IMG/VR virus record: IMGVR_UViG_3300045988_106087
Coordinates: 1 to 62,951 of that record
DNA length: 62,951 bases
Direction: 5' to 3' (one strand)
DNA from: a virus
Program-made: the position numbers and the translations under genes
Part shown: one piece after another, positions 1 to 62,951 of the stretch
Numbering within the stretch: position 1 is the stretch's first letter
How the letters are laid out: each line of letters starts with the position of its first letter
The notes under the pieces: generated by a model
What the model saw: the letters and a program-made list of their open reading frames with translations, nothing else
Databases searched by the model: none
What the model was told of the DNA's origin: nothing

Positions 1-99
1 TCAAGGGGAATCGGACGCAAGAGGCCATACGATAGAATACAACGATGAAAACGGAAAATCATGTGAAATAAAGGTCACATACGCTGAATTAGAACGAGA
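1..99. repeat. Terminal direct repeat, left copy (assembly overlap of a circular molecule or terminal redundancy)
   Basis: nt 1-99 (tcaaggggaatcggacgcaag...ttagaacgaga) are identical to 62853-62951. Confidence 0.95.
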
Positions 100-148
100 G
101 ATTGACAGATTGATTGCAAGTGGAGAATATGCAGAAAGTGAGAAATAA
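1..148 (+). CDS. 3' end of the CDS that begins at 62629 and reads through the circular junction (hypothetical protein)
   Basis: The frame from ATG 62629 continues across the junction (62853 = nt 1): ...QGESDARGHTIEYNDENGKSCEIKVTYAELEREIDRLIASGEYAESEK, stop TAA 146-148. Confidence 0.7.
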   Translation, partial: QGESDARGHTIEYNDENGKSCEIKVTYAELEREIDRLIASGEYAESEK

Positions 149-150
149 CA

Positions 151-294
151 ATGCGTGAAATCTGTGGGAAATGCAAATACCATCAATACGAGAAAGAAAG
201 TAAAGGATGGGTATGTTGCAATGGCGAGAGTGAGTATTGTGCCGATTGGACAGAATACAACGATACTTGCGAGGATTTTGAAGAAAGGAGTTAG
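151..294 (+). CDS. Small Cys-rich protein (47 aa)
   Basis: ATG 151, stop TAG 292-294. Translation MREICGKCKYHQYEKESKGWVCCNGESEYCADW.... Packed tightly between neighbouring genes. Below the 60-aa cutoff of the ORF track. Confidence 0.45.
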   Translation: MREICGKCKYHQYEKESKGWVCCNGESEYCADWTEYNDTCEDFEERS

Positions 295-297
295 CAG

Positions 298-738
298 ATG
301 AACGAGAGATATTTATCCAAAGCAAAACGAATTGATAATGGGGAGTGGGAAATTGGTAGTCTAATTGCATTGCCGACAGGAGAATATGAGATTTCAAATA
401 AATGCAATAATCCACCAGATTGTGACCCTATGTGGGATAAAGTAGTAATTACACACAAAGTAGACCCATCCACCATTTGCCAATGCACAGGATTGAAAGA
501 CAAGAACGGAAAGCTGATTTGGGAGAATGATGTTGTTGAAATTGGAGAGCATGAAGATAGTGTAAATGGACTATATAAAGTAATTTATTGTGAAATTAAT
601 TTTTGCTATGCACTGGAAAGAAGTATTGATTTTCATTACAACTTTTTTACTTTTTCAGCTTTAAATGGTTTTGAAACATCTTCCGAAGTTATCGGCAACA
701 TATTTGACAATCCAGAGTTGTTAGAAGGAGGCGAATAA
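298..738 (+). CDS. YopX-family phage protein
   Basis: 146 aa with the typical YopX C-terminal signature (...EVIGNIFDNPELLE) and a 'CTGLKDKNGKLIWENDVV' core. Confidence 0.8.
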   Translation: MNERYLSKAKRIDNGEWEIGSLIALPTGEYEISNKCNNPPDCDPMWDKVVITHKVDPSTICQCTGLKDKNGKLIWENDVVEIGEHEDSVNGLYKVIYCEINFCYALERSIDFHYNFFTFSALNGFETSSEVIGNIFDNPELLEGGE

Positions 739-739
739 G

Positions 740-988
740 ATGGAATTAGAATTAGATGAAGTGATTGAAAATTTGGAATATCTCGTTTCGGATAGTTGTA
801 CAGACACGCAGTTTGATTACATTGAAGAAATAGAGATTGCAACCAAGGCACTTGAAAAGCAGATACCAAATAAAGTCAAGGAATATGGCATTTGTCCAAA
901 ATGTAACCATGATTTTGGAATGGAAAAAGTAAATTATTGTCCTCACTGTGGACAAAGATTAGATTGGAGGAATGAGCATGACGATTGA
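740..988 (+). CDS. Small zinc-ribbon protein
   Basis: 82 aa, CPKC...CPHC pair. Confidence 0.6.
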   Translation: MELELDEVIENLEYLVSDSCTDTQFDYIEEIEIATKALEKQIPNKVKEYGICPKCNHDFGMEKVNYCPHCGQRLDWRNEHDD

Positions 989-1271
989 TGAAATAATACA
1001 AGAATATAAAGATGAAGCAGAAGATCAGAGAAGGGCTGCAAAATCCCTTAATTGCATCGAACTTGATTTTTATGCTGAAAAAAACGAGCAAATTGCGGAG
1101 TGGTTGGAAGAACTGAAAGCATTCAGAGAAAACAAATGGACTTTAATCTGGCAAGCAAGAGGTTACAACAAGGCTATTGATGATTTTGCAGGGAAGTTGA
1201 AAACTGAATACAAAAACGCAGTTGCGGAGCAGTTGAAAGCAGATCATCCAGTAAAAGAAAGTGAGGACTAG
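978..1271 (+). CDS. Hypothetical protein
   Basis: ORF 972..1271. ATG 978 sits 7 nt after GGAGG. Confidence 0.55.
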   Translation: MTIDEIIQEYKDEAEDQRRAAKSLNCIELDFYAEKNEQIAEWLEELKAFRENKWTLIWQARGYNKAIDDFAGKLKTEYKNAVAEQLKADHPVKESED

Positions 1272-1273
1272 CC

Positions 1274-1534
1274 ATGGCTCAATATTGCAGGTACTGTAAC
1301 AACCTTGTAACTGGGAACGGCATTTATTGCACGGCGAAGAAACGTGAGATAGCGGAAAGCACCGCAAAATCTACGAATAAATGTAAGTTGTTTGAACTGA
1401 ACTATTTAGATGCGTTCTGCGAAAACATAGATGGTTACAAGCCGAGGAAACCTCTAACGTCTACCGGGAAGAAATGTGATGGACAAATGAAGATTGATCT
1501 AAATTATACAGAAACAACACAGATTCCTACTTGA
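1274..1534 (+). CDS. Hypothetical Cys-containing protein
   Basis: 86-aa ORF, CRYC...C motif, tightly packed. Confidence 0.5.
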   Translation: MAQYCRYCNNLVTGNGIYCTAKKREIAESTAKSTNKCKLFELNYLDAFCENIDGYKPRKPLTSTGKKCDGQMKIDLNYTETTQIPT

Positions 1535-1751
1535 CGTTTTATGTAAATTATGGTAATATAATTTTGCTGATTATCAAATTTGTATATTTTGGAAATGTAG
1601 CCGTGGTGACACACTGAAAGTCATTACGGCTATATTTATATAAAAATACTTGAATTTTTCTGCTATAATGTTAAAATTATTTATAAAATAGTGGCAATTT
1701 TCTATTTTTTGTAACGAAAACAATGATTTCACAGTAGAAAGAGAGGTTTTT

Positions 1752-2531
1752 ATGAATGAAGTAGAAGAAAAATCGAAACAAAACACCATTCCGAAAGCGG
1801 TAACCAATGATGGTATACCGGTATTTTGTTCACATGATGAACTTGTTCCCACGCAAAACCTACACCCTAACCCACGAAACCCTAACCAACACCCTAATTC
1901 CCAGATTGAACTTTTAGGAAATATCATAGAGAAAACCGGTTGGAGAATGCCGATTACTGTCTCCAATCAATCAAACATGATCGTGAAAGGTCATGGCAGA
2001 CTTCAAGCGGCATTGAACAAAGGATGGTCCAATGTCCCGGTAGACTATCAGGACTATGCAACGAATGAAGAGGAACTTGCTGATCTGATGGCTGATAACA
2101 GACTTTCTGAGTTGTCGGATAATGATGATCTGATTTTGTCCGAATTGATTCAGGAAGTGAAAGATGCTGATCCAGATATGCTTGAAATGACAGGCTACAC
2201 GGAAGAGGATCTGCAAGAGATGCTTGACAGCATAAACGATGGTTCGGAAGAGCAGGAAGAAGAGGAAGAACCGACCAAAGATTTATCTCCTTTTGCAAAA
2301 GCCGGTGATGTATGGCAGCTGGGGGAGCATAGGTTGATTGTCGGGGAAGATGATCCGGTATGTGATGGTATCATTGCAAACTATGTATATGAGACCGGAA
2401 ACCTTGGATGCACCTGTTCTCGTGATGGTAAGGAATACGGATATATGGAACTGATAACCGCATGGTCCGTTGAAAATGGAATGGAATCCGATATGTTTAA
2501 GATAAGAAAGCCTACAATCATTAGAAAATAA
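1752..2531 (+). CDS. ParB-like N-terminal (nuclease/sulfiredoxin-fold) domain protein carrying only the entry motif of a DNA methyltransferase domain
   Basis: The 'HPNPRNPNQHP...KGHGRLQA' ParB-N signature, an acidic linker, then 'GDVWQLGEHRLIVG', which normally opens N4/N6-MTase domains. No DPPY/catalytic motif follows. Confidence 0.75.
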   Translation: MNEVEEKSKQNTIPKAVTNDGIPVFCSHDELVPTQNLHPNPRNPNQHPNSQIELLGNIIEKTGWRMPITVSNQSNMIVKGHGRLQAALNKGWSNVPVDYQDYATNEEELADLMADNRLSELSDNDDLILSELIQEVKDADPDMLEMTGYTEEDLQEMLDSINDGSEEQEEEEEPTKDLSPFAKAGDVWQLGEHRLIVGEDDPVCDGIIANYVYETGNLGCTCSRDGKEYGYMELITAWSVENGMESDMFKIRKPTIIRK

Positions 2532-2543
2532 CAATGACAGGAT

Positions 2544-2747
2544 GTGTTTGTTTGCATGGTGACATTGAGAAGGTATGGAAAATATGTAAACAGGAAATGT
2601 CTTGAACTGTATGGGAAAAGTACAGATGAAAAACCTATTGATGTATTCGATGGTAAAGTCATTGGAAATGCATCGGAATTTTATGAGATGGACACAAAAC
2701 GGATATTTTTCTACAGTGAAGATGATAAGACATGGTACGAACAATAA
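2544..2747 (+). CDS. Hypothetical small protein
   Basis: 67-aa ORF. Start uncertain. Confidence 0.4.
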   Translation: MFVCMVTLRRYGKYVNRKCLELYGKSTDEKPIDVFDGKVIGNASEFYEMDTKRIFFYSEDDKTWYEQ

Positions 2748-2761
2748 GGATGTGAAGTTTC

Positions 2762-2968
2762 ATGGACTTAAAGACATTGGCAGCAGCTAAACGATACACA
2801 GATGAAAAATTCGGAAAAGAGTCTGCCTATGAAGTCATAGAAAAAATACCAGTAACAGAAAAAGTTCAAAACATCCGAAGAATTGAACTTATACCAGCAG
2901 AAGATACATCTTCAGGAAATGCCGAAATAAGAATATACGGCATAAAAGAGAAAGACGACCAAGAATAA
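2762..2968 (+). CDS. Hypothetical small protein
   Basis: 68-aa ORF. Confidence 0.45.
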   Translation: MDLKTLAAAKRYTDEKFGKESAYEVIEKIPVTEKVQNIRRIELIPAEDTSSGNAEIRIYGIKEKDDQE

Positions 2969-3011
2969 TCCAGTGATGGTGCTGGAGTACAGATAGGACG
3001 GATATAAACAT

Positions 3012-3698
3012 ATGAGTATCAAACCTAAGGCTATGGCCGGGGATATACCGGTGTATTGTTCACATGATAAGATTGTCAGCATTACAAAGGTAGTACCGAA
3101 CCCACGGAATCCAAACATTCACCCGGAGCGGCAGATCGAGATTCTGTCAAAGATCATTCAGGAGCAGGGATGGCGGCAGCCGATAACGATAAGCAGCCGG
3201 AGCGGATTTATTGTCAAGGGCCATGGTAGGTATCTGGCAGCCGTAAAATTCAATGCAAATGATGTTCCGGTAGATTACCAGGACTACGAAAACGAAGCGG
3301 AAGAATGGGCGGACCTTATCGCAGATAACCGCATATCAGAACTAAGCAACATGAATGAGGATTTGCTTGCTGATCTTTTGGGAGAAATAAACGATTTGGA
3401 TTTTGATATTCTCCTAACCGGTATGGAATATGCCGATATTGACAGCCTAATCAATAATGACGAAGCCTTGACCGTGATCGATGAAATAACCACACCAAAA
3501 CCCTCTCATACATACCACGAGAACACTCCACAGTATGATGACAGCACAAGCACAGAAACCCCACAGGAAGAACACATTCAAGAAGACTATGAACACACCA
3601 TCGAAAACAGAAAAGCACAGACCGGCGAGATTGATATTAACGATTTCTCCGAGGACAAATACAAAAATCAATGTCCAAAGTGTAAGTTTATGTGGTGA
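3012..3698 (+). CDS. ParB-like N-terminal domain protein (paralog of 1752..2531) with C-terminal CxxC
   Basis: 'VVPNPRNPNIHP...KGHGRYLA' has the same architecture as the first paralog. The stop overlaps the start of the C5-MTase (TGATG). Confidence 0.75.
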   Translation: MSIKPKAMAGDIPVYCSHDKIVSITKVVPNPRNPNIHPERQIEILSKIIQEQGWRQPITISSRSGFIVKGHGRYLAAVKFNANDVPVDYQDYENEAEEWADLIADNRISELSNMNEDLLADLLGEINDLDFDILLTGMEYADIDSLINNDEALTVIDEITTPKPSHTYHENTPQYDDSTSTETPQEEHIQEDYEHTIENRKAQTGEIDINDFSEDKYKNQCPKCKFMW

Positions 3699-4720
3699 TG
3701 GCTATGCGACCGAAATGGAAATGGTATAAATCTGATCTCTACTATGTGAAAAAGAACGGACTGAAAGTGTTCAGCACCTTTTCATGTGGAGGGGGTTCTT
3801 CCTATGGTTACAAACTGGCAGGCTATGAATTGCTTGGGAATTGCGAGATTGACGAAAAAATAAATGCTATGTATGTGAAGAATCACAAGCCACGATTCAA
3901 TTACAACATGGATATAAGGGATTTCAACGAACTCCAAAATCTCCCGAAAGAACTCTTCGAACTGGATATTCTGGACGGCTCTCCACCTTGCAGCACATTC
4001 TCGATGGCTGGCATCAGAGAGGAAGCATGGGGGAAAGAAAAACGTTTCCGAGAGGGGCAGAAAAAGCAGACTCTTGATGATCTGTTTTTTGCATTCATTG
4101 AAACGGTGGAAAAACTGAAACCTAAGGTTGTTGTTGCGGAGAATGTAGACGGAATGACACGAGGGAAAGCAAAGTATTACATCACCATGGTAATACGTGA
4201 ATTTCAGCGGATTGGGTACAATGTGCAGATTTTCCGGCTTAATTCCATGTTCATGAACGTACCACAGAGCCGGACGAGAATATTCTTTATTGCTAACAGA
4301 ATGGGATTTCCGAAACTTACCATCAAACCGGATGAAAAGCCGATCATGTACAGGGAAATTGCTACCTCGGCGAAAACAATCAATCCTAAAACCGATGGAT
4401 ATAAACTCATGAAATACCATTTAACACCGAATGACAGGAATATAGGGGATATCAATAAGAGATTGAAAGGGAAACCATCCAATTTCAATACACCCATATT
4501 CCGGTTTGATAAAGTCTGCCCTACCATCACGGCAAATGCAGAAGCATACCGGGAAGATGTGTGTTATGTGCCGGACAGAGATATCATATCCGCATCCACA
4601 TTTCCGCAGGATTATGATTTCAACGGAAATCCGGTCAAATATGTGTGCGGTATGAGTGTACCGCCACGAATGATGGAATACATAGCAAAGGAAATTGAAA
4701 AACAATGGTTCAAACGCTGA
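3698..4720 (+). CDS. DNA (cytosine-5)-methyltransferase
   Basis: Motif I 'FSCGGGSSYG', motif IV 'GSPPCSTFS', motif VI 'ENV', motif VIII 'QSRTRIFFIA'. The ORF is open from 3692. ATG 3698 overlaps the upstream stop. Confidence 0.9.
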   Translation: MAMRPKWKWYKSDLYYVKKNGLKVFSTFSCGGGSSYGYKLAGYELLGNCEIDEKINAMYVKNHKPRFNYNMDIRDFNELQNLPKELFELDILDGSPPCSTFSMAGIREEAWGKEKRFREGQKKQTLDDLFFAFIETVEKLKPKVVVAENVDGMTRGKAKYYITMVIREFQRIGYNVQIFRLNSMFMNVPQSRTRIFFIANRMGFPKLTIKPDEKPIMYREIATSAKTINPKTDGYKLMKYHLTPNDRNIGDINKRLKGKPSNFNTPIFRFDKVCPTITANAEAYREDVCYVPDRDIISASTFPQDYDFNGNPVKYVCGMSVPPRMMEYIAKEIEKQWFKR

Positions 4721-4848
4721 AAACACTTAAAAGATTGAAAGCAGAAAAGAAAATAACCTTGCAACAATACAGGACATACAGAGGTCAAGTATTTAGTGGA
4801 AACATAGACGGCTGCATTGTCGGCTTGAAGCGAAAGAAACTGATTTAA
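4705..4848 (+). CDS. Possible small protein (47 aa)
   Basis: ATG 4705, stop 4846-4848, MVQTLKTLKRLKAEKKITLQQYRTYRGQVFSG.... Fills the gap between the MTase gene and terS. No strong RBS. Confidence 0.3.
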   Translation: MVQTLKTLKRLKAEKKITLQQYRTYRGQVFSGNIDGCIVGLKRKKLI

Positions 4849-4865
4849 CGAAAGGAGTGATAGCC

Positions 4866-5390
4866 ATGGCGAAAGAAAAGGAAATAATGCCGTGGGAACG
4901 GCAGGAGGGCGAGACACCTAAGCAGTTTGAAGCGTTCCGAACATACCGTGACTTGGGGGATGAAAGAAGTTTGAAGAAAGTTTCCGATATGTTGAAAAAA
5001 TCGGTTCAACTACTTGGAAGATGGAGCAGCATGAACAATTGGAAAGAAAGATGCGCTCAATGGGACAACGAACAGGACAGAATCGCAAGACAGGAACAGC
5101 TTAAAGACATCAAGAAGATGCGTAAACGTCATGCTGACGTAGCGAGTGCCATGATTGCTACCGCAGTAAAGGGGTTGAAACAGATTCAGGAACACATGGA
5201 AGACATCAAGCCGCAGGATGTAGCAAGGCTTGTTGATGTAGCATCCAAACTGGAGCGTATCAGCCGTGGAGATGTCGGAGATGTTGTCGAGCAGAGGGAT
5301 GGCGGTCAGACAGTTGATCCGGTGCAGATCTACATTCCGGACAATGGACGAAGCCGGAAAGATGATTCCTTTGACGATTTGGAAGTTTAG
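4866..5390 (+). CDS. terS: Terminase small subunit (putative)
   Basis: Lies immediately upstream of terL. The N-terminus 'WERQEGETPKQFEAFRTYRDLGDERSL' resembles HTH-type small terminases. ATG 4866 lies 8 nt after AAAGGAG. Confidence 0.6.
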   Translation: MAKEKEIMPWERQEGETPKQFEAFRTYRDLGDERSLKKVSDMLKKSVQLLGRWSSMNNWKERCAQWDNEQDRIARQEQLKDIKKMRKRHADVASAMIATAVKGLKQIQEHMEDIKPQDVARLVDVASKLERISRGDVGDVVEQRDGGQTVDPVQIYIPDNGRSRKDDSFDDLEV

Positions 5391-5431
5391 TCCAAGATTA
5401 GTCCAAATTTAGTCCAAGTTTAGACCATGAT
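5388..5431 (+). repeat. Four tandem 11-bp repeats (TAGTCCAAgAT / TAGTCCAAaTT / TAGTCCAAgTT / TAGaCCAtgAT) between terS and terL
   Basis: Read directly from the sequence. One helical turn per repeat. Starts at the terS stop codon. Confidence 0.9.
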
Positions 5432-5459
5432 AAAAACATGATGAAAAGGGGGTGATGCC

Positions 5460-7052
5460 ATGCCAGTAGTAATTAAACCACAGCCGAAACAGGAGCAGTT
5501 CCTAAGTTCCCCGGCTGACATCGTTATTTATGGCGGTGCTGCAGGTGGGGGAAAAACTTATTCTCTCCTGATGGAAGAGTGCCGGAATAGTCCAAACCCG
5601 AAATTCAATAGCGTTATTTTCCGTAGGAATAACACGCAGATATTCACGAACGGCGGTTTGTGGGATTCTGCCATGGCATTACTCCCTCAAATTGGAGCAG
5701 AGCCGAAAAAGACCCCGAAGCCTACGTTCACATTCCGGAGCGGTGCAAAGGTTGTATTCGATCATCTGGAACGGTACGAGGATTGTCTTGCTTATCAGGG
5801 TTCACAGCTGGTTATGGTTGCGTTCGATGAATTGACGCACTTTGATGAGGATGTATTCTGGTATATGTTTTCTCGTATTCGTTCTGATTCCGGCATTGAT
5901 GGCTATGTACGAGCCACAACGAACCCCGACCCTGATAGTTGGGTTCGGACGTTCATTGACTGGTGGATAGGGGAAGATGGCTTGGCTATCCCGGAGCGAA
6001 GCGGTAAACTCCGCTGGTTTATCCGCATAAATGGGGAGTGCGTCTGGGGAGATTCCAGAATGGAACTACTCAAATACCAGTTTGACGGAGACATCACAGA
6101 AGTAGACAAGTCTATTGATGATACGGATAAACTGTTCATCCTTGACGAAAACGACAGCAAGGCACAAACGGTTATCAAAGAGGGCAGAGAGGGCGTTCTA
6201 TACGTTGTCACAGGAACGAAAGAGTTCTTCCAATGGACAGGCGAAGAATACCACCGATTGATGGCACCAAAGAGCGTGACATTCATCCTCTCCACGTTGC
6301 AAGATAACAAGATCCTGATGCGAAATGATCCGTCATACCTTGCCAATCTGCAATCTCTGCCATATGTGGAGCAGGAGCGTTTGCTTGGCGGCAACTGGAA
6401 CATCCGTCCTGCTGCCGGAATGTACTTCCCACGTGCAAAGGCCAATATCATTGACGAGATCCCGAACGATGTTAAGAAGTGGGTTCGTGCTTGGGACCTT
6501 GCCGGAACAGAGGACAAGAAAAACAATAATCCGGAAGATGGTCCGGCTTATACCGCCGGTGTGCTTATCGGCAAACGGAAGAACGGACGTATTGTGATCG
6601 CTGACGTTATCAATCAGCGGCTTGATTCAAGTGACGTAAGAAGCACCGTTTTGAACACCGCCAAGGCTGACAAGGCAGCATACAAGCGTGTACGCATACG
6701 AATGAACCAAGACCCAGGGCAAGCCGGGAAAGACCAGGCGGCGCAGTATCTCAAATTGCTGTCCGGATTCAGTGTAAATATCGAACGTGAGAGCGGTTCT
6801 AAAGAGACAAGAGCCGAATCCCTATCATCACAATGGATAGGCTTGAAAGGCTCTGAAATGGGCAATGTGGACGTTCTGAATGCACCGTGGACACAATCCT
6901 ACCTTGCACAGATGGACGGCTTTCCGGATAGAAAGTTCAAGGATATGGCCGATGCCAGTTCCACCGGATTCCTCGAACTCGAAAGTATGTCAGGTGGTTC
7001 CGCACCGCCTAAAGATACAGGTAACAGTAAACAATCATATTGGAACAGATAG
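5460..7052 (+). CDS. terL: Terminase large subunit
   Basis: Walker A 'GGAAGGGKTYS', Walker B-like 'VMVAFDELTH', C-terminal nuclease region. Position upstream of the portal gene. Confidence 0.9.
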   Translation: MPVVIKPQPKQEQFLSSPADIVIYGGAAGGGKTYSLLMEECRNSPNPKFNSVIFRRNNTQIFTNGGLWDSAMALLPQIGAEPKKTPKPTFTFRSGAKVVFDHLERYEDCLAYQGSQLVMVAFDELTHFDEDVFWYMFSRIRSDSGIDGYVRATTNPDPDSWVRTFIDWWIGEDGLAIPERSGKLRWFIRINGECVWGDSRMELLKYQFDGDITEVDKSIDDTDKLFILDENDSKAQTVIKEGREGVLYVVTGTKEFFQWTGEEYHRLMAPKSVTFILSTLQDNKILMRNDPSYLANLQSLPYVEQERLLGGNWNIRPAAGMYFPRAKANIIDEIPNDVKKWVRAWDLAGTEDKKNNNPEDGPAYTAGVLIGKRKNGRIVIADVINQRLDSSDVRSTVLNTAKADKAAYKRVRIRMNQDPGQAGKDQAAQYLKLLSGFSVNIERESGSKETRAESLSSQWIGLKGSEMGNVDVLNAPWTQSYLAQMDGFPDRKFKDMADASSTGFLELESMSGGSAPPKDTGNSKQSYWNR

Positions 7053-7062
7053 GAGGTAACCA

Positions 7063-8514
7063 ATGGCAAAAGAAATAGGTAGAATAGGACAACGGAGATA
7101 TTCCGGTGTGTTCTTTGAAGAGTTCTTGACGGAACTAAGAGGTGCAAAGGGAGCGGAAGTCTATACCGAGATGTCGGACAATGACAGCACGGTTGGGGCA
7201 ATTCTCTTTGCGATTGAAAACCTGATGCGTAACTGTGAATTTACAATTGAGCCGGGCGGTAATTCAGCCAAGGACAAAGAAGCGGCGGAGTTCGTGCAAG
7301 GGTGCATGGATGATATGTCTATGACATGGACGGACACGATCAGCGAGATTCTTTCATTCATCACTTACGGCTGGAGTTATCACGAGATTGTCTATAAGCG
7401 CAGAATGGGAAAGACCAGCAACCCACAATCAAGCAGCAAGTTTGACGATGGCTTGATCGGGTGGGCGAAGATTCCAATCCGAGCGCAGGAAACCCTTTTC
7501 GAATGGAAATACAAAGAGGGAACAGATGACCTCATCGGCATGGAGCAATGGTATATCACCGATTGCGACTTTGGACAGGTTGTGATCCCGATTGACAAGG
7601 CTCTACACTTTGTCACACGAAGCCGTAAAGCAAACCCAGAGGGCAGAAGTATCTTGCGTACCGCTTACCGTGACTGGTATTTCAAGAAACGTATTCAGGA
7701 GATCGAGGGTATCGGTATCGAACGTGACCTTGCCGGATTCCCTACGCTGAAAGCACCAGAGGGGATGGACTTGTGGGATGAGGATGATCCTGACATGGTA
7801 AATGCTCTTGCAAATGCACAGCGTATTGTAACAAGCATCCGAAGAGACAGCCGTGAGGGATTGGTACTCCCTTATGGTTGGGAACTTGCTTTGTTGTCCA
7901 CCGGCAGCAGGAGACAGTTTGACACGAACCAGATCATTGAAAGATACAACAAATCCATTGCTACGAGTGTGCTGACCGACTTTGTTCTTCTCGGACATGA
8001 AAGTGTCGGTTCTTTTGCGTTGGCCGACAACAAGACGAAGATGTTTGCGCTTGCCGTTGGTACCTACCTTGATATCATTTGTGAGGTATTCAACAATCAG
8101 GGAATCCCACGGCTCATTGACATGAACGGAGACCACTTCAAAGGCATTACAGAATATCCGTACATGAAGCACGGAGACATTGAGGATGCGAACCTTGAGA
8201 AGATAGGTGCATTCATCAATCAGATGATTGGAAGCGGTGCGCTTACTCCTGACGATGATCTGGAAGATTACATTCGTCAGATCAGCAACCTTCCGGAGAG
8301 AAAGACCAGCGTTCCGATGGAAGAGCGGAAAGGTGACGGCAGCGGTGGAAACAATCCACCTGATGGCAAGGATTCCGAGGGAAACCCGAAAGTAAATCCG
8401 TCAGCGGAGCATAACCGGGAGCAGTACAAGGAAAAGCAGCAGGAGAAAACACCGGATGATCTGGCAGACGAAAAGGAAGCCGAAGAAGCAAAGAAGAGTT
8501 TAGGCAGAAAGTGA
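7063..8514 (+). CDS. Portal protein (Mu gp29 / DUF935-like)
   Basis: 483 aa, follows terL. The N-terminal region is typical of DUF935 portals. Acidic/basic C-terminal tail. Confidence 0.8.
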   Translation: MAKEIGRIGQRRYSGVFFEEFLTELRGAKGAEVYTEMSDNDSTVGAILFAIENLMRNCEFTIEPGGNSAKDKEAAEFVQGCMDDMSMTWTDTISEILSFITYGWSYHEIVYKRRMGKTSNPQSSSKFDDGLIGWAKIPIRAQETLFEWKYKEGTDDLIGMEQWYITDCDFGQVVIPIDKALHFVTRSRKANPEGRSILRTAYRDWYFKKRIQEIEGIGIERDLAGFPTLKAPEGMDLWDEDDPDMVNALANAQRIVTSIRRDSREGLVLPYGWELALLSTGSRRQFDTNQIIERYNKSIATSVLTDFVLLGHESVGSFALADNKTKMFALAVGTYLDIICEVFNNQGIPRLIDMNGDHFKGITEYPYMKHGDIEDANLEKIGAFINQMIGSGALTPDDDLEDYIRQISNLPERKTSVPMEERKGDGSGGNNPPDGKDSEGNPKVNPSAEHNREQYKEKQQEKTPDDLADEKEAEEAKKSLGRK

Positions 8515-8524
8515 GGTTAAGAGA

Positions 8525-9031
8525 ATGGAATTAGAATTTGCTAAATACATAGGAACGAAACTGATTAAGGCAAAGCCAATGACAAGGGGAGAATACAACG
8601 CATATCGTGGCTGGACTTTACCAAAGAATGAGAACCCGGACGATGATGGTTATCTGATTGTCTATGTAGATTCAGACGATTATGTTTCCTGGTCACCGAA
8701 AGATGTCTTTGACCGTGCATACCGCTCCTGTGATGGTGGCATGACCTTTGGCGGTGCTATTGAACTGTTAAAGATGGGATTCAAGGTTGCAAGAAAAGGC
8801 TGGAACGGCAAGGGAATGTTTATCTATTTGCAGGACGGATCCTATCCGTACTTCCACCAGCTGAAAGAGGATGTGCAGCGGAAACTTATTGATTCGAATT
8901 GCACGAATGATAGCGGAGCGGTCACTATCTGCCCTCATATCGACATGAAAGCCGCTGACGGTTCTATTGTGATCGGGTGGTTAGCATCTCAGACGGATAT
9001 GCTTGCCGATGATTGGGTTGTCGTTCGATAG
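8525..9031 (+). CDS. DUF2829 (Tad2-like) domain protein with an extra N-terminal ~70-aa domain
   Basis: The C-terminal half 'MTFGGAIELLKMGFKVARKGWNGKGMFIYLQ...WLASQTDMLADDWVVV' matches the DUF2829 pattern. The N-terminal part is 'KAKPMTRGEYNAYRGW...SWSPKDVFDRAYR'. Confidence 0.75.
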   Translation: MELEFAKYIGTKLIKAKPMTRGEYNAYRGWTLPKNENPDDDGYLIVYVDSDDYVSWSPKDVFDRAYRSCDGGMTFGGAIELLKMGFKVARKGWNGKGMFIYLQDGSYPYFHQLKEDVQRKLIDSNCTNDSGAVTICPHIDMKAADGSIVIGWLASQTDMLADDWVVVR

Positions 9032-9187
9032 AAATGCTACTGTGAGAGCGTAGAGTGTGCCTATTTGCCATTTTAAATGTTTACTTGAAGAAATACCTAC
9101 CTAGAAAGTAAAAGTCTAAAATAGGGCAAATATGAGCCACGCAAAACTTATCCACCGGCTTATCAACACTATCAACAAAAATCAGTA

Positions 9188-9216
9188 TTGCAAAATACCA
9201 AAAAATGTAATATAAT
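9188..9216 (+). promoter_or_regulatory. Sigma-A type promoter (TTGCAA-17-TATAAT)
   Basis: -35 at 9188-9193, -10 at 9211-9216, 17-nt spacer. Confidence 0.6.
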
Positions 9217-9222
9217 GTTTTT

Positions 9223-9296
9223 GGACAATTGTTTTGCTGGAAAGAGACTTTTTCATAACTCCTCTAAGGGACGTGGTTCTTGCCACGTCCCTTTTT
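9223..9296 (+). ncRNA. Candidate ~75-nt small RNA (promoter-to-terminator unit without a credible ORF)
   Basis: Bounded by the promoter at 9188-9216 and the intrinsic terminator at 9268-9296. No RBS-preceded ORF inside. Confidence 0.35.
9268..9296 (+). terminator. Intrinsic terminator
   Basis: GGGACGTGG-ttcttg-CCACGTCCC followed by TTTTT. Confidence 0.75.
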
Positions 9297-9308
9297 GTTA
9301 TTCCACTA

Positions 9309-9337
9309 TTGAAATTATTTTGAAATAATGTTATAAT
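9309..9337 (+). promoter_or_regulatory. Sigma-A type promoter with extended -10 (TTGAAA-17-TGtTATAAT)
   Basis: -35 at 9309-9314, -10 at 9332-9337. Confidence 0.6.
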
Positions 9338-9346
9338 ATTCCATGT

Positions 9347-9451
9347 GATAGCGAGTATTAGCGGTGCTTGCCATCCAGCAACTGAATACTTGCTATCATA
9401 CAAATGCGTATTGGTATCGGTGCCGCTAACACCTTTACTGATGCGCTTTTT
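9347..9451 (+). promoter_or_regulatory. Structured 5' leader: long hairpin plus terminator-like hairpin with U-run (possible attenuator/riboregulator) upstream of the 9478 CDS
   Basis: GATAGCGAGTATT (9347-9359) pairs with AATACTTGCTATC (9385-9397). GCGTATTGGT (9406-9415) pairs with ACTGATGCGC (9437-9446) and is followed by TTTTT. The two loops are complementary (TTAGCGGTGC / GGTGCCGCTAA, with G-U pairs). Confidence 0.45.
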
Positions 9452-9477
9452 GTGTAGAAAGAAAATGAGGTATAAGA

Positions 9478-10383
9478 ATGGCAGATGTAAAATGGATAAA
9501 GATAACAACGGATATATTTGACGATGAAAAGATATTATTGATTGAGAGCCTTCCGGAATCGGATGCTATTATCGTCATATGGTTCAAATTGCTATGTCTT
9601 GCAGGGAAGATGAATAACAGCGGTGTGTTTGTGATGAATAACCGAATTGCATACACAGATCAGATGCTTGCTACTATCTTCCGGAAAAAAGAAGCCACAG
9701 TAAAACTAGCACTAAGCACATTTGAAAAATTCGGAATGATTGAAATTGTCAATGGTGTGATAACGATACCGAACTGGGACAAGCACCAAAGCCTTGACGC
9801 ATACGAGCGGAAAAAGAAAAGAGACAGGAACTATCAAGCGGATAGAAGAGCGAAACAAAGAGCACTTGTTGGCGAATCGTCTGACACATCGTCTGACACG
9901 TCGTCTGACACATCGTCTGACACGTCGTCTGACGTCGCTCCCCTAGAAGAAGATATAGATATAGATAAAGATATATATAATAATAATTGTGCATTTGACA
10001 ATGCACATTGCACAAATAACAAGCCAACAAAAACACAAATCAATGCATTCTTTGAATCTGTTTGGAAACTGTACCCTGTCAAAAAGGGGAAAGGTCAGGT
10101 ATCGGATGCAAAGAAAGCAAAGCTATATTCCGTTGGCTATGATGAGTTATGCAGAGCAATAGAACGATACAAGGCAGAACTGGAGAAGGATTCAGATTGG
10201 AGAAAGCCACAGAACGGAAGCACATTCTTTAATTCCGGATATGTGGATTATCTGGATGCGAACTATCAACCACAAGAGCGTAAACCAAAACATAAGAATC
10301 AGTTCAATAACTTTCATCAAAGGGAAGTAAAGAAAACCGAAATGGACGATTTGGAAAAGAAACTTTTGAGAGGGGAGAGGTAG
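9478..10383 (+). CDS. Phage replisome-organizer N-terminal domain protein with DnaD-like C-terminal region
   Basis: The N-terminus 'WIKITTDIFDDEKILLIESLPESDAIIVIWFKLLCLAGK...' is typical of phage_rep_org_N. The C-terminus 'FESVWKLYPVKKGKG...TFFNSGYVDYL' is typical of phage replication proteins. Confidence 0.7.
   Translation: MADVKWIKITTDIFDDEKILLIESLPESDAIIVIWFKLLCLAGKMNNSGVFVMNNRIAYTDQMLATIFRKKEATVKLALSTFEKFGMIEIVNGVITIPNWDKHQSLDAYERKKKRDRNYQADRRAKQRALVGESSDTSSDTSSDTSSDTSSDVAPLEEDIDIDKDIYNNNCAFDNAHCTNNKPTKTQINAFFESVWKLYPVKKGKGQVSDAKKAKLYSVGYDELCRAIERYKAELEKDSDWRKPQNGSTFFNSGYVDYLDANYQPQERKPKHKNQFNNFHQREVKKTEMDDLEKKLLRGER
9877..9935 (+). repeat. In-frame tandem repeat, about 4.9 copies of 12 nt (TCGTCTGACAC[A/G]) encoding (SSDT)n
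   Basis: Read directly. Lies in the linker of the 9478 CDS. Confidence 0.95.
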
Positions 10384-10386
10384 GCC

Positions 10387-11340
10387 ATGATAAAAACATA
10401 TAAGCAGGTGGACATCGAGAAAGTAGGGAAGATCATCCCAATAACCGCATTGATAGCCACGAAAAAAATCAAAAAATATCTGGATGCAAAGGAGCCGGAA
10501 CTTGTTTTCTTTCTGCATAACCTTTGGAATAACCAGGGCAAGGCAATTACATACAAGGAATTGAGAGAAGCAATCATTGACGGATATCTCTCGGAGAAGT
10601 TGCTTGAAGAGTGGTATCAGGACTATACAAAGTTTGTAGTGGATAAGGTTGCTCCGATGTGGGCGGATGCCATGAAAGAAGCAAACTCCGAACTGTACAA
10701 GAATCCGAAGTTCTATTTTGATCCGATGCAGCAGGAAGTTGTTGACTGGACCAATACGAGGGCGGCCATGTTTGTTACCAACGTAACGAAAGAACAGGTT
10801 GCCGGAATCCGTGAGGTTGTCAAAAGAGCATCCCAGCTGAACGATATGAACGTGGACGAACTTTCAAGGGCAATCCGTCCGATGGTTGGACTTGACTACA
10901 GACAGAGCATTGCAAACATGAACTATTACACGAAAATGATCGAGAACGGTGTAAAGCCGAATACCGCTCTGGAGAAGAGTATCAAGTATTCCGCAAGGCA
11001 GAACAGACATCGTGCATACCGGATTGCAAGAACGGAACTCGTATTTGCATACAATCAAGGATCATACTACGGAACCAAGCAAGCACAGGAGCAAGGACTT
11101 CTCGGAAGAGTGGAAAAGGTATGGTGTACGGCAGAGGATGAGCGCACTTGTGAGATATGCGGAGCATTGGAAGGGAAGAGGATTGCCATGGATGATGATT
11201 TTGATTTTAAAACAAAACTCATTGAGCCTGGTATCAAGAGAGTACCTCCTGCGCATCCTCATTGTCGCTGCACGGTTATCTTTGATGAGGTTGAGCCACC
11301 GATCCAAGCGGTGGAGATTCCTGAAATCATAAAGCAATAA
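10387..11340 (+). CDS. Head morphogenesis protein, SPP1 gp7 / Mu F family
   Basis: 'RIARTELVFAYNQG...WCTAEDERTCEICGALEGK...PPAHPHCRC' is the hallmark of Phage_Mu_F. Confidence 0.9.
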   Translation: MIKTYKQVDIEKVGKIIPITALIATKKIKKYLDAKEPELVFFLHNLWNNQGKAITYKELREAIIDGYLSEKLLEEWYQDYTKFVVDKVAPMWADAMKEANSELYKNPKFYFDPMQQEVVDWTNTRAAMFVTNVTKEQVAGIREVVKRASQLNDMNVDELSRAIRPMVGLDYRQSIANMNYYTKMIENGVKPNTALEKSIKYSARQNRHRAYRIARTELVFAYNQGSYYGTKQAQEQGLLGRVEKVWCTAEDERTCEICGALEGKRIAMDDDFDFKTKLIEPGIKRVPPAHPHCRCTVIFDEVEPPIQAVEIPEIIKQ

Positions 11341-11421
11341 AACATAATAAGAACATCATATTTCTGTATATTTTCTGTGAAAAGGTGTATACTAAAGATA
11401 GAGATAGGGAGTGATGATATC

Positions 11422-11673
11422 ATGTTGGAAGTATTCAACACCGGCGGCGGTATCTGGTTGGCAGAAGTAGAGATTAACGACATCGGAGATTATGCGGTGG
11501 TGAACAGTGAACACCAGGAAATTATCAGCTTGTACCATAAGCCAGAAGATGGGGAAACAAAATATCTTCCAGAAGATATGTACATGAGTATGCACTGTGA
11601 CAACCTAGGTATTGAGATGGGAGCATTGCACTCAAGAATGCTTTTAGAACTAAAAAGAAAAATGGATAAATAG
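11422..11673 (+). CDS. Hypothetical protein
   Basis: The ORF is open from 11377 (GTG). ATG 11422 is preferred. Followed by a terminator. Confidence 0.5.
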   Translation: MLEVFNTGGGIWLAEVEINDIGDYAVVNSEHQEIISLYHKPEDGETKYLPEDMYMSMHCDNLGIEMGALHSRMLLELKRKMDK

Positions 11674-11701
11674 AAAAGGAGCGGTTATCCGCTCCTTTTT
11701 A
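11674..11701. terminator. Bidirectional intrinsic terminator between convergent genes
   Basis: AAAA-GGAGCGG-ttat-CCGCTCC-TTTTT. Confidence 0.8.
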
Positions 11702-11722
11702 TTATTGCCTTGTCCGATTTTG

Positions 11723-12835
11723 TTATGCGATTACTTCTTTGATTTCCTCAATAACTCTCTTTGCAGAATACCTCGCATTATTTGTCAGCTGTCTTTGCCA
11801 AGCCGTATTCTTTGGGGACCAGCGGAAACCGTTCTTTTTCAAAATATCCCTTACTTCAGGATCCGGCTTTCCGTCAAAGATAAGTTGTAGCCGCATCTGT
11901 TCTGTATTCTCTACCACCTTGCAAACATCTGTTTCCAGTTCTGACGTGCCGTTTTCTTTTGCCGCCTTTAGGCTTTTAAGCCTTGATTCAACTCTACGGA
12001 TATTTGCGTTGTTGTTCCGGAGCGCATAGTCCGGATAACCAACCCTTCCGCAGAAGTCAGGCTCACGAAGCTGTTTTATTTGGGTGTCTGAATAACCCAT
12101 ATCTCTCAACTTTGCATTGCCTTTTTCTGTGTCTTTCAACCGGACCGCTCTATTTGCGGCTTTCATTTCTTCCTGATTATCTTTCAGCTTTTTCAATTTG
12201 CTTTCCAGCTTTTCTATAGCGTCCGCATCACCGGACTTGATCTGCTCACGGCCATAGAGGATGTTTTCAATCTTTGTTTTGATTTCCTGGATATGCTTGT
12301 ACTCTTCCATGTTGCGTTCCCATGCCGCATTCTGCTTTTCTTTCTTTCTTACCGGGAAGTTACCTGCTCCGGAAATCATCACAGATGGACACATACATCC
12401 AATTCTGATTTCATCGTTCATATTGTCGGCCATTTTCTTTGCGTACCGTTCAGCAAGCCTGTAGGCTCTGTCAGCACTATCCGGTCTACGCTCCGCTACC
12501 ATATCGGCAATACCGTAGCATTCATCTACCATTGCACGATAGTTGGCCGTTTTTGTTCCCGGAACATAATCCCTAAATGACATCATATCATTTGCTGTCT
12601 TTGCTGCAGTTTCATTGATTTCAAAATACTTTCTTTCACTCATGTTTTGTACATTCCTTTCTTCTACAATGTCAAAGAATCCTCTTTTTCTCAAACTGGA
12701 TTCCACTTTGTCAAGAAACTCTTGAACCTGTTCCTTTGTCCAGTCCGGATGCTCCTTTTCAATCTGCATCCTAGTTTCTGATTTCCATGCAATATATTCT
12801 GAATCTCTCATGATGTCCACATCCTTTCTAATCAT
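11723..12835 (-). CDS. Hypothetical protein resembling conjugative-element / polyvalent-protein-associated domains (DUF3560-like C-terminus)
   Basis: 370 aa. The C-terminal 'LIFDGKPDPEVRDILKKNGFRWSPKNTAWQRQL' and the central coiled coil are recalled from MGE proteins of unknown function. Alternative start at 12811. Confidence 0.5.
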   Translation of the reverse strand: MIRKDVDIMRDSEYIAWKSETRMQIEKEHPDWTKEQVQEFLDKVESSLRKRGFFDIVEERNVQNMSERKYFEINETAAKTANDMMSFRDYVPGTKTANYRAMVDECYGIADMVAERRPDSADRAYRLAERYAKKMADNMNDEIRIGCMCPSVMISGAGNFPVRKKEKQNAAWERNMEEYKHIQEIKTKIENILYGREQIKSGDADAIEKLESKLKKLKDNQEEMKAANRAVRLKDTEKGNAKLRDMGYSDTQIKQLREPDFCGRVGYPDYALRNNNANIRRVESRLKSLKAAKENGTSELETDVCKVVENTEQMRLQLIFDGKPDPEVRDILKKNGFRWSPKNTAWQRQLTNNARYSAKRVIEEIKEVIA

Positions 12836-13061
12836 CTGCTAAATCGTCAATGTTATCTCCCTCATAGGCTTCAAACACCGCACTCTTTGAATATTCATTT
12901 CCACCAAAACCGCTTTCACAAAGGTACAATGAGTTTTCCTTTTCGCTAAAGCAGGTATGGTCTAAATCCGTCTGCATCGGATATCGTGGTTGGTAGCAAA
13001 GTTTTACTTCCATGTTTCCGTCCATGTCTTCAAGTGCTTCTCTCAATTCTTGTACTGTCAT
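12828..13061 (-). CDS. Hypothetical acidic protein
   Basis: 77-aa ORF that overlaps the downstream gene start. Confidence 0.55.
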   Translation of the reverse strand: MTVQELREALEDMDGNMEVKLCYQPRYPMQTDLDHTCFSEKENSLYLCESGFGGNEYSKSAVFEAYEGDNIDDLADD

Positions 13062-13109
13062 AACGTCCTCACTTTCTACCCTCGTAACCTCCGGGGTGGG
13101 TTGCTATTG

Positions 13110-13451
13110 TTAGTGACTAAGCATATCGTACTGTTTTTGTGATTCTGTTCTGTCATGAAGTGACAGAGGATAATCAGAATCAAATCTTGAATCGGATGTG
13201 TAGCAGATGCAACCGCCGCTCATCCAGCCTACACCGTCCGGCTTTGCTACCGGCTCAATGTGTTTATGTTCTTTACTGCCCCAAAATGATGTTACAATCT
13301 TACAGAGGTTTTCAGGGATGTTATCCTCATCAATCTCTACGTTTCCATCCTCACAGATCAGAAGAATCTCATTGTATCTTTCTGAAATTCCGTGATTGCT
13401 GCAGTTACCGATTTTCTTGTTCTCATAAATACTTACGTTTAATGCTTTCAT
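13110..13451 (-). CDS. Hypothetical protein (family seen in Firmicutes MGEs)
   Basis: 113-aa ORF, 'GNCSNHGISERY...GWMSGGCICYTSDSRF'. First gene of the leftward cassette. Confidence 0.55.
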   Translation of the reverse strand: MKALNVSIYENKKIGNCSNHGISERYNEILLICEDGNVEIDEDNIPENLCKIVTSFWGSKEHKHIEPVAKPDGVGWMSGGCICYTSDSRFDSDYPLSLHDRTESQKQYDMLSH

Positions 13452-13503
13452 AACTCTTACCTCATATCTTTCTTTTCTGTGTTGTTTCTGTGTTTCTATA
13501 ATT

Positions 13504-13560
13504 ATAATACCACGTTATGCCGTGGTTTACAATAGTAAAATTGTAAACAATTTGTAAACA
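13504..13560 (-). promoter_or_regulatory. Leftward promoter (TTGTAA-17-TATTAT) with an internal inverted repeat and an upstream tandem TGTTTACAA box
   Basis: On the minus strand the -35 is at 13532-13527 and the -10 at 13509-13504. CCACG..CGTGG lies in the spacer. TGTTTACAAATTGTTTACAATTTT lies at 13560-13537. Homologous to 44574-44630. Confidence 0.55.
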
Positions 13561-13628
13561 GAATCAGCACCGAAAAGACACAGGCACTTTCCGTTTGAAA
13601 GAAAATGTAAAAAATGTTAAAAAACATA

Positions 13629-13657
13629 TTGAAAAAACAGAATATTTTGTGTAAACT
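13629..13657 (+). promoter_or_regulatory. Possible rightward promoter (TTGAAA-17-TAAACT)
   Basis: Spacing and hexamers read from the sequence, upstream of the 13734 CDS. Confidence 0.35.
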
Positions 13658-13733
13658 GATATTATGTTAGAATAATAAATAACAACCCTCGTAACAATAA
13701 ACCCTCGCATATACCTCACCAGGAGGTGCCGCA

Positions 13734-16382
13734 TTGAAAGCAAAATCATTTTCCGAAATAGTAAAACTGAATAAATCTGGTGCGGATATAGACAAGTTCA
13801 ATCCGTATCACGACAGCCTTGGCAGATTTACTACCAGCGGTGGCGGTGCATCCTTTTCTGGTACGTTGCTGCATGGTAGTCCAAACAAAGGCATCAAAGA
13901 GTTTGACATCAATAGAGCCGGATCCAATACAGGCTCTGGAGAAAAACTGTTATTCTTCACGAACGATAAGCAGATGGCAGATGATTTTTCCTATGAGCGG
14001 TTGCCCGGTTCTACAAAGTTTATGAACGTCAGAGGAAAAAAGGGAGAGGTTTACCGAACAAAGGTGAGGATGAAAAAGCCGCTCGACTTTAGGAATTTAT
14101 CAGATGACGATATCAAGGCAATAAAAGAACTTGATGCGGATGGGATTCTTACCGACAAGGATATCAAGATGATGGCCGGAATGAAGAATCACGGATCATT
14201 GAAAGCCGGTCTTGATCTACGACCTGAAACGTTGAGCCGACTTGGTTATGACGGCATCATTGCGAACACAGATAACGGAAAGACAGAGTTTGCGGTTGTT
14301 GATAGCAAACAGACTAAGATAATACATAAGTCATTTTCGGAAATTTTGAAATCAAGTAAACAAGTAAGTCTTGTTGAAAGATGGCAGAAAGACCCGAACT
14401 CATTTAAGGTTTTGAACGAAGTAGAGGATCTTGACAAATTTAACCCCTACCATGATAGCTTAGGCAGATTTGCTACCGGTGGCGGTGCGGCATCATTCAC
14501 TTGGAAACCTGGGGCAAGTACCGCTCATGATAATGCTATCGCACGAGAAAAGGAGCGCAATGCTTCATCTGGTGGTGGATCTGAAAGTAAACAGACAGAT
14601 GGAAGAGGTCATGTTACACCAAAGAGCCACAAGGAACGGCTCGACATTGTAAAGCGGGAATTAGGTTGCGATGATAAGCAGGCAAAGAAGTACGCAAAAA
14701 GCATATACTCATTTACCTCGGAGAACTACGAAGCCATCCGGGCATATCAGAACGGTGTGAAAAATGATTATACGAAAAAATTCAGCCGTGACGCAAAAAA
14801 TGCTGAGGATTACATAGAAAAAGCACCGAAATGGAACGGTGGAACACTTTACAGAGGTATCAATTTAGAAAATGGAGATGCGAATACTGTTTTCAAATCT
14901 GGAACAGAATTGGATATGCGAGGAACTTCCTCATGGAGCAGTGATAAAGGGGTTGCTGATAACTTCACATTTGGAAGCGGAACAAAGGTTGTGTTCCAAT
15001 GCGACAAAGTAAGCAAGGCAACTTCCGTAACGCATCTGTCCGATAACCCATCCGAAAAAGAGGTGCTTGTATCAAAAGATACAAAGTATGTTTCCAAAAA
15101 AGTATCGAAAAAGGGAAATGTTTACTATGTCTATCTCGACGAAGTTACCAGTACAGCAAAATCTTTCTCGGATATATTGAAGTTCAACGATAACCACGAC
15201 CATCTCGGACGATTCTCTTCCGGCAGCAGTACTGGAGCGGCGGTTGCAAGTGAAACCTCGTCTGGTTCCTATGGTAACGTTGATGAATTTCAAAAAGACA
15301 AAAAGGAAACATGGAGCGCAACAAGCGAATTTTCAGAAAATAAAAAAGGTGCGGAACAGCATTTCCAAGCCTACAAGGATTTTTATAGTAAATATCAAAA
15401 GGGAACAGCCAGCAAAGACAACTATTACTTTGATACCATGGCAGAATTTGACCCGATGAAAAGCAGACCTCGCAGACAGCCTGATTATGTGAGCCGTGAT
15501 AGAAACGGAAAAGTATCAAGCGAATATTGGTACACAGAAGATGGAGTGGTTAGGGGTAGCGATCATTGGGGAGAAGGAGTTGCTAGTTGTGATTGGTCCT
15601 TGAAAGGTGTCACATCCGGAAGCAGACCACTTGAAATAGAGCATACCGGGAAAAAGTATGGCAAGGCAAAGTGGGAAGATTTTGTTCACAAACCTACCGT
15701 TGCAGAAATCAACGGCGAAAAGGTTATGTCCAGCTTCCACAACATGAGTGAGAAAGGCATCATCACGCACAAAGGAACAGATTATGAATATAACCGCTGG
15801 GAGAGCAAATGGGAACCAACCACTAGCAGTACAGCAAAGTCCTTTTCCGAATCGGAGGTGAAAGAATTGAATAATGCAGATACGGAACTTTGTAGTCCTC
15901 CATTTAATATCACAAAGGCAGACGAAGATAAAAGGCTCGTCTTTGGATGGGCCTTGGTGTCTGCCGATAAGGACGGAAACAAACTCATTGACCGCCAAGG
16001 TGATATGGTAGAGCCTGACGATTTGGAAGATGGAGCATATGAGTATGTTTTGAACTTCCGGGATGCCGGAGAGGAACATATCGGAACGCTCCGAAAGAAA
16101 GCACGAATGGTTGAATCGTGCGTATTTACTCCGGAGAAGATGAAAGCCATCGGAATACCAGAGGGAACAATCCCGGTAGGCTGGTGGATTGGCTTTTATG
16201 TTGACGATGATACGACATGGGAGCGGATCAAGTCCGGAAAGTACAAAATGTTTTCAATTGAGGGAAAGGCGGTTAGGGAGCCTATTGAGGATTCCCAACC
16301 GCATCCAACCGGGAAAATTGCAAAATCCTTTTCAGAGATCATTGAGAAATTTAACCCTTACCACGATAGGCTAGGACGATGA
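13734..16382 (+). CDS. Polyvalent multidomain protein: ART-like domain, ADP-ribosyltransferase (R-S-E, exoenzyme-type) domain, unknown 'SDHWG' domain and C-terminal XkdF-type prohead protease domain
   Basis: TTG start after AGGAGG. ART motifs: 'TLYRG' (14847-58), 'GTSSWSS' (about 14926-43), 'SEKEVLV' (ExE, 15054-62). XkdF-like region 'KADEDKRLVFGWALVS...GEEHIG...MVESCVF...WWIGFYVDDD..W..IKSGKYKMFSIEG' (about 15876-16299). Five internal copies of the AKSFSEILK/FNPYHD..GRF linker. Confidence 0.8.
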   Translation: MKAKSFSEIVKLNKSGADIDKFNPYHDSLGRFTTSGGGASFSGTLLHGSPNKGIKEFDINRAGSNTGSGEKLLFFTNDKQMADDFSYERLPGSTKFMNVRGKKGEVYRTKVRMKKPLDFRNLSDDDIKAIKELDADGILTDKDIKMMAGMKNHGSLKAGLDLRPETLSRLGYDGIIANTDNGKTEFAVVDSKQTKIIHKSFSEILKSSKQVSLVERWQKDPNSFKVLNEVEDLDKFNPYHDSLGRFATGGGAASFTWKPGASTAHDNAIAREKERNASSGGGSESKQTDGRGHVTPKSHKERLDIVKRELGCDDKQAKKYAKSIYSFTSENYEAIRAYQNGVKNDYTKKFSRDAKNAEDYIEKAPKWNGGTLYRGINLENGDANTVFKSGTELDMRGTSSWSSDKGVADNFTFGSGTKVVFQCDKVSKATSVTHLSDNPSEKEVLVSKDTKYVSKKVSKKGNVYYVYLDEVTSTAKSFSDILKFNDNHDHLGRFSSGSSTGAAVASETSSGSYGNVDEFQKDKKETWSATSEFSENKKGAEQHFQAYKDFYSKYQKGTASKDNYYFDTMAEFDPMKSRPRRQPDYVSRDRNGKVSSEYWYTEDGVVRGSDHWGEGVASCDWSLKGVTSGSRPLEIEHTGKKYGKAKWEDFVHKPTVAEINGEKVMSSFHNMSEKGIITHKGTDYEYNRWESKWEPTTSSTAKSFSESEVKELNNADTELCSPPFNITKADEDKRLVFGWALVSADKDGNKLIDRQGDMVEPDDLEDGAYEYVLNFRDAGEEHIGTLRKKARMVESCVFTPEKMKAIGIPEGTIPVGWWIGFYVDDDTTWERIKSGKYKMFSIEGKAVREPIEDSQPHPTGKIAKSFSEIIEKFNPYHDRLGR

Positions 16383-17140
16383 CAAGAGATCCTAAGAAGC
16401 AACACATGGCTGATAAGGCTATTGCCAGAGCAAAAGAAAAGGCAACCGCTGGTGGTGGTGCTCCAAAACCTATGACAGAGGATGAATATTTAAACTCAAA
16501 AGGATTGGGTAGTCCGGTTAGTGATTACAACCTTGACAAAGTTAGAATCCCACACGGAGAAACTGAAAAACAGAAGAAAAAAAGAATTGCAGAAGGTCAA
16601 AAAGCAGCAGATGAGTATCAGAAAAAAAGAGAACAGGCACGACAGGAATACCGTGAAAAGGTAAAGAACGGCGAATTAAGAGACAAGACAAATGTTGAAA
16701 GACTTGTTGACAGGGCAAACGGACATCCTGACAATCCATCTACGCAGGCTGCAAGAAGAGTAGCAGAAAAAAGAGGTATTGACTGGAGAACCGGAAAACC
16801 TATTCAAAATACTTCTTCCGGTGGTGGAGAAGTAAAGGCTATCAAGGTAACAACTCCAGATGGAACTGTATTAACATACCGTGACAGAGGAAGTGGACAT
16901 ATCACGGATTTAGATGGAGTTTCACCTAAGAGTACAAATAACCTCTCTATCAAGCAGATACATGATAGAGCAAAGCAGATGGGTTACAAGGTTGAAACCT
17001 TTGACGATAAGCAGTTAGGACAGCATGACAGCAATAGGAAAGCAGAAAGAAAGCAGACTGACAAGGAACTTAACGCTATGAGTGCAAAGGATAGATCAAA
17101 CACATACAGAGCACCACGAAGCGGATGGAAAGGACATTGA
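16379..17140 (+). CDS. Highly charged hypothetical protein, continuation of the polyvalent array (ATGA start/stop overlap)
   Basis: 253 aa. The start codon overlaps the stop of the 13734 CDS, exactly where the linker motif is cut (…FNPYHDRLGR*). Confidence 0.65.
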   Translation: MTRDPKKQHMADKAIARAKEKATAGGGAPKPMTEDEYLNSKGLGSPVSDYNLDKVRIPHGETEKQKKKRIAEGQKAADEYQKKREQARQEYREKVKNGELRDKTNVERLVDRANGHPDNPSTQAARRVAEKRGIDWRTGKPIQNTSSGGGEVKAIKVTTPDGTVLTYRDRGSGHITDLDGVSPKSTNNLSIKQIHDRAKQMGYKVETFDDKQLGQHDSNRKAERKQTDKELNAMSAKDRSNTYRAPRSGWKGH

Positions 17141-17141
17141 T

Positions 17142-18125
17142 ATGGAGAACGATGAAAGATTATTACTTTATGGTTCACAATCAATAGCAAAGTCATTTTC
17201 GGAGATTTTGAAAAGCAATTATGAGGATTTAAGTAAATTCAATCCCTATCATGACCGATTAGGTAGATTCACTACCGGTGGCGGCTTCATGAGTAGCGGA
17301 TATATAGGAGATCCAAATAAAAGAGCCGTAACATTCTCCGCAAACCCGGACACAAGAGCCGGTGCGATGGCTATTGCTAGAGCATCAAGCGGAAATAAAG
17401 CGCATCCTATCATTGGACAGGCATACGGTGGGAATACAAAGGTACCACCGAAACAGGATAAACCGAAGCAGACAAAACAGCCGAAGGCTAAAGAACCGGA
17501 AAAGCCGGATGATCCAATGAGACCGAAAAAACTCGCCGGTGTCGAACCGGGAGAGCCTATGGACTTTGACAAGGCAGATCATGGCAGCACAAACCCTAAT
17601 TATTCAAAAGGCGGCGGCTACTATGTGAATTGTCAAACTTGCGTCATAGCCAATGAAGCAAGGCGCAGGGGTTACGATGTAACGGCAAGACCGAAAGACA
17701 CCAAACAGGCAAATGAGATAGCACACGACCAAAGAAAAGCATGGATTGATCCAAAGACAGGAAAAAACCCTGATTATATGTCAGGTTGTCAAGAGGTAGG
17801 AACGGCAAAACAAGCCAAGAAATACCTTGATGATAATCTGAAAACCGGAGAAAGATATTTTCTCGGTCATTCATGGAGGGGAAGAAGTCGTTCAGGTCAT
17901 ATCATCACAACATTTAAGGATGCCGATGGAAATGTAACCTTGTACGATCCGCAATCAGGAAAGAAGATGACCGGTTCAGAGGTTGATTCTTATTTAAGCA
18001 GAATCAAATACAAGGCTTCCTCTTATGGCATAAAATTCAATCTTGGATTCCGGATATTGAGGGTAGACGATAAGCAGTTCAATACTGACTATGTAGACAA
18101 GATACTTGTGAAAGGCGGTGAGTAA
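17142..18125 (+). CDS. Linker-motif protein with C-terminal papain-fold toxin / glutamine-deamidase-like (Tox-PL1, Gln_amidase-like) domain
   Basis: N-terminus 'IAKSFSEILKSNYEDLSKFNPYHDRLGRFTTGGG'. C-terminus 'YYVNCQTCVIANEARRRGYDVTARP...GHIITTF...LYDPQSG' gives a Cys-His-Asp arrangement. Confidence 0.65.
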   Translation: MENDERLLLYGSQSIAKSFSEILKSNYEDLSKFNPYHDRLGRFTTGGGFMSSGYIGDPNKRAVTFSANPDTRAGAMAIARASSGNKAHPIIGQAYGGNTKVPPKQDKPKQTKQPKAKEPEKPDDPMRPKKLAGVEPGEPMDFDKADHGSTNPNYSKGGGYYVNCQTCVIANEARRRGYDVTARPKDTKQANEIAHDQRKAWIDPKTGKNPDYMSGCQEVGTAKQAKKYLDDNLKTGERYFLGHSWRGRSRSGHIITTFKDADGNVTLYDPQSGKKMTGSEVDSYLSRIKYKASSYGIKFNLGFRILRVDDKQFNTDYVDKILVKGGE

Positions 18126-18128
18126 AGC

Positions 18129-18398
18129 ATGGATCTGAAAAACGTGATTGCATTTGCAAAGAAAAACGGTTACGAAACAGCCGAAAAGCTGAACAACTGG
18201 AATGGATATGAATGCTATGAGCCGATTATGGATTCAAAGAAAGAAACCGCAGTAGGACCGCCGCTTCTTATCCTTGTAAAAGGAGATACAATCCGAATGT
18301 CCACACCTGATGAAGCATTCCAGCAGATGGATGATACAGAGGACACGGAAGAAACAACGGCAAAATCATTTAATGACTTTTTGAAAGAAAGGAGATAG
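18129..18398 (+). CDS. Small protein ending in the linker motif (…TAKSFNDFLKERR)
   Basis: 89-aa ORF. Confidence 0.55.
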   Translation: MDLKNVIAFAKKNGYETAEKLNNWNGYECYEPIMDSKKETAVGPPLLILVKGDTIRMSTPDEAFQQMDDTEDTEETTAKSFNDFLKERR

Positions 18399-18400
18399 TC

Positions 18401-19495
18401 ATGAAAAGACCAACAAAGTTAAGAAAAATGAAACTGAACAGCGTGGATTTTGTCCGCAATGGAGCCAATCAGGCAGCAGACATTGAACTCTACAAGAGTG
18501 CTGACTATGTGCCTGATGATGATGACGATGAAAGAAATTCTTTCTTTAAATCAATATCAGATGGCATTACGAACGTCTTGAAAAAGGCATTCAGAGAAGA
18601 TCCCGAACCGATTGACGTAGCAAAGGCAGAGAATGACCTTACAACGTTCACGGACGTACTCGGAGAATCGTTCTCAAGCATCATGAAAGACGATACTCTG
18701 GATGATTCCGAAAGAGTAGGGATGATTCAGAAAAGCCTTTCAGAGTTCAACGATACTTTAGGTGGGTATATCTCATCTTTTAGTATATTGGAGAAATCGG
18801 GTAGTGATACCCAACACTATGATCCGCAGGAAACCGTAAACAAATCAAACAGTAAAGGAGATGCAGAAATGGAAATCACAATGGAAAATGTCGATAAAAG
18901 CCTTTTAACTCCTGATGAAGCGGCACAGTTTGACGCTTTGATTGCAAAGGCTTGTAAGACAAAAAAAGCAGATGATCCGGTTACAGAACCGGAGATCGAA
19001 AAGGAAGATCCAAAGGCTGGGAAAGTAAACCCGGCAGCAAATCAGGAAGAGGAAATGGAAAATATGCCACCAGAGGTCAAAAAAGCATTTGCGGCTCTGA
19101 AAGAGGAAACCGCAAACCTCAGGAAAAACATGGAGATGCAGGAACTCTCCAAAGTTGCTAAGAAGTATACCCCTCTCGGCAAAAAGGAAAATGAACTGGT
19201 AGACACATTGTATACCATGAAATCCGCAGGAGAGAGCGTGTACAAATCATACGTTGATTCTCTTGACGCACAGCTTGATATCGTTGAAAAAAGCGGTATG
19301 TTCTCTGAAATCGGCAAATCGTTCACAGGCGGTTATTCGTCTTTGGCGAAGAGTGAGCCGGAATCAAAGATTGAAGCAATCGCAAAAGGCTACATGGATC
19401 AGGACCCTAACATGGACTACACAAGTGCAGTTGCTAAGGCTTGGGAAAACAATCCTGACCTTATGGTAGCCTATGAGAATGAATTTAGAGGATAA
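18401..19495 (+). CDS. Scaffolding protein (putative)
   Basis: 364 aa, acidic and helical, N-terminus 'KLNSVDFVRNGANQAADI'. Lies between the protease and capsid genes. Confidence 0.6.
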   Translation: MKRPTKLRKMKLNSVDFVRNGANQAADIELYKSADYVPDDDDDERNSFFKSISDGITNVLKKAFREDPEPIDVAKAENDLTTFTDVLGESFSSIMKDDTLDDSERVGMIQKSLSEFNDTLGGYISSFSILEKSGSDTQHYDPQETVNKSNSKGDAEMEITMENVDKSLLTPDEAAQFDALIAKACKTKKADDPVTEPEIEKEDPKAGKVNPAANQEEEMENMPPEVKKAFAALKEETANLRKNMEMQELSKVAKKYTPLGKKENELVDTLYTMKSAGESVYKSYVDSLDAQLDIVEKSGMFSEIGKSFTGGYSSLAKSEPESKIEAIAKGYMDQDPNMDYTSAVAKAWENNPDLMVAYENEFRG

Positions 19496-19514
19496 GAGAA
19501 AGGAGACATAAGTC

Positions 19515-19952
19515 ATGGCAAATGTAAACGGTGTACAGATTAACCAGACTCCTACAATCGTAGAGAAAGCAGGAGCGGCTATTGATGATGTACGTAACAA
19601 AATCTTGAAGTATGACACGAGCGGAAATGTCGTATTGGCAACCGCTGGTACTGACATCCCGGTTGGTATCGCACTTGTCGAAGCCGGCTATAACGACATT
19701 ACCGGAGCAGAATCCGGAAAAGTCGCAAGCGGTGACGATGTAGATATCCAGATCAAAGATATCGGTTATGTTGTTGCAGGAGCAGCCATCACAAAAGGAC
19801 AGGAAGTAACGGCAGGAACAGGCGGAAAAGCAGCACCAGCCGCTGCCGGAAATTATGTTCTTGGATTCGCATTGAACAGTGCATCCGCAAACGGTATGTG
19901 CAAGGTTCAGATTGCAAAATATCAGAAAGCACCAACAGTTAGTAACACTTAA
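19515..19952 (+). CDS. DUF2190-like head decoration / cement protein
   Basis: 145 aa, Gly/Ala-rich beta protein directly upstream of the major capsid gene. Confidence 0.6.
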   Translation: MANVNGVQINQTPTIVEKAGAAIDDVRNKILKYDTSGNVVLATAGTDIPVGIALVEAGYNDITGAESGKVASGDDVDIQIKDIGYVVAGAAITKGQEVTAGTGGKAAPAAAGNYVLGFALNSASANGMCKVQIAKYQKAPTVSNT

Positions 19953-19973
19953 AAAATTAGGAGGTAATAAAAG

Positions 19974-20996
19974 ATGAGAAATACAGCATCAGGCATCCAG
20001 GCAGAAATCGCTAAGGGTGCATTTAGACCACATACAGCCTTGTCCAATATGGCATTGGCTTACTATCAGAATGCGTCAAATTACTTTGCGAAAGCAATCT
20101 TCCCAATTTGCCCGGTAGATTTGTCCTCGGACAACTACTACAAATTCAGCAAAGAAGATCTGCTTCGTGATGATTGGCAGAGAAAACCGGCTTACGGTAA
20201 GGTTCAGCCAGCGGTACTGTCCGAAAGCACAGATACCTACAATTGTAAGGTAGATCAGATGATTATGGGTATCGACCAGATCCGTCAGACAGACCTTCAG
20301 CGCAGACAGGGACCATCTATCAGAAATCCAAGACAGCAGAGAACAAAATCTATTGCGGAGAAAGCAAACATCCATCAGGATGTAATGTTCGCAAACGGAT
20401 TCTTCAAAGCAGGTGTATGGAATGATGAATGGGAAGGTGTTGCAAGTTCTGCAACCGGAAAGCAGTTCATCAAATTCTCTGATGACAACTCTGAACCTAT
20501 CAAATTCGTTGATGAAAGAAAGACAGATATGCAGGAATCCACCGGACGTACTCCAAACAGACTTGCCCTTGGTGCCAATGTATTCAATGCGTTGAAAGAG
20601 CATCCGGCAATCTTGGAGCGTGTTAAATATGGCGGTTCTACAGCGAACCCTGCATCCGTAACAGAAAAGGTTCTTGCTGAATTGTTCGGTGTTGAGAAGT
20701 TAGTTGTTCTCAAATCCATTCAGAACAAAGCCGCTTACGGAGAAGCAGGAAACATGGGATTCATCGGTGATCCTGATGCTTTCCTTTTGGCATACGCTAC
20801 AAATGCTCCGGCAGTTGACGAGCCATCCGCTGGTTACATCTTCACATGGGATATGCTTGGAAACGGTCAGACGTTGCCAATCTTGAACTATGATGGAGAG
20901 CCTGGAACACACTCCGAATATGTTGAGGGACTTATGGCTTGCGACATGAAGAAAACGGCTGATGACTTGGCTATGTTCTTCAAGAGTGCAGTATAA
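19974..20996 (+). CDS. Major capsid protein
   Basis: 340 aa. Strong RBS (TAGGAGG). Position after scaffold and decoration genes. Confidence 0.8.
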   Translation: MRNTASGIQAEIAKGAFRPHTALSNMALAYYQNASNYFAKAIFPICPVDLSSDNYYKFSKEDLLRDDWQRKPAYGKVQPAVLSESTDTYNCKVDQMIMGIDQIRQTDLQRRQGPSIRNPRQQRTKSIAEKANIHQDVMFANGFFKAGVWNDEWEGVASSATGKQFIKFSDDNSEPIKFVDERKTDMQESTGRTPNRLALGANVFNALKEHPAILERVKYGGSTANPASVTEKVLAELFGVEKLVVLKSIQNKAAYGEAGNMGFIGDPDAFLLAYATNAPAVDEPSAGYIFTWDMLGNGQTLPILNYDGEPGTHSEYVEGLMACDMKKTADDLAMFFKSAV

Positions 20997-21012
20997 GGAA
21001 AGGTGATCGCTT

Positions 21013-21531
21013 ATGAAGATAATCGCATTAAAGCCTTGCAACTTTGGGGGGAATAAGTTTCTTATCGGGGATGAAATCCCGGAAGAACTTGTTCAGAACC
21101 CAAATGAGCAGAAAAAGCGAGGTGTGATTGCTATCTCACAGGACGGCGAGAGTATTCCGATGGCTAAGGTAACAGCCAATGTTTCCGAAATGAAAATCCC
21201 GGTTGTTATCCACTCTGAAAAGGGAGACCTTACCATCGAAGTAACACAGGAAGAATTGAATGTATTTTTCGATGTACTTCAAATTCCTGTATCAAAGACA
21301 GAAGATAAGCAGAAAGTTTCTGTTTTGATTCAGTCTATTGAATCTCTCGATCTTCTCATCATGCTTGATGCATTGGATGGACGTAAGTTCGTCAAAGAGG
21401 AATCGGAGAAGAGAGCGGATGCAATTACACCTGACAAAGAGGATTCGGGAACACCGGAGCCTAATGTTGATGATGCTGACGAAAAAGAACCGGAGGGAAC
21501 ACCTGACGATGAGCAGGGCGGTGATGAGTAG
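21013..21531 (+). CDS. Hypothetical head-associated protein with acidic C-terminus
   Basis: 172-aa ORF. Confidence 0.5.
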   Translation: MKIIALKPCNFGGNKFLIGDEIPEELVQNPNEQKKRGVIAISQDGESIPMAKVTANVSEMKIPVVIHSEKGDLTIEVTQEELNVFFDVLQIPVSKTEDKQKVSVLIQSIESLDLLIMLDALDGRKFVKEESEKRADAITPDKEDSGTPEPNVDDADEKEPEGTPDDEQGGDE

Positions 21532-21932
21532 TGGCAGCATACACTTATGATCCAACGCAGATATATGATAATGGATTGAATCAAATGCGGTTTGAATTGC
21601 AGGACAACATCATTGAGGGCGAGGGTATAACTTGCGCCCTTGGTGATGAAGAGTATACGGCTATCATTGAGCATGAAAAGACGTGGCGAAAGGCAAAGGT
21701 TAAATGCCTGAAAGCAATCGTCACAAAGATGGCTTATGAAGTCACTACAAGCACAGATGGTTTGTCCTATTCATTATCTGATCGGTACGAACGGTGGAAG
21801 GCTATGTATGAGGAAGAAAAGAAAAAGGATATGGCAGCAGTTCCGACCGCTGACCCTCTCTCATTACAAGGACCACCGGGAGAGCCACCGTATTTCCACA
21901 CTGACCTTCACACCAATATCAGAAAACGATAG
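21531..21932 (+). CDS. Head-tail connector protein (putative)
   Basis: 133 aa. Called by position. Confidence 0.5.
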   Translation: MAAYTYDPTQIYDNGLNQMRFELQDNIIEGEGITCALGDEEYTAIIEHEKTWRKAKVKCLKAIVTKMAYEVTTSTDGLSYSLSDRYERWKAMYEEEKKKDMAAVPTADPLSLQGPPGEPPYFHTDLHTNIRKR

Positions 21933-21943
21933 GGGGTGTGCAT

Positions 21944-22306
21944 ATGCCTTTTTACAGACCGGGGCAAGGGTTCAAGACCTTTACGGTAAAAAAACTCGGT
22001 AAAGCGGTAAATACGAACGGAAGAGTGCAGAAAGCCGGTTACGAATCGGCAGGAAATATTATCGGAATCCTTGCATCCGCAACGCAGAAAGAAATGGAGT
22101 TGTGGAAGCAAAAAGGACATCCGATCACTCACAAGGTTGTTCAAGTTGGTATTGCAGACTTTGCAACGGCCACAAATTACCTTGTACTTTCTGAAACAGG
22201 CAAGAAAGACCGTTATTTCTATGTGCAGGGAACCGGAGACCCCGGAGAGCTACACCATATGATGCGGTATTTCGTTGAGGAAAGGAATGATTTGAAAAAT
22301 GGATGA
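21944..22306 (+). CDS. Head-tail adaptor / head closure protein (putative)
   Basis: About 120 aa. ATG lies 7 nt after AGGGGG. Called by position and size. Confidence 0.55.
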   Translation: MPFYRPGQGFKTFTVKKLGKAVNTNGRVQKAGYESAGNIIGILASATQKEMELWKQKGHPITHKVVQVGIADFATATNYLVLSETGKKDRYFYVQGTGDPGELHHMMRYFVEERNDLKNG

Positions 22307-22751
22307 TGTATCAGCAAAGATCGAGAATGTTTGCAAAGAGATTTCCACCAAAATCTCGATAGGCATGAGGTCAAGGGGTTATCGTGCAGCAAACGAACTC
22401 CGAAACGCTTCACAGCTTGTCCTAAGGGGACAAAGGAGCGGTAGGAGATATCGTGTACCAGGAACACGTAGACATTACACGGCATCCGCTCCCGGAGAAC
22501 CGCCAGCAGTAAGAACCGGAGTATTCCGTGCAAGTTGGCAGCCAAAACAAGAGGTAAATGTAGGCACGAACAACCAAGTCTCTGTTAGATCCTACATAGA
22601 GAGCAGACAGAGAACGGATAACGGCAAATATAACCTCGGTTCAATCCTTGAAAAGGGAAGCGGAAGAATGGCACCGAGACCTTACAAGGAAAAGATACAG
22701 GAAAAGGCAAAACCGAAAATCGTTAAGATTTACAAAGAGCCTTATATGTAG
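22299..22751 (+). CDS. HK97 gp10-family tail-completion protein
   Basis: The 'PGEPPAVRTGVFRASW' motif is typical of the gp10 family. Confidence 0.65.
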   Translation: MDDVSAKIENVCKEISTKISIGMRSRGYRAANELRNASQLVLRGQRSGRRYRVPGTRRHYTASAPGEPPAVRTGVFRASWQPKQEVNVGTNNQVSVRSYIESRQRTDNGKYNLGSILEKGSGRMAPRPYKEKIQEKAKPKIVKIYKEPYM

Positions 22752-22768
22752 AGCAGAAAGGAAATGTC

Positions 22769-23644
22769 ATGGAATCAATTATTTATAACTATCTATGCGA
22801 CAACATAGAAAGTCTAACTAAATATGCGGACGTTCCGGCGGTATTCAATACCAAAGCACCGGATGACATGGACGAAAATTGGAACGAAGAAACACAGTTT
22901 CCAAGAATCGTCTTTGACCTGAATATGCAGGCAGATCCAGAACGCAAGATATCCGGCCAGCTGATGGTTGATGTCATGTGTGAGGATAAGGCAGATTCCA
23001 TTTCCGTTGAGGAAATAGAAAAGTCCGTAAAGGATTATGTCGATGGATGCTTTTTCTCTACACCTGATCTCACGATATCGGCTCAATGGGGAAGTTCGAA
23101 CCCATTCGAACAGAACGATGACGATGTGATAGGAACAACCGTTGTATTTGACGTGATGGCTTATCCGTCACAAGTAACAGAATCCCCCGACCCGGTAGCC
23201 GCAACAAACCTATGGCTTAAAACTATGTATCAGGATGCATATGTCATAGGGCGAGATACCCTTCCCCAAACATGGAAACCCACAGATGAAGCACCTGCTA
23301 TCTATTGCAGCCTTTTCAGACTTGGTGAAAGTTCAAGGATGAAAAGTACATCCGGTGTTGACTGGATAGGTGCTGAACTCCACATAAACATCATGGCACC
23401 AAGCGAAAGCGTAAGATCCACGATATCCAAACAAATCATTCAATTGTTAAGTCATGCAACAAGAATCATCCTCGGTGATGGTTCTCCGATGCTGATTGAT
23501 AAACTAACCGCCAATATGGCGGCTGATCCGTTGAGAACGGGACAGGTAATAGTCAACACAACCTATGGGGTGCTGACTACGGAATCGAAAATAAGGTTAA
23601 GGCGAACATACATACACGGTATGGACGCAGAAAGTGAGGTTTAA
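22769..23644 (+). CDS. Hypothetical tail-proximal structural protein
   Basis: 291-aa ORF upstream of the sheath gene. Confidence 0.5.
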   Translation: MESIIYNYLCDNIESLTKYADVPAVFNTKAPDDMDENWNEETQFPRIVFDLNMQADPERKISGQLMVDVMCEDKADSISVEEIEKSVKDYVDGCFFSTPDLTISAQWGSSNPFEQNDDDVIGTTVVFDVMAYPSQVTESPDPVAATNLWLKTMYQDAYVIGRDTLPQTWKPTDEAPAIYCSLFRLGESSRMKSTSGVDWIGAELHINIMAPSESVRSTISKQIIQLLSHATRIILGDGSPMLIDKLTANMAADPLRTGQVIVNTTYGVLTTESKIRLRRTYIHGMDAESEV

Positions 23645-23646
23645 TC

Positions 23647-23898
23647 ATGGCAAACAACAACAATGCCACGGTCAATAAGGCAAATGTTTCTGCCCCTCAA
23701 AAGCAGAAGATTGAACCTAAAGTGGCAAAGAACGAACCGACTTACACAATCGGAGAGTTTGCTTCCGCTCCTACCTCGGTTGGAACGGAAAACCCTGATA
23801 TCGTTACAGCCGCATTGACAGTAAGCGGTAAAGAATCGTTTACCGTAAGCGAAGCAAAAGAGATTATTGAGAAGTTCAAAAAGAAGGAGGTAAAGTAG
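23647..23898 (+). CDS. Hypothetical small protein
   Basis: 83-aa ORF. Confidence 0.5.
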   Translation: MANNNNATVNKANVSAPQKQKIEPKVAKNEPTYTIGEFASAPTSVGTENPDIVTAALTVSGKESFTVSEAKEIIEKFKKKEVK

Positions 23899-23899
23899 C

Positions 23900-25306
23900 A
23901 TGGGATCGTTTTATAACGTAGGTGAAAAGAAAATCCGTCCTGGTGTATACAGACGGTATGAGAACGTCGGAGAATCATCTACTCCTAGTGCGATTTACGG
24001 AGTGTTTGCGATGGCTATTCATTCAGACATCGGACCTCTTGCAACCGTATCTACTTACGGAAGAGATGATATTGACGAGTTCAAAAAGACATACGGAACA
24101 GGTGGAACCGCTGACGCAGTTTTGAAACTGTTTGACGGCGGTGCAACAAAAGTATTTGTATATCGTCTTGGAACAGGCGGAGCGAAAGCAACGGTAACGT
24201 TAAAAGGTGGAGAGAGTACAAACCTTGTTACTCTCACAACGAAGACAGAAACGGACAAAGATTTTGCCGTAACCGTAAAGGCTAAACTCGGAAGTACCGA
24301 TACAAAACAGTTGCTTGTATACAGCGGTACAGAGTTATTGGAAACTCTGGAGTTTGCATCCGGAAGCACAGAAAGCACAAATCTTGTCAACGTTGTAAAA
24401 GAAAGTTCCGCTTACCTTGATGCTGCCAAAGTGGCAGATGGTGAGTTGGACGATGTAGCAAATGAAAGTCTTACAAGCGGAACCGCTCCTACCGTAGATA
24501 CAGAATCTTATTCTGCAGCATTTACGGCACTTGAGCCGTTCAAGTGGAACATGATGGTGCTTGATACGGTTGAGACAACGGTACACGCACTCGTTAAGGC
24601 TTACATTAACCGTATCTTCAAAGAGGGAGCATTGGGTGTATGTGCATTCGGCGAGCCAACAACCGTTGCATTTGACACAAGAAAAGCACACGCTGCCGCT
24701 TTCAATGATGAGAAGATCATCTATCTCGGAAGTGGTTATGAAGACGGAGACGGCAATAAGGTTGACGGTTACCTTTCCGTTGCTACACAGGCTGGTATCA
24801 TCGGTTCTACCGAAAGCAATACATCCGTAACACATACCGTCATTCCGGGAGCGGTAAACACCCTTGAGGTATTGAAAAACTCCCAGTATGAGGATGCAAT
24901 CAAAAACGGTATGCTTCTTCTTTCCACGAACGATGAAGGTCAGGTGTGGTTTGATGCCGCTATCAATACCCTTGTTACTCCTGGAGACGATCAGGACGAA
25001 GGCTGGAAGAAAATCCGCAGAACATCCACACGGTTTGAGATGTTCGACCGTATCGACCGTGCTCTTGCACCATTGATCGGAAAGGTAAATTGCGACAACC
25101 TCGGTATTGGTGATTGCGTAAATGCCGCACAAGCCGTACTTGATGCGATGGTAGCCGAAGGCAAATTGCAGGAAGGTGCAGCATTTTCAGAAGACGAAAC
25201 AAAACAGAGAGGTCCTGACTTTGCATACTTTGTTATCACAGCGGATGACCTTGACAGCCTTGAGAAAATCTATCTGACCTATCAGTTTAGATTTTCCGCA
25301 GAATAA
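23900..25306 (+). CDS. Contractile tail sheath protein (XkdK-like)
   Basis: 468 aa. The N-terminus 'YNVGEKKIRPGVYRRYENVG' is typical of sheath proteins. Followed by the tube gene. Confidence 0.85.
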   Translation: MGSFYNVGEKKIRPGVYRRYENVGESSTPSAIYGVFAMAIHSDIGPLATVSTYGRDDIDEFKKTYGTGGTADAVLKLFDGGATKVFVYRLGTGGAKATVTLKGGESTNLVTLTTKTETDKDFAVTVKAKLGSTDTKQLLVYSGTELLETLEFASGSTESTNLVNVVKESSAYLDAAKVADGELDDVANESLTSGTAPTVDTESYSAAFTALEPFKWNMMVLDTVETTVHALVKAYINRIFKEGALGVCAFGEPTTVAFDTRKAHAAAFNDEKIIYLGSGYEDGDGNKVDGYLSVATQAGIIGSTESNTSVTHTVIPGAVNTLEVLKNSQYEDAIKNGMLLLSTNDEGQVWFDAAINTLVTPGDDQDEGWKKIRRTSTRFEMFDRIDRALAPLIGKVNCDNLGIGDCVNAAQAVLDAMVAEGKLQEGAAFSEDETKQRGPDFAYFVITADDLDSLEKIYLTYQFRFSAE

Positions 25307-25325
25307 GAAAGGAGTGAAATAAGCT

Positions 25326-25790
25326 ATGGCAGATGCAACATTAGATCCACGGAAAGTAATGACCGGACATGACGGCAGATTGTATGTTGTTGTTGACGGT
25401 GCTTCTATATTCATGGCAAATGTAGATACATTTCAGGCGCAGTTAAGTTTCTCGAACATTGATTTTAACCCGATTGGAGACAGATGGACATATCCTATCC
25501 AGGGTAATGTTTCCGGTAACTTGACAATCACGGAAGCGGTAGTGTCAGACGAGTTCACACTCGGACCTGTACTTGACGCAATCGCAGCAGGAAAGAAGAT
25601 TTTCTATCAGTTCCGTGGTGTGCTTGATCGTCAGTATGACGCAAAGCAGGAAGATATCACTTACAAAGAGTGTGTTCCTGATGGCACATGGGATATCCAG
25701 AACCTTACACCGGGAGACGTTATCAAACGTTCCCTCGGATTCCGTATGGGTGTAGTGCCTACAAGATTGAAGCAGGCAGCTTTATCATAA
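25326..25790 (+). CDS. Tail tube protein (XkdM-like)
   Basis: 154 aa, 'GHDGRLYVVVDG...FQAQLSFSNIDFNPIGD'. Confidence 0.8.
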   Translation: MADATLDPRKVMTGHDGRLYVVVDGASIFMANVDTFQAQLSFSNIDFNPIGDRWTYPIQGNVSGNLTITEAVVSDEFTLGPVLDAIAAGKKIFYQFRGVLDRQYDAKQEDITYKECVPDGTWDIQNLTPGDVIKRSLGFRMGVVPTRLKQAALS

Positions 25791-25819
25791 TCAAATAAAT
25801 TTTATAGGAGGAAATTATC

Positions 25820-26338
25820 ATGACCGCAGAAAACAATGAAAAGAAACCTACAGGACTTCCAAGTCAGGAAGTTATTGACCGTACAGAAGAGGAGTTGATT
25901 GCCGGATTGCTGGCAGCCGCTGACTATGCAGTGGACGAAAGCATTCAGAAAGAGATTGCGATCCGAAGAAACGGAAAAGAAATGTTCCGTTTCAACATCC
26001 GTCCGCTTGGTGAGCCGGAATTGCAGAGAATCCGCAAACAGTCCACACCTTACTACCCTAACCCAGAGGGTAAAAGACTTCCTAAGATCGAGGGAGATAT
26101 CCGGTATGGTGAGTTTAAGAGCCGTAAAATCTATGCGGCAACGGTAGATGCTGACAAAGAAAAACTTTGGGATAATCCTAAAGTTAAAAGCGGACTTGCT
26201 GCCAAAGGACACGACATCATTGAAAGTTGGGAAATCATTGATGCCGTTCTTATGGCCGGAGAGAAAAACCAGATCAGTGATGTGATTGACGATATCAGCG
26301 GATACGACATGGATCTTACTGAATACGCAAAAAACTAA
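25820..26338 (+). CDS. Tail assembly chaperone (XkdN-like), zero-frame product
   Basis: 172 aa, between the tube and tape-measure genes. Ends 3 nt after a slippery heptamer. Confidence 0.75.
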   Translation: MTAENNEKKPTGLPSQEVIDRTEEELIAGLLAAADYAVDESIQKEIAIRRNGKEMFRFNIRPLGEPELQRIRKQSTPYYPNPEGKRLPKIEGDIRYGEFKSRKIYAATVDADKEKLWDNPKVKSGLAAKGHDIIESWEIIDAVLMAGEKNQISDVIDDISGYDMDLTEYAKN

Positions 26339-26535
26339 TCGAAACTTCATCCATGGCGCAGTTGCTGGAACACATCTTTTGTGAGTTCGGTGTAATGCCG
26401 GATGAGGTAATGAATAAGACGGACGGCACAAGGGCATTTATGTTTGCTTGTGCCATCCGGGATATTGGTGGAGAAACATTCCACGCAAAGAAACAACAAA
26501 GGCAAGTTTATTGTCCGTTATTACAACAATCATAG
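26323..26535 (+). CDS. -1 frame extension of the tail assembly chaperone (G-T type fusion product 25820..26535)
   Basis: After the slip the frame reads ...EYAKK LIETSSMAQLLEHIF.... Ends 21 nt before the tape-measure start. Confidence 0.65.
   Translation: MRKKLIETSSMAQLLEHIFCEFGVMPDEVMNKTDGTRAFMFACAIRDIGGETFHAKKQQRQVYCPLLQQS
26329..26335 (+). promoter_or_regulatory. -1 programmed ribosomal frameshift slippery heptamer A_AAA_AAC
   Basis: In zero-frame register (gcA AAA AAC taa). The -1 frame is open from 26323 to 26535. Confidence 0.75.
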
Positions 26536-26556
26536 CAGGAAGGAGGTAGTGTCAGC

Positions 26557-29500
26557 ATGGCAGCAGAAACAATCGTGATCGAGGTAAGAGCCGATTTTAA
26601 GAACAACATGGGTTCCGGTATGAGTGGAGCAAAAAGTCAGGTTGATAAGTTCAATCAGAGTGTTGACAAATCCAAAGAGAAGATAAAGGGACTTGGTGGA
26701 GAACACGCTCAACCAAAAGTGAGCCTTATTGACCGTGCATCATCTACCCTCAACAAATTGAACTCCGGATTGCGTACTTTTGGAAGTAAGACGTGGAGAG
26801 CAGGTGTAAAGGTCATAGATTATGCCACAAGACCGCTCCGTGGAATCAAAAATATGCTCTTCTCAATTAAATCACTTGCGGTTGCCGTAGGTGGTGCTCT
26901 TATGTTCAAAAAGGGCATCATGGAGCCTATCAACCTTGCTGATGCCTACTCTTCCGCTAAGATTGGATTTTCTACCCTTTTAGGAGAGAAAAAAGGGCAG
27001 AAGATGATGAATGATCTTGATAAATTTGCAGAAAAAACCCCATTCAAGACAAGTAACACAATCGCACAGGCTCAAAAACTGGTAGCCATGGGATGGGATG
27101 CTAAAGACATCGTAAAAGATATGTATACAATCGGTGACGCAGCGGCGGCAACCGGTAAAGGTGATGAGGGATTGCAGAGAATCGCTCTGGCACTCTCACA
27201 GATTAAATCAAAGGGTAAACTATCGACCGAAGAATTGAATCAGTTAGCAGAAGCAGGAATCTCCGCAAAGAGATATATCGCAGAAGGCTTGGGATATGGT
27301 TCTGGAGATAAAGCACTTGCTAAAATGTCAAAGGATCTTGAAGACGGTAAAATCATGGCAAATGAAGCCATAACCGCAATCCTGAAAGGTATGAAAGAAT
27401 ATAAGGGAATGATGGACAAGACCGCCAATGAAACCGTGGAAGGTCTGAAATCTCAAATTGAAGATGCATTTGAGATCAATGTATTCCGTAGATGGGGGCA
27501 AGGATTACAGGATGGAGCAAAGAGAGGTTTAGGATCCATCGTTGAATTGCTCGATAAAAGTAAATCCGGCTTGAAGTCGGTTGGAGATAGTTTATATGAC
27601 ATTGGAAAACAACTCTCTAACTTTGCAGCTGATAAGTTAGAGGGAACGATAGATAAGATCATGAAACTGACAGACACAAGAAAGTTTAAAGATGCGTCAG
27701 TATTCGGAAAAATCGGCATGATTGCCGGAACGACATGGGATGAACTCATTGCCAAGCCATTCGGCAGTTGGTGGGATTCATCCGGTAAGCCTTACATAGA
27801 GGGCAAATTTAAAGACTTTGGGAAGATGATGGGAAAAGGATTGACGAACGCTACAACCGCTCTTGGAAAGGGTATTCTGACGCTTCTCGGAGTAGATACA
27901 AGCGGAATGGAAATCTTCAAAGACGCATCCGATGTCGGAAGTAACTTCTCCAAAGGATTCGCCGAAGGATTCGATGGTAAGAAAGTAATGAACACGATCA
28001 AGGACGTATTCGTTGCCGGATTCAAATCATTGTTCAACGGAAAAGGCGGAGTTCTTGGGAACATCATAAAAGCAGGAATTACGTTGAAAATGACAGCCGG
28101 AGTATTATCTGCTCTGTCTACATTAAACGGACTATGGAAAGGTACCGGTGGTGTATCAGGAAGTCCGTTAAGCGGCGGCGGTGTGTTATCCGGTGTTGGA
28201 TTAAAAGGGTTGATTGGTTCTGCCAGTAATGGTACCGGACTTTTAGGATGGGGAGCATTGACAGGACTTAAAATGGGAGCCGGTATTTCAAGTAACGGAA
28301 TTGTCCCATTAGGTTATACATCCGCTATTGGTTTAGGAGCAACCGCAGGCGGTATTTTAGGCGGCATCGGATTATACCAGGGCGGTAAGGACGTATACAA
28401 AGCAATCAAGGCAAATAATTCAAATGATAAAAGGCATTACGGATGGCGTGGCGGTACAAAGATTGGAATGGTAGGTGCAGGAGCGGCGGCAGGTGCTGCC
28501 ATCGGTTCTGTGGTTCCGGTTCTCGGTACGGCAGCAGGTGCATTGATTGGTGCAGGTATCGGTGGTATCGGCGCACTTTGGAAAGGTGACAAACTTGCTG
28601 ATTCCATATCCGGTGTTACGAAGTCCACTAAAGAATTGAACGAAGAAGCGGAGAAACTTGCCAAAAAAGACATGAAAAAAAGGTTCGGAGAGTGGTCCTT
28701 ATCCGCTGACGAAGTATCTTCAAAGGTTAAGAAAATTGTCGGAGAAGATACCATTCGCAGAGTAAACAAATTCAATCAAAGTATGTCTGATTTGAACGAT
28801 GTAAGAGATGAACTTGCAGACAAGAAATATACGATTGACTATGCGAGTGCAATGATTAAAGGCGGTGGTAAGTTATCTAAATCTGATGTTGAAGAGTACA
28901 AATCAGCATTGGAGGGTTATGCATCCGCTACAAAAAATCTCCTTACAACGAACAAGAAAAGCACTCGATCAGCGTTCCAGTTGCTCTATGGAGACGATTC
29001 AAAGGGCATGGCTAAAATGACAAAGGGAATGGAAAAGACTTATTCCGGATTAGAGGGCAAGTTAGCAAAGAAATCAGCAAAACTCAATGATGTTATTGCC
29101 AAAGCATTTGAAGATGGAAAGATTACCATTGATGAGCAGAAGAAGATAGAGGAACTTGTAGGCCAGATTGAGGATATTCAAGATAAGGTAGAGGAACGAG
29201 TTCAAAAGGTAGCCGAAGCGGAAGCAAAAGCATCTTACGACCTTATCAAGCAGAAATATTCCTACAAGGATCTGACCCCGGATTCATTCAAGACGCTTGT
29301 AGATGAGTTGAACGCACAGAACGAAACCAACATGAAAGCCTATGACGATGCTTATATCAAGGCAAAAGCCGAGATTGATGTGGAGTTTAAAGAGGGTACC
29401 ATCAACGAAAAGCAGTACAAGAAAAAACTGAAAGAAATTGAAGATAAGTGGAGAAACGGAAAAGCGGAAACCATAAAAGCCAGCGTGAACGTATCTCTTG

Positions 29501-31254
29501 ATGTTTTGAAAACAAATTACAGCGACAGTTTTTCAAAAATTGAGAAAGCACTCTCCGGAGATTCCTTGAAGTTAAAGGCTGCACAATTGAGAAACAACAC
29601 TACATTCTCCGCAAATGGTTTGGAGTATTCCCATTGGGATAAGGATTCAAAGGCTCAATTAGATGAGTTAAAATCTTCATTTTTGAGTGAAGCAGGAATC
29701 GACAAGAAGATGCAAAAGGAAATGAAAGACCTTTATGATTCCTTGAAGCCACAGGAGAAAGACTTGCAGGAACTTAAAAAATCCTACGAAGATGCAGGAG
29801 AAAAAGTACCTCAATGGATTGAAGATTCTCTGGCCGATATTGAGAATGTCAAACTCATGTCTGGAGATAGTGATTCATTCTATACTCTGATTGGTGAACA
29901 ACTTGCCAAAGAGGACAGCACGCACGCAAAGCAACTTTTAGAGGATAAGGGTTCTGAACTCCCTAAAGCATTGAAAGAGGGAATTGAGAACGGTCTGAAA
30001 GAAGTTGAGGGCGAGACGAAGAGTGTAGAAGTAGACACAAATCTGAAACTGAAAGCAGACAAAAAGAACATTGATACCAGCAACCTTGATAAATCCACAA
30101 AGAGCGTAGTCGATAAACTGAAAGACAAAGGCATTATCAAGATCGATAAGAAAGGCAAAGTAAAAATCAAAACCAAGGATGGAAAGATTGATACTTCCGG
30201 TCTTGATAAGCAGACGAAAAAGGCTGTCCGTAATTTGGAAAAGAAAGGCATTATCAAGATTGACAAAAAAGGCAATGTAACGATCAAACCGAAAAAGGTT
30301 GATACTAAAAAACTGAATAAGGCAACTACAAAAGCGGCGAAATCCCTTGAAAAGAAAGGCCTTGTCAAAATCAACAAAAAAGGTAAAGTCAGCATTACCA
30401 AAAAAGGCGGTATCAATACAAAGAACCTCAACAAGCAGACTAAGAAAGCGGTCAAGGCTCTTGAAAAAGCCGGTGTTCTTAAAATCGACAAGAAAGGTAA
30501 TGTAACCGTTAAGGCGAAAAAGGTGGACACTACCGATGTTGAGAAAAAATCCAAGGACAAAACAAACAAAGCCGTCAAAGGTAAGAAAGCCACCGGAACA
30601 GTTGATGTGACGATGAAAGAAAGCAGCACCGACACCAGTGATCCAAAATCAAAATCGAAATCAAAGACAAAAGATGCCGTTACCGGCTTATCTGTAAATG
30701 GTAGCGTATCGGTATCAATGGGACTTGCTAGTGTAACTGGAATAGCAAGTATTGTTTCCAGCGTCAAAGATAAGATTCTGAACGGTGTTAGTAATATCAA
30801 GATCAAAAAAGGACACAAGCGAAAATTTGCTAATGGTGGATATGTCAACGGTGCAACATTATCCCTTATCGGCGAAGATGGTCCAGAAATGGTTATTCCG
30901 CTTGGCGCAAAACGCAGGAACAGAGGTAAGCACCTTTTGAAGCAGGCGGCTCATGCAATGGGTGTTCCGGCATTTGCTGATGGCGGTATCGTAGGCGGCG
31001 GTTCTCGTTTGCGTGAAATGATGAACGATACAGAAAGTGGCGGTTCTTCATCTGTTAATAATGCAGAATCATCACAGACACCATCAAGAAACGGAAAAGT
31101 AGAGATCAATGTCGGCGGTGTAACAATTGAGATCAATTCAAGCGGTGACGGTATTCCGGCTGATATTGAAAACAATAAGGACAGAATCAGTTCCATTATT
31201 GCTGACGCATTGGAACAGGCTTGGCAGAATATGCCGCTTGCTAGTACTGATTAG
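26557..31254 (+). CDS. Tail tape measure protein
   Basis: 1565 aa, Gly-rich transmembrane-like segment, long coiled coils. Position after the chaperone genes. Confidence 0.9.
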   Translation: MAAETIVIEVRADFKNNMGSGMSGAKSQVDKFNQSVDKSKEKIKGLGGEHAQPKVSLIDRASSTLNKLNSGLRTFGSKTWRAGVKVIDYATRPLRGIKNMLFSIKSLAVAVGGALMFKKGIMEPINLADAYSSAKIGFSTLLGEKKGQKMMNDLDKFAEKTPFKTSNTIAQAQKLVAMGWDAKDIVKDMYTIGDAAAATGKGDEGLQRIALALSQIKSKGKLSTEELNQLAEAGISAKRYIAEGLGYGSGDKALAKMSKDLEDGKIMANEAITAILKGMKEYKGMMDKTANETVEGLKSQIEDAFEINVFRRWGQGLQDGAKRGLGSIVELLDKSKSGLKSVGDSLYDIGKQLSNFAADKLEGTIDKIMKLTDTRKFKDASVFGKIGMIAGTTWDELIAKPFGSWWDSSGKPYIEGKFKDFGKMMGKGLTNATTALGKGILTLLGVDTSGMEIFKDASDVGSNFSKGFAEGFDGKKVMNTIKDVFVAGFKSLFNGKGGVLGNIIKAGITLKMTAGVLSALSTLNGLWKGTGGVSGSPLSGGGVLSGVGLKGLIGSASNGTGLLGWGALTGLKMGAGISSNGIVPLGYTSAIGLGATAGGILGGIGLYQGGKDVYKAIKANNSNDKRHYGWRGGTKIGMVGAGAAAGAAIGSVVPVLGTAAGALIGAGIGGIGALWKGDKLADSISGVTKSTKELNEEAEKLAKKDMKKRFGEWSLSADEVSSKVKKIVGEDTIRRVNKFNQSMSDLNDVRDELADKKYTIDYASAMIKGGGKLSKSDVEEYKSALEGYASATKNLLTTNKKSTRSAFQLLYGDDSKGMAKMTKGMEKTYSGLEGKLAKKSAKLNDVIAKAFEDGKITIDEQKKIEELVGQIEDIQDKVEERVQKVAEAEAKASYDLIKQKYSYKDLTPDSFKTLVDELNAQNETNMKAYDDAYIKAKAEIDVEFKEGTINEKQYKKKLKEIEDKWRNGKAETIKASVNVSLDVLKTNYSDSFSKIEKALSGDSLKLKAAQLRNNTTFSANGLEYSHWDKDSKAQLDELKSSFLSEAGIDKKMQKEMKDLYDSLKPQEKDLQELKKSYEDAGEKVPQWIEDSLADIENVKLMSGDSDSFYTLIGEQLAKEDSTHAKQLLEDKGSELPKALKEGIENGLKEVEGETKSVEVDTNLKLKADKKNIDTSNLDKSTKSVVDKLKDKGIIKIDKKGKVKIKTKDGKIDTSGLDKQTKKAVRNLEKKGIIKIDKKGNVTIKPKKVDTKKLNKATTKAAKSLEKKGLVKINKKGKVSITKKGGINTKNLNKQTKKAVKALEKAGVLKIDKKGNVTVKAKKVDTTDVEKKSKDKTNKAVKGKKATGTVDVTMKESSTDTSDPKSKSKSKTKDAVTGLSVNGSVSVSMGLASVTGIASIVSSVKDKILNGVSNIKIKKGHKRKFANGGYVNGATLSLIGEDGPEMVIPLGAKRRNRGKHLLKQAAHAMGVPAFADGGIVGGGSRLREMMNDTESGGSSSVNNAESSQTPSRNGKVEINVGGVTIEINSSGDGIPADIENNKDRISSIIADALEQAWQNMPLASTD
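30082..30537 (+). repeat. Four in-frame tandem repeats of about 114 nt (Lys-rich, 'L[DN]K.TKKAV..LEKKGIIKIDKKGNVTIK.KKVDT') inside the tape measure gene
   Basis: Read from the translation. Confidence 0.85.
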
Positions 31255-31266
31255 GAGGTGTGAATC

Positions 31267-32019
31267 ATGGCAGTTAAAGTATCGGTTATCCGAAAAAAGA
31301 TGAAAAAAGCAATGAGTTCCGCAAGCAAGACACGGAAATTAAAAATCACACTTTCCGGAGAGAGTTATTCAAACAAAAAGAAGTCGTTCAAATTAACAAT
31401 CCCGGTAAATCCTGAAAAGTTCGGTTACAAGTCAAACGGCAGATTTTTAGAGTTTGATGTCATCAATAAAGGACCAGCCAAGGTACCGAATGGAAGAGAG
31501 ATCTCCACGGTATCTTGGGAGGGATTCTTTCCCGGTGTTCCGCTTAAAAATATGCATATCGTTAAGAAATGGACTGATCCAAACAAGATTCATAAGCAGA
31601 TAGATTACTGGAGAAAGAATGGGAAAAAAATAAAGCTGACAATATCCACTACTCCGATCAGCATGAAAACCTACATAGATTCATACGAAGAAACCTATGA
31701 GGGAGCGGATGGCAGCATTTATTATTCCATCGAACTGTCACAGGCAATTAACATTGCGATTGAAAAAGTCCGAAAGAAAAAAGGAAAGACCAGCGGCAGC
31801 AGTCGATCATCAAAGAATAGCGGTAAAAAGAAGTATACCGTGAAAAAAGGTGACAGCCTTTGGAAGATATCAAAGAAGTTCTATAAGGCAGGAAGCCAAT
31901 GGAAAAAGATTTATACGGCAAATAAATCTACCATTGAGAAAGCGGCAAAGAAACACGGAAAGAGATCATCAAACAAGGGACATTGGATTTATCCTGGTAC
32001 CACGTTGAAGATTCCGTGA
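31267..32019 (+). CDS. LysM-domain tail protein (XkdP-like)
   Basis: C-terminal LysM 'YTVKKGDSLWKISKKFY...IYPGTTLKIP'. Confidence 0.8.
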   Translation: MAVKVSVIRKKMKKAMSSASKTRKLKITLSGESYSNKKKSFKLTIPVNPEKFGYKSNGRFLEFDVINKGPAKVPNGREISTVSWEGFFPGVPLKNMHIVKKWTDPNKIHKQIDYWRKNGKKIKLTISTTPISMKTYIDSYEETYEGADGSIYYSIELSQAINIAIEKVRKKKGKTSGSSRSSKNSGKKKYTVKKGDSLWKISKKFYKAGSQWKKIYTANKSTIEKAAKKHGKRSSNKGHWIYPGTTLKIP

Positions 32020-32039
32020 TGAAAGAGAGGTGAGTTGCC

Positions 32040-33062
32040 ATGGCAGCATCTATGACGAATCCGGTTTATACGGCGAACTTAATATCAGGCGGTCAAAAAT
32101 ACCGACTAAAAGACATTACTACCGACCTTATCACGGCTCATGAAAATAGTGATATAGCCGAAAAGGTCACGATCACAGTTGCTAACGTGAAAGTAGGAAA
32201 AAAGCAACTTCATAGCCTTGTTAAATTGAGGGACAAAATCTATGTGTATGCCAACACAGGGAGCGGTGCAAAAGAGGTATTCCGTGGAATTGTATGGGAA
32301 CGTCAATTTGACCGTACCTCGGATGTCAAAGAAATTAAACTGATCTGCTATGACAAACTCATATACCTCATGAACAGCAAGGATAACCTTTTTGTAAAGA
32401 AAGGAACCACAACCAAAAATGCCGTAACCAAATTGGCTAAAAAGTGGGGATTGAAAATCCGGTATTCTTACAAAAGTATCTCGAATAAGAAAATCGTGTA
32501 CCGTAGTGAAACCATAGCGGACATATTGGTATCTTTGCTGAATAAAGCAAAGAAAGAAACCGGTGTTGGCTATGTTATCCGGTTTGAAAAAAACGTTCTT
32601 GTAATTGAGCCTACCGGGAAAAACAAGACGGTGTACAAGATTGAAAACGGAGATAATGCCCTTTCCGTGTCCTACAATGAGACGATGGATGGAATGATTA
32701 CAAAAGTTAAGATCGTGAAAGCCGAAACCCAAAAAAAGAAAGATTCGGAAGAGGAAACAGGACGGTATATCACAGTCGCTAACGTAAAAGGAAATACGAA
32801 GAAATACGGAACCTTGCAGGAAATTCTTGAAAAAAACAAAGATGACAAAATGTCAAAGGTCAAAAAAGAAGCGCAGAACATGATAAAAAAGGACGGAACA
32901 CCAAAAAAGGATATATCCGTCACGGCAATTGATAACCCATGGATAAAGAAAGGTCATAAGGTATACATCAATACAGATTACTTAAAGAACTATTACATCG
33001 TGAAAGGCATTGAGCATGATGCCAACAACCATACAATGACGTTGGAGGTGAGAAAGGCTTAA
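32040..33062 (+). CDS. Baseplate hub / XkdQ-like (gpD-like) protein
   Basis: 340 aa. Called by position in the Xkd-like order. Confidence 0.6.
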   Translation: MAASMTNPVYTANLISGGQKYRLKDITTDLITAHENSDIAEKVTITVANVKVGKKQLHSLVKLRDKIYVYANTGSGAKEVFRGIVWERQFDRTSDVKEIKLICYDKLIYLMNSKDNLFVKKGTTTKNAVTKLAKKWGLKIRYSYKSISNKKIVYRSETIADILVSLLNKAKKETGVGYVIRFEKNVLVIEPTGKNKTVYKIENGDNALSVSYNETMDGMITKVKIVKAETQKKKDSEEETGRYITVANVKGNTKKYGTLQEILEKNKDDKMSKVKKEAQNMIKKDGTPKKDISVTAIDNPWIKKGHKVYINTDYLKNYYIVKGIEHDANNHTMTLEVRKA

Positions 33063-33358
33063 TGAGTAAGAACAGCAATAGAGGGGCATACAGGCTTGCT
33101 GACGTGCTCCAAAAGCGAATGACAAAGGTAAGCGGTCACTCCATCGAAGTAAGCGCAGAACTCGGAGAGATTGCCACCGGCGGTAAATTGAAATTGGACT
33201 CTCTCCCGGATGCCATATTGGACAAGGATGATTATTCCATTTGCAAAACAATATCTGATACGGATCCATTAAAAAAGGATGACAGGGTACTTGTCATATG
33301 GACCAATACAGGAGAGCCGGTTGTAATAGACAAGATAGTAACAGCAGACAAAGCATAA
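33062..33358 (+). CDS. XkdR-like (DUF2577) baseplate protein
   Basis: 98 aa. Called by position. Confidence 0.55.
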   Translation: MSKNSNRGAYRLADVLQKRMTKVSGHSIEVSAELGEIATGGKLKLDSLPDAILDKDDYSICKTISDTDPLKKDDRVLVIWTNTGEPVVIDKIVTADKA

Positions 33359-33380
33359 GAAAGGAAAGGCGGTGTAAGTC

Positions 33381-33851
33381 ATGGACGAAGAAAATTTGTT
33401 CCCGGAAGAGGACGAACTGGAAGAAGATGATCTGGTAGATGACGATGACAGCGAAGAACCAATAGGATATAAGATAGCACCGTATTTTGATTCTTTTCTT
33501 GGTGACTTCCTACTAAATGGTAACGGCCAAGTCATTACCGCAGATGAGGTAACGGCATGGCAGCAATGGTGTGAAAACATTCTTGCAACCGACCGATATA
33601 ATCACGATGCTTACACGGATGATATTGGGATCGATTATGATGAGATTTTCAAACTTAATGATCCCGATGAAATCGAAACAGAGTTGGAAACAGAAATATC
33701 CGAAGCCTTAGCGTGTGATCCATACGGACGTACATTATACGTTCAGAACGTTGAGTTTGAATGGGTATCGTCTACAGAATTAAATGTAAGAACTGAGGTT
33801 GTCGGTTTAGATAATGAACTAGTAACTATAGATACTGTAATAAATGCATAG
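33381..33851 (+). CDS. XkdS-like (DUF2634 / gp25-W-like) baseplate protein
   Basis: 156 aa. Called by position. Confidence 0.55.
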   Translation: MDEENLFPEEDELEEDDLVDDDDSEEPIGYKIAPYFDSFLGDFLLNGNGQVITADEVTAWQQWCENILATDRYNHDAYTDDIGIDYDEIFKLNDPDEIETELETEISEALACDPYGRTLYVQNVEFEWVSSTELNVRTEVVGLDNELVTIDTVINA

Positions 33852-33866
33852 AAGAGGGGGTGCATC

Positions 33867-35012
33867 ATGGATAGTATAAAAGATTTGGAAGAACTAGAAT
33901 TACCGGATTTTCTTCAAAATGACGATGAAGACGATATTCACGATGAGATGCTGGCATTGATTCCTGATGAATACGACAAAAGCGAAGGGCAGCACCTTTG
34001 GAACTTTACAAGGCCAACCGCCAATGTCGTATCACAGTTAAGAGGTTTTGACCTTCCAAGTGCCATAGATTTGATATGGCCGAGATTCTCTTCCGGAGAA
34101 TATGTTGATCTCCATGCTGAACTTAGAAACATGACACGGAAAGAAGCATTGTATGCTACCGGGGAAATCACTATCACAGGCACACCGGAAACGGTCATAC
34201 CGGCAGGATATTCATGTGCTACAGAATCAAAAAATGATGTAGCATCAAAATCCTATGTAACCACGGAAGAATGCGAAATCGGAGAAGATGGTACCGTAAC
34301 CGTTCCGGCACAGGCAGCAGTAGCCGGATCAGATGGAAATACGGCAGCCAATACCATCGTTATCAACTCATCTGGATATGACGATGTAACAGGGATCACA
34401 AACGAAGCCGCATTTACCGGCGGTGTGGATGAAGAGGACGATGAGAGCCTGATCGAAAGAATCCGTGAATACGATCAAACGCAGGGAGATTCCAATATCG
34501 GAAATCCAGCCGACTATAAGAGATGGGCGGAATCCGTACCAGGTACCGGAACGGCAAATATTATCCGGGCAACCGATACATCCGGATTGGTAACCATCGT
34601 TTTGACAGACGGAAACGGAGAGCCGGCAAGCGAAGCACTATGTACCAAGGTATACAACTACATCATGTCTCCTGATGATGAACAGTCAAGGCTTGCACCG
34701 TGTGGAGCGAATCTTTCCGTTGTGGCACCGACAACAACCACGATCACGATAGCCGCTGCAGTAACATTGACTTCCGGAACGGTTGAAAGCATTACAGCGG
34801 TATTTGTATCGAAATTAAATGATTACTTTTCTAGTGCCGTAGATGATGGCGAAATAAGGTATCAGAAAATTGGAAACATTTTGGGAGATATCGAAGGTGT
34901 TTACGACTTTAGCGGTCTTTATGTCAATAGTGGCATGGCTAATATCCCATTAACTACAGGATCATTCCCTTACACAAGTAGCAGCAATGTCACGCTGACA
35001 CTTGAAGAATAG
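33867..35012 (+). CDS. Baseplate J-like protein (XkdT-like)
   Basis: 381 aa. Called by size and position. Confidence 0.7.
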   Translation: MDSIKDLEELELPDFLQNDDEDDIHDEMLALIPDEYDKSEGQHLWNFTRPTANVVSQLRGFDLPSAIDLIWPRFSSGEYVDLHAELRNMTRKEALYATGEITITGTPETVIPAGYSCATESKNDVASKSYVTTEECEIGEDGTVTVPAQAAVAGSDGNTAANTIVINSSGYDDVTGITNEAAFTGGVDEEDDESLIERIREYDQTQGDSNIGNPADYKRWAESVPGTGTANIIRATDTSGLVTIVLTDGNGEPASEALCTKVYNYIMSPDDEQSRLAPCGANLSVVAPTTTTITIAAAVTLTSGTVESITAVFVSKLNDYFSSAVDDGEIRYQKIGNILGDIEGVYDFSGLYVNSGMANIPLTTGSFPYTSSSNVTLTLEE

Positions 35013-35023
35013 GGGGGATAACC

Positions 35024-35785
35024 ATGGCAGTAAATAAGGTAACGGCAGACGTAAACGGAGAATCCTATCGGCTTGCCAAAGTCGGACAGGACAGTTACCA
35101 AAGATCGATAACCGCTCCTGAATCTGCAAGTGATTATGATGTCCTGGTACGTGTATCAGATGATGCTGGGAATGTAACGGAAGTAAATTCCAAGTTAAAG
35201 GTCAATATCGACCCTAACTCAGTAGATTTAAGGCAAGCCATTCTGACGGATGAATTGGGTGACCTCATGCTTGATATGGTGGCACCTATTTATGACAAAT
35301 CAAAACTGACCTTATATGTATTCCAGGCACTCGGTATTACCTTGGCAAAGGAAAAGGATTTTGCCTATGGAGACTTTATCTCGCAGATATTCCCTCAAAC
35401 GGCTACATGGGGATTAGTTGCATGGGAAGATGAGTTCGGGATCACAACGGATGTCAGCAAGACGATAGAACAGCGCAGGCAATACCTTATGAGTGTTATG
35501 TTCAAGCACTCTCCTATGACACCGTACCGCATAAAGCAGATGGTTGAAGGTATCACAGGATTCAAATGTGAAATCGTGGAGAATTACCGACAAAACACGA
35601 TGCTTATTTCTATCCGTGGATATTATACAAACGTGAAAATCATACGTGCGGAACTGGATAAGAAGTTGCCGGCACATATGAACTACATTATTGTAACGGC
35701 AGAAAAGACGGACATAGACGTTGATAGATCGTCAGCATTCTCCGTCAGCATGAAAGAAAGATTTGAACTGGAGGTGCAGAATTAA
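35024..35785 (+). CDS. XkdU / DUF2313-like baseplate-tail fibre connector
   Basis: 253 aa. Called by position. Confidence 0.55.
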   Translation: MAVNKVTADVNGESYRLAKVGQDSYQRSITAPESASDYDVLVRVSDDAGNVTEVNSKLKVNIDPNSVDLRQAILTDELGDLMLDMVAPIYDKSKLTLYVFQALGITLAKEKDFAYGDFISQIFPQTATWGLVAWEDEFGITTDVSKTIEQRRQYLMSVMFKHSPMTPYRIKQMVEGITGFKCEIVENYRQNTMLISIRGYYTNVKIIRAELDKKLPAHMNYIIVTAEKTDIDVDRSSAFSVSMKERFELEVQN

Positions 35786-36280
35786 ATGGCTACATGGAAC
35801 ACAACGATAACAAACAAAGGTTTGGCTTTACTTACAAAGCAGGTAGCAGGTTCCACCCTTACATTTACAAAGATAGCAAGCGGCAGCGGATCCGTTCCCA
35901 TCGTAAACCTGAAAGAGCAGACGGCGGTAAGCAACATCAAACAAACCCTCGCAAATGAGGTGATCATTGTTGATGGTAACCAGTATACGATTACCGTTAT
36001 CCTATCAAATACGTCTGTTACAACCGCATATAACTTATCACAGATAGGTATTTATGCAACGGATCCGGACGATGGGGAAATCCTCTTTGCTATCTCGCAG
36101 ATAGATACACCAAGGCAGATTCCGACAAATAGCAATTCTCCGGGATTCAGTCTTGAATTTGCTTTCACATTTGCCAACGAAGCCGGAACAGATGTGGAGA
36201 TAATTCCAACACTCGCAGGCTATGCAACAAGGGAAGAACTCGATAACATGATAGAACTTGGAACTGATATAGAAGAATAA
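35786..36280 (+). CDS. Tail-collar fibre protein (DUF3751-like N-terminus)
   Basis: 'TNKGLALLTKQVAGSTLTFTKIASGSG' is typical of the fibre N-terminal domain. Confidence 0.65.
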   Translation: MATWNTTITNKGLALLTKQVAGSTLTFTKIASGSGSVPIVNLKEQTAVSNIKQTLANEVIIVDGNQYTITVILSNTSVTTAYNLSQIGIYATDPDDGEILFAISQIDTPRQIPTNSNSPGFSLEFAFTFANEAGTDVEIIPTLAGYATREELDNMIELGTDIEE

Positions 36281-36304
36281 ACACACACGAAAGGAGTGTA
36301 TAAT

Positions 36305-37198
36305 ATGGCAGTAAAAACGATGCAGGCGACTTTGAACGGCCAAACATACAACCTGACGCTGAACACCAGCACCGGGAAATATGAAGCCACGATAACCGCA
36401 CCATCCACATCATCTTATAAGCAATCCGGGCATTACTATCCAATGTCCGTGTCGGCAACGGATGATGCTGGGAACACAACCACGGTAAACACAAGCACCG
36501 CAACAATTGGAGACAGTCTCAAACTTGTAGTAAAAGAGACAACCCCACCTGCTATTACCGTAACATCCCCAACGGCAAACCAAACTCTCACAAACAACAA
36601 GCCTACCATCGCATTTACCGTCACGGATTCGGATTCCGGTGTAAATGCAGATACGATCAGCGTTACGATTGACGGAACGAAGTACACGAGCGGAATCAAT
36701 AAAACGGCGATCACGAACGGTTACAGCTGCACCTATGTACCTGACACGGCACTTTCCGATGGATCCCATACCGTGACCGTTGCCGCTACAGACAATGACG
36801 GCAATACAAAGACAGCAACCGCCGTAACATTCAAGATTGATACGGTACCACCGGCATTGTCCGTTACAAGTCCGGTTGATGGATTGGTAACAAATCAATC
36901 TACCGTAACCGTCACAGGTACCACGAACGATGCGACATCCTCACCGGTAACCCTCACCGTCAACGGAGAAGCCGTAACGGTTACATCAAGCGGTACATTC
37001 TCCCACGTTGTTACCCTCACAAGCGGAACAAACACCATCACGGTAATTGCGACCGATGCTGCAGGTAAATCCACAACCGTAACGAGAACGGTAACCTACA
37101 ACACATCCGCTCCGGTTATCAGCGCAGTAACCATCACTCCAAACCCTGTAAATACCGGAAACGTATTTACTATTTCCGTCACGGCAACGGATGAATAA
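36305..37198 (+). CDS. Ig-like domain tail fibre / appendage protein
   Basis: Repeated bacterial Ig-like modules ('VTSPVDGLVTNQSTVTVTGTTND', 'TITPNPVNTGNVFTISVTATD'). Confidence 0.65.
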   Translation: MAVKTMQATLNGQTYNLTLNTSTGKYEATITAPSTSSYKQSGHYYPMSVSATDDAGNTTTVNTSTATIGDSLKLVVKETTPPAITVTSPTANQTLTNNKPTIAFTVTDSDSGVNADTISVTIDGTKYTSGINKTAITNGYSCTYVPDTALSDGSHTVTVAATDNDGNTKTATAVTFKIDTVPPALSVTSPVDGLVTNQSTVTVTGTTNDATSSPVTLTVNGEAVTVTSSGTFSHVVTLTSGTNTITVIATDAAGKSTTVTRTVTYNTSAPVISAVTITPNPVNTGNVFTISVTATDE

Positions 37199-37212
37199 GG
37201 GCGGTGTGAGCC

Positions 37213-37383
37213 ATGGCGAAATATGTGATCGATAATGTTACTTTAAGCAAAAATCCAGTAAACACCGGGGAACAGTTCAAAACGACTGTTTCCCTGGTAA
37301 CGTGGAATTATTTGAAAAAAAATTATACATGGAGCACCCTGAAAGCAAGCCGTACTTGGGGTTCCATGGTAGATAGGAGTTGA
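37213..37383 (+). CDS. Small ORF resembling an isolated Ig-like module start (56 aa)
   Basis: 'LSKNPVNTGEQFKTTVSLV' parallels the C-terminal module of the preceding gene. Confidence 0.35.
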   Translation: MAKYVIDNVTLSKNPVNTGEQFKTTVSLVTWNYLKKNYTWSTLKASRTWGSMVDRS

Positions 37384-37387
37384 TGAT

Positions 37388-37537
37388 ATGGCAACAACCA
37401 CAACGAATCTGAAACTTACAAAGCCGTCTGATTCGGATGCACCGGATATATCGGTTATAAACGACAACATGGATAAGTTAGATACGGCATATGGAGATGT
37501 TGCCGTCATCGAACTCGGATCAGACATCACAGAATAG
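37388..37537 (+). CDS. Small tail-fibre N-terminal-motif protein (49 aa)
   Basis: RBS AGGAG. 'TTNLKLTKPSDSDAPDISVINDNMDKLD' is a common fibre N-terminal motif. Confidence 0.5.
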   Translation: MATTTTNLKLTKPSDSDAPDISVINDNMDKLDTAYGDVAVIELGSDITE

Positions 37538-37549
37538 GAGGTAACTAAT

Positions 37550-38854
37550 ATGGCAACTTATAAGACAGGATGGATGAAAAAGCTGATTAACGGAGTATCT
37601 ACGAAGATATTCGCAATCAGTCATGTAAAAGCAATTTACTACGATTATGCAAATAGTAAAACATTGAAATCCAAACTGGATGACATGGACACAAACATTG
37701 GAGACAAGTTGGGTAAAATGAAAACTTATTCGGCTAAATACGTGTCGGAGAGCAATTATACTACATATGACATGAATAGTATTCTATCAGAAGGATCTTA
37801 TATGTTTACATGGAGTGACCTATATCAGAGCCATAGCATTGTTCCGTACCCAAACAGTCCGTGGGAAAATGAAGGTGGATTCCTCTTAATAGTGAAAATA
37901 TTAGATGGATTGGCACCCACAAGCAACGCTTATGAATTTATTCAGTTTGCCATCAATGAGGATATTATCTATTCACGATATAAAACTTTTTCTACGCAAT
38001 GGTCTAAATGGACACATTTTGGATCATTAGATAACGGAAGTACCCATGACAGAGCCTTTTCTTGGTATTCAATGAATACGGCTGAAAAAGTAGGTTCTTT
38101 TGCCGCTGGCATATATGTAGAAGCATTGCGACATCAGATAGCAGCAGGACATTATAACAACACAAGTCTTGCTACAGATAATAGTACAAGCGGTACGTCA
38201 GATGGATCTGCATTAGTTATTGGAAACGGTTCTAACGGTAGTGTTTCAAATGCTTTTCGAGTAACTGGTAAAGGTGTCACATATGCCAAAGGATCATATA
38301 ATGCGACCGGATCCGATTATGCCGAGTTCTCAGAATGGGTGGATGGTAATCCAAATGACGAAGATAGAAGAGGGTATTTTGTAACGTATGATGAGGAAAA
38401 ACCAACCATGATTCGCAAAGCAAATGAGGGAGACTATATCCTCGGTATCGTAAGTGGAAACCCTTGCATCATCGGTAATGCAGATGAAGATTGGATGGGA
38501 AGATATGTCTTTGATGAATTTGGCACAATCCAGTATGAAGAAGTAGAGGAAGAAGAGGAATACGTTGACAAAGAAACCGGGGAAACAAAGACACGAACAG
38601 TAACTATTACTAAATATAAAGAAAACCCGGATTATGATCCAACACGTGAATATGAACAAAGGGAGAACAGAAAAGAATGGAGTACCGTTGGATGGCTCGG
38701 TGTTCTCCCGGTTCGTGATGATGGATCATGCGTTCCAGGTGGTTACTGTAAACCTATTAACGGAGGTATTGCTACAACATCAGAGAGGGGGATAGGTACA
38801 TATCGAGTGTTGGAGCGTGTAACTGATAACATCGTTAAGGTAACTTTGAAATAA
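37550..38854 (+). CDS. Tail fibre/appendage protein with C-terminal Peptidase_G2-like intramolecular-chaperone autoproteolytic domain
   Basis: 'GSDYAEFSEWVDGNPNDEDRRGYFV...GIVSGNPCIIGNADEDW...EWSTVGWLGVLPVRDDG'. Confidence 0.65.
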   Translation: MATYKTGWMKKLINGVSTKIFAISHVKAIYYDYANSKTLKSKLDDMDTNIGDKLGKMKTYSAKYVSESNYTTYDMNSILSEGSYMFTWSDLYQSHSIVPYPNSPWENEGGFLLIVKILDGLAPTSNAYEFIQFAINEDIIYSRYKTFSTQWSKWTHFGSLDNGSTHDRAFSWYSMNTAEKVGSFAAGIYVEALRHQIAAGHYNNTSLATDNSTSGTSDGSALVIGNGSNGSVSNAFRVTGKGVTYAKGSYNATGSDYAEFSEWVDGNPNDEDRRGYFVTYDEEKPTMIRKANEGDYILGIVSGNPCIIGNADEDWMGRYVFDEFGTIQYEEVEEEEEYVDKETGETKTRTVTITKYKENPDYDPTREYEQRENRKEWSTVGWLGVLPVRDDGSCVPGGYCKPINGGIATTSERGIGTYRVLERVTDNIVKVTLK

Positions 38855-38887
38855 CCTTAACACCATCAGAAAGTAAGAGGTATATAT

Positions 38888-39655
38888 ATGCATTATTTTG
38901 CTAGTTTAAATCCAAACAAAGTTTGTGTTGGCATCCTTGAGATTGACGACCAAACTTACAACGAAAATGTAGCAGATGGATATTCATACGAAAATGAGTA
39001 TTGTATTGCACTTGAAACCAACGATACAAGCCTTGTTTACAAAAAGAAATATGTAAACAGTTCGTGGGTAGACTGTCTTCCAAGTGAAACAGGTTTATTA
39101 AGTGACAAAGATCTGCTCCACCTGAACGGTACAGATGATATGTTTCTTTTCGAAGCAATCGGACAACTTGCCACACTTTCCACAACGGAAAAAGGTAGCC
39201 TTGTCGCAGCGGTAAACGAGTGTTTTCAATCTGCCAGTGATGGCAAAACGGCTATTGCCAATGCGATCACTGGCGTAGACGAAAGCATTACCATCCCCGA
39301 CAACCCCACATTCGCACAGCTGGCCGCTTGCATCGGTCAGATTGCTACCGGTATGCAGGTAGCCACAGGCTCCATGAATGTATACACCATTCCGGAATCA
39401 ATCACAGGAGAAACACCTTTCCAACCGAAGATTGTTATTGTTTATAACTTTGGATCAGGTTTAAGCAATTTCAACATTGGTGTATATGTTTCTCCGGAAG
39501 TCACAGGAGTATCATCACAGCAGATCTCCGATAGTGCAAACGGAATCGGAAACAAATTATCTCGTAGAGCGAATCCATTCACCATTACAGAAACAGGCTT
39601 TTCTATGGTAAATACCGGAGCGGCTACGGATCTGAAATGGATTGCCCTCGGATAA
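38888..39655 (+). CDS. Tail fibre-associated protein
   Basis: 255 aa, 'SLVAAVNECFQSASDGKTAIANAITG'. Confidence 0.5.
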   Translation: MHYFASLNPNKVCVGILEIDDQTYNENVADGYSYENEYCIALETNDTSLVYKKKYVNSSWVDCLPSETGLLSDKDLLHLNGTDDMFLFEAIGQLATLSTTEKGSLVAAVNECFQSASDGKTAIANAITGVDESITIPDNPTFAQLAACIGQIATGMQVATGSMNVYTIPESITGETPFQPKIVIVYNFGSGLSNFNIGVYVSPEVTGVSSQQISDSANGIGNKLSRRANPFTITETGFSMVNTGAATDLKWIALG

Positions 39656-39734
39656 AAATGTAACTGTAAACGTGTTTTAAAAAGTCGTGCCGGAGCGGTT
39701 TTATCCGCTCCCCGGTACGCAGAAAGAGGAAATT

Positions 39735-40880
39735 ATGTATTATTACGCAATGATTGACGATTCAAACATTGTAACCAACACACTTTCAGCTGGTTCTCCT
39801 ATCTCAGCACCTACCATGATTCCTATTACAGAGGAACAATTCAATTCCGGGAATTTGGTAGGAAAGTATTACGATTCTTCCACAGGAGAATTTGTTGACC
39901 CGACACCTTCCGTATTGGCGGCACACAGCACCGCAGAAATCAACCATGGGGAAGAGTGGCTATCAGATATTATTAACAGGCTTTATGTAACTGTTCCTAA
40001 AAAACATGAAACTTTTACTTCAGTAACTAATCATGGAATAATCGAATCAATTAGAGATATTGCTTATGGTAATGGAATTTATGTTTTTGTTGGTGACGGT
40101 GGATCGATATATACTTCTACAGATTTAGTCTCATTCACAAAGAGAACAAGCGGAACAAGCATTGATTTGCAAAAAATATTATTCCATAATGGAATGTTTG
40201 TTGTTATAAGTTCTCAGTACGCAGAATCTGGAGTTGTATTGAAATCAACAAACGGAATTGACTGGAGCATACATACAACTACATTTTCTGGTGCACCTAT
40301 AGAGGATATTGCGTGTGGAGAAGGAGTATTTATAATCCTTTCCGATTGTTCCCTTTACAAGTCCACAGACGGATTGAACTGGACGAAAGTTTTCAACAAA
40401 GATTCTAATGAAATTTATAATTGTGTTTGTTATGGACAGGGTAAATTTATCGCTGTAGGTTATGAAGGAAATATGCGATATACCGTAGATAATACATTTG
40501 AAACATGGTATATGAAAGGAATCACAAGTGACATTACATTTTACAAAGTTGCTTACAATCCAAAGTATGATAATTTTGTTGCCGCATCTGGTAGAAGTAT
40601 ATATACGAGTATTGACGGACTTTACTGGAAAGAAACAGAAACAGAATGGAACTACTTACACAATATAAGTTCTCATAATGGTGTGAATTATGTTATTGGA
40701 GAAGAAGGAGTATTGATTGAAAGTATAAATGGTCACGACTGGCATACAAGGATTGTACCAAGTAAGGAATATGTCGAAATTGCAAAAGTAGTAAATGATA
40801 GATTTATTACTATATCAGGAAACAACATTATGACTATTGATGATGCAACAGAAACCGTATTTATTACGGATGCTTTATAG
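39735..40880 (+). CDS. Putative receptor-binding protein with C-terminal beta-propeller (BNR/Ycf48-like 'S.DG..W' repeats)
   Basis: Repeats 'STDLVSFTK', 'STNGIDWSI', 'STDGLNWTKV', 'SIDGLYWKE', 'SINGHDWH'. ATG 39735 follows AGAGGAA. Confidence 0.55.
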   Translation: MYYYAMIDDSNIVTNTLSAGSPISAPTMIPITEEQFNSGNLVGKYYDSSTGEFVDPTPSVLAAHSTAEINHGEEWLSDIINRLYVTVPKKHETFTSVTNHGIIESIRDIAYGNGIYVFVGDGGSIYTSTDLVSFTKRTSGTSIDLQKILFHNGMFVVISSQYAESGVVLKSTNGIDWSIHTTTFSGAPIEDIACGEGVFIILSDCSLYKSTDGLNWTKVFNKDSNEIYNCVCYGQGKFIAVGYEGNMRYTVDNTFETWYMKGITSDITFYKVAYNPKYDNFVAASGRSIYTSIDGLYWKETETEWNYLHNISSHNGVNYVIGEEGVLIESINGHDWHTRIVPSKEYVEIAKVVNDRFITISGNNIMTIDDATETVFITDAL

Positions 40881-40893
40881 GAGGACTAGCAGT

Positions 40894-41169
40894 ATGTACA
40901 TAACACCGGAAACGATCATCCAGTATGCCGCCGTTCTTACTGCAGCAGGAACTATCGTAGGAGTTGTTTTCGCAATCTTCCGATGGTTCCAGAAACAGAA
41001 ACAGCAGGATATTGATATTGCCGCTCTGAAAGAAGAGCAATGCCTTTTGACTTATGGTATTCTTGCCTGTCTGAAAGGCTTAAAAGAGCAAGGGTGCAAC
41101 GGTCCTGTGACCGAAGCCATAAATAAAATTGAGAAACACGTAAATCAAAAAGCACACGATCAGATTTGA
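40894..41169 (+). CDS. Single-TM membrane protein (holin-associated)
   Basis: One N-terminal TM helix, RBS TAGGAGGA. Precedes the holin gene. Confidence 0.5.
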   Translation: MYITPETIIQYAAVLTAAGTIVGVVFAIFRWFQKQKQQDIDIAALKEEQCLLTYGILACLKGLKEQGCNGPVTEAINKIEKHVNQKAHDQI

Positions 41170-41186
41170 AAGGAGGTGTCAGTACC

Positions 41187-41453
41187 ATGGATATTACATT
41201 CGTAACAGAGTATGCGGTACCTATCATTGTAGGAATCTGCCTTTGCATTGGCTACGTGATTAAGAATATCGTAACAAGTGAAAAGGTGAACAAGTACATT
41301 CCGCTTATTATGGCCGTTCTTGGTGTTGTTCTGAATATCTGGATCAACATGGACTTTACACCGGCAATCCTGCTGGGCGGTCTTATCAGCGGTTTGGCAA
41401 GTACAGGCCTGCATCAGGCATTCAAGAACATCATTGAAAGAAAGGATGGTTGA
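41187..41453 (+). CDS. Holin
   Basis: About 88 aa, two or three TM helices. RBS AGGAGGTG. Directly upstream of the endolysin gene. Confidence 0.7.
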   Translation: MDITFVTEYAVPIIVGICLCIGYVIKNIVTSEKVNKYIPLIMAVLGVVLNIWINMDFTPAILLGGLISGLASTGLHQAFKNIIERKDG

Positions 41454-41455
41454 TT

Positions 41456-42223
41456 ATGAGTTTAATTATAGGATCAGCACGAATTGACGAAAACGGTCAT
41501 ATTTCCGGTGGTAAAGCCGGAGATCAGACCAAAAAAGAAGTCAGCAAACAGCCGTATTATGTACATAGTAAGGGCTGGTTATGCTTGAGACCGAAAAGCG
41601 TATCAGACGCAAAAAAGATAGCTTCTGCTATGGATGATGCCTGCGACAATGACAATGTCGGCTACGACCAGTACGGCAGATATGGTATCGTCAATGGTGT
41701 AAAAAAATACGGATCTATCAAAAAGATCAAGGAGAAAACGGAAGCGGATTGCAGCTCTACGATCAGAGCGTGTTGTATTGAAGCCGGGTTCGATCCTGGA
41801 GACTTTAATACCAGCAGTGAAGTTTCTGCACTGGAGAAAACAGGGAAGTTTGAAAAAGCATTTCCGGTAACAACCTCTACAAAGCTGTATAACGGTGATG
41901 TCCTTGTCACAAAGACGAAAGGTCATACCGTAGCAGTAGTAAGCGGAAATCCTCGCAAATCCTCAAGCAATACCTCAAAAAGTCCCTCTGTGGCGAAGCC
42001 AACCCTCAAAAAAGGCAGCAAAGGCTCCGAAGTAAAAAACCTGCAGAAGAACCTTAATTCCTTGAAGATCACAGACAAAGACGGAAAGAAATTGTCCGTT
42101 GATGGCATCTTTGGATCAAGCACGGAAGAATCCGTGAAGAAATTCCAGAAAAAATACGGCTTGTCCGTAGATGGTATCTATGGATCAAAGTCAGCGGCCA
42201 AGATGAAAACACTTATTAAATAG
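41456..42223 (+). CDS. Endolysin: Cys-peptidase-type (NlpC/P60- or CHAP-like) catalytic domain plus C-terminal PG_binding_1 domain
   Basis: 'ADCSSTIRAC...GDVLV..TKGHTVAVV' and 'LKKGSKGSEVKNLQKNLN...VDGIFGSSTEESVKKFQKKYGLSVDGIYG'. Confidence 0.8.
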   Translation: MSLIIGSARIDENGHISGGKAGDQTKKEVSKQPYYVHSKGWLCLRPKSVSDAKKIASAMDDACDNDNVGYDQYGRYGIVNGVKKYGSIKKIKEKTEADCSSTIRACCIEAGFDPGDFNTSSEVSALEKTGKFEKAFPVTTSTKLYNGDVLVTKTKGHTVAVVSGNPRKSSSNTSKSPSVAKPTLKKGSKGSEVKNLQKNLNSLKITDKDGKKLSVDGIFGSSTEESVKKFQKKYGLSVDGIYGSKSAAKMKTLIK

Positions 42224-42250
42224 GCGGTCAGGAGATTTCTCCTTGATATA

Positions 42251-42288
42251 AAAAAAGAACCCCGGCATAATAACCAGGGTTCTTTTTT
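42251..42288. terminator. Bidirectional intrinsic terminator
   Basis: AAAAAAGAACCCCGG-cataataa-CCAGGGTTCTTTTTT. Confidence 0.8.
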
Positions 42289-42340
42289 AGCGCAATTTTA
42301 TTCCGTCACTTATTCCATAACCATTATACCGCATCTGCAA

Positions 42341-42733
42341 CTATCTGAAAAGAGGATCATCGGTTATATCCCATATTTCCTCTTTTTTATGTCGCTGGTA
42401 TAAATCAAAGGCTGCACCACTTTCAACCTCTGATTCGATGCGGCAAGTGCCGTCCTCATCAATAAATTGTATGTAGACAGCATTTCCCTCAATATCGATC
42501 ATGGTAAGTATTCCGTACTCTATCTTGCCATACCTTGCTTTAGTGCAGAATTGCATAACCTCATATTCCGTACATCCGAATACATCCGCTATCGCTTTTA
42601 TTCTATGGTACTGATTCGGAGTATTCTTTTGTGATTCCCAATCTTCAAGTGTTCGAAGCGGAATATTGGTTACCTTGTGCAATTGTGTACGAGATATTCC
42701 GGCTTTCTTCCTAAGGTTCTGAATATTGTTCAT
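42341..42733 (-). CDS. XRE-family HTH regulator (candidate repressor)
   Basis: 'LRKKAGISRTQLHKVTNIPLRTLEDWE' HTH motif. Last gene of the leftward cassette. Confidence 0.7.
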   Translation of the reverse strand: MNNIQNLRKKAGISRTQLHKVTNIPLRTLEDWESQKNTPNQYHRIKAIADVFGCTEYEVMQFCTKARYGKIEYGILTMIDIEGNAVYIQFIDEDGTCRIESEVESGAAFDLYQRHKKEEIWDITDDPLFR

Positions 42734-42734
42734 T

Positions 42735-42908
42735 TCAACCAATCCTTTCCCCATTTGCCGCCGCAAACATTATAAGCCATGCACCACTAATTATTGCAAG
42801 CACGATCTGCCATGCTTGCGCCGGAAAATCAGAATCTAACGTGCAAGCAACAAACAGAAATAATGCCGCCATTATGATTGTTACCGCTATAACTATCTTT
42901 TTTCTCAT
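42735..42908 (-). CDS. Small membrane/lipoprotein candidate (57 aa)
   Basis: MRKKIVIAVTIIMAALFLFVAC... contains a lipobox-like LFVAC plus a second hydrophobic helix. Its ATG overlaps the upstream stop (TAATG). Confidence 0.45.
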   Translation of the reverse strand: MRKKIVIAVTIIMAALFLFVACTLDSDFPAQAWQIVLAIISGAWLIMFAAANGERIG

Positions 42909-43819
42909 TATAATACCACCTCTTCTACAGTTCCGGTGGAACGAGTAAACTTGTACAGACTGTCAGAAAGGAAATCAGGTGCAGCAAGCATTGTAGTATT
43001 CACATCTGCAATGGTACTTTTTATCATTTCTGTATCTGAAACTCCTGCATCCGGTACAAGAATAACATCGTGAATGGATGATGGAATGATATAAAAATCA
43101 GAGTTCATGCTATCCGCTACCTTTTCAAGTTCATCCTTAAATGCCATAAAGACAGCACCATTCATATGTATACTATTTGTTCCGACAATCCAATTTGCCC
43201 CATCTTTAGGAAATATTTCAGCCATCACATCTTGTGGGAAGTCTACTATTTCATCAATGTCAATTGTAACGACCGGAAACATATTTTTAGTGTTTCTTTC
43301 CGCAATCTCTTCCAGATCAGAAACTTCAAATCCCATATGCTCCAATAATTCATTTTTTATCAAGTAACTTGTGATACCGCTTTCATTTTTACTTACCAAA
43401 ACTCGGAAAATAATTGCCAAATCCAAAAATCTGACATGGGGTGAATTTTCGAGCATCTTCTTATTCTTTTCGTAGTTTATGAGTTGCATAAACACATTTT
43501 TACGGACGTATTCCGGATCAGTAATAACATCTTCATCTATCTTTGGTGTATCTTTCAATGCTTTTGCGTAAATAAAACTGGCTTGTGTCATTACATGATC
43601 GAAGTCACCACACGCTTTATAAAAATCGTAGATGAAATTTGCATACATGGCAGGATAAATATCGTTTCCGGTTAAGACAAAAACTCCATCCAGAACACAA
43701 TTATTTTTATTGCATTCTTTGATAACTACTTTGCAATTCTCGAACTCTTCCGGAAGAAATGACGCAAATCTCTTTACCAGTTCTTCCTTAAATTCTTCAT
43801 AACTCATAATGTCTTTCAT
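42908..43819 (-). CDS. Hypothetical protein (DUF5688-like, common in Clostridia MGEs)
   Basis: 303-aa ORF. Family assignment is from memory only. Confidence 0.5.
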   Translation of the reverse strand: MKDIMSYEEFKEELVKRFASFLPEEFENCKVVIKECNKNNCVLDGVFVLTGNDIYPAMYANFIYDFYKACGDFDHVMTQASFIYAKALKDTPKIDEDVITDPEYVRKNVFMQLINYEKNKKMLENSPHVRFLDLAIIFRVLVSKNESGITSYLIKNELLEHMGFEVSDLEEIAERNTKNMFPVVTIDIDEIVDFPQDVMAEIFPKDGANWIVGTNSIHMNGAVFMAFKDELEKVADSMNSDFYIIPSSIHDVILVPDAGVSDTEMIKSTIADVNTTMLAAPDFLSDSLYKFTRSTGTVEEVVL

Positions 43820-43876
43820 AACTCTTTACCTCGTTCTTTCTCCCCGTGTCAGCCGTTAGGTCAGCAGTTTAATATT

Positions 43877-44146
43877 TTATTTACTTAAAAATGGACTATG
43901 AGCACTTCTATTAGCACTCTCAATCATCCTATTTGCTACGGATTTGGCAAATTCATCATCTAATAATTTTGCACAAAAATCAAAGCTGCCAACATTATAG
44001 ATTTTATGGATCTGCTCCCCTGCTCTTACAAAAGTTGCAACCGCCTGAACCTCTTCCGACTTTACGCCTTTTTCTGATATAGATTCAACGTTCTCAATAT
44101 CAAAACTTACCCAAATTCCGTTAACTGTAACACCGTTAATATGCAT
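43877..44146 (-). CDS. Hypothetical small protein
   Basis: ORF with the conserved upstream junction AAGAAAGGAACGGTGGTT. Confidence 0.5.
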   Translation of the reverse strand: MHINGVTVNGIWVSFDIENVESISEKGVKSEEVQAVATFVRAGEQIHKIYNVGSFDFCAKLLDDEFAKSVANRMIESANRSAHSPFLSK

Positions 44147-44171
44147 ACTAACCACCGTTCCTTTCTTTCAA

Positions 44172-44339
44172 TCAAGGGTTAATGCTGACCTCATATGCCT
44201 TAATCAGCAATTCACGTTCTGCGTCTGTTTTGCAACCAGAGATCAGCCGGCACAGTTCATCATGCCTTGCTTGTCTGTACTCTCTACTATAACCAGACTC
44301 TCTTCTTCTCTTGCGTTGGTTGTACTTACTGAATTTCAT
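44172..44339 (-). CDS. Small basic protein (55 aa)
   Basis: MKFSKYNQRKRRRESGYSREYRQARHDELCRLISG.... Same conserved RBS junction upstream. Confidence 0.4.
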   Translation of the reverse strand: MKFSKYNQRKRRRESGYSREYRQARHDELCRLISGCKTDAERELLIKAYEVSINP

Positions 44340-44358
44340 AACAATCACCGTTCCTTTC

Positions 44359-44514
44359 TTATAGTTCTATAACTCTGATTTCTTTATAACCGAGCTCATC
44401 TGAATGCTCATAGAAGCATACGTCACTTGCACCTGCTGGACCATCTGCTTCTACTACCATCTCTCCAGCCCCTTCTTCTGTCTCATACTCAACCAGATAC
44501 TTTTTAAAATCCAT
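44359..44514 (-). CDS. Small acidic protein (51 aa)
   Basis: MDFKKYLVEYETEEGAGEMVVEADG.... Same conserved RBS junction upstream. Confidence 0.45.
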   Translation of the reverse strand: MDFKKYLVEYETEEGAGEMVVEADGPAGASDVCFYEHSDELGYKEIRVIEL

Positions 44515-44573
44515 TTCAATCACCGTTCCTTTCTTTGTTGTTTCTGTACTGTTTCTGTGTTCCTTATGTACAC

Positions 44574-44630
44574 ATAATACCACGTTATAATGTGGAGGTC
44601 AATACCAAAATTGTAAACAAATTGTAAACA
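44574..44630 (-). promoter_or_regulatory. Leftward promoter (TTGACC-17-TATTAT) with an internal inverted repeat and an upstream tandem TGTTTACAA box
   Basis: On the minus strand the -35 is at 44602-44597 and the -10 at 44579-44574. Homologous to 13504-13560. Confidence 0.6.
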
Positions 44631-44680
44631 AGCATTTTCAAAATATCCTAGTTTCATCTACTATATACACGCATATCTAT

Positions 44681-44730
44681 ATGCAGGTACTACGTACCCT
44701 TAATATAAGCGGATTCGGGATGGGACACCC
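44681..44730 (+). repeat. Direct repeat copy 1 (ATGCAGGTACTACGTACCCT-TAATATAAGCGGATT-N-TGGGACACC) with embedded palindrome GGTAC-tac-GTACC
   Basis: Read directly. Near-identical copy at 44795-44843. Confidence 0.9.
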
Positions 44731-44794
44731 TACGAATATATAAATATAGGGGATTTTTACATACCCATAGATCATCCTATGTTATGAGTTGGCT

Positions 44795-44843
44795 ATGCAG
44801 GTACTACGTACCCTAATATAAGCGGATTTAGCGTGGGACACCT
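44795..44843 (+). repeat. Direct repeat copy 2
   Basis: Near-identical to 44681-44730. Confidence 0.9.
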
Positions 44844-44887
44844 AATATATGTAAATACCAGATGGAAAATAGATGTTAAATTTCTAC

Positions 44888-44916
44888 TTGACAAAAAAGA
44901 CAGAAAATTGTAGTAT
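44888..44916 (+). promoter_or_regulatory. Rightward early promoter (TTGACA-17-TAGTAT)
   Basis: -35 at 44888-44893, -10 at 44911-44916. The leader begins with tandem ACAGAAAC. Confidence 0.65.
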
Positions 44917-44956
44917 AGTATACAGAAACAATACAGAAACGAAAAGAGGTGATACC

Positions 44957-45160
44957 ATGGGACCTAGATTTGATGAAACACAAAGAGGTAGAAAATTCTA
45001 TGATAGCCAGCTGCCGAAACTGATTAAGGCTATCGAAGAAAACACGGCTGAATTAAAACGTGCCAATGACATCAAAGAAAAAGAACTGGCAAGTAAAGGG
45101 GCAGACACATATGAAAAAGTCAGAACCGGAGCGGACCTTTTACAAGACGGCAGGAATTGA
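44957..45160 (+). CDS. Hypothetical early protein
   Basis: ATG after AAGAGGTGA, 67 aa. Confidence 0.55.
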   Translation: MGPRFDETQRGRKFYDSQLPKLIKAIEENTAELKRANDIKEKELASKGADTYEKVRTGADLLQDGRN

Positions 45161-45392
45161 GAAGTTGTATCAGAGCCACAGGACGGAGATTCGGAACGCT
45201 GTTAAGAGGTTCCTATCCGGAGACTTCGGAAGTAGTTCGGAAAAACCGAATAACTCATTGATAACCGACTTCGGAAGTTATGAACTATCTTTCGGAACCA
45301 TGTGGATCATAAGTTATCATTTGTTCAGGAGCATGGACTTCATAACCTTGCTACTACCTGAAGAATACGAAGAAAGGAGTAAACGGACATGA
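45111..45392 (+). CDS. Hypothetical early protein
   Basis: ATG after AAAGGGG, 93 aa. Confidence 0.5.
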   Translation: MKKSEPERTFYKTAGIEKLYQSHRTEIRNAVKRFLSGDFGSSSEKPNNSLITDFGSYELSFGTMWIISYHLFRSMDFITLLLPEEYEERSKRT

Positions 45393-45676
45393 TGTATACA
45401 GAAAAAGACTTAAAGAATCGGGAACGTTTAAGAAAAGAGCTTTTGGAAGAAAGGAAAAAGAAAAAGAATAATGTCACAAAACACAGGATTGCATGGTGGC
45501 TTTCCTTGATTGGCTATATCTGCATTGGATGGCTGATTTGGGATGTATGGCACATGGAAGAATATTTGCTTGTTCCATGGAGAATAAACTTTGGAATTTT
45601 CAAATTCTTCGTAGCAATCATTACATTGGCAATTGCCAGCAACATTCTTAACGGCGAAAAAGAAAATGAAAAATAA
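45389..45676 (+). CDS. Two-TM membrane protein
   Basis: 95 aa with two hydrophobic helices. Confidence 0.55.
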   Translation: MMYTEKDLKNRERLRKELLEERKKKKNNVTKHRIAWWLSLIGYICIGWLIWDVWHMEEYLLVPWRINFGIFKFFVAIITLAIASNILNGEKENEK

Positions 45677-45766
45677 CTAAACACTCATGCCTATTTCAAT
45701 CGGCGGTACGATTTAGTTGTGGATAATTGATTTTGCAACCAAGAATATATAGAAAGGCAGAAGTTT

Positions 45767-46306
45767 ATGGAAAAACAATTTAAGATGGGTTCGCTCTTCG
45801 ATGGGTTGTACTCAATTACCAATGACGGACGTTTATATAGCAATAGAAGAAATAAGTTTTTGCGTCCATCGACAGATAAATACGGCTATCTATATTATGT
45901 GATAAGTATTGATGGGGTAAGAAAAACACTAAAAGCACATAGGCTTGTTGCACAAGCATTTATTCCGAATCCGTACAACAAGCCTACTGTAAACCATAAA
46001 AACGGAATACGAGATGATAACAGGGTTGAAAATCTTGAATGGGCGACTTATAAAGAACAGCAAGAAAATGAAGTTACAAAAGAACGTGCAAAAAAGGTTC
46101 ACGAAAAAACAGATTATAGGAGCATGGGAGCAAAACGGAATTTTGGAAGAAAAAAAACAGCCGTATATAAAGATGGTGTACTCATAGGAAAGTATGAAAC
46201 ATTATTGGAAGCGGCTAGGCAAAATAATACGAATTACTCAAAGGCATCTGAATGTGCTAATGGTAATCGAAAAAAGGCAGGAGGGTTAGTATTTTGTTTC
46301 GAATAG
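45767..46306 (+). CDS. HNH homing endonuclease (NUMOD4 + HNH_3 type)
   Basis: 'YSITNDGRLYS' NUMOD4-like motif. 'KAHRLVAQAFIPNP..KPTVNHKNGIRDDNRVENLEW' HNH core. Confidence 0.85.
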   Translation: MEKQFKMGSLFDGLYSITNDGRLYSNRRNKFLRPSTDKYGYLYYVISIDGVRKTLKAHRLVAQAFIPNPYNKPTVNHKNGIRDDNRVENLEWATYKEQQENEVTKERAKKVHEKTDYRSMGAKRNFGRKKTAVYKDGVLIGKYETLLEAARQNNTNYSKASECANGNRKKAGGLVFCFE

Positions 46307-48108
46307 GAAGTTTATTTTCAGGATCAGGCGGTTTTGAATTAGCCGCCACACTTTGCGGAATGGAGCCAATATGGGCATCCGAGATTGAACCCTTTCCCAT
46401 ACGAGTTACCACGAAACGATTTCCCCACATGAAACACTACGGAGATATATCCTCAATATCCGGCTCAGAACTTGAGCCGGTAGACCTCATTACAGGCGGT
46501 TCACCATGTCAAGATATGTCAGTTGCAGGAAAACGAAAAGGAATGAGCAAAGAATGTCCGAAGTGTGGCTATAAGTCTATAGCCAACGAAGATACGGATA
46601 TTTGCCCGGAGTGTGGTTCTGAAATGCAATACACACGTTCTGGATTGTTCATGGAGCAGATACGAATAATCAAAGAAATGAGGGAAGCAGATGAAAGAAA
46701 TGGAAGGTCAGATCAGTTTATTCGACCTCGATTCATGCTCTGGGAAAATGTTGTCGGAGCATTCTCCAGCAACAAAGGAGAAGATTTTCGAGCCGTACTT
46801 GAAGAAACAGCGAAAGTCAAAGACAAGACCGCCACTATTCCTAGACCTCCGAAAGGAAAATGGAATACAGAGGGATGCATCGTGGGTGATGGGTGGTCCA
46901 TTGCCTGGAGAGTTCTCGATGCTCAATTTTGGGGAGTCCCCCAAAGACGCAGACGAATCGCTCTTGTCGCAGATTTTGCAGGACAATGTGCCGGAGAAAT
47001 ACTATTTAAGCGCAAAGGCTTGTCAAGGAATTTTACGGAGAGCCGAAAATCGTGGCAAGCAACTTCCGGAGATACTTCGAAAGGCATTGATGCATCAAGC
47101 GAACATTGCATAGGTTTTGAACCGGGGGCGGCAACACGAACAGGTGGACATACATACGATAACCAAACTGGATCATTAAGAGCGAACATGGGAGATAATC
47201 AGTTTTGCGTGGCGAAAGAAGAACAATATGCCGTTGATTTTGGCAGAGTTGCTGACAGAATACAGATGAACGCAACAAAGGCGGTAACACTACAAGGATT
47301 AGGCGGTGGTTCAGGAGCAAAGACAGGGTTGTATTGTCTGCCAAAAGATACACCACCGGTAACCATGCAAGTACGATGTGGAAACCCGGTTGGTGGCGGT
47401 AAAGGTGCATTGCTGCAGATAAACAAGTCAGCAACATTGAGTTGTGGTGTTCCACAGACATTATTTGATCCGATACCAATACAATACCAGGCAATCAGCA
47501 ACGGAATGGGGAATGGTTTAGGTGTTGGCAAAGAGGGAGAACCGATGTACTCTCTCATGTCAGAGACAAATCATGGTGTATGTTGTCTGGAAGGGAACGG
47601 CTCTCGTCCGTCACATCGTGGAGACGGATATAAGGAATCCGAAACCATGTACACGCTGAATGCGACAGAACAGCACGCAGTAGCATATGGATTTGAACAG
47701 AAAGCATTCGGTAAATATGATGAATCAGGAAAAGCATCTTGCCTAAAAAGCAGAGATTATAAAGATGCTACTGATTTGATTGTTGAACCATCCTACATAG
47801 TAAGACGGCTGACACCAGTTGAATGTGCAAGATTGCAAGGCTTCTATGACTGGTGGCTTGATGGTTTGGAAACAGAAGAACCGACAGAGGAAGATATAGC
47901 CTTTTGGCGAGAAGTCTTTGAGACACACAGAAATGTAGTCACAGGAGCAAAGAAACCAAAGACGGACAAGCAGATCATAAAATGGTTGCAGAATCCGTAC
48001 TCCGATGGTGCAGCATATAAGTTATGGGGAAACGGAATCGCCCTACCTTGTTTTCTCTACGTGGTAGAGGGAATAAAGGAAGTCCTCGATAGAACCTCAA
48101 ACGAATAA
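46294..48108 (+). CDS. DNA (cytosine-5)-methyltransferase, large, with a zinc-ribbon insertion after motif IV
   Basis: Motif I 'LFSGSGGFE', IV 'GGSPCQDMS', VI 'WENV', VIII 'VPQRRRRIALVA', IX 'RRLTPVECARLQGF', X 'GNGIALP'. CPKC..CPEC insertion at 46555-46632. TTG start after AGGAGG. Confidence 0.9.
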   Translation: MFRIGSLFSGSGGFELAATLCGMEPIWASEIEPFPIRVTTKRFPHMKHYGDISSISGSELEPVDLITGGSPCQDMSVAGKRKGMSKECPKCGYKSIANEDTDICPECGSEMQYTRSGLFMEQIRIIKEMREADERNGRSDQFIRPRFMLWENVVGAFSSNKGEDFRAVLEETAKVKDKTATIPRPPKGKWNTEGCIVGDGWSIAWRVLDAQFWGVPQRRRRIALVADFAGQCAGEILFKRKGLSRNFTESRKSWQATSGDTSKGIDASSEHCIGFEPGAATRTGGHTYDNQTGSLRANMGDNQFCVAKEEQYAVDFGRVADRIQMNATKAVTLQGLGGGSGAKTGLYCLPKDTPPVTMQVRCGNPVGGGKGALLQINKSATLSCGVPQTLFDPIPIQYQAISNGMGNGLGVGKEGEPMYSLMSETNHGVCCLEGNGSRPSHRGDGYKESETMYTLNATEQHAVAYGFEQKAFGKYDESGKASCLKSRDYKDATDLIVEPSYIVRRLTPVECARLQGFYDWWLDGLETEEPTEEDIAFWREVFETHRNVVTGAKKPKTDKQIIKWLQNPYSDGAAYKLWGNGIALPCFLYVVEGIKEVLDRTSNE

Positions 48109-48112
48109 CCAC

Positions 48113-48137
48113 AAAAAAATGACACCGCAACGGTGCC
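48113..48137 (-). terminator. Intrinsic terminator for the leftward gene 48141..48428
   Basis: The minus strand reads GGCACCG-ttg-CGGTGTC followed by TTTTTTT. Confidence 0.6.
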
Positions 48138-48140
48138 ACC

Positions 48141-48428
48141 TCAATGAACGATATGAACATTTCCATTATTAGATATTTGGATTGGCTGATAACTATTTAT
48201 GAATGATAGAGCAGCATCCCCGGTGAGCGGTTTACCCTTTGCCATTGCGTTCCGACCTCTTCGGAAGGCTTCGTGATCGAGAATCAGACAGAAGAAATAA
48301 CAATCTGAATCGTATTCCTCATATAAGAGGTCAGAGCCGTACTTTTCCTTGAAGTATTTGATTGCTTCATCGTGGGAAGAAAATGCCGGGATGTTCGCTT
48401 CATCCTCACGAGATATCTGTTTAACCAT
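48141..48428 (-). CDS. Hypothetical protein
   Basis: 95 aa, ATG after AAGGTGG. Confidence 0.55.
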   Translation of the reverse strand: MVKQISREDEANIPAFSSHDEAIKYFKEKYGSDLLYEEYDSDCYFFCLILDHEAFRRGRNAMAKGKPLTGDAALSFINSYQPIQISNNGNVHIVH

Positions 48429-48489
48429 TCCAATAACCACCTTGTAACTTTTAACAGAATCATAGCATAGAAAAGAAAGGATTGATACC

Positions 48490-48813
48490 ATGTCAGATTT
48501 ATATAAAGTATCGGAATTAGTAAGAAATACCCTTAAAAAATATCCAATGTCAAGGAATAGTGATAACTATTTGTATTATCTCATTCTGAAAAAGGTAGGG
48601 GAAAAGAACGGAATTGATATTGATAGTATGTCAATGCCTATGTTCTTGCTGAACATGAGACAGTACGGCTTTCCACCTTTTGAGAGTGTTCGCCGGAGCA
48701 GACAAAAGATACAGCACGATCATCCGGAACTGGCCGTGGCAAAAGCGGTAAGAGATTATAGACAGACGGAAGAGGAACGATATCGGGAGTTTGCTTTGAA
48801 CGTAAAGGAGTAG
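48490..48813 (+). CDS. Hypothetical protein
   Basis: 107-aa ORF. Confidence 0.55.
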   Translation: MSDLYKVSELVRNTLKKYPMSRNSDNYLYYLILKKVGEKNGIDIDSMSMPMFLLNMRQYGFPPFESVRRSRQKIQHDHPELAVAKAVRDYRQTEEERYREFALNVKE

Positions 48814-48816
48814 CCT

Positions 48817-49233
48817 ATGGGAGAAAAACCGCCTAAGTGCTGTCATCCTGATTGTGAAAATTGCCCTTATAATGATTGCGGATATGATGGTATCGAAGAA
48901 GATGAAACAAAGATCATTGATGATAATGTAAAGAAAATTGCGATGATCCAACGTGCATCAATGAGAGGGACTCAAAACATTTTCAAGTACAACCATTCCG
49001 AAAAAGGAAAAGCACGTATGAAGAGATACGAGAAATCCGAGAAAAGGAAAGAATCGAGAAAAAGATACTATCAGTCTGAAAAGGGCAAGGAAGCACAAAG
49101 ACGATACAGGAAATCGGAAAAAGGCAGAGCCAAGAATGCTGAAAAAAGCAGACGATACCGGGAGCGGAAAAAAGAGATAGAGAAGTGGAGAGAAGAGGTA
49201 AGAGAAAATAATAAGTTACACCGTTATGAATAA
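48817..49233 (+). CDS. Cys-cluster plus basic-repeat protein ((Y/R)xKSEKGKxxxxRY repeats)
   Basis: N-terminus 'CCHPDCENCPYNDC'. At least four 'SEKGK/SEKRK...RY' repeats. Confidence 0.55.
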   Translation: MGEKPPKCCHPDCENCPYNDCGYDGIEEDETKIIDDNVKKIAMIQRASMRGTQNIFKYNHSEKGKARMKRYEKSEKRKESRKRYYQSEKGKEAQRRYRKSEKGRAKNAEKSRRYRERKKEIEKWREEVRENNKLHRYE

Positions 49234-49248
49234 AGGAAGGATGATGAT

Positions 49249-49443
49249 ATGGTTCATACGTGTTCGAAATGTGGAATCAAAAAGGATGAAAGTAATTTTA
49301 ACAAAAAAACAAAAAAGTACAAAGATAATGTATATACCTATATGAGCAGTTATTGCATTGACTGTGAAAAGGTATATAACCATGAGTATTATATGAAATG
49401 CACAAAGAATAAAAGAAAGGAAATGCGACATGGCAAGAAATAA
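49249..49443 (+). CDS. Small zinc-finger protein
   Basis: CSKC...CIDC. Confidence 0.5.
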   Translation: MVHTCSKCGIKKDESNFNKKTKKYKDNVYTYMSSYCIDCEKVYNHEYYMKCTKNKRKEMRHGKK

Positions 49444-49750
49444 AAGAGCAGCAATCAGGAGAGAGAAACGTGAGCAAGAAAAAGTAATGAAAAGAGCAGA
49501 AAGCGGACTGACAAAGGACCTCATGGCAAAGTCTTTTTTGCTTGGTAAAAATGAGGGACTTGAGTTGGCTTGCGGAATTATCTTTCTTGCACTTCATGAA
49601 GAGTTTGGATTTGGTAACAAGCGGATCATGAAATTGATGGACAAGATATCTAAGGAATCAATGAAAATGGATGAGGATCCGACAAAGTTCAATGTCGATT
49701 GGTACATAGCGCAGTTGAGAGAAAAATGTGATATAAAGATCGAACGGTGA
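49430..49750 (+). CDS. Hypothetical protein
   Basis: 106-aa ORF. Confidence 0.5.
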   Translation: MARNKRAAIRREKREQEKVMKRAESGLTKDLMAKSFLLGKNEGLELACGIIFLALHEEFGFGNKRIMKLMDKISKESMKMDEDPTKFNVDWYIAQLREKCDIKIER

Positions 49751-49772
49751 CACATATACAGAAATAAAACAG

Positions 49773-49801
49773 TTGTTTTCTGGAAAAGAATATGCTATCA
49801 T
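49773..49801 (+). promoter_or_regulatory. Promoter of the partition operon (TTGTTT-17-TGcTATCAT)
   Basis: Hexamers and spacing read from the sequence. ACAGAAAA follows. Confidence 0.5.
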
Positions 49802-49838
49802 ACAGAAAAGGCACAGATAGAGGGAGTATGATGGTAAA

Positions 49839-50612
49839 GTGGCGCACAAAATAATGATAGGATGCCAAAAAGGCGGAGTTGGTAAGAGCAGTACCGCCGT
49901 GATATTGTCAGAGATATTGGCGGCATCCGGAAGCAAAGTGCTTGTGCTTGATTTAGACAGTCAGGGAAATGCTACGCAGATGCTTACTCAAAAAAGCATC
50001 TATACCTACAGCGGTAATACGATGCTTGAAGCAGTCATGGAGCGGAATCCTGAAAAGTATCTGATCCATCCGAAAGAGAATATTGATCTGATACCGGCAG
50101 ATGATATGTTGGTAACGTTCAGCCGGTACATATACAAGGAAAAGGTATCGAATCCGGTAAAGGCTCTTGGAAGTGCTATCCGAACGATAGAAAACAATTA
50201 TGATTATATCATCATGGATTGCCCTCCAAATCTTGGTGATCTGGTTCTGAATGCTATCGTGTACAGCGACTATATCATCATTCCGATACATCCTGATGGC
50301 TTCGGATCAGATGCTCTTGATCGATTTGTTTCCAATATTGAAGATGCGAAGGAAAACGGTCATACGAAAGCCGAAATCCTTGGTATCTTATTTACCATGA
50401 GAGATACCAGAAATGTTCTGGAGCGTACTCTCGGTAAGAATATCCGTGATAGGTACGGAGATTTAGTGTTTAGTACGGAAATAAAACGCAGAGCAAAGAT
50501 CAAAGAATTTGCTTTTACTGGTACCCGGATGGAGAAAAAATCAGAGATAGACACACTATCTGATTATATAGATCTAGCCAAAGAAGTTATCACAAGAATC
50601 GACAGGAGGTAA
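49839..50612 (+). CDS. parA: ParA-family partition ATPase (short, type Ib-like)
   Basis: Deviant Walker A 'GCQKGGVGKSST', 'VLVLDLDSQGN', 'IIMDCPP'. GTG start. Confidence 0.85.
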   Translation: MAHKIMIGCQKGGVGKSSTAVILSEILAASGSKVLVLDLDSQGNATQMLTQKSIYTYSGNTMLEAVMERNPEKYLIHPKENIDLIPADDMLVTFSRYIYKEKVSNPVKALGSAIRTIENNYDYIIMDCPPNLGDLVLNAIVYSDYIIIPIHPDGFGSDALDRFVSNIEDAKENGHTKAEILGILFTMRDTRNVLERTLGKNIRDRYGDLVFSTEIKRRAKIKEFAFTGTRMEKKSEIDTLSDYIDLAKEVITRIDRR

Positions 50613-50617
50613 GTATA

Positions 50618-50962
50618 GTGTCAAAGAACAATGATTTGTTGCAACAACGCTTGCAAGAATTGAATGCAAACAAGAAAGAGACCAAAGGTAACAAGCCTGA
50701 TGTGGTAAATACCATCGTAACCGGCAAGGAAGAAAAACAGAATTTTTCCGATATAGCAGCGCAGCTGGAAGAAAGGAAGAGGAAATTAACGGAAGGACAA
50801 GCCGGAGCAAATGATGGTTATGTAAAAGATACGATTTATATTCGCAAGGATTTATGGGAAGCCATGCAGGCTTTATGCATTGAGAAAGGCGATAAGAAGA
50901 ATCATGTCAATGCAGCCTATGAGGATTACATTTCCAAAATGCACAGATTATTGTCAGAATAA
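50618..50962 (+). CDS. Small ParG/RHH-like centromere-binding protein candidate
   Basis: 114 aa downstream of parA. The C-terminus 'TIYIRKDLWEAMQALCIEKGDKKNHVNAAYEDYISK' has a ribbon-helix-helix-like pattern. Confidence 0.5.
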   Translation: MSKNNDLLQQRLQELNANKKETKGNKPDVVNTIVTGKEEKQNFSDIAAQLEERKRKLTEGQAGANDGYVKDTIYIRKDLWEAMQALCIEKGDKKNHVNAAYEDYISKMHRLLSE

Positions 50963-50975
50963 TCGAGAAAAAAAG

Positions 50976-51020
50976 GCAGAGAATGGATTGCGTACCAGCA
51001 ATTATTCCCTGCTTTTTTTT
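50976..51020. terminator. Bidirectional terminator between the convergent partition operon and recombinase gene
   Basis: GCAGAGAAT...ATTCCCTGC stem (one mismatch) flanked by an A-run and a T-run. Confidence 0.55.
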
Positions 51021-51055
51021 ACAGATGTTATATAATTAACTCGAACATATATTCC

Positions 51056-52468
51056 TCAATTACTTTTTGCGAACGACCAATAGAAATAAACCTCGCTATC
51101 ATCCACTTCTATCCGTTCCAAGAGTTGAAACAAAGAATACCGCACATACTCTATATTTTCTTCCCAAATGGCCGCAGGAAGTTCTTGAATGAGAAGTTTG
51201 GCCGCTTCCATTCTAAATGTATTTGTATTGTTACCTTTTTGATTTTGATTTATTTGGTTAAGTAACCGCACTTTTTCTTGATATAGAGAATCTATTCTTT
51301 GTGCGACATCCTCAACTTGGAATGTAGTGTCGTTCGCCTGGTATAAGTCCATTAAACGTCCTATCTCTTCGTTTAAGCGTGTAATTTCCTCTTGGACTTT
51401 ACCAACCATGGTACCGCCTTTTGGCGGTATTTTTTTTATTTCGTGAAGTAATTGAGGGTTTTTATTGAGATGGATAATTTTATCGTATACTACCTTTTCC
51501 AATTCATCAAGAAGCCAATTTTTGTTTTTACAATTTGGATCCTTTACCATGAGCCGATTTACCTTTGATCTGGAGTGGCAGCAGTAGAACTTTTTCTTAT
51601 TTGAATTTTGTTTGACACCGTACCTAGCACCGCATTTAGCACAGTATACCAGACCGGATAAAACGTACTTGCTGCCCTTTTTTGCGTACTTATGTACACC
51701 GGAACGCATATAAGCCACACGATCAAACGTTTCCTTCGAAACGATAGGATCATGGCTGTCCGGTGTAAGAGCATCCTCAAAGTGGATGGTACCTATATAG
51801 AGCGGATTATCCAGAACCGTTGCAATCGTTCCCGGATGCCGCCAGTCACCATGTTTTGTTGTATAACCCTGCATCCGTTCAGATATGGCTGCAATAGATA
51901 GTCCGGCAGCATAGTATTCAAACACCATCCGCACCTGCTCCGCTTCTTTCTCATTTATGACTAGTTCACCATCTATGTAATCATAACCGATTGGATCTGT
52001 ACCGCCACCATGCCAATTCCCCTTTTTAGCACGACCTACACGACCGCCGAAAGTTCTTTCTTTGATCGTTTCCCTTTCAAATTGAGCGAATACGGAAAGG
52101 ATCCCAACCATGGCACGTCCGAAAGATGTTGTTGTATCAAAAGACTCTGCCACCGATACAAAGTCAACACCGTTTGGCAAAAATAATTCCTCTATCAGAT
52201 ACAATGTATCTTTTTGAGACCTTGAAAGCCTGTCCAATTTGGTTACGAGAACAACGTCAATTTTCCCCTCTTCCACGGCTTGAATCATCCGCTCCATGGC
52301 CGGACGTTCCAGAGTAGCACCACTATATCCAGGATCGATGAATATATCAACACATACCCATCCCTTAGCCTTACAAAATGCAAGCAACTTTTCTTTTTGC
52401 TCCGGTATGGATGTATTTTCTTTTTGTCCGTCCGTTGATACCCTTCCATAAATCCCTACTCTTTTCAT
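51056..52468 (-). CDS. Large serine recombinase (integrase/resolvase)
   Basis: 'VGIYGRVSTDGQ' catalytic Ser region, recombinase domain, zinc ribbon 'CAKCGARY...YCC', C-terminal coiled coil. ATG 52468 follows AAGGGG. Confidence 0.9.
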   Translation of the reverse strand: MKRVGIYGRVSTDGQKENTSIPEQKEKLLAFCKAKGWVCVDIFIDPGYSGATLERPAMERMIQAVEEGKIDVVLVTKLDRLSRSQKDTLYLIEELFLPNGVDFVSVAESFDTTTSFGRAMVGILSVFAQFERETIKERTFGGRVGRAKKGNWHGGGTDPIGYDYIDGELVINEKEAEQVRMVFEYYAAGLSIAAISERMQGYTTKHGDWRHPGTIATVLDNPLYIGTIHFEDALTPDSHDPIVSKETFDRVAYMRSGVHKYAKKGSKYVLSGLVYCAKCGARYGVKQNSNKKKFYCCHSRSKVNRLMVKDPNCKNKNWLLDELEKVVYDKIIHLNKNPQLLHEIKKIPPKGGTMVGKVQEEITRLNEEIGRLMDLYQANDTTFQVEDVAQRIDSLYQEKVRLLNQINQNQKGNNTNTFRMEAAKLLIQELPAAIWEENIEYVRYSLFQLLERIEVDDSEVYFYWSFAKSN

Positions 52469-52527
52469 GCCGAAAGCACCCCTTATACATTTTTTTAACT
52501 TTTTATACATTATACTACAAAAAACTA

Positions 52528-52556
52528 TTGACATTTGCTTCCAAAAGGTGTAATAT
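52528..52556 (+). promoter_or_regulatory. Promoter (TTGACA-17-TGtAATAT) of the Spo0A_C-like gene and the recombination operon
   Basis: -35 at 52528-52533, -10 at 52551-52556. The leader carries four ACAGA[A/T] boxes. Confidence 0.65.
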
Positions 52557-52615
52557 TACAAATACAGAAACAAAACAGAAAATAAACAGATGAAAACAGA
52601 AAGGGGGTTCAAGGT

Positions 52616-52930
52616 TTGGACAAGCAGAAAATTACACGGATTCTTGTACAACTTGGGGTAAAGAGAAGCCTTAAAGGCTTTGATTATCTCGTCAGTTGCA
52701 TAGGCTACGGAATGAAGAAAAACCGAACTGTATGGAGTTGTATTCGCATTGTTGCGGACGAGTTCGGATGTGAAACCGCAGCGGTGGAGCATTGCACCAG
52801 AACAGCGGTTGAAAGTTGTGATAAGAATATCACTCCGGAAGACCGGTCAAGGCTTTTTGGAAATCAGAAGATGACAACGGCATTGTTCATAAAAACCGTT
52901 GCATCATGTATTAACGATGGTACGTTATAA
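52616..52930 (+). CDS. Stand-alone Spo0A C-terminal (DNA-binding) domain homolog
   Basis: 'LGVKRSLKGFDYLVSCI', 'VADEFGCETAAVEHCTRTAVESC' and 'RLFGNQKMTTALFIKTVASCI' parallel B. subtilis Spo0A 'GVPAHIKGYLYLREAI / [24 protein letters not shown] / SLFG..KPTNSEFIAMVADKL'. TTG start after AAGGGGG. Confidence 0.7.
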   Translation: MDKQKITRILVQLGVKRSLKGFDYLVSCIGYGMKKNRTVWSCIRIVADEFGCETAAVEHCTRTAVESCDKNITPEDRSRLFGNQKMTTALFIKTVASCINDGTL

Positions 52931-52971
52931 GTAAAAATGTAAACGCTTACATAAGCGAGAAAGGACAAGTT

Positions 52972-54918
52972 ATGAAAGAGATCATTTTGAAAAAGGCGCA
53001 TATGGAGAACTTCAAGCGGTTTAAGGATGAAACCATTGAGTTTGGACAGAGGACAAGCATCTTCGGTCAGAACTACCTTGGAAAATCTTCTATTGCCGAC
53101 CTGTTCTCATGGGTTCTGTTCAATAAGAGCAGTACCGGGAACGTAGAGGGAAAGCATTTCCACCCTCGTAGATATGATGAAAATGGTGTAAATATCGACT
53201 ATGTGGATGTTGTCGGTGAGATCGTGCTCCTGGTAGATGGAGTTGAGACGAAGATTCGCAAGGTTCAGAAGCAAAAGTGGGTTCGCCATCGTGGTTCAGA
53301 AAATGAGGTATACGAAGGAGATACCACAGAATACGAGTGGAACGATGTACCGACCACAGCAACCAACCATAAGAAAAAGGTTGCTGAAATCATTTCAGAA
53401 GAGGTATTTCTTCTTTTAAGCAATCCGGAAACATTCCCATCAAAATCGGATAAGGAACAGCGAAAGTTCCTCATGGAACACGTAGAAAAGATAACGGATG
53501 CCGATGTGCTTGCAAATCATCCGGAGTTCAGTTCCGTGATTGATGCCATGGGTGATTTAACTTTGGAAGAGTTGGAAGCCAAAAATAAGAAAGAAATTGA
53601 CGCTTACGAAGAAAAGAAAGAGGAACTTCCAACCAGAATCGACCAGGAGAGAAAGCACATTGAGGAAATGGACTTCTCCACCATCGAAGCGGAATTGGCA
53701 AGTGCTGAAAAGGAACTTTCCGAGAACGAATCAAAGATCGAAGATACCGGCAAGGCTTACGAGAATTTGAACGATCTGAAAGCCAAAAAAGCAGAGCTGG
53801 ATGGTAAAAAGATCAAGATGGTATCGGAGCAGAACCTTGAAAACGAAAAGAAAAAGAGAACGCTGCAGGATGCCGTTGACAAAGCCGGTTCCGAGTTCAA
53901 TGAATATTTCAAGGAAAATCAGACCATCGATAGAGAGTTGAATGATCTGAAATCTCAAATTGAGAGAAACAAAAAGGAACTTGAAGAATGCCGTGAACAG
54001 TACAAGGATGAAATGAGCAAGGAAATGGATGAATCCACCTTGATCTGTCCTACTTGCGGACAAGAGTTGCCGGAAGATAAAAAAGAGGAAATCAGAGCCG
54101 GATTTGCTGAAAAGAAAGCAAATGCAATCAAAGCCATCAATGAGAGAGGTAGCCGTTTAAGCAAGGAAATTACGGAAGCAGAAGAAAAGGCTGCATCTAT
54201 CGAAAAGCGCATTGAGGAACTGAAAGAGTTGAAAGTCACGGCGCAGGGCAAAGAAAACAAAGCCAAAAAGGTACTGGATGCTTTCTGCAATGGACCAAAA
54301 GAGCCTACCGCTGAATTGATTGCCTTGGATGAGGAAATCGCAAAACTGGAATCCGAGATTGCGGCCATCGACACTTCAGATGCTGACACCTTAAAGGAAA
54401 ATCTGAAATCAGAACGCTCCGAGATTCAGAAACGCATTGTTGAATTGAACAGCTGTCTTGCATTGAAAGGCGTGATTGAAAAGTCAAAGGAGACCGTCAA
54501 AGATCTCGAAGCCGCCATGGTGAAAAACACTCAAAACCTTGCAAACTGTGAGCGGTTGAAAAAAGAGATTGAGAAGTTCCGAACAACGAAGAATCAGATG
54601 CTTTCTGACAGTGTAAACAAGTGGTTCAAGTTAGTAACATGGAAACTCTTTGAACAGCAGAAAAACGGCGGTATTAAGGACGTATGTGTGTGCATGATCC
54701 ACGGCTCCCAGTATGGAGAAAACACGACATCCGCAACCGAAAGAATGATGGCCGGAATGGACATCATCAACACCTTGCAGGAAATCTACGAAGTGAAAGC
54801 ACCTATCTTCCTTGATGATGCTGACCTTTACAACGATTGGAATATCCCAGACATGGGTAGCCAGTTGATCGAACTGTGTGTATCAGAGGACAAAGAACTT
54901 AGAGTGGAGGTGCAATAG
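52972..54918 (+). CDS. Rad50/SbcC-like AAA ATPase with zinc hook
   Basis: Walker A 'GQNYLGKSS', long coiled coil, 'CPTCGQ' hook, Walker B 'IFLDDAD'. Confidence 0.8.
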   Translation: MKEIILKKAHMENFKRFKDETIEFGQRTSIFGQNYLGKSSIADLFSWVLFNKSSTGNVEGKHFHPRRYDENGVNIDYVDVVGEIVLLVDGVETKIRKVQKQKWVRHRGSENEVYEGDTTEYEWNDVPTTATNHKKKVAEIISEEVFLLLSNPETFPSKSDKEQRKFLMEHVEKITDADVLANHPEFSSVIDAMGDLTLEELEAKNKKEIDAYEEKKEELPTRIDQERKHIEEMDFSTIEAELASAEKELSENESKIEDTGKAYENLNDLKAKKAELDGKKIKMVSEQNLENEKKKRTLQDAVDKAGSEFNEYFKENQTIDRELNDLKSQIERNKKELEECREQYKDEMSKEMDESTLICPTCGQELPEDKKEEIRAGFAEKKANAIKAINERGSRLSKEITEAEEKAASIEKRIEELKELKVTAQGKENKAKKVLDAFCNGPKEPTAELIALDEEIAKLESEIAAIDTSDADTLKENLKSERSEIQKRIVELNSCLALKGVIEKSKETVKDLEAAMVKNTQNLANCERLKKEIEKFRTTKNQMLSDSVNKWFKLVTWKLFEQQKNGGIKDVCVCMIHGSQYGENTTSATERMMAGMDIINTLQEIYEVKAPIFLDDADLYNDWNIPDMGSQLIELCVSEDKELRVEVQ

Positions 54919-54920
54919 CA

Positions 54921-55454
54921 ATGAATTTAGTAAAGTTAAAGTTTTTAAGAAACGGCGAACCATCCGGCAGAGAATACACATATATCAGCAAATCTGATGT
55001 AGCGGTAGGAGATACGGTCATCGTAAGACCGCCAGAAAGTCCAGATCATGAACCGCCGAAAGGAATTATCACGATGGTAGATGTTCCGGAATCAGAGGTT
55101 GAGAGTTTCAAGGACAAGCTGAAAGAGATTGTCGGAAAGGATCTTGAAAAGCAGGTATATAAATCCTTTGCATTTAAGGGAGATGAAAGAAAAAAATTAG
55201 AAATCAACCGTGAGATTTACGAAGAGTTGAAAAAGAAGTGGAAAATCTTAATAAATCCAAATGACGGAGAACCATTCGATGACTATGACCTGGTATATCG
55301 GAGAAAAGCGGCATATCACCATGGAGAATACACTATCTTGAAGAATGAAACGGATATGACAAGTGATGAACTTGCATTGATATTTGATGGTGGCAGGCTC
55401 TGTTTTGGATATAAGAGAGAAAGAGACAACTTCTATTATGTTTTTGAAGATTAA
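54921..55454 (+). CDS. Hypothetical protein
   Basis: 177-aa ORF in the recombination module. Confidence 0.5.
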   Translation: MNLVKLKFLRNGEPSGREYTYISKSDVAVGDTVIVRPPESPDHEPPKGIITMVDVPESEVESFKDKLKEIVGKDLEKQVYKSFAFKGDERKKLEINREIYEELKKKWKILINPNDGEPFDDYDLVYRRKAAYHHGEYTILKNETDMTSDELALIFDGGRLCFGYKRERDNFYYVFED

Positions 55455-55539
55455 AGAAAGTGAGGACTAGCAAATGAACAGAAACCGTAAATTGAGTGAA
55501 AAGACATGGAAGAGAATATAGAAAGGAGAATGAGTAATC

Positions 55540-56688
55540 ATGGCAGAAGAAACAAAGAAAAATGAGGTATCAAAGGCGCAGGAAATGAGAACGCAACTTT
55601 CCGTTACAACCAATAATTACATGAAAGTAATTAAGAAGCAGATGGATGAGGGCGGTGCAAATTTTGACGAGTATTCCGGCAAATGTGTTATGTCGGCCAT
55701 GGCTGCAATCAACAACATGATCCACGGACAAGGGTTGACGTTCAATGACCTCAATGCATCCAATGTAAATGAGATCCTTATTCAGATTGCGACATTGAGA
55801 CTGAATGCCAATGCGGTACCGAGAGAGTGCTATTTTCAGGTTCGAAATGTGAATGTTGGCGGTAAAGGTCAGCAGGCACAGTGGGAAAAGCAGATTGAAA
55901 TGGGTATTGAGGGCGATGGTAACGATGCTATTCTTGCAAGATTCGGACGAGATGTAAAAAAGGTATGTCAGGTATGGCTTGTAAGAGAAAAGGACAAATT
56001 CGTATATCCAAAGCATAACGGACTTGAGATGACCGCTCCGCAATGGGAACCAACCGGACAGGGCGAAGTAATCCGTGTTGTATACCCAATCATCAAAACG
56101 GACAACACCGTTGAGTATTACATCGGAGAGCGGAGAGACGTTGTTAAAAACCTGTATGCTCATATCAGCAATAACATGATGAATGAAACCTTTGGACTTG
56201 TCAAAGGCGGTAAAAAAAGATACGATGCCACTCCGGAAGAAAAGAAAAAGATCGATGCCAAAAAGAAAGAATTTATGGACAAGGCAAGAAGCCTTGGTGA
56301 CCTCGACAAAATCCTCGATTGCGAAGAACTTTCCCCTTATATCTCCCCGGCATGGAAAGAGTACCAGAGCCGTGAGCAGATGATTATCCGCAAAATGAGA
56401 AACAACGTCACAAAGAAGATCCCGAAAGACTTTGATAGTGCATTGACCGCAGAACAGTACAACATGACAGATGACACATACAAAGAGGTCCATGCAGAGA
56501 TTGAGGATTTTGCAAACAGCACGGTATTTGACACGACTTATACCGAGGTTAGTTCAGAGCCGGAAAAGCCATCGGAGCCTTCCGAACCTGTAAAGGATCC
56601 AGAACCTAAACAGGAAGAAAAAGCGGAGCCGGAGAAAAAGGAAGAGACCGCTGGGGAAATGCCAGTTCCTGATTGGATGAATGTGTAA
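55540..56688 (+). CDS. Single-strand annealing protein candidate (RecT-like)
   Basis: 382 aa, between the SbcC-like and MBL nuclease genes. Weak motif recognition. Acidic/Pro-rich C-terminal tail. Confidence 0.45.
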   Translation: MAEETKKNEVSKAQEMRTQLSVTTNNYMKVIKKQMDEGGANFDEYSGKCVMSAMAAINNMIHGQGLTFNDLNASNVNEILIQIATLRLNANAVPRECYFQVRNVNVGGKGQQAQWEKQIEMGIEGDGNDAILARFGRDVKKVCQVWLVREKDKFVYPKHNGLEMTAPQWEPTGQGEVIRVVYPIIKTDNTVEYYIGERRDVVKNLYAHISNNMMNETFGLVKGGKKRYDATPEEKKKIDAKKKEFMDKARSLGDLDKILDCEELSPYISPAWKEYQSREQMIIRKMRNNVTKKIPKDFDSALTAEQYNMTDDTYKEVHAEIEDFANSTVFDTTYTEVSSEPEKPSEPSEPVKDPEPKQEEKAEPEKKEETAGEMPVPDWMNV

Positions 56689-56715
56689 TGTGCTTGTTTG
56701 AAAGAAGGTGATTCT

Positions 56716-57435
56716 ATGTTTATGAGAGTGCTTGGGAGCGGTTCTTCCGGGAATTGCTATTTACTTGAATCGAAAGATGAGGTGCTGGTATTAGAAGCAG
56801 GACTATCCTTTGAAAAGGTAAAGGAAGCCATAGACTATCAGACTTCAAAGATAGTCGGTGTATTGAGCAGCCATGAGCACGGAGATCATCGGAAATATAT
56901 AGATGAGTACAAAGATACTGGAATCCCTCGTGTCCTTGGGAATGAGGTAGACCAGTACACCGCAAGTAACTCTCCATTGCCGCCGTTCCGGTTCGGAGAG
57001 TTCCGAGTGATACCATTCGATGTGATTCACGATGTACCATGCTACGGATATCTGATCGAGCATAAAGAGATGGGAAAACTCCTGTTCGTAACCGATACGG
57101 AATATCTGAAGTATAGGTTCGAGGGGATAAATCACATCATGGTAGAAGCCAATTACGCACAAGACATCATAGACGAGAACGTGAACAACGGATATATTCC
57201 GAAGTCGTTACGTGACCGCATTATGAAGAGCCATACGTCAATTACAACGGCAAAAGGCATTGTGCAGGCAAACAAAAACCCGATGCTTAGGAACGTGATT
57301 CTGCTGCACCTGAGCGGACATAATAGTGATCCGAAAAGGTTCCGGGAAGAGGTTCGGAACGTGTTGGGGGATTATTGTAACGTAGATGTTGCAAAAGCAG
57401 GATTAACAATGGATTTAAACCTGTGTCCATTTTAA
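56716..57435 (+). CDS. MBL-fold metallo-hydrolase (phage-type nuclease)
   Basis: 'SSHEHGDH' HxHxDH motif. Confidence 0.8.
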   Translation: MFMRVLGSGSSGNCYLLESKDEVLVLEAGLSFEKVKEAIDYQTSKIVGVLSSHEHGDHRKYIDEYKDTGIPRVLGNEVDQYTASNSPLPPFRFGEFRVIPFDVIHDVPCYGYLIEHKEMGKLLFVTDTEYLKYRFEGINHIMVEANYAQDIIDENVNNGYIPKSLRDRIMKSHTSITTAKGIVQANKNPMLRNVILLHLSGHNSDPKRFREEVRNVLGDYCNVDVAKAGLTMDLNLCPF

Positions 57436-57754
57436 TCATAGAAAGCACCATTACATCACGGAAAAGTAAACCTACAAACCTATGACATCCAAGTAACTAT
57501 AAACAAAATAAAAGTTCCCTCTCTTGATGGTGTGAGAGGGAACGGAAAGGAGTAAAATATCAATTCTTGGTTTATATTTTGAAAAAAGGCAGACAAAACT
57601 ATCAAAATTCAACATTTTTTATGTTAGAATGTGAAAAAAGAACGAAAAAAAAATCTCCCTGATGGTTTGGCCGCCGATAGGAAGATTTTTGGAAGGTTTG
57701 TATAACCCTATTTGATTTGTACTTTAGTATACCACAGTTATACATTCCTTTCTA

Positions 57755-59077
57755 GTGGAAAGGAAGAAAAAAGTGAATAGTTCAAATGCATTGAAATTTT
57801 CAACACACCAGATTGACGAAGCAAGGCATCACATATTCTTCCAACATGACGGTGCGGATGGATTTATCACGCTTGCCAAAAAGGAAAATGGAAAGTTCAT
57901 TCAAAGGCATTACAGACCAGAACAGTTAGCTGAGCAATTGACTAACTACATGGGGGAAGATATTTATTATAGCCAGAATACTTTTTACAAGCCGCAGCGG
58001 AGAATTGAGAACATCCGGCAGTTAAGGAACCTGTACATAGACCTTGATTGTTACCTATTCAACTATGATCCGGATTTTGTTGTTAGAAAACTAGAGTTAG
58101 AGTATTTTAAGCAAAGCATACCGGAGCCGAATCTTATCATATTCAGTGGACGTGGAGTGGTTTTGGTATGGCTTATAGAGCCGGTACCATATAAGGCTTT
58201 ACCTTTATGGAATGCGGTGCAACAATACCTTTTGGAACAATTGAAGGACGTTGGCGGTGATCCGAAAGCGTCAGACGCAGCGAGGGTATTCAGATTGGCA
58301 GGTAGCATCAATTCTAAGAACGGTGCAGAGGTTCATGTAGAGTACCGCCATGGCTATAGATATGCCCTTAGGGATATCCAGTATGATTATCTCCCGGAAC
58401 TGACACCAAAGCCAAAAACGGAAAGGAAGAAACCGGGAAGACGAAAAAAGGTTGTACAGTTATTCAATATATACTCCCTCAACCATGCAAGAATCCTTGA
58501 TATTACTAAACTTGTAGAGTTGAGAAATTATCAAGTAACCGGCTATCGTGAAGTAATATGTTTTTTGTACCGATACTGGATGTGTTGTTTCTGTAATGAT
58601 ACAGAAGAAGCCTATAGGCAGACATTGGAACTGAATAATACCTTTACCTATCCTTTACCTGAAAGGGAATTAAAATCGGCAACAAGGAGCGCAGAAAAGG
58701 CATATGAAGCACGAAGCAACAAAGAAGCCAATGAGCGTGCTATCAAAAGAGGATATCCAGGAGCAGGGTACAACATAAGCAATGCGAAGTTGATTAGATG
58801 GCTTGATATCACGCAAGAAGAGATGGAACACATGAAGACCATCTTCAACCCGGCAGAAAAGCGCAGAAGAGACCGAATCCGAAAAGACAAAGAGCGCAGA
58901 GAATCCGGTATCCGAACGAAAGAGCAGAGGTTGGAAGATGACCGAAAAGCAATGTTGGAAAAAGTCGAAAAAATCCGACTTGCACTTGAAGAAAACCCGA
59001 ACCTGTCTATACGGCAGTTAGTTCAAACAACCGGAATCCCAAGATCGACCGTACAGAGGTTGAAAAAGCATTTATAA
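57755..59077 (+). CDS. Replication initiator of the archaeo-eukaryotic primase (prim-pol / RepB-like) type with C-terminal HTH
   Basis: 'LYIDLDC', 'SGRGVVLVWL', 'RVFRLAGSINSKNG' AEP motifs. C-terminus 'IRQLVQTTGIPRSTVQRL'. Start uncertain (GTG 57755 or GTG 57773 after GGAAAGGAAG). Confidence 0.7.
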   Translation: MERKKKVNSSNALKFSTHQIDEARHHIFFQHDGADGFITLAKKENGKFIQRHYRPEQLAEQLTNYMGEDIYYSQNTFYKPQRRIENIRQLRNLYIDLDCYLFNYDPDFVVRKLELEYFKQSIPEPNLIIFSGRGVVLVWLIEPVPYKALPLWNAVQQYLLEQLKDVGGDPKASDAARVFRLAGSINSKNGAEVHVEYRHGYRYALRDIQYDYLPELTPKPKTERKKPGRRKKVVQLFNIYSLNHARILDITKLVELRNYQVTGYREVICFLYRYWMCCFCNDTEEAYRQTLELNNTFTYPLPERELKSATRSAEKAYEARSNKEANERAIKRGYPGAGYNISNAKLIRWLDITQEEMEHMKTIFNPAEKRRRDRIRKDKERRESGIRTKEQRLEDDRKAMLEKVEKIRLALEENPNLSIRQLVQTTGIPRSTVQRLKKHL

Positions 59078-59078
59078 C

Positions 59079-59109
59079 AATATTAAGGGATTTGGTATGG
59101 GACACCTAA
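59079..59109 (+). repeat. Partial third copy of the AATAT(T)AAG.GGATTT-N4-TGGGACACCTAA box
   Basis: aatattaagggatttggtatgggacacctaa compares with aatataagcggatttagcgtgggacacctaa at 44815-44845. Confidence 0.7.
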
Positions 59110-59149
59110 AAATGGGGGGATTTTCCCCCTCACATAGAAAGGAGAATGT

Positions 59150-59806
59150 ATGAAGAAAACCATACTACTACTGATCGTATATGCGATTATCTTTTTTACT
59201 TTGATTACCTTCCTTGTATCAAAAAAAGAAAGTAAAAAAGATCCCACAAAACAAGCCTACGCAAAAGAAACCCTCATGGTTTACCCAAAACCATTAGCAA
59301 CCGAAACACCTCAACCCACACCGGGAGTTACTCCGGAACCAACACAAACACCAACACCGAAACCAAAGAAAGAAAAACTCCCACCTGATTTAGATATTCC
59401 ACTTGATTATGATGTACAGATATACATTTATAAGCAATGCGGTTACAAGACTGACCTATATTGTTTTATCATGGCTATGATCGAGCAGGAGAGCGGATTC
59501 AACAAAAAGGAAATCAGCAGCACCAATGATTATGGCCTGATGCAGATCAACGGATGCAACCATGATGATCTGAATAATAAGTATGGCAAGCAGAACTTCT
59601 TGGACCCTTACGACAATGTATATTGCGGAATCAAGATCATAAAAGGATATCTGAAAGAATTTGAGCATAAGAACCTTGCACTCATGGCTTACAACATGGG
59701 AAAGGGCGGTGCAAGGAGACTCTGGCGGCAGGGAATCTATTCTTCCCGATACAGTAACAGCGTGATTGAAAAGTACCATAAATATTTAGAAAAATCAGAA
59801 AGGTAG
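59150..59806 (+). CDS. Membrane-anchored lytic transglycosylase (SLT domain)
   Basis: N-terminal TM helix, Pro/Thr linker, 'MIEQESGFN...DYGLMQIN...AYNMG'. Confidence 0.8.
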   Translation: MKKTILLLIVYAIIFFTLITFLVSKKESKKDPTKQAYAKETLMVYPKPLATETPQPTPGVTPEPTQTPTPKPKKEKLPPDLDIPLDYDVQIYIYKQCGYKTDLYCFIMAMIEQESGFNKKEISSTNDYGLMQINGCNHDDLNNKYGKQNFLDPYDNVYCGIKIIKGYLKEFEHKNLALMAYNMGKGGARRLWRQGIYSSRYSNSVIEKYHKYLEKSER

Positions 59807-59814
59807 GAATGAAA

Positions 59815-59985
59815 ATGTATAAGTGTAACAAATGCAATGAGCAATTTGAGCATCCAGAGGTAAAGTTGCCGGATGCTGGTATGCCATACGGAATACTTGG
59901 CAGAAGAAAGATACGTGAGATCAGATTTTGTCCGGAATGTATGTCCGTAAATATTGAGAAAGAAGAGGTGAAGAAAGCCGTATGA
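59815..59985 (+). CDS. Small zinc-ribbon protein (56 aa)
   Basis: CNKC...CPEC. The stop overlaps the recU start (ATGA). Confidence 0.45.
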   Translation: MYKCNKCNEQFEHPEVKLPDAGMPYGILGRRKIREIRFCPECMSVNIEKEEVKKAV

Positions 59986-60566
59986 CGAATTACGCAAACA
60001 GAGGTATGCAGCTTGAAGAATTTGTGGAGTATGCAAATGCAAGATACCGGCACCATGGTATGGCGATAGTGGAAAAGGTACCCACCGAGTTCATTCCAAT
60101 CCGGAACCGATATGGAAAGGTTATCAGCTGCAAGGTGGAAAGAAAAGCTCCGGTAGATTTCATGGGAAGGTATCTTAATACACCGGTGGCAATCGAAGCA
60201 AAGCATACATCAACGGACAGAATCCGATTTGATGCAGTTCAGGACCATCAAGCACAGTTCCTTGATGATTTTGTAGGTAAACATGGTTTAGGTTTCGGAG
60301 CGGTGCTTGTGTCATTCAAAATGGAGCGGTTCTTCCTGGTACCATGGGAATTTTGGAAATGTGGAAGGGAAAACTGGAAACTAATGAAAGGTAAGGGAAG
60401 AGGAAGGGCTATAGGTATCTATGGTCTTATTTGGGAAACACCAAATAAGGCATCCGTTTCCGCTGACGAACTTCTCCCGGAGTGGGAAGTGAAACCAAAT
60501 AACAAGTATGGACTTGCCTATCTTAGCAAGATTGATACATACATGAACAATTATGTGAAGGAGTGA
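59982..60566 (+). CDS. recU: Holliday junction resolvase RecU
   Basis: 'ANRGMQLEEFVEYAN..Y...G.A.V.KVPT......R......VDFMG...G..VAIEAKHT'. Confidence 0.8.
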   Translation: MTNYANRGMQLEEFVEYANARYRHHGMAIVEKVPTEFIPIRNRYGKVISCKVERKAPVDFMGRYLNTPVAIEAKHTSTDRIRFDAVQDHQAQFLDDFVGKHGLGFGAVLVSFKMERFFLVPWEFWKCGRENWKLMKGKGRGRAIGIYGLIWETPNKASVSADELLPEWEVKPNNKYGLAYLSKIDTYMNNYVKE

Positions 60567-60574
60567 ACAAAATC

Positions 60575-60994
60575 ATGAAGAAAACTATTGTAATTTGTGA
60601 CAAATGTAAGCAGGAGATCAAAGGTAACTATTTCAACCTTGTTGCCGGTAAATGTGGCAGCAAAGAGACCATGAACGTAGATCATGAGTATTGCGAGGAA
60701 TGTATTGATAAAATCATTGCCTTTGCAAATGGAGCGGTTGAGCAGCCATCCGAACCGAAACAAGAAGTGAAACCAGAGGAAAAGCCATTGGCAGTAAAAA
60801 AGAAACCTGAACGCAATGCGGAACTGACAAAGACCATCATTCCGGTAACAGAAAAGATGAACAAGACGGAGAAAATCAAGCATCTGTATAATCAGGGATG
60901 CTCCAATAAGTACATAGCACATACCGTTGGAACAACGGAAAACACCGTAACGGTAACCATATGCCAATTGAGAAAGAAAGGAGAAATCAAATGA
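60575..60994 (+). CDS. Zn-ribbon plus C-terminal HTH (LuxR/sigma-r4-like) regulator candidate
   Basis: 'CDKC...CEEC' N-terminus. C-terminus 'YNQGCSNKYIAHTVGTTENTVTVTICQLRKKG'. Confidence 0.5.
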   Translation: MKKTIVICDKCKQEIKGNYFNLVAGKCGSKETMNVDHEYCEECIDKIIAFANGAVEQPSEPKQEVKPEEKPLAVKKKPERNAELTKTIIPVTEKMNKTEKIKHLYNQGCSNKYIAHTVGTTENTVTVTICQLRKKGEIK

Positions 60995-61257
60995 CAGAGC
61001 AGGACTTAAAAGAATGCATCCATGAGGTTAAGTATAGTCCAATTCCGGAGCCATCAAAGGAAAAGATCATAAATACTTTGCAGGATAGCAGATGGATTCC
61101 ATGTAGTGAGAGATTGCCAAGTGGATTAGATTTTGTTTTATTTACACACAAAGATGGAGAAGTAGACACTTGCTCTATTGAGTATTTCTACGATTACTTG
61201 GATAAATTTATCGCATGGCGGCCATTGCCGGAGCCGTACAAGGAGAGTGAAGATTAG
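60991..61257 (+). CDS. DUF551-like protein
   Basis: 'WIPCSERLP...AWRPLPEPY'. Confidence 0.6.
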   Translation: MTEQDLKECIHEVKYSPIPEPSKEKIINTLQDSRWIPCSERLPSGLDFVLFTHKDGEVDTCSIEYFYDYLDKFIAWRPLPEPYKESED

Positions 61258-61258
61258 C

Positions 61259-61669
61259 ATGAAAAGAGAGTGCGATTGTGAGCAATGCATATTAGGGTGG
61301 GAAGAGCGTGGGCTGGAGGATTGTGATGCAGGATGCTATTTCTATCCGGATTTAGAATGGAACGGAATAATGTGCCATGCTCCTGCATTTATAAAAAAGA
61401 TAATTTTTAACAGGAAAATGAGAAAGCGTGATAAATACTATGAAAAAGAATGGTCTGATTATGATGAATTTTTGAAAGAACAGGACAGAAAAGAGAATGC
61501 AATGAGTGATGCAATAAAAGAAGTTTTTTTGCAAGACGGTAACATGATCTGCTACACAGGGCATGATGGAAAGTTACATCCGTATAGTTCATCATATCTA
61601 TATCAACACGCTTGGGAAGTGGTTTCAAAATACGAGGAATTATTAAACAGAAAGGAGAGAAAAGAATAA
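61259..61669 (+). CDS. Hypothetical Cys-rich protein
   Basis: The ORF is open from 61178. ATG 61259 is preferred. Confidence 0.45.
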   Translation: MKRECDCEQCILGWEERGLEDCDAGCYFYPDLEWNGIMCHAPAFIKKIIFNRKMRKRDKYYEKEWSDYDEFLKEQDRKENAMSDAIKEVFLQDGNMICYTGHDGKLHPYSSSYLYQHAWEVVSKYEELLNRKERKE

Positions 61670-62259
61670 TGAGTGTAAAACCGATTCTATTCAATACCGA
61701 AATGGTGAAAGCCATTCTGGACGGAAGAAAGACATGTACAAGACGGGTTCTAAAGCATCCATTTGAAGTGCATCCAAATGGGTTTATTACAAAACCTCAT
61801 GGAAATGACCGGCTTTGCCCGTATACTCCTCCATATCAACCAGGAGATATCCTGTATGTCCGGGAAACATGGAGCGAAATAAGAAATGCGGATGGAAGTC
61901 ATAAGAAGTATGTTTATAAAGCATCGGATCAGTACCCATTCGGGGAAAGCGGGTACATAATTAAATTCAAGTGGAAACCATCCATCCATATGCCGAAGGA
62001 AGCGGCAAGAATTTGGTTGAAGGTTACGGATGTAAGAGTGGAGCGGCTGCAGGATATTACAGAGGATGGAACAATTAAAGAGGGGTGTATTTATGACACC
62101 GAATATAATCTAGGGAAGAGTGCTAGAATTAGAGGTCATTTTGCTGACGTATGGGATTCCACCATTAAGAGGTCTGATCTTAGTACATACGGATGGGGTG
62201 CTAACCCTTACGTATGGGTGATTGAATTTGAGAGATGCGAGAAACAGGAGGAAGAATAG
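61669..62259 (+). CDS. ASCH-like domain protein
   Basis: 'KPILFNTEMVKAILDGRKTCTRRV...YQPGDILYVRETW'. Confidence 0.6.
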   Translation: MSVKPILFNTEMVKAILDGRKTCTRRVLKHPFEVHPNGFITKPHGNDRLCPYTPPYQPGDILYVRETWSEIRNADGSHKKYVYKASDQYPFGESGYIIKFKWKPSIHMPKEAARIWLKVTDVRVERLQDITEDGTIKEGCIYDTEYNLGKSARIRGHFADVWDSTIKRSDLSTYGWGANPYVWVIEFERCEKQEEE

Positions 62260-62261
62260 CC

Positions 62262-62651
62262 ATGGAGAGATTAACATACAGCGGAACAAAAGAAGCAAAG
62301 GCTAACACAACTATTAGAGAAATTTGTAATAAACTTGCTGATTATGAGGACTTAGAAGAGCAGGGCAGAATTATTAAGTTGCCTTGCAAGGTGGGAGATG
62401 TTGTATATCGAATAAATATAGGAGCAATGGAGCCTGTAATCCCGCTTCGAGTTGTTGAATACAGATTTAAAATTGTTGGAAATTGTATCAGAGAGAAAAT
62501 TTGTTGTTCCGATGATTTTTTGTGTAAACAGCCAAGCATAATTTATTATGCAGAAGACATTGGAAATAAGGTATTCCTCACAAAATCCGAAGCAGAAGCA
62601 AAACTGAAAGAATTGAGAGGTGAAAAGAATGAATCAGATGAGTATATTTGA
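62262..62651 (+). CDS. Hypothetical protein
   Basis: ATG after AGGAGGAAG. 'LADYEDLEEQGRIIKLPCKVGDVVY'. Confidence 0.5.
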   Translation: MERLTYSGTKEAKANTTIREICNKLADYEDLEEQGRIIKLPCKVGDVVYRINIGAMEPVIPLRVVEYRFKIVGNCIREKICCSDDFLCKQPSIIYYAEDIGNKVFLTKSEAEAKLKELRGEKNESDEYI

Positions 62652-62951
62652 CTTCTTGCAAGACACCACCCATGAAACGTTCAACCCGATAGCAGCCTAT
62701 GCTATGCATGGGAGCGGATTTGTTAGGGGAAAGGAACGAATAAAAAGGTTCTTTTCCGAAAATCTGAAACAATCAGACAGAGTTGCATTTCTAAAAAAAG
62801 AGTACGGTGTAGGTGGTTTTGGATTCTATAGCCGTGATCCTTGCGTGATACATCAAGGGGAATCGGACGCAAGAGGCCATACGATAGAATACAACGATGA
62901 AAACGGAAAATCATGTGAAATAAAGGTCACATACGCTGAATTAGAACGAGA
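62629..62951 (+). CDS. 5' part of a hypothetical protein that continues across the circular junction to nt 148
   Basis: ATG 62629. 'SIFDFL...FNPIAAYAMHGSGFVRGKERIKRFF...LKKEYGVGGFGF'. No stop before the window end. Confidence 0.65.
   Translation, partial: MNQMSIFDFLQDTTHETFNPIAAYAMHGSGFVRGKERIKRFFSENLKQSDRVAFLKKEYGVGGFGFYSRDPCVIHQGESDARGHTIEYNDENGKSCEIKVTYAELER
62853..62951. repeat. Terminal direct repeat, right copy
   Basis: Identical to nt 1-99. Confidence 0.95.

Follow-up and report, generated by a model that had tools for sequence, protein, structure and literature searches.

A phage gene directly downstream of a portal gene encodes a predicted Tad2-type sponge domain fused to a widespread N-terminal domain with predominantly sponge fusion partners

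Sponge proteins are the main known means by which phages silence nucleotide-based immunity such as Thoeris and CBASS, and recent discoveries of sponge families have come from the fusion partners of known sponges. Tad2 of phage SPO1 (PDB 8SME/F/G, 8WJE) was the founding member of the gcADPR sponges, an inhibitor of type I Thoeris; it has a short insertion and does not bind cyclic dinucleotides, and the related ModTad2 binds His-ADPR. An insertion domain is a described trait of the HgmTad2/AcrIIA7/SptTad2 subtype and binds cyclic dinucleotides in HgmTad2 and SptTad2. In HgmTad2, the gcADPR pocket is made up of W21, N22, G23, M76, A78, V84, W87, L88, S90, T92, and D93, and mutagenesis revealed that R31, S47, F70, and N85 are each needed for cGG/cGAMP binding. 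In pdAcrIIA7 of Phocaeicola dorei (PDB 9KZR; Nat Commun 2026, PMC13133391), the Tad2-fold core has an N-terminal extension, a 48-aa two-helix "head" that was reported to mask tracrRNA binding. In RyR Tad, which is gp68 of Pectobacterium phage vB_PatP_CB1 (2026 preprint, bioRxiv 10.64898/2026.06.04.730250), the N-terminal domain forms a strand-swapped dimer with a five-stranded sheet in the crystal; against type I Thoeris, gp68_N alone was inactive and gp68_C alone was sufficient. This is the only experiment on the N-terminal domain so far, and it was negative.

The window analyzed here is a viral sequence of 62,951 nucleotides (IMG/VR record IMGVR_UViG_3300045988_106087). On its plus strand, an open reading frame at positions 8525 to 9031 (ATG start, TAG stop) encodes a 168-aa predicted two-domain anti-signaling protein. 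The initial annotation had placed this gene directly after the portal gene, and it does follow, with a gap of 10 nt, a Mu-type portal gene (7063 to 8514, plus strand; PF06074 Portal_Mu, E 6e-34; phrog_113 portal, E 1.2e-91), the stop codon of which overlaps a GAGG ribosome-binding site, read from the sequence, on the same strand (8513 to 8516, 8 nt 5' of the ATG). The best phage match of the terminase is only 50% identical and comes from an unannotated human-fecal phage. Downstream of the gene lie a terminator-like hairpin (9266 to 9293, plus strand; 12-bp stem with 7 G-C pairs and a T tail) and, before the next gene, a promoter-like site (9309 to 9337, plus strand; TTGAAA-17-TATAAT with TG, 11/12), both of them consensus matches only, of a kind that shuffled sequence contains at least as often. 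Neither an Rfam match to a structured RNA nor a tRNA was found in the whole window, the 446-nt gap 3' of the gene included. The terminase-portal transcription unit appears to end with this gene, and its product would thus be made alongside the late structural proteins. The ribosome-binding site at the end of the portal gene and the hairpin and promoter-like site downstream are in keeping with this; the frequency of such terminator and promoter matches in shuffled sequence speaks against this part of the interpretation that we develop below.

The C-terminal half of the protein is an ordinary Tad2 relative. The initial annotation had noted a DUF2829 pattern at residues about 72 to 168, and residues 73 to 167 (8741 to 9025, plus strand) indeed match the DUF2829 profile over positions 1 to 73 of 73 (95.7 bits against a cut-off of 25; E 2.4e-27), the accession of which is PF11195 rather than PF10991 as given there. 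Sequence matches in the PDB were 8KBI (E 1e-23), 9KZR, 8WJD, 9EIB, and 8SME. In the full-length AF2 monomer model (mean pLDDT 93.6), this half consists of helices at residues 75 to 83 and 156 to 160 and strands at 87 to 90, 99 to 103, 138 to 142, and 164 to 167, and Foldseek placed it within the Tad2/DUF2829 fold: 8WJD, 8KBI, 9EIB, 8V3E, and 8SMF were returned at probability 1.00, the E values against SptTad2, HgmTad2, ModTad2, and SPO1 Tad2 ranged from about 1e-10 to 3e-5, and the TM scores of the domain, normalized to the target, from 0.74 to 0.88. SptTad2 (PDB 8WJD; E 1.5e-10) and SPO1 Tad2 (E about 3e-6), which share this fold, are single-domain proteins. The best match is HgmTad2/AcrIIA7 from a human-gut metagenome (PDB 8KBI-8KBM, 8WJC; bioRxiv 10.1101/2023.11.15.567273), at about 48% identity over the domain. 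All 11 residues that contact gcADPR in HgmTad2 are identical in the alignment (W93, N94, G95, M141, A143, V149, W152, L153, S155, T157, and D158 in the numbering of the new protein). The assignment to the Tad2 family made in the initial annotation stands, and the sequence comparison supports a Tad2-family domain with its gcADPR pocket residues intact. By analogy with the solved Tad2 proteins, this module would form a homotetramer in which the Thoeris signals produced by TIR, 1''-3' and 1''-2' gcADPR, would be sequestered in pockets between the protomers; we propose that activation of the ThsA effector would thereby be prevented. His-ADPR and other signals derived from ADPR are further possible ligands.

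Between strands beta2 and beta5, the domain carries an insertion at residues 104 to 137 (8834 to 8935, plus strand; aligned to HgmTad2 residues 33 to 72), modeled by AF2 with a confidence of 92 to 97. The long insertion pointed out in the initial annotation is therefore real; it is not peculiar to this gene, being the mark of the HgmTad2/SptTad2 subtype, and at 34 aa it is 7 residues shorter than that of HgmTad2 (41 aa). Its presence, together with a fold like that of HgmTad2 and of SptTad2 bound to cGG (TM 0.74 to 0.75, rmsd about 3 Å over 103 columns), would suit a dual sponge that binds cGG, 3',3'-cGAMP, or cUG through the insertion and also blocks CBASS. We consider this improbable, since none of the four residues needed for cGG/cGAMP binding in HgmTad2 is kept (R31 is replaced by Q103, F70 by I135, and N85 by I150, and S47 is deleted), whereas SptTad2 in the same alignment keeps the R31, F70, and N85 of this cyclic-dinucleotide signature. 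Further cyclic-dinucleotide contacts are altered as well (P32 deleted, D34 to G, L36 to Y, T71 to C), and the R / N signature is absent from all 95 distinct aligned sequences that combine the N-terminal domain with Tad2. Among near-identical phages, moreover, it is in the insertion segment that the gene is hypervariable: in comparison with the syntenic relative L004, a segment of about residues 99 to 151 (8801 to 9000) has only 32 to 60% identity per 50-nt bin, with indels, while the flanks have 82 to 96%, and the close two-domain homologs carry at least six types of insertion. With a hypervariable insertion in a gene that is conserved elsewhere, the second Tad2 pocket stands out as a fast-changing site. 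As the counterpart of the second pocket of HgmTad2, rebuilt and fast-evolving, it probably does not bind cGG or cGAMP, judging from the residues present, and may bind something else or nothing.

The closest solved relative was deposited as AcrIIA7, and some phage homologs carry the annotation "anti-CRISPR protein," which raises the question of whether the protein binds tracrRNA in a basic groove of the tetramer and prevents assembly of the Cas9 RNP. The basic residues K58, K66, K71, K93, and R101 of pdAcrIIA7 are all kept (K83, K91, K96, K114, and R119), but K83, K91, and K96 fall in the conserved core motif K.G.KVARKGWNGKG, a position that may account for their conservation without any specific link to RNA binding. 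In an independent study, no Cas9 inhibition by HgmTad2 or its homologs could be reproduced. pdAcrIIA7 shares with our protein the arrangement of a Tad2-fold core and an N-terminal extension, but it was active only after that extension had been deleted, and its "head" has no sequence similarity to the N-terminal domain found here, which is a folded domain of a different kind. An anti-CRISPR function of this type is, in our estimate, very improbable.

The protein further differs from the single-domain HgmTad2 (103 aa) in an additional 70-aa N-terminal domain. This N-domain (residues 4 to 66; 8534 to 8722, plus strand; AF2 pLDDT 93.7) is of the gp68_N type: residues 4 to 63 match residues 3 to 63 of CB1 gp68 with 38% identity (BLASTP, E 8e-10) and align with the family's invariant K12, M19, G42, Y47, Y53, S55, W56, and P58, the full set of invariant or near-invariant residues being Y8, K12, M19, Y24, G42, Y47, Y53, S55, W56, P58, F62, and Y66. 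The initial annotation had described the protein as a fusion to an extra domain, and PHROGs 9467, 32732, and 18865, which match the N-domain alone (residues 4 to 70, E down to 2.6e-19), confirm this; the N-domain is a real conserved domain. In the AF2 monomer it is predicted as an N-terminal arm followed by beta-alpha-beta-beta-alpha, with three strands. The arm (residues 1 to 13), which holds the conserved Y8, G10, and K12, has no secondary structure in this model, consistent with a predicted strand exchange. The order of an R-G-W motif, a hairpin, and a W-S-x-x-D helix is common to the N-domain and the Tad2 domain. The N-domain had no match in Pfam at E values up to 10 and none in NCBIfam or among the sequences of the PDB copy searched, where the gp68 structure was not returned either; two of its homologs have weak Tudor_5 Pfam matches (E 0.07 to 0.15). 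Against PDB folds, nothing scored better than E 1.5, the best being PWWP and chromodomain, and a BFVD search returned homologous phage proteins only, including the RyR-domain protein of Yersinia phage TG1.

Several identities for the N-domain were considered and rejected. A degenerate duplicate of Tad2 is contradicted by an hhalign probability of 0.1% against the C-domain alignment and by a Foldseek E value of only 6.5 against SPO1 Tad2. Sequestin (PF21825) is a helical dimer of about 60 to 80 aa, whereas the N-domain has a mixed beta/alpha predicted fold and no Pfam match. Lockin is an elongated beta-rich hexamer reported to be absent from INPHARED genomes, and the N-domain is present in 154 INPHARED records, although this comparison is indirect. 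PF13876, which is named after N4 gp49 and is the Acb4 family, matches the C-terminal half of each of two proteins, CP51_007 and crAss002 gp38.

The main new result of our analysis is a census of where the N-domain occurs and with what it is fused. A profile search returned 2975 protein clusters, and among the best 150 of these, 94 of the 97 fusion partners with a Pfam assignment were sponge families: Sequestin in 40, Tad2 in 35, Acb4 in 13, and the Acb2/Tad1 hairpin in 6, with any other Pfam partner in only 3. To these can be added the RyR sponge domain in CB1 gp68. Fusions were found in both domain orders, and in triple fusions such as Acb4-N-Sequestin, the N-domain is in the middle. About half of the top 120 word-index matches were stand-alone proteins of 73 to 99 aa, and some of the stand-alone genes adjoin Acb2/Tad1, Acb4, and Sequestin genes. 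The initial annotation had taken typical members to be single-domain proteins of about 90 aa, which holds for the characterized proteins only, and had treated the fusion as a departure from the typical, a view that its wide distribution does not sustain: proteins with both domains make up a family of their own, phrog_872, which matches residues 4 to 167 of our protein (E 3.4e-53), and this form is present in 91 phage records, among them that of E. coli phage N4 (gp49). The architecture of N-domain plus Tad2 is common.

We think it likely that the gene encodes a two-module phage counterdefense protein, in which a Tad2 sponge is joined to an N-module (residues 4 to 66) that would be an autonomous part of the anti-signaling toolkit and not a mere appendage; this interpretation is based on homology, fold, conserved pocket residues, and domain distribution. 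It has to be weighed against the possibility that the N-domain does no more than clamp the structure for dimerization or stabilization, making the protein a single-activity gcADPR sponge with no added specificity. In the RyR Tad crystal, the N-domain swaps its beta1 strand with that of the other protomer and the dimer involves both domains, which fits such a clamp, as does the conserved arm that is unstructured in the monomer model. The negative result with gp68_N and the sufficiency of gp68_C likewise favor the clamp and count against two modules. Tad2 and Acb4, on the other hand, tetramerize without an N-domain, which is a difficulty for the clamp and also for the two-module reading, and a clamp would have no partner to hold in the stand-alone proteins. 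The occurrence of the N-domain at the N terminus, at the C terminus, and in the middle of triple fusions is how independent sponge modules behave, nor does a swapped dimer conflict with a sponge, Sequestin being a dimer with pockets at the interface. We therefore regard the clamp as rather unlikely. The two-module reading faces one further objection, namely, that the N-domain is net acidic, while many sponge pockets are positively charged.

The recurrent position of the gene in head modules could suggest another role for the N-domain, as a capsid- or portal-targeting tag, or for the whole protein as a head component, with the sponge packaged and delivered with the DNA. The gene directly follows the portal gene in the window and in loci L004 and L006, and in Clostridium phage CP51 it comes after portal and MuF; stand-alone N-domain genes are found directly after an SU10-type portal gene (L022), after portal and MuF (L024), and two genes after a T7-type portal gene (L025). 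In the relative L007, however, MuF comes immediately after the portal gene, with the fusion gene upstream of the terminase, and N4-like phages and crAss002 have the gene in an early or replication region, so that a functional coupling to the portal was rejected. The CB1 record flags virion proteins confirmed by MS, and gp68 is not among them; stoichiometric sequestration would, in addition, require many copies. A place in the virion head thus has very little chance of being correct.

The initial annotation had supposed that the fusion could broaden or change ligand specificity. The N-module of the two-module protein would most likely provide a second binding activity for another signal, which stays plausible given that its partners are almost exclusively sponge families. 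More tentatively, as a possibility that we rate somewhat short of even, the N-domain, with its 65 aa and at least 2975 clusters, could represent an undescribed family of immune-signal sponges or a similar autonomous anti-signaling module. Its signal may be His-ADPR, N7-cADPR, a cyclic mono- or oligonucleotide, or a decoy nucleotide used by guard systems, Panoptes being one example. Were this true, the protein in the window would be a genuine two-signal sponge. The family of the N-terminal half, which is very large and has no name, has almost only sponges as fusion partners. If this half binds a different signal, one more sponge family would be known, with members in model phages such as N4, and this would help to pinpoint immune signals that are still without a known phage countermeasure.

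Among described proteins, N4 gp49 (phrog_872; 160 aa, about 42% identity) has the same N-domain and PF11195 domain; its gene is at the end of the early/middle region, beside the virion RNA polymerase gene, and a literature search found no paper linking it to Tad2. RyR Tad likewise fuses the N-domain to a gcADPR sponge domain, but its C-terminal sponge is all-helical, RyR Repeat12-like (PF02026), and dimeric, in contrast to the Tad2 tetramer, and its gene adjoins the primase gene in an anti-signaling hot spot of N4-like phages. The protein also resembles the multi-sponge fusions Acb4-Tad2 of Pasteurella phage Pm86, Tad2-Sequestin, and Sequestin-Acb4 (bioRxiv 10.1101/2025.07.12.664507), and the Acb4-Sequestin fusion of phage Ab09 (gp59), in that small modules, each also found alone, are joined in one chain; in those fusions both modules are proven sponges, whereas the N-domain is without a known ligand. 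In the former study, fusion partners served to predict new sponges, and Sequestin was found by this logic in a search that queried Pfam families (Tal et al., bioRxiv 10.1101/2025.07.12.664507). The N-domain, having no Pfam match, would be missed by a query of this type. The fusion evidence for the N-domain is of the same kind as that which led to Sequestin, and we regard this domain as a credible candidate for one more family of sponges.

The intact ORF at 8525-9031 (plus strand, ATG start, TAG stop, 168 aa) is, as predicted from its sequence, a Tad2 sponge gene with a noncanonical, variable second pocket and an additional gp68_N-type module. The C-terminal half (aa 73-167) matches the Pfam Tad2-like (DUF2829) profile PF11195 over its full length (E 2.4e-27), which bears out the DUF2829 assignment in the initial annotation; the accession given there, PF10991, was wrong, PF11195 being the correct one. 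Sequence searches of the PDB matched HgmTad2/AcrIIA7 (8KBI, E 1e-23), pdAcrIIA7 (9KZR), SptTad2 (8WJD), His-ADPR-bound ModTad2 (9EIB), and SPO1 Tad2 (8SME), and Foldseek searches with an AlphaFold2 model of the 168-aa protein (mean pLDDT, 93.6) recovered the same Tad2 structures (E 1.5e-10 to 3e-5; target-normalised TM 0.71-0.88). The residues of HgmTad2 that contact gcADPR (W21, N22, G23, M76, A78, V84, W87, L88, S90, T92, and D93; Li et al., bioRxiv 10.1101/2023.11.15.567273) are all identical here (W93, N94, G95, M141, A143, V149, W152, L153, S155, T157, and D158). On the basis of this homology, the fold matches, and the conserved contact residues, the Tad2 half would most likely sequester the type I Thoeris signal. 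The closest solved relative also bears the name AcrIIA7, a 2026 paper reported tracrRNA binding by the head-less form (PMC13133391), and the basic residues implicated in that binding are kept in the window protein. We nevertheless assign a low probability to an AcrIIA7-type anti-CRISPR function: three of the five basic residues fall within the conserved core motif K.G.KVARKGWNGKG, Cas9 inhibition was not reproduced by another group (bioRxiv 10.1101/2023.11.15.567273), and the activity of pdAcrIIA7 was abolished by an N-terminal extension (PMC13133391).

The long insertion noted initially in the Tad2 half is present (aa 104-137) but is not novel. In HgmTad2, SptTad2, and SaTad2, a second pocket, which binds cGG, 3',3'-cGAMP, and cUG, is built from a long beta2-beta5 insertion, and binding to this pocket is abolished by the HgmTad2 substitutions S47A, F70A, and R31A/N85A (Li et al., bioRxiv 10.1101/2023.11.15.567273). 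Residues 104-137 of the window protein align to the HgmTad2 insertion domain; HgmTad2 R31, S47, F70, and N85 correspond to Q103, a deletion, I135, and I150, whereas SptTad2 keeps R31, F70, and N85 in the alignment. The R/N signature was found in none of the 95 distinct two-domain homologs aligned, and binding of cGG or cGAMP by the window protein appears unlikely. In the syntenic relative L004, which has the same gene order (TerL, portal, two-domain gene, replisome organizer, and MuF), nucleotide identity to the window is 82 to 96% in 50-nt bins on either side of 8801-9000 and falls to 32 to 60%, with indels, between that segment and L004 6277-6430. This sharp mosaic boundary lies inside the gene, and the low-identity part comprises the insertion and beta5-beta6 of the Tad2 domain. 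The L004 counterpart is a 152-aa protein whose insertion is short and unrelated to that of the window protein. Close homologs have insertions of six or more types, but their N-domain and core motifs of Tad2 are nearly constant. The pattern across 8801-9000 resembles the outcome of cassette exchange or of strong diversification at the second pocket, which in the window protein seems either replaced or rapidly diverged.

The initial proposal of a separate N-terminal domain was also correct: aa 4-66 are confidently predicted as a small domain (pLDDT, 93.7) with an unstructured arm (1-13) followed by beta (14-20), alpha (21-28), beta (41-47), beta (54-58), and alpha (59-65) elements. Pfam, NCBIfam, and PDB sequence searches gave no match for this domain, nor did comparison with PDB folds (best E 1.5). 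Profile-profile comparison showed no relationship to the Tad2 domain. The N-domain shares homology with that of gp68 from Pectobacterium phage CB1 (38% identity, E 8e-10), a protein whose C-terminal half is an RyR domain (PF02026). [quoted passage not shown] The conserved arm of the window protein (Y8, G10, and K12), unstructured in the monomer model, would be compatible with such strand exchange. We propose that the protein may be a tetrameric gcADPR sponge, in which the four N-domains could pair into two swapped dimers.

The census of N-domain proteins bears on what this module might do. Searching its profile against 1.84 billion representative proteins returned 2,975 clusters at E <=1e-3 (1,407 at E <=1e-10), and Pfam partners were assigned for the best 150 of the 2,975. 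Among these 150, the partners were Sequestin (PF21825; 40), Tad2 (PF11195; 35), Acb4 (PF13876; 13), the Acb2/Tad1 hairpin (PF24729; 6), and WDGH, AP2, and HNH_3 (1 each), so that sponge families account for 94 of the 97 Pfam-assigned partners in this best-150 set; the RyR domain of gp68 makes a fifth sponge family. The N-domain is thus associated nearly exclusively with sponges. The domain might be a mere clamp, but we regard this as unlikely, since stand-alone forms are abundant (about half of the top 120 of 5,240 word-index matches, 73 to 99 aa) and domain order varies among fusions. The N-domain was at the N-terminal end in 256 of 258 sequences compared; it also occurs C-terminal to Tad2 (P0307), Acb4 (P0385), and Sequestin (P0280) and as the central module of an Acb4-N-Sequestin triple fusion (P0393). 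An autonomous module is the reading that we moderately favor. Binding of an additional immune signal by the N-domain is a more tentative suggestion; the negative result for gp68_N rules out type I Thoeris only. C- or N-terminal extensions lacking a Pfam match were seen in about 14 of the top 120 word-index matches and about one-third of the 150 census representatives, and such partners could be additional sponge domains. The database proteins with triple fusions or such extensions are P0393, P0367, and P0150-P0234. Two N4-like contigs carry clusters just upstream of the terminase: in L015 (2425-3246), a stand-alone N-domain gene lies two genes past an Acb2/Tad1-type (hairpin) gene, and L017 (3001-4167; Logan SRR26786790) combines N-domain, DUF3307, Acb4 (PF13876), and Sequestin (PF21825) genes. 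DUF3307 and small neighbors without assignment could be further anti-signaling candidates.

The gene was initially placed directly after the portal, which is right and holds in the closest relatives (L004 and L006). Small and large terminase genes precede the Mu-type portal (7063-8514; PF06074, E 6e-34; phrog_113, E 1e-91), and the ATG lies 10 nt beyond the portal stop codon, with a GAGG read from the sequence at 8513-8516. Downstream is a 446-nt noncoding gap (9032-9477), in which neither an Rfam family nor a tRNA was found; it holds a terminator-like hairpin (9266-9293; 12-bp G+C-rich stem, T tail) followed by a near-consensus extended -10 promoter-like site (9309-9337), suggesting a putative boundary between transcription units midway through the head module. 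Next come a protein with a phage replisome-organizer N-domain (9478-10383; PF09681, E 4e-46) and a MuF-like head morphogenesis gene (10387-11340). The site between portal and MuF is an odd one for a replication-type gene, which also contains a perfect tandem repeat (9876-9933; 24 nt with a 12-nt subperiod, encoding (SDTS)n) and then an acidic (DI/DK) repeat (9951-9979). In L007, whose portal is 63% identical, MuF directly follows the portal, with the fusion gene positioned upstream of the terminase instead; the two-domain and replisome-organizer-like genes of the window lineage thus separate portal from MuF. N-domain genes, alone or fused, also lie between the portal and major capsid/tube genes of unrelated phages (SU10-like, T7-like portal, and siphovirus CP51) at L022 3001-3249, L025 3001-3249, L024 3001-3285, and L001 (CP51) 4001-4465, one of them overlapping the portal stop codon. 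This recurrence may reflect expression together with late genes or a site where insertions are tolerated. N-domain genes of N4-like phages and crAss002 lie in early regions, and CB1 gp68 is absent from that phage's mass spectrometry-confirmed virion proteins. We infer a moron-type insertion giving late co-expression with structural proteins rather than a structural role.

The window is as long (62,951 bases) as the longest contig found to encode the two-domain protein, and its nearest relatives are contigs of about 62 to 65 kb; it looks like the genome, complete or almost so, of an uncultivated tailed phage. It has tail genes (baseplate J, sheath initiator, and tape measure), Firmicutes-type genes (RecU, YopX, and XkdF protease), and a G+C content of about 42%; the closest terminase in the phage collection (50% identity) is from a human-fecal phage. 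Scanning the proteome also turned up a resolvase, a ParA-like ATPase, and a papain-fold glutamine deamidase toxin domain. The polyvalent-type protein encoded at 13734-16382 (882 aa), likely a head-associated or injected effector, combines two ADP-ribosyltransferase domains (ART-PolyVal, E 2e-11; ART, E 9e-5) with an XkdF-type serine protease domain at its C terminus; L004 has a similar gene. A reverse-strand gene in the morphogenesis region (11723-12835), followed by two small reverse-strand ORFs, matches a primase-annotated PHROG (phrog_19458, E 2e-98) and had no Pfam match. Two genes for C-5 cytosine DNA methyltransferases (PF00145, best E 2e-39), one at 3692-4720 and the second in another ORF, probably serve anti-restriction.

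Sequestin was found through a search for Pfam families that occur as fusion partners of Tad2 and Acb4 (Tal et al. 2025, bioRxiv 10.1101/2025.07.12.664507); the N-domain has no Pfam match and would be missed by such a query. Its family is a candidate sponge or anti-signaling module and a lead worth following. The two-domain architecture itself is already common in databases: phrog_872 covers aa 4-167 (E 3.4e-53), tblastn found 91 phage records with at least 80% of the protein covered, including Vibrio, Pseudomonas, Klebsiella, and E. coli phages (154 with the N-domain alone as query), and gp49 of E. coli phage N4 (160 aa, PF11195 at 83-159) has the same architecture. In the literature searched, we found no paper linking N4 gp49 to Tad2. 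Pfam PF13876 is still named for "N4 Gp49," while N4 gp49 itself matches PF11195, not PF13876. In Clostridium phage CP51 and crAss002, the N-domain is instead joined to PF13876, the Acb4 sponge family, in place of Tad2; the PF13876 half of CP51 gene 007 (L001 4001-4465) has only weak sequence similarity to SPO1 Acb4 (9E4W; E 0.02).

Follow-up and report, generated by a model that had tools for sequence, protein, structure and literature searches.

When a reading frame stays open for 140 codons inside another gene of the same strand, does it encode a protein of its own, or has it escaped stop codons by chance? The question is raised by a C5 cytosine methyltransferase (MTase) gene found in a viral stretch of 62,951 nucleotides (hereafter the window), for which an earlier note, made from the letters alone, had left both readings standing. 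Same-strand overlapping genes that are both long and well supported by evolutionary evidence are, to our knowledge, few in bacteria and tailed phages. As far as patterns of substitution can show it, positions 46691-47113 are shown by the comparison of relatives to be a genuine overlapping protein-coding gene kept by purifying selection and not a chance open frame; the dual-coding reading is thus supported by the open frame, by the depression of synonymous variation and by the relatives themselves.

A reading frame nested in a cytosine methyltransferase gene

The host gene (46294-48108; like all features described here, on the + strand) starts with TTG, with GGAGGG 8 nt upstream, and its 604-codon ORF matches PF00145 (Pfam, E=1.9e-35). 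Its translation carries all ten motifs in a single frame, including I (FSGSGG), IV (GGSPCQ), VI (WENV), VIII (QRRRR), IX (RRLTPVECARLQGF) and X (GNGIALP), so that a second subunit is not obviously needed. AlphaFold modelled the catalytic domain with confidence at residues 1-244 and 505-604, and pLDDT falls below 30 from residue ca. 245 on. Residues 229-273 (46978-47112), which link motif VIII to the target-recognition region, are by entropy and identity conserved only in the first ca. 12 positions (EILF.R.G.S) and variable in the remainder.

The nested ORF extends from an ATG at 46691 to a TAG stop at 47111-47113 in the +1 frame of the MTase gene ((46691-46294) mod 3 = 1). It is present with the translation given in the earlier note and is indeed the longest same-strand nested ORF of the window, the second one (11012-11332) having 106 codons. 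As had also been described, the overlapped nucleotides encode motif VI (WENV) and motif VIII (VPQRRRRIALVADF) in the MTase frame, and a Shine-Dalgarno-like GAGGG (46680-46684), which arises from the choice of AGG at Arg130, is located 6 nt ahead of the ATG. The +1 frame is closed just upstream by a TGA (46679-46681) lying across the MTase codons ATG-AGG (Met129-Arg130), an arrangement also found in 151 of 156 relatives.

These 156 relatives were gathered via the MTase frame alone, the +1 frame being ignored in the choice. Stops in most homologues, which had been named as an argument against a gene, were not found: the +1 frame is open in 156/156 loci, with a stop-free run at the matching place of 131-181 codons (median 135) as compared to a median of 29 codons for the +2 frame, and in 128 of 147 loci the +1 stop follows the Q of QRRRR by 55-58 codons. 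In a second methyltransferase family the +1 frame is open in 79/79 loci, over 126-206 codons; since relatives share phylogeny, none of these locus counts represents independent events. When the synonymous codons of the window MTase were randomised 1000 times, 5.05 stops were expected in the +1 frame over the span of the ORF and no randomised sequence was stop-free. Across the gene family, openness is only moderately unusual (median P per sequence of 0.058), and the longest +1 run outside the overlap of the same MTase genes reaches, at the median, 79 codons. Stop-freeness, being weak alone, was dropped as the main statistic, and the decisive evidence is comparative rather than a matter of ORF length.

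The nested product and its relatives

The nested product, which on strong grounds from its translation should be of ca. 15 kDa, can be divided into two parts. The N-terminal part (46691-46951, ca. 87 codons) lies over MTase motifs VI-VIII and is under weak +1 constraint; residues 1 to ca. 90 are predicted to be disordered (AlphaFold, pLDDT 46-63), and the SGKM and FGESPKD found there are by-products of the MTase WENV and WGVPQRRRR. The conserved C-terminal domain (residues 88-140, 46952-47110, ESLLSQILQDNVPEKYYLSAKACQGILRRAENRGKQLPEILRKALMHQANIA), as defined by pLDDT, entropy and site classes, has helices predicted at residues 91-96, 108-121 and 127-139, and is helical with pLDDT of 82-92 at about residues 100-140. 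The constraints of the two frames are complementary, with a disordered leader over motifs VI-VIII and a conserved helical domain over a tolerant linker.

A homology search returned thousands of relatives of the nested peptide, so that a lack of independent homologues can no longer be held against it. By tblastn, it matched 134 phage records and 531 plasmids, mostly P1-like, and in 10/10 GenBank phage records with an annotated CDS that were compared (P1, CP-T1, Omega, Constella and six more) the match lies in the +1 frame relative to that CDS. In P1 (AF234172.1), the nested ORF occupies 66713-67201, and the ATG with a Shine-Dalgarno ahead of it is at 66728. What is shared is a C-terminal domain of ca. 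48 residues (LSQILE..VPEKYYLSAKACQGILRRA..RGK.LP..L..AL), which occurs in the +1 frame of methyltransferases from P1 and from phages of Vibrio, Pseudomonas, Caulobacter, Sinorhizobium, cyanobacteria, mycobacteria and streptococci. Because it is conserved in phages of such different bacteria, the nested gene is almost certainly functional. The reading frames of the overlap region are fluid in some natural variants (P0251, L168 and L262). A first impression of free-standing homologues (L001 and L003) proved wrong, as an MTase frame underlies both and the gene caller had preferred the nested ORF; the same holds for two short calls (P0418 and P0420) that also seemed to stand free.

Searches of Pfam, NCBIfam and PDB sequence profiles with the 140-aa protein gave no match, the 55-aa domain as query returned only short unnamed metagenomic calls, and Foldseek found nothing in the PDB at E<1 for the AlphaFold model, a small helical module that is uninformative in this respect. 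PHROG 16143 ("DNA methyltransferase", 139 positions) was matched by the nested ORF of Omega (E=5e-11) and, weakly, by that of the window (E=2e-4); this family was apparently built from called copies of the nested ORF and is misnamed, its name fitting the host gene while the nested protein has no methyltransferase motif. Alignment of the nested family with the MTase family by hhalign was not significant (E=0.2) and did not fall at motif IX, and the likeness of KYYLSAKACQGIL to motif IX (RRLTPRECARLQGF) was set aside as a visual resemblance only. The nested domain may resemble the in-frame MTase segment that joins motif VIII to the target-recognition domain, as in Dcm; the sole local hhalign match to E. 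coli Dcm is the segment 308-335 (LAQLLDPMVEAKYILTPVLWKYL), and it is weak (probability 0.2%, E=0.33). No description of the nested ORF was found in the literature searched, nor any database family name for it.

Among the relatives there are rare ones whose +1 ORF is extended, without a change of frame, into the target-recognition domain and motifs IX-X. Such a split alpha/beta arrangement, in which beta begins with the nested ORF and overlaps alpha by ca. 390-450 nt, was verified on contigs L180 and L181/L182; there is one clear case among 80 loci, and the split relatives could be decaying genes. Physically, the "beta" half of these relatives carries the domain at its N-terminus. They also account for the LSQIL..PEKYYLS..GILRRA..RGK.LP stretch that the earlier note associated with methyltransferase or mobile-element proteins, since in beta-type relatives it shares its frame with the target-recognition domain and motifs IX-X. 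Because the domain is fused into beta there, and because of the precedent of M.EcoHK31I (see below), the comparison weakly suggests that the helical domain may be a small accessory MTase subunit supplied in trans, which we regard as possible rather than probable.

It is rather unlikely, though still a serious alternative, that the nested protein is real and has a job independent of catalysis, as an anti-defence factor, a regulator of MTase expression or timing, or a DNA-binding protein, its link to the MTase gene being only that it arose there by overprinting. C5 methylation is known to provoke modification-dependent restriction. A separate job would agree with an MTase that is complete on one chain, and with a nested domain that is small, basic and helical, follows a disordered leader and showed no similarity to any part of the MTase. 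It would also agree with the persistence of the nested ORF in L003 and L262, in which the MTase frame is interrupted, and in Constella, where it was kept after an HNH insertion had shortened its leader. Against it, none of the loci inspected has a copy that stands free of a methyltransferase gene, the domain of the split relatives forms one continuous frame with the target-recognition domain and motifs IX-X, and PHROG anti-defence families gave no match.

Start signals and selection in the two frames

Among 68 non-redundant loci, the nested start is an ATG in 65, and in these the N/D/H codon of the MTase frame that provides its "AT" ends in T in 65/65 cases as compared to a background of 55%. 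Likewise, the Arg codon behind GAGG is AGG in 66 of the 68, whereas AGG makes up 14% of the Arg codons in the rest of these genes. Judging from this codon usage, the nested ATG and its GAGG Shine-Dalgarno are fixed by synonymous choices that are otherwise unexplained. Distant phages have +1 ORFs of 131-185 codons, most of them with GGAG or GAGG 7-9 nt before the ATG. These signals argue strongly that the nested gene would be translated independently from an internal Shine-Dalgarno and ATG, with ribosomes starting at 46691 inside the MTase message and stopping at 47111.

Substitutions were then sorted by their effect in each frame (SN being silent in the MTase frame and non-synonymous in the +1 frame) and are given as plain p-distances in which kinship is ignored. 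In the flanks, values are 0.14-0.16 for NN, 0.16-0.19 for NS and 0.67-0.71 for SN, whereas over the C-terminal part of the nested ORF they are 0.102, 0.396 and 0.189, respectively, with a 3.6-fold deficit of SN changes relative to the flanks. With the same disregard of kinship, the NN/NS ratio is 0.26 in the C-terminal part, 0.67 in the N-terminal part (where SN is 0.52) and 0.87 in control regions and flanks. By this measure, purifying selection in the C-terminal part is stronger on the +1 frame than on the MTase frame.

It is improbable that the +1 domain is instead reached by programmed +1 ribosomal frameshifting past motifs VI-VIII, yielding a truncated methyltransferase with an alternative C-terminus. 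Such a mechanism would suit the restriction of the strongest +1 constraint to the last ca. 50 codons and the fluid frames of the three variants mentioned above, but it has no use for an independent ATG and GAGG held by synonymous codon choice, with GGAG or GAGG ahead of the ATG in distant phages too, nor for a +1 frame that is open ca. 80 codons upstream of motif VIII in 156/156 loci (per-sequence P of 0.115) and under some constraint in its N-terminal part, as indicated by the NN/NS ratio of 0.67 versus 0.87. In addition, no conserved slippery site was noticed on inspection short of a systematic scan.

Position-wise entropy leads to the same picture as the p-distances, and both confirm that the synonymous variability of the MTase frame is depressed across the ORF, the absence of which would have counted against dual coding. 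Third positions of the MTase frame have an entropy of 1.5-1.8 bits outside, 1.1-1.35 bits in 46642-46940 and 0.3-0.6 bits in 46957-47077, and the drop is confined to the overlap, with boundaries at the ORF ends. In 46957-47077 it is the first positions of the MTase frame, which correspond to the +1 wobble, that vary most (1.2-1.35 bits): the phase of maximal variability switches in the last ca. 50 codons and switches back at the +1 stop. When the same nucleotides of 12 distant phages are translated in either frame, identity is 53.0% in the +1 frame versus 32.2% in the MTase frame.

The second reading of the earlier note, that the open +1 frame and its conservation are by-products of MTase protein constraint or codon bias, is therefore very improbable. 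It does explain the N-terminal SGKM and FGESPKD, and would be in line with the long +1 runs found elsewhere in MTase genes. In 46957-47077, however, MTase residues vary while +1 residues do not (NS exceeding SN), identity over the 12 phages is higher in the +1 frame, and the variability phase reverts exactly at the +1 stop. Finally, a constraint acting not on a +1 protein but on nucleotides (RNA structure, binding site or antisense gene) can practically be dismissed, for although antisense ORFs of 88-153 codons are present in the window, the period is strictly of three bases with the +1 wobble free, +1 amino-acid substitutions are conservative across hosts whose loci span 38% to 64% GC, and an antisense gene as the source of the periodicity was rejected on account of its stops, only frames 0 and +1 being open in the C-terminal part while stops interrupt the antisense frame with the same wobble phase as +1 in 97% of loci and the other two in 66-75%.

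Taken as a whole, the data are probably best explained by an overlapping gene with its own start, encoding a helical domain that may work with the MTase. We would give about an even chance to a wider proposal, namely that this is an ancient and so far unrecognised overlapping gene in one very large family, at the least, of C5-MTases from phages and prophages, and probably in more, which extends over four phyla, includes P1 dmt, and supplies a helical module needed by the enzyme or for escape from restriction. If true, most annotated "single-gene" phage cytosine methyltransferases would be two-gene, two-protein units. Enzymes that widely serve as anti-restriction markers and epigenetic tools may hold an unrecognised second component. 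The nested gene is deep, being common to phages of Bacillota, Pseudomonadota, Actinomycetota and Cyanobacteria. Because dmt of the textbook phage P1 contains it, as do P1-like plasmids by the hundred, it can be tested directly in E. coli. It also explains a recurrent annotation trouble, in which gene callers alternate between the nested ORF, its fragments and "split" methyltransferases, and offers a natural case of complementary constraint of use to studies of overprinting and to overlapping-gene design.

Comparison with known systems

The closest likeness is to M.EcoHK31I (Lee, Kam & Shaw 1995), whose beta chain is specified by a different frame lying completely inside alpha (PMC2836561, PMC3404938); by description, a small chain lies in another frame wholly inside a C5-MTase gene in both cases. 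M.EcoHK31I demonstrates that a C5 MTase can depend on such a chain. Beta of M.EcoHK31I has internal translation starts, and its N-terminal ca. 42 residues are dispensable (PMC2836561). It provides motif IX, which alpha lacks (PMC2836561, PMC3404938); unlike that alpha, the window MTase has motif IX and all other motifs, and unlike that beta, the nested domain has no significant similarity to motif IX. Furthermore, M.EcoHK31I represents one type II restriction-modification enzyme only, whereas the nested ORF characterises a whole family of orphan methyltransferases from phages of different phyla.

In split C5 methyltransferases of the M.AquI type, alpha carries motifs I-VIII and beta the rest (PMC3404938). 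This split is present in the relatives on L180 and L181/L182, but the window enzyme is one chain of 604 codons and its nested ORF ends before the target-recognition domain. The dcm-vsr pair of E. coli likewise has a +1-frame gene overlapping a C5-methyltransferase gene, and the function of vsr is tied to cytosine methylation; vsr, however, encodes a mismatch endonuclease and overlaps only the last ca. 20 nt of dcm, whereas the nested ORF lies wholly inside its host gene and, having no Pfam match, does not resemble Vsr.

Overprinted viral genes include E and K of phiX174 and the tymovirus movement protein, which overlies the methyltransferase domain of the replicase (PMC8227390). They share with the nested ORF same-strand dual coding, complementary constraint and disorder in the younger or secondary frame. 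Each of them belongs to one virus family, whereas the nested ORF occurs in phages infecting all four of the bacterial phyla named above and, unlike classical viral overprinted genes, travels with a gene for an enzyme of cellular type.

The nested frame and its host gene

The nested ORF (46691-47113, plus strand) starts with an ATG and has 140 codons; it lies +1 relative to a 604-codon ORF that encodes a C5 cytosine methyltransferase, or MTase (46294-48108, plus strand; PF00145, E=1.9e-35; PHROG 116). Its coordinates are as claimed in the earlier note, as is the 6-nt distance from the Shine-Dalgarno-like GAGGG (46680-46684, plus strand) to the ATG, and a comparison of window ORFs bore out that it is the longest same-strand nested ORF; the runner-up (11012-11332, in the +1 frame of ORF 10387-11340) has 106 codons. 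MTase motifs VI (WENV) and VIII (QRRRR) were also found, in the translation of 46294-48108, to be encoded by nucleotides shared with the nested ORF. The window corresponds to a phage contig, with a large terminase gene (5460-7052) and a ParA-like gene (49839-50612). The MTase more likely starts at TTG 46294, which has GGAGGG 8 nt before it, than at ATG 46429, the start in the database call (P0121, 559 aa), which would cost motif I. A 179-aa HNH_3/NUMOD4 homing-endonuclease-like ORF (45767-46306) lies directly 5' of the MTase gene and overlaps its TTG start by 13 nt. A CxxC...CxxC zinc-ribbon insertion (ca. 46543-46644; MTase residues 84-117), having weak Zn-ribbon Pfam matches and common to close relatives only, is located between motif IV and the pre-motif VI helix.

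The 140-aa product, for which a homology search had been proposed, gave nothing in Pfam and NCBIfam; relatives were found in phage records (see below) and in a collection of 5.8 billion proteins, where they number 485. Most of the latter are 139-170 aa long and 54-98% identical over their full length, and all are metagenome gene calls, none of which is named. In two long contigs that were inspected, the occurrence of a free-standing copy of the nested gene was rejected: L001 has an open MTase frame of 481 codons beneath the nested ORF, which the gene caller chose instead, and in L003 the nested ORF is intact over a broken MTase frame. In both contigs, conservation seemed higher in the C-terminal ca. 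50 residues of the +1 product than in the MTase residues encoded by the same bases. In L003 (4781-6900), as in a further locus (L262, 2037-3423), the MTase frame is broken by frameshifts and the nested domain is intact, which may mean that the small protein outlived the enzyme or merely that decay began recently.

Purifying selection on the +1 product

A sample of 160 loci (80 each from IMG/VR and GTDB species genomes) was fetched with degenerate patterns of the MTase frame only, so that no selection was made on the +1 frame; their MTases are 37-49% identical to the window enzyme, with the exception of one close relative. The earlier note had left two readings, dual coding or a frame open by chance, and had pointed to homologous MTase genes. 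In the sample, motif VIII is recognisable in 156 loci, every one of which has a +1 frame stop-free for 131-181 codons (median 135) around it; the corresponding median for the +2 frame is 29 codons. The +1 frame opens 78-80 codons ahead of the Q of QRRRR; in 128 of 147 loci, it closes 55-58 codons past this Q. When synonymous codons were shuffled, keeping each protein and its codon usage, the median probability of the +1 frame staying open was 0.058, with 2.3 stops expected; for the window MTase it stayed open in none of 1000 randomisations (5.05 stops expected). Split by part, the probability was 0.115 for the leader overlying motifs VI-VIII (N-part) and 0.44 for the conserved C-terminal domain (C-part). 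Since +1 runs of ca. 79 codons also occur elsewhere in the same genes, stop-freeness taken alone is modest evidence.

A codon alignment of 71 non-redundant genes was used to compute entropy per codon position. MTase third positions drop from 1.5-1.8 bits outside the overlap to 1.1-1.35 bits over 46642-46940 and to as little as 0.3-0.6 bits over 46957-47077, where the most variable position is MTase position 1, i.e. the +1 wobble (1.2-1.35 bits); the usual pattern is back right past the +1 stop. Site classes were counted as pairwise differences, ignoring kinship among sequences, in 200 pairs at least 70% identical, the first letter giving the effect in the MTase frame and the second that in the +1 frame. 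MTase-only flanks gave NN 0.14-0.16, NS 0.16-0.19 and SN 0.67-0.71, the N-part NN 0.158, NS 0.235 and SN 0.52, and the C-part (46946-47110) NN 0.102, NS 0.396 and SN 0.189. Synonymous variability is thus depressed across the ORF, as the earlier note had suggested checking. Because MTase-altering, +1-silent changes are twice as frequent as the reverse in the C-part, the +1 protein is more constrained there than the MTase; in the N-part, it is weakly constrained.

Start signals are also conserved. A TGA arising from MTase codons ATG-AGG (Glu-Met-Arg) closes the +1 frame upstream in 151 of 156 loci, and the ATG that follows, usually 4 codons on, takes its AT from an Asn, Asp or His codon with T in third position and its G from the next base. 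This synonymous T is present in 65/65 non-redundant cases (55% elsewhere in the same genes), and the Arg codon is AGG in 66/68 (background 14%), which places GAGG ca. 10 nt upstream of the ATG. The fixed T and AGG bear the stamp of a conserved ribosome-binding site rather than a frameshift signal. What is shown is a dual-coding region, its +1 product under purifying selection and its start signals and stop conserved, across phyla.

Occurrence in phages and plasmids, and architectural variants

By tblastn, the nested peptide matched 134 phage records, the MTase-frame peptide from the same bases 178; the nested peptide also matched 531 plasmids, mostly P1-like, whose annotation goes no further than dmt or Dam. 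The match is +1 relative to the annotated CDS in all ten GenBank phage records compared (P1 dmt, Vibrio CP-T1, mycobacteriophages Omega, Dallas and Constella, Caulobacter BL94, cyanophage Pan4, Pseudomonas D14E, Sinorhizobium NV1.1.1 and Streptococcus Javan105) and in the Monoglobales phage CHVD 5762 record. Nested ORFs in these phages have 131-185 codons, except in Constella (81, after HNH insertion), and GGAG or GAGG occurs 7-9 nt ahead of an ATG in most of them. In Constella (L173, 282-1709 and 782-1399) the HNH endonuclease gene is annotated inside the MTase gene and the shortened ORF keeps the domain; in Omega (L167, 1622-2926) the MTase is annotated as two CDSs with an in-frame stop between. 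Over a 46-codon block read in both frames in 12 phages, mean identity is 53.0% in +1 versus 32.2% in the MTase frame, the domain consensus being [SC]xLSQ[IV]LExxx[IV]Px[KR][YF][YF]LSxKACxGI[LI]RRAxxRG[KR]xLPxxLxxAL. PHROG 16143 ("DNA methyltransferase") matches the nested ORF of Omega at 5e-11 and appears to be the nested-ORF family under a borrowed name, with gene-called +1 ORFs, rather than methyltransferases, as its members.

A second, smaller canonical C5 MTase family (Javan246 type, motif VIII QNRER) has a +1 ORF of 126-206 codons in 79/79 loci (Streptococcus phage Javan246, L268 998-1561, and L270-L349), compared with a median open run of 19 codons in the +2 frame. MTase third-position entropy is 0.28 bits over its +1 motif C[SL]LSDILEE.V.E.[YF]FLS, and tblastn found 223 phage records, including C. 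difficile phages and Methanobacterium virus Drs3.

When the 55-aa domain was used in a full HMMER scan, 3188 cluster representatives were recovered, of which 375 scored E<1e-10. About one quarter of the best 150 matches are 240-508 aa long, the nested ORF extending without a frame change across the target-recognition domain (TRD) and motifs IX-X. In true split enzymes (L180 28-1951; L181 1730-3323, of the L181/L182 pair), an alpha ORF with motifs I-VIII and a linker stops, and a beta ORF in the +1 frame, overlapping it by ca. 390-450 nt, corresponds to the nested ORF continued through TRD and motifs IX-X. Among 80 IMG/VR loci picked by the domain, 48 have the window's architecture (single chain with a short nested ORF), one is clearly split, 19 are fragmented or unclassified, 8 lack a detectable domain motif and 4 are cut by the contig end. 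The nested +1 ORF is still found in circularly permuted MTases (L001 4823-6268, L168, L170, L263 1972-3831) ordered IV-VI-VIII-TRD-IX-X-I, with motif I (SLFDGIGGF) C-terminal.

The predicted product and known systems

Independent internal initiation is well supported and would yield a protein of ca. 15 kDa. Its functional part would be, with equally good support, the C-terminal helical domain, the leader being largely a by-product of the catalytic motifs beneath. The AlphaFold model (46 homologues) has low confidence over residues 1-90 (pLDDT ca. 50-60) and pLDDT 82-92 over residues 100-140, with helices at 91-96, 108-121 and 127-139. Foldseek and PDB profile searches with the nested protein gave nothing meaningful. 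The catalytic domain of the MTase model is confident to residue ca. 244, and confidence collapses from 245. This drop would fit a linker, although the entire variable region is poorly modelled too.

Tentatively, the helical domain may work with the MTase as a small subunit, because the two are obligately linked, because split relatives have the domain fused in frame to TRD and motifs IX-X, and because M.EcoHK31I offers a precedent; against this, the window enzyme has all ten motifs, and neither motif IX nor the Dcm segment that follows motif VIII proved demonstrably homologous to the nested domain. The main rival for function, an independent role of the nested protein in anti-defence or regulation, is somewhat less likely. 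Expression of the +1 domain by frameshifting only is disfavoured by a +1 frame open in every locus, by the fixed ATG and GAGG, and by the GGAG or GAGG before an ATG in most distant phages. Nucleotide-level or antisense constraint is contradicted by the three-base entropy pattern with a free +1 wobble, a periodicity that does not come from an antisense gene since the antisense frame sharing this wobble phase has stops in 97% of loci. Openness by chance or as a by-product of MTase constraint is contradicted by the entropy phase switch, the site classes and the higher +1 identity among phages.

The nested gene was not found described in the literature, and its family is without a name in databases. 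Dual coding of this kind has a precedent in M.EcoHK31I, whose beta chain lies wholly in another frame within alpha; activity depends on this chain, but its N-terminus can be dispensed with (PMC2836561; PMC3404938). The likeness, a small chain nested in another frame of a C5 MTase gene, was drawn by description. Overprinted phage genes are known, as is a nested beta chain from a single restriction-modification MTase; what is new, as far as established, is the family itself, how widely it occurs and that it is found in a complete enzyme.
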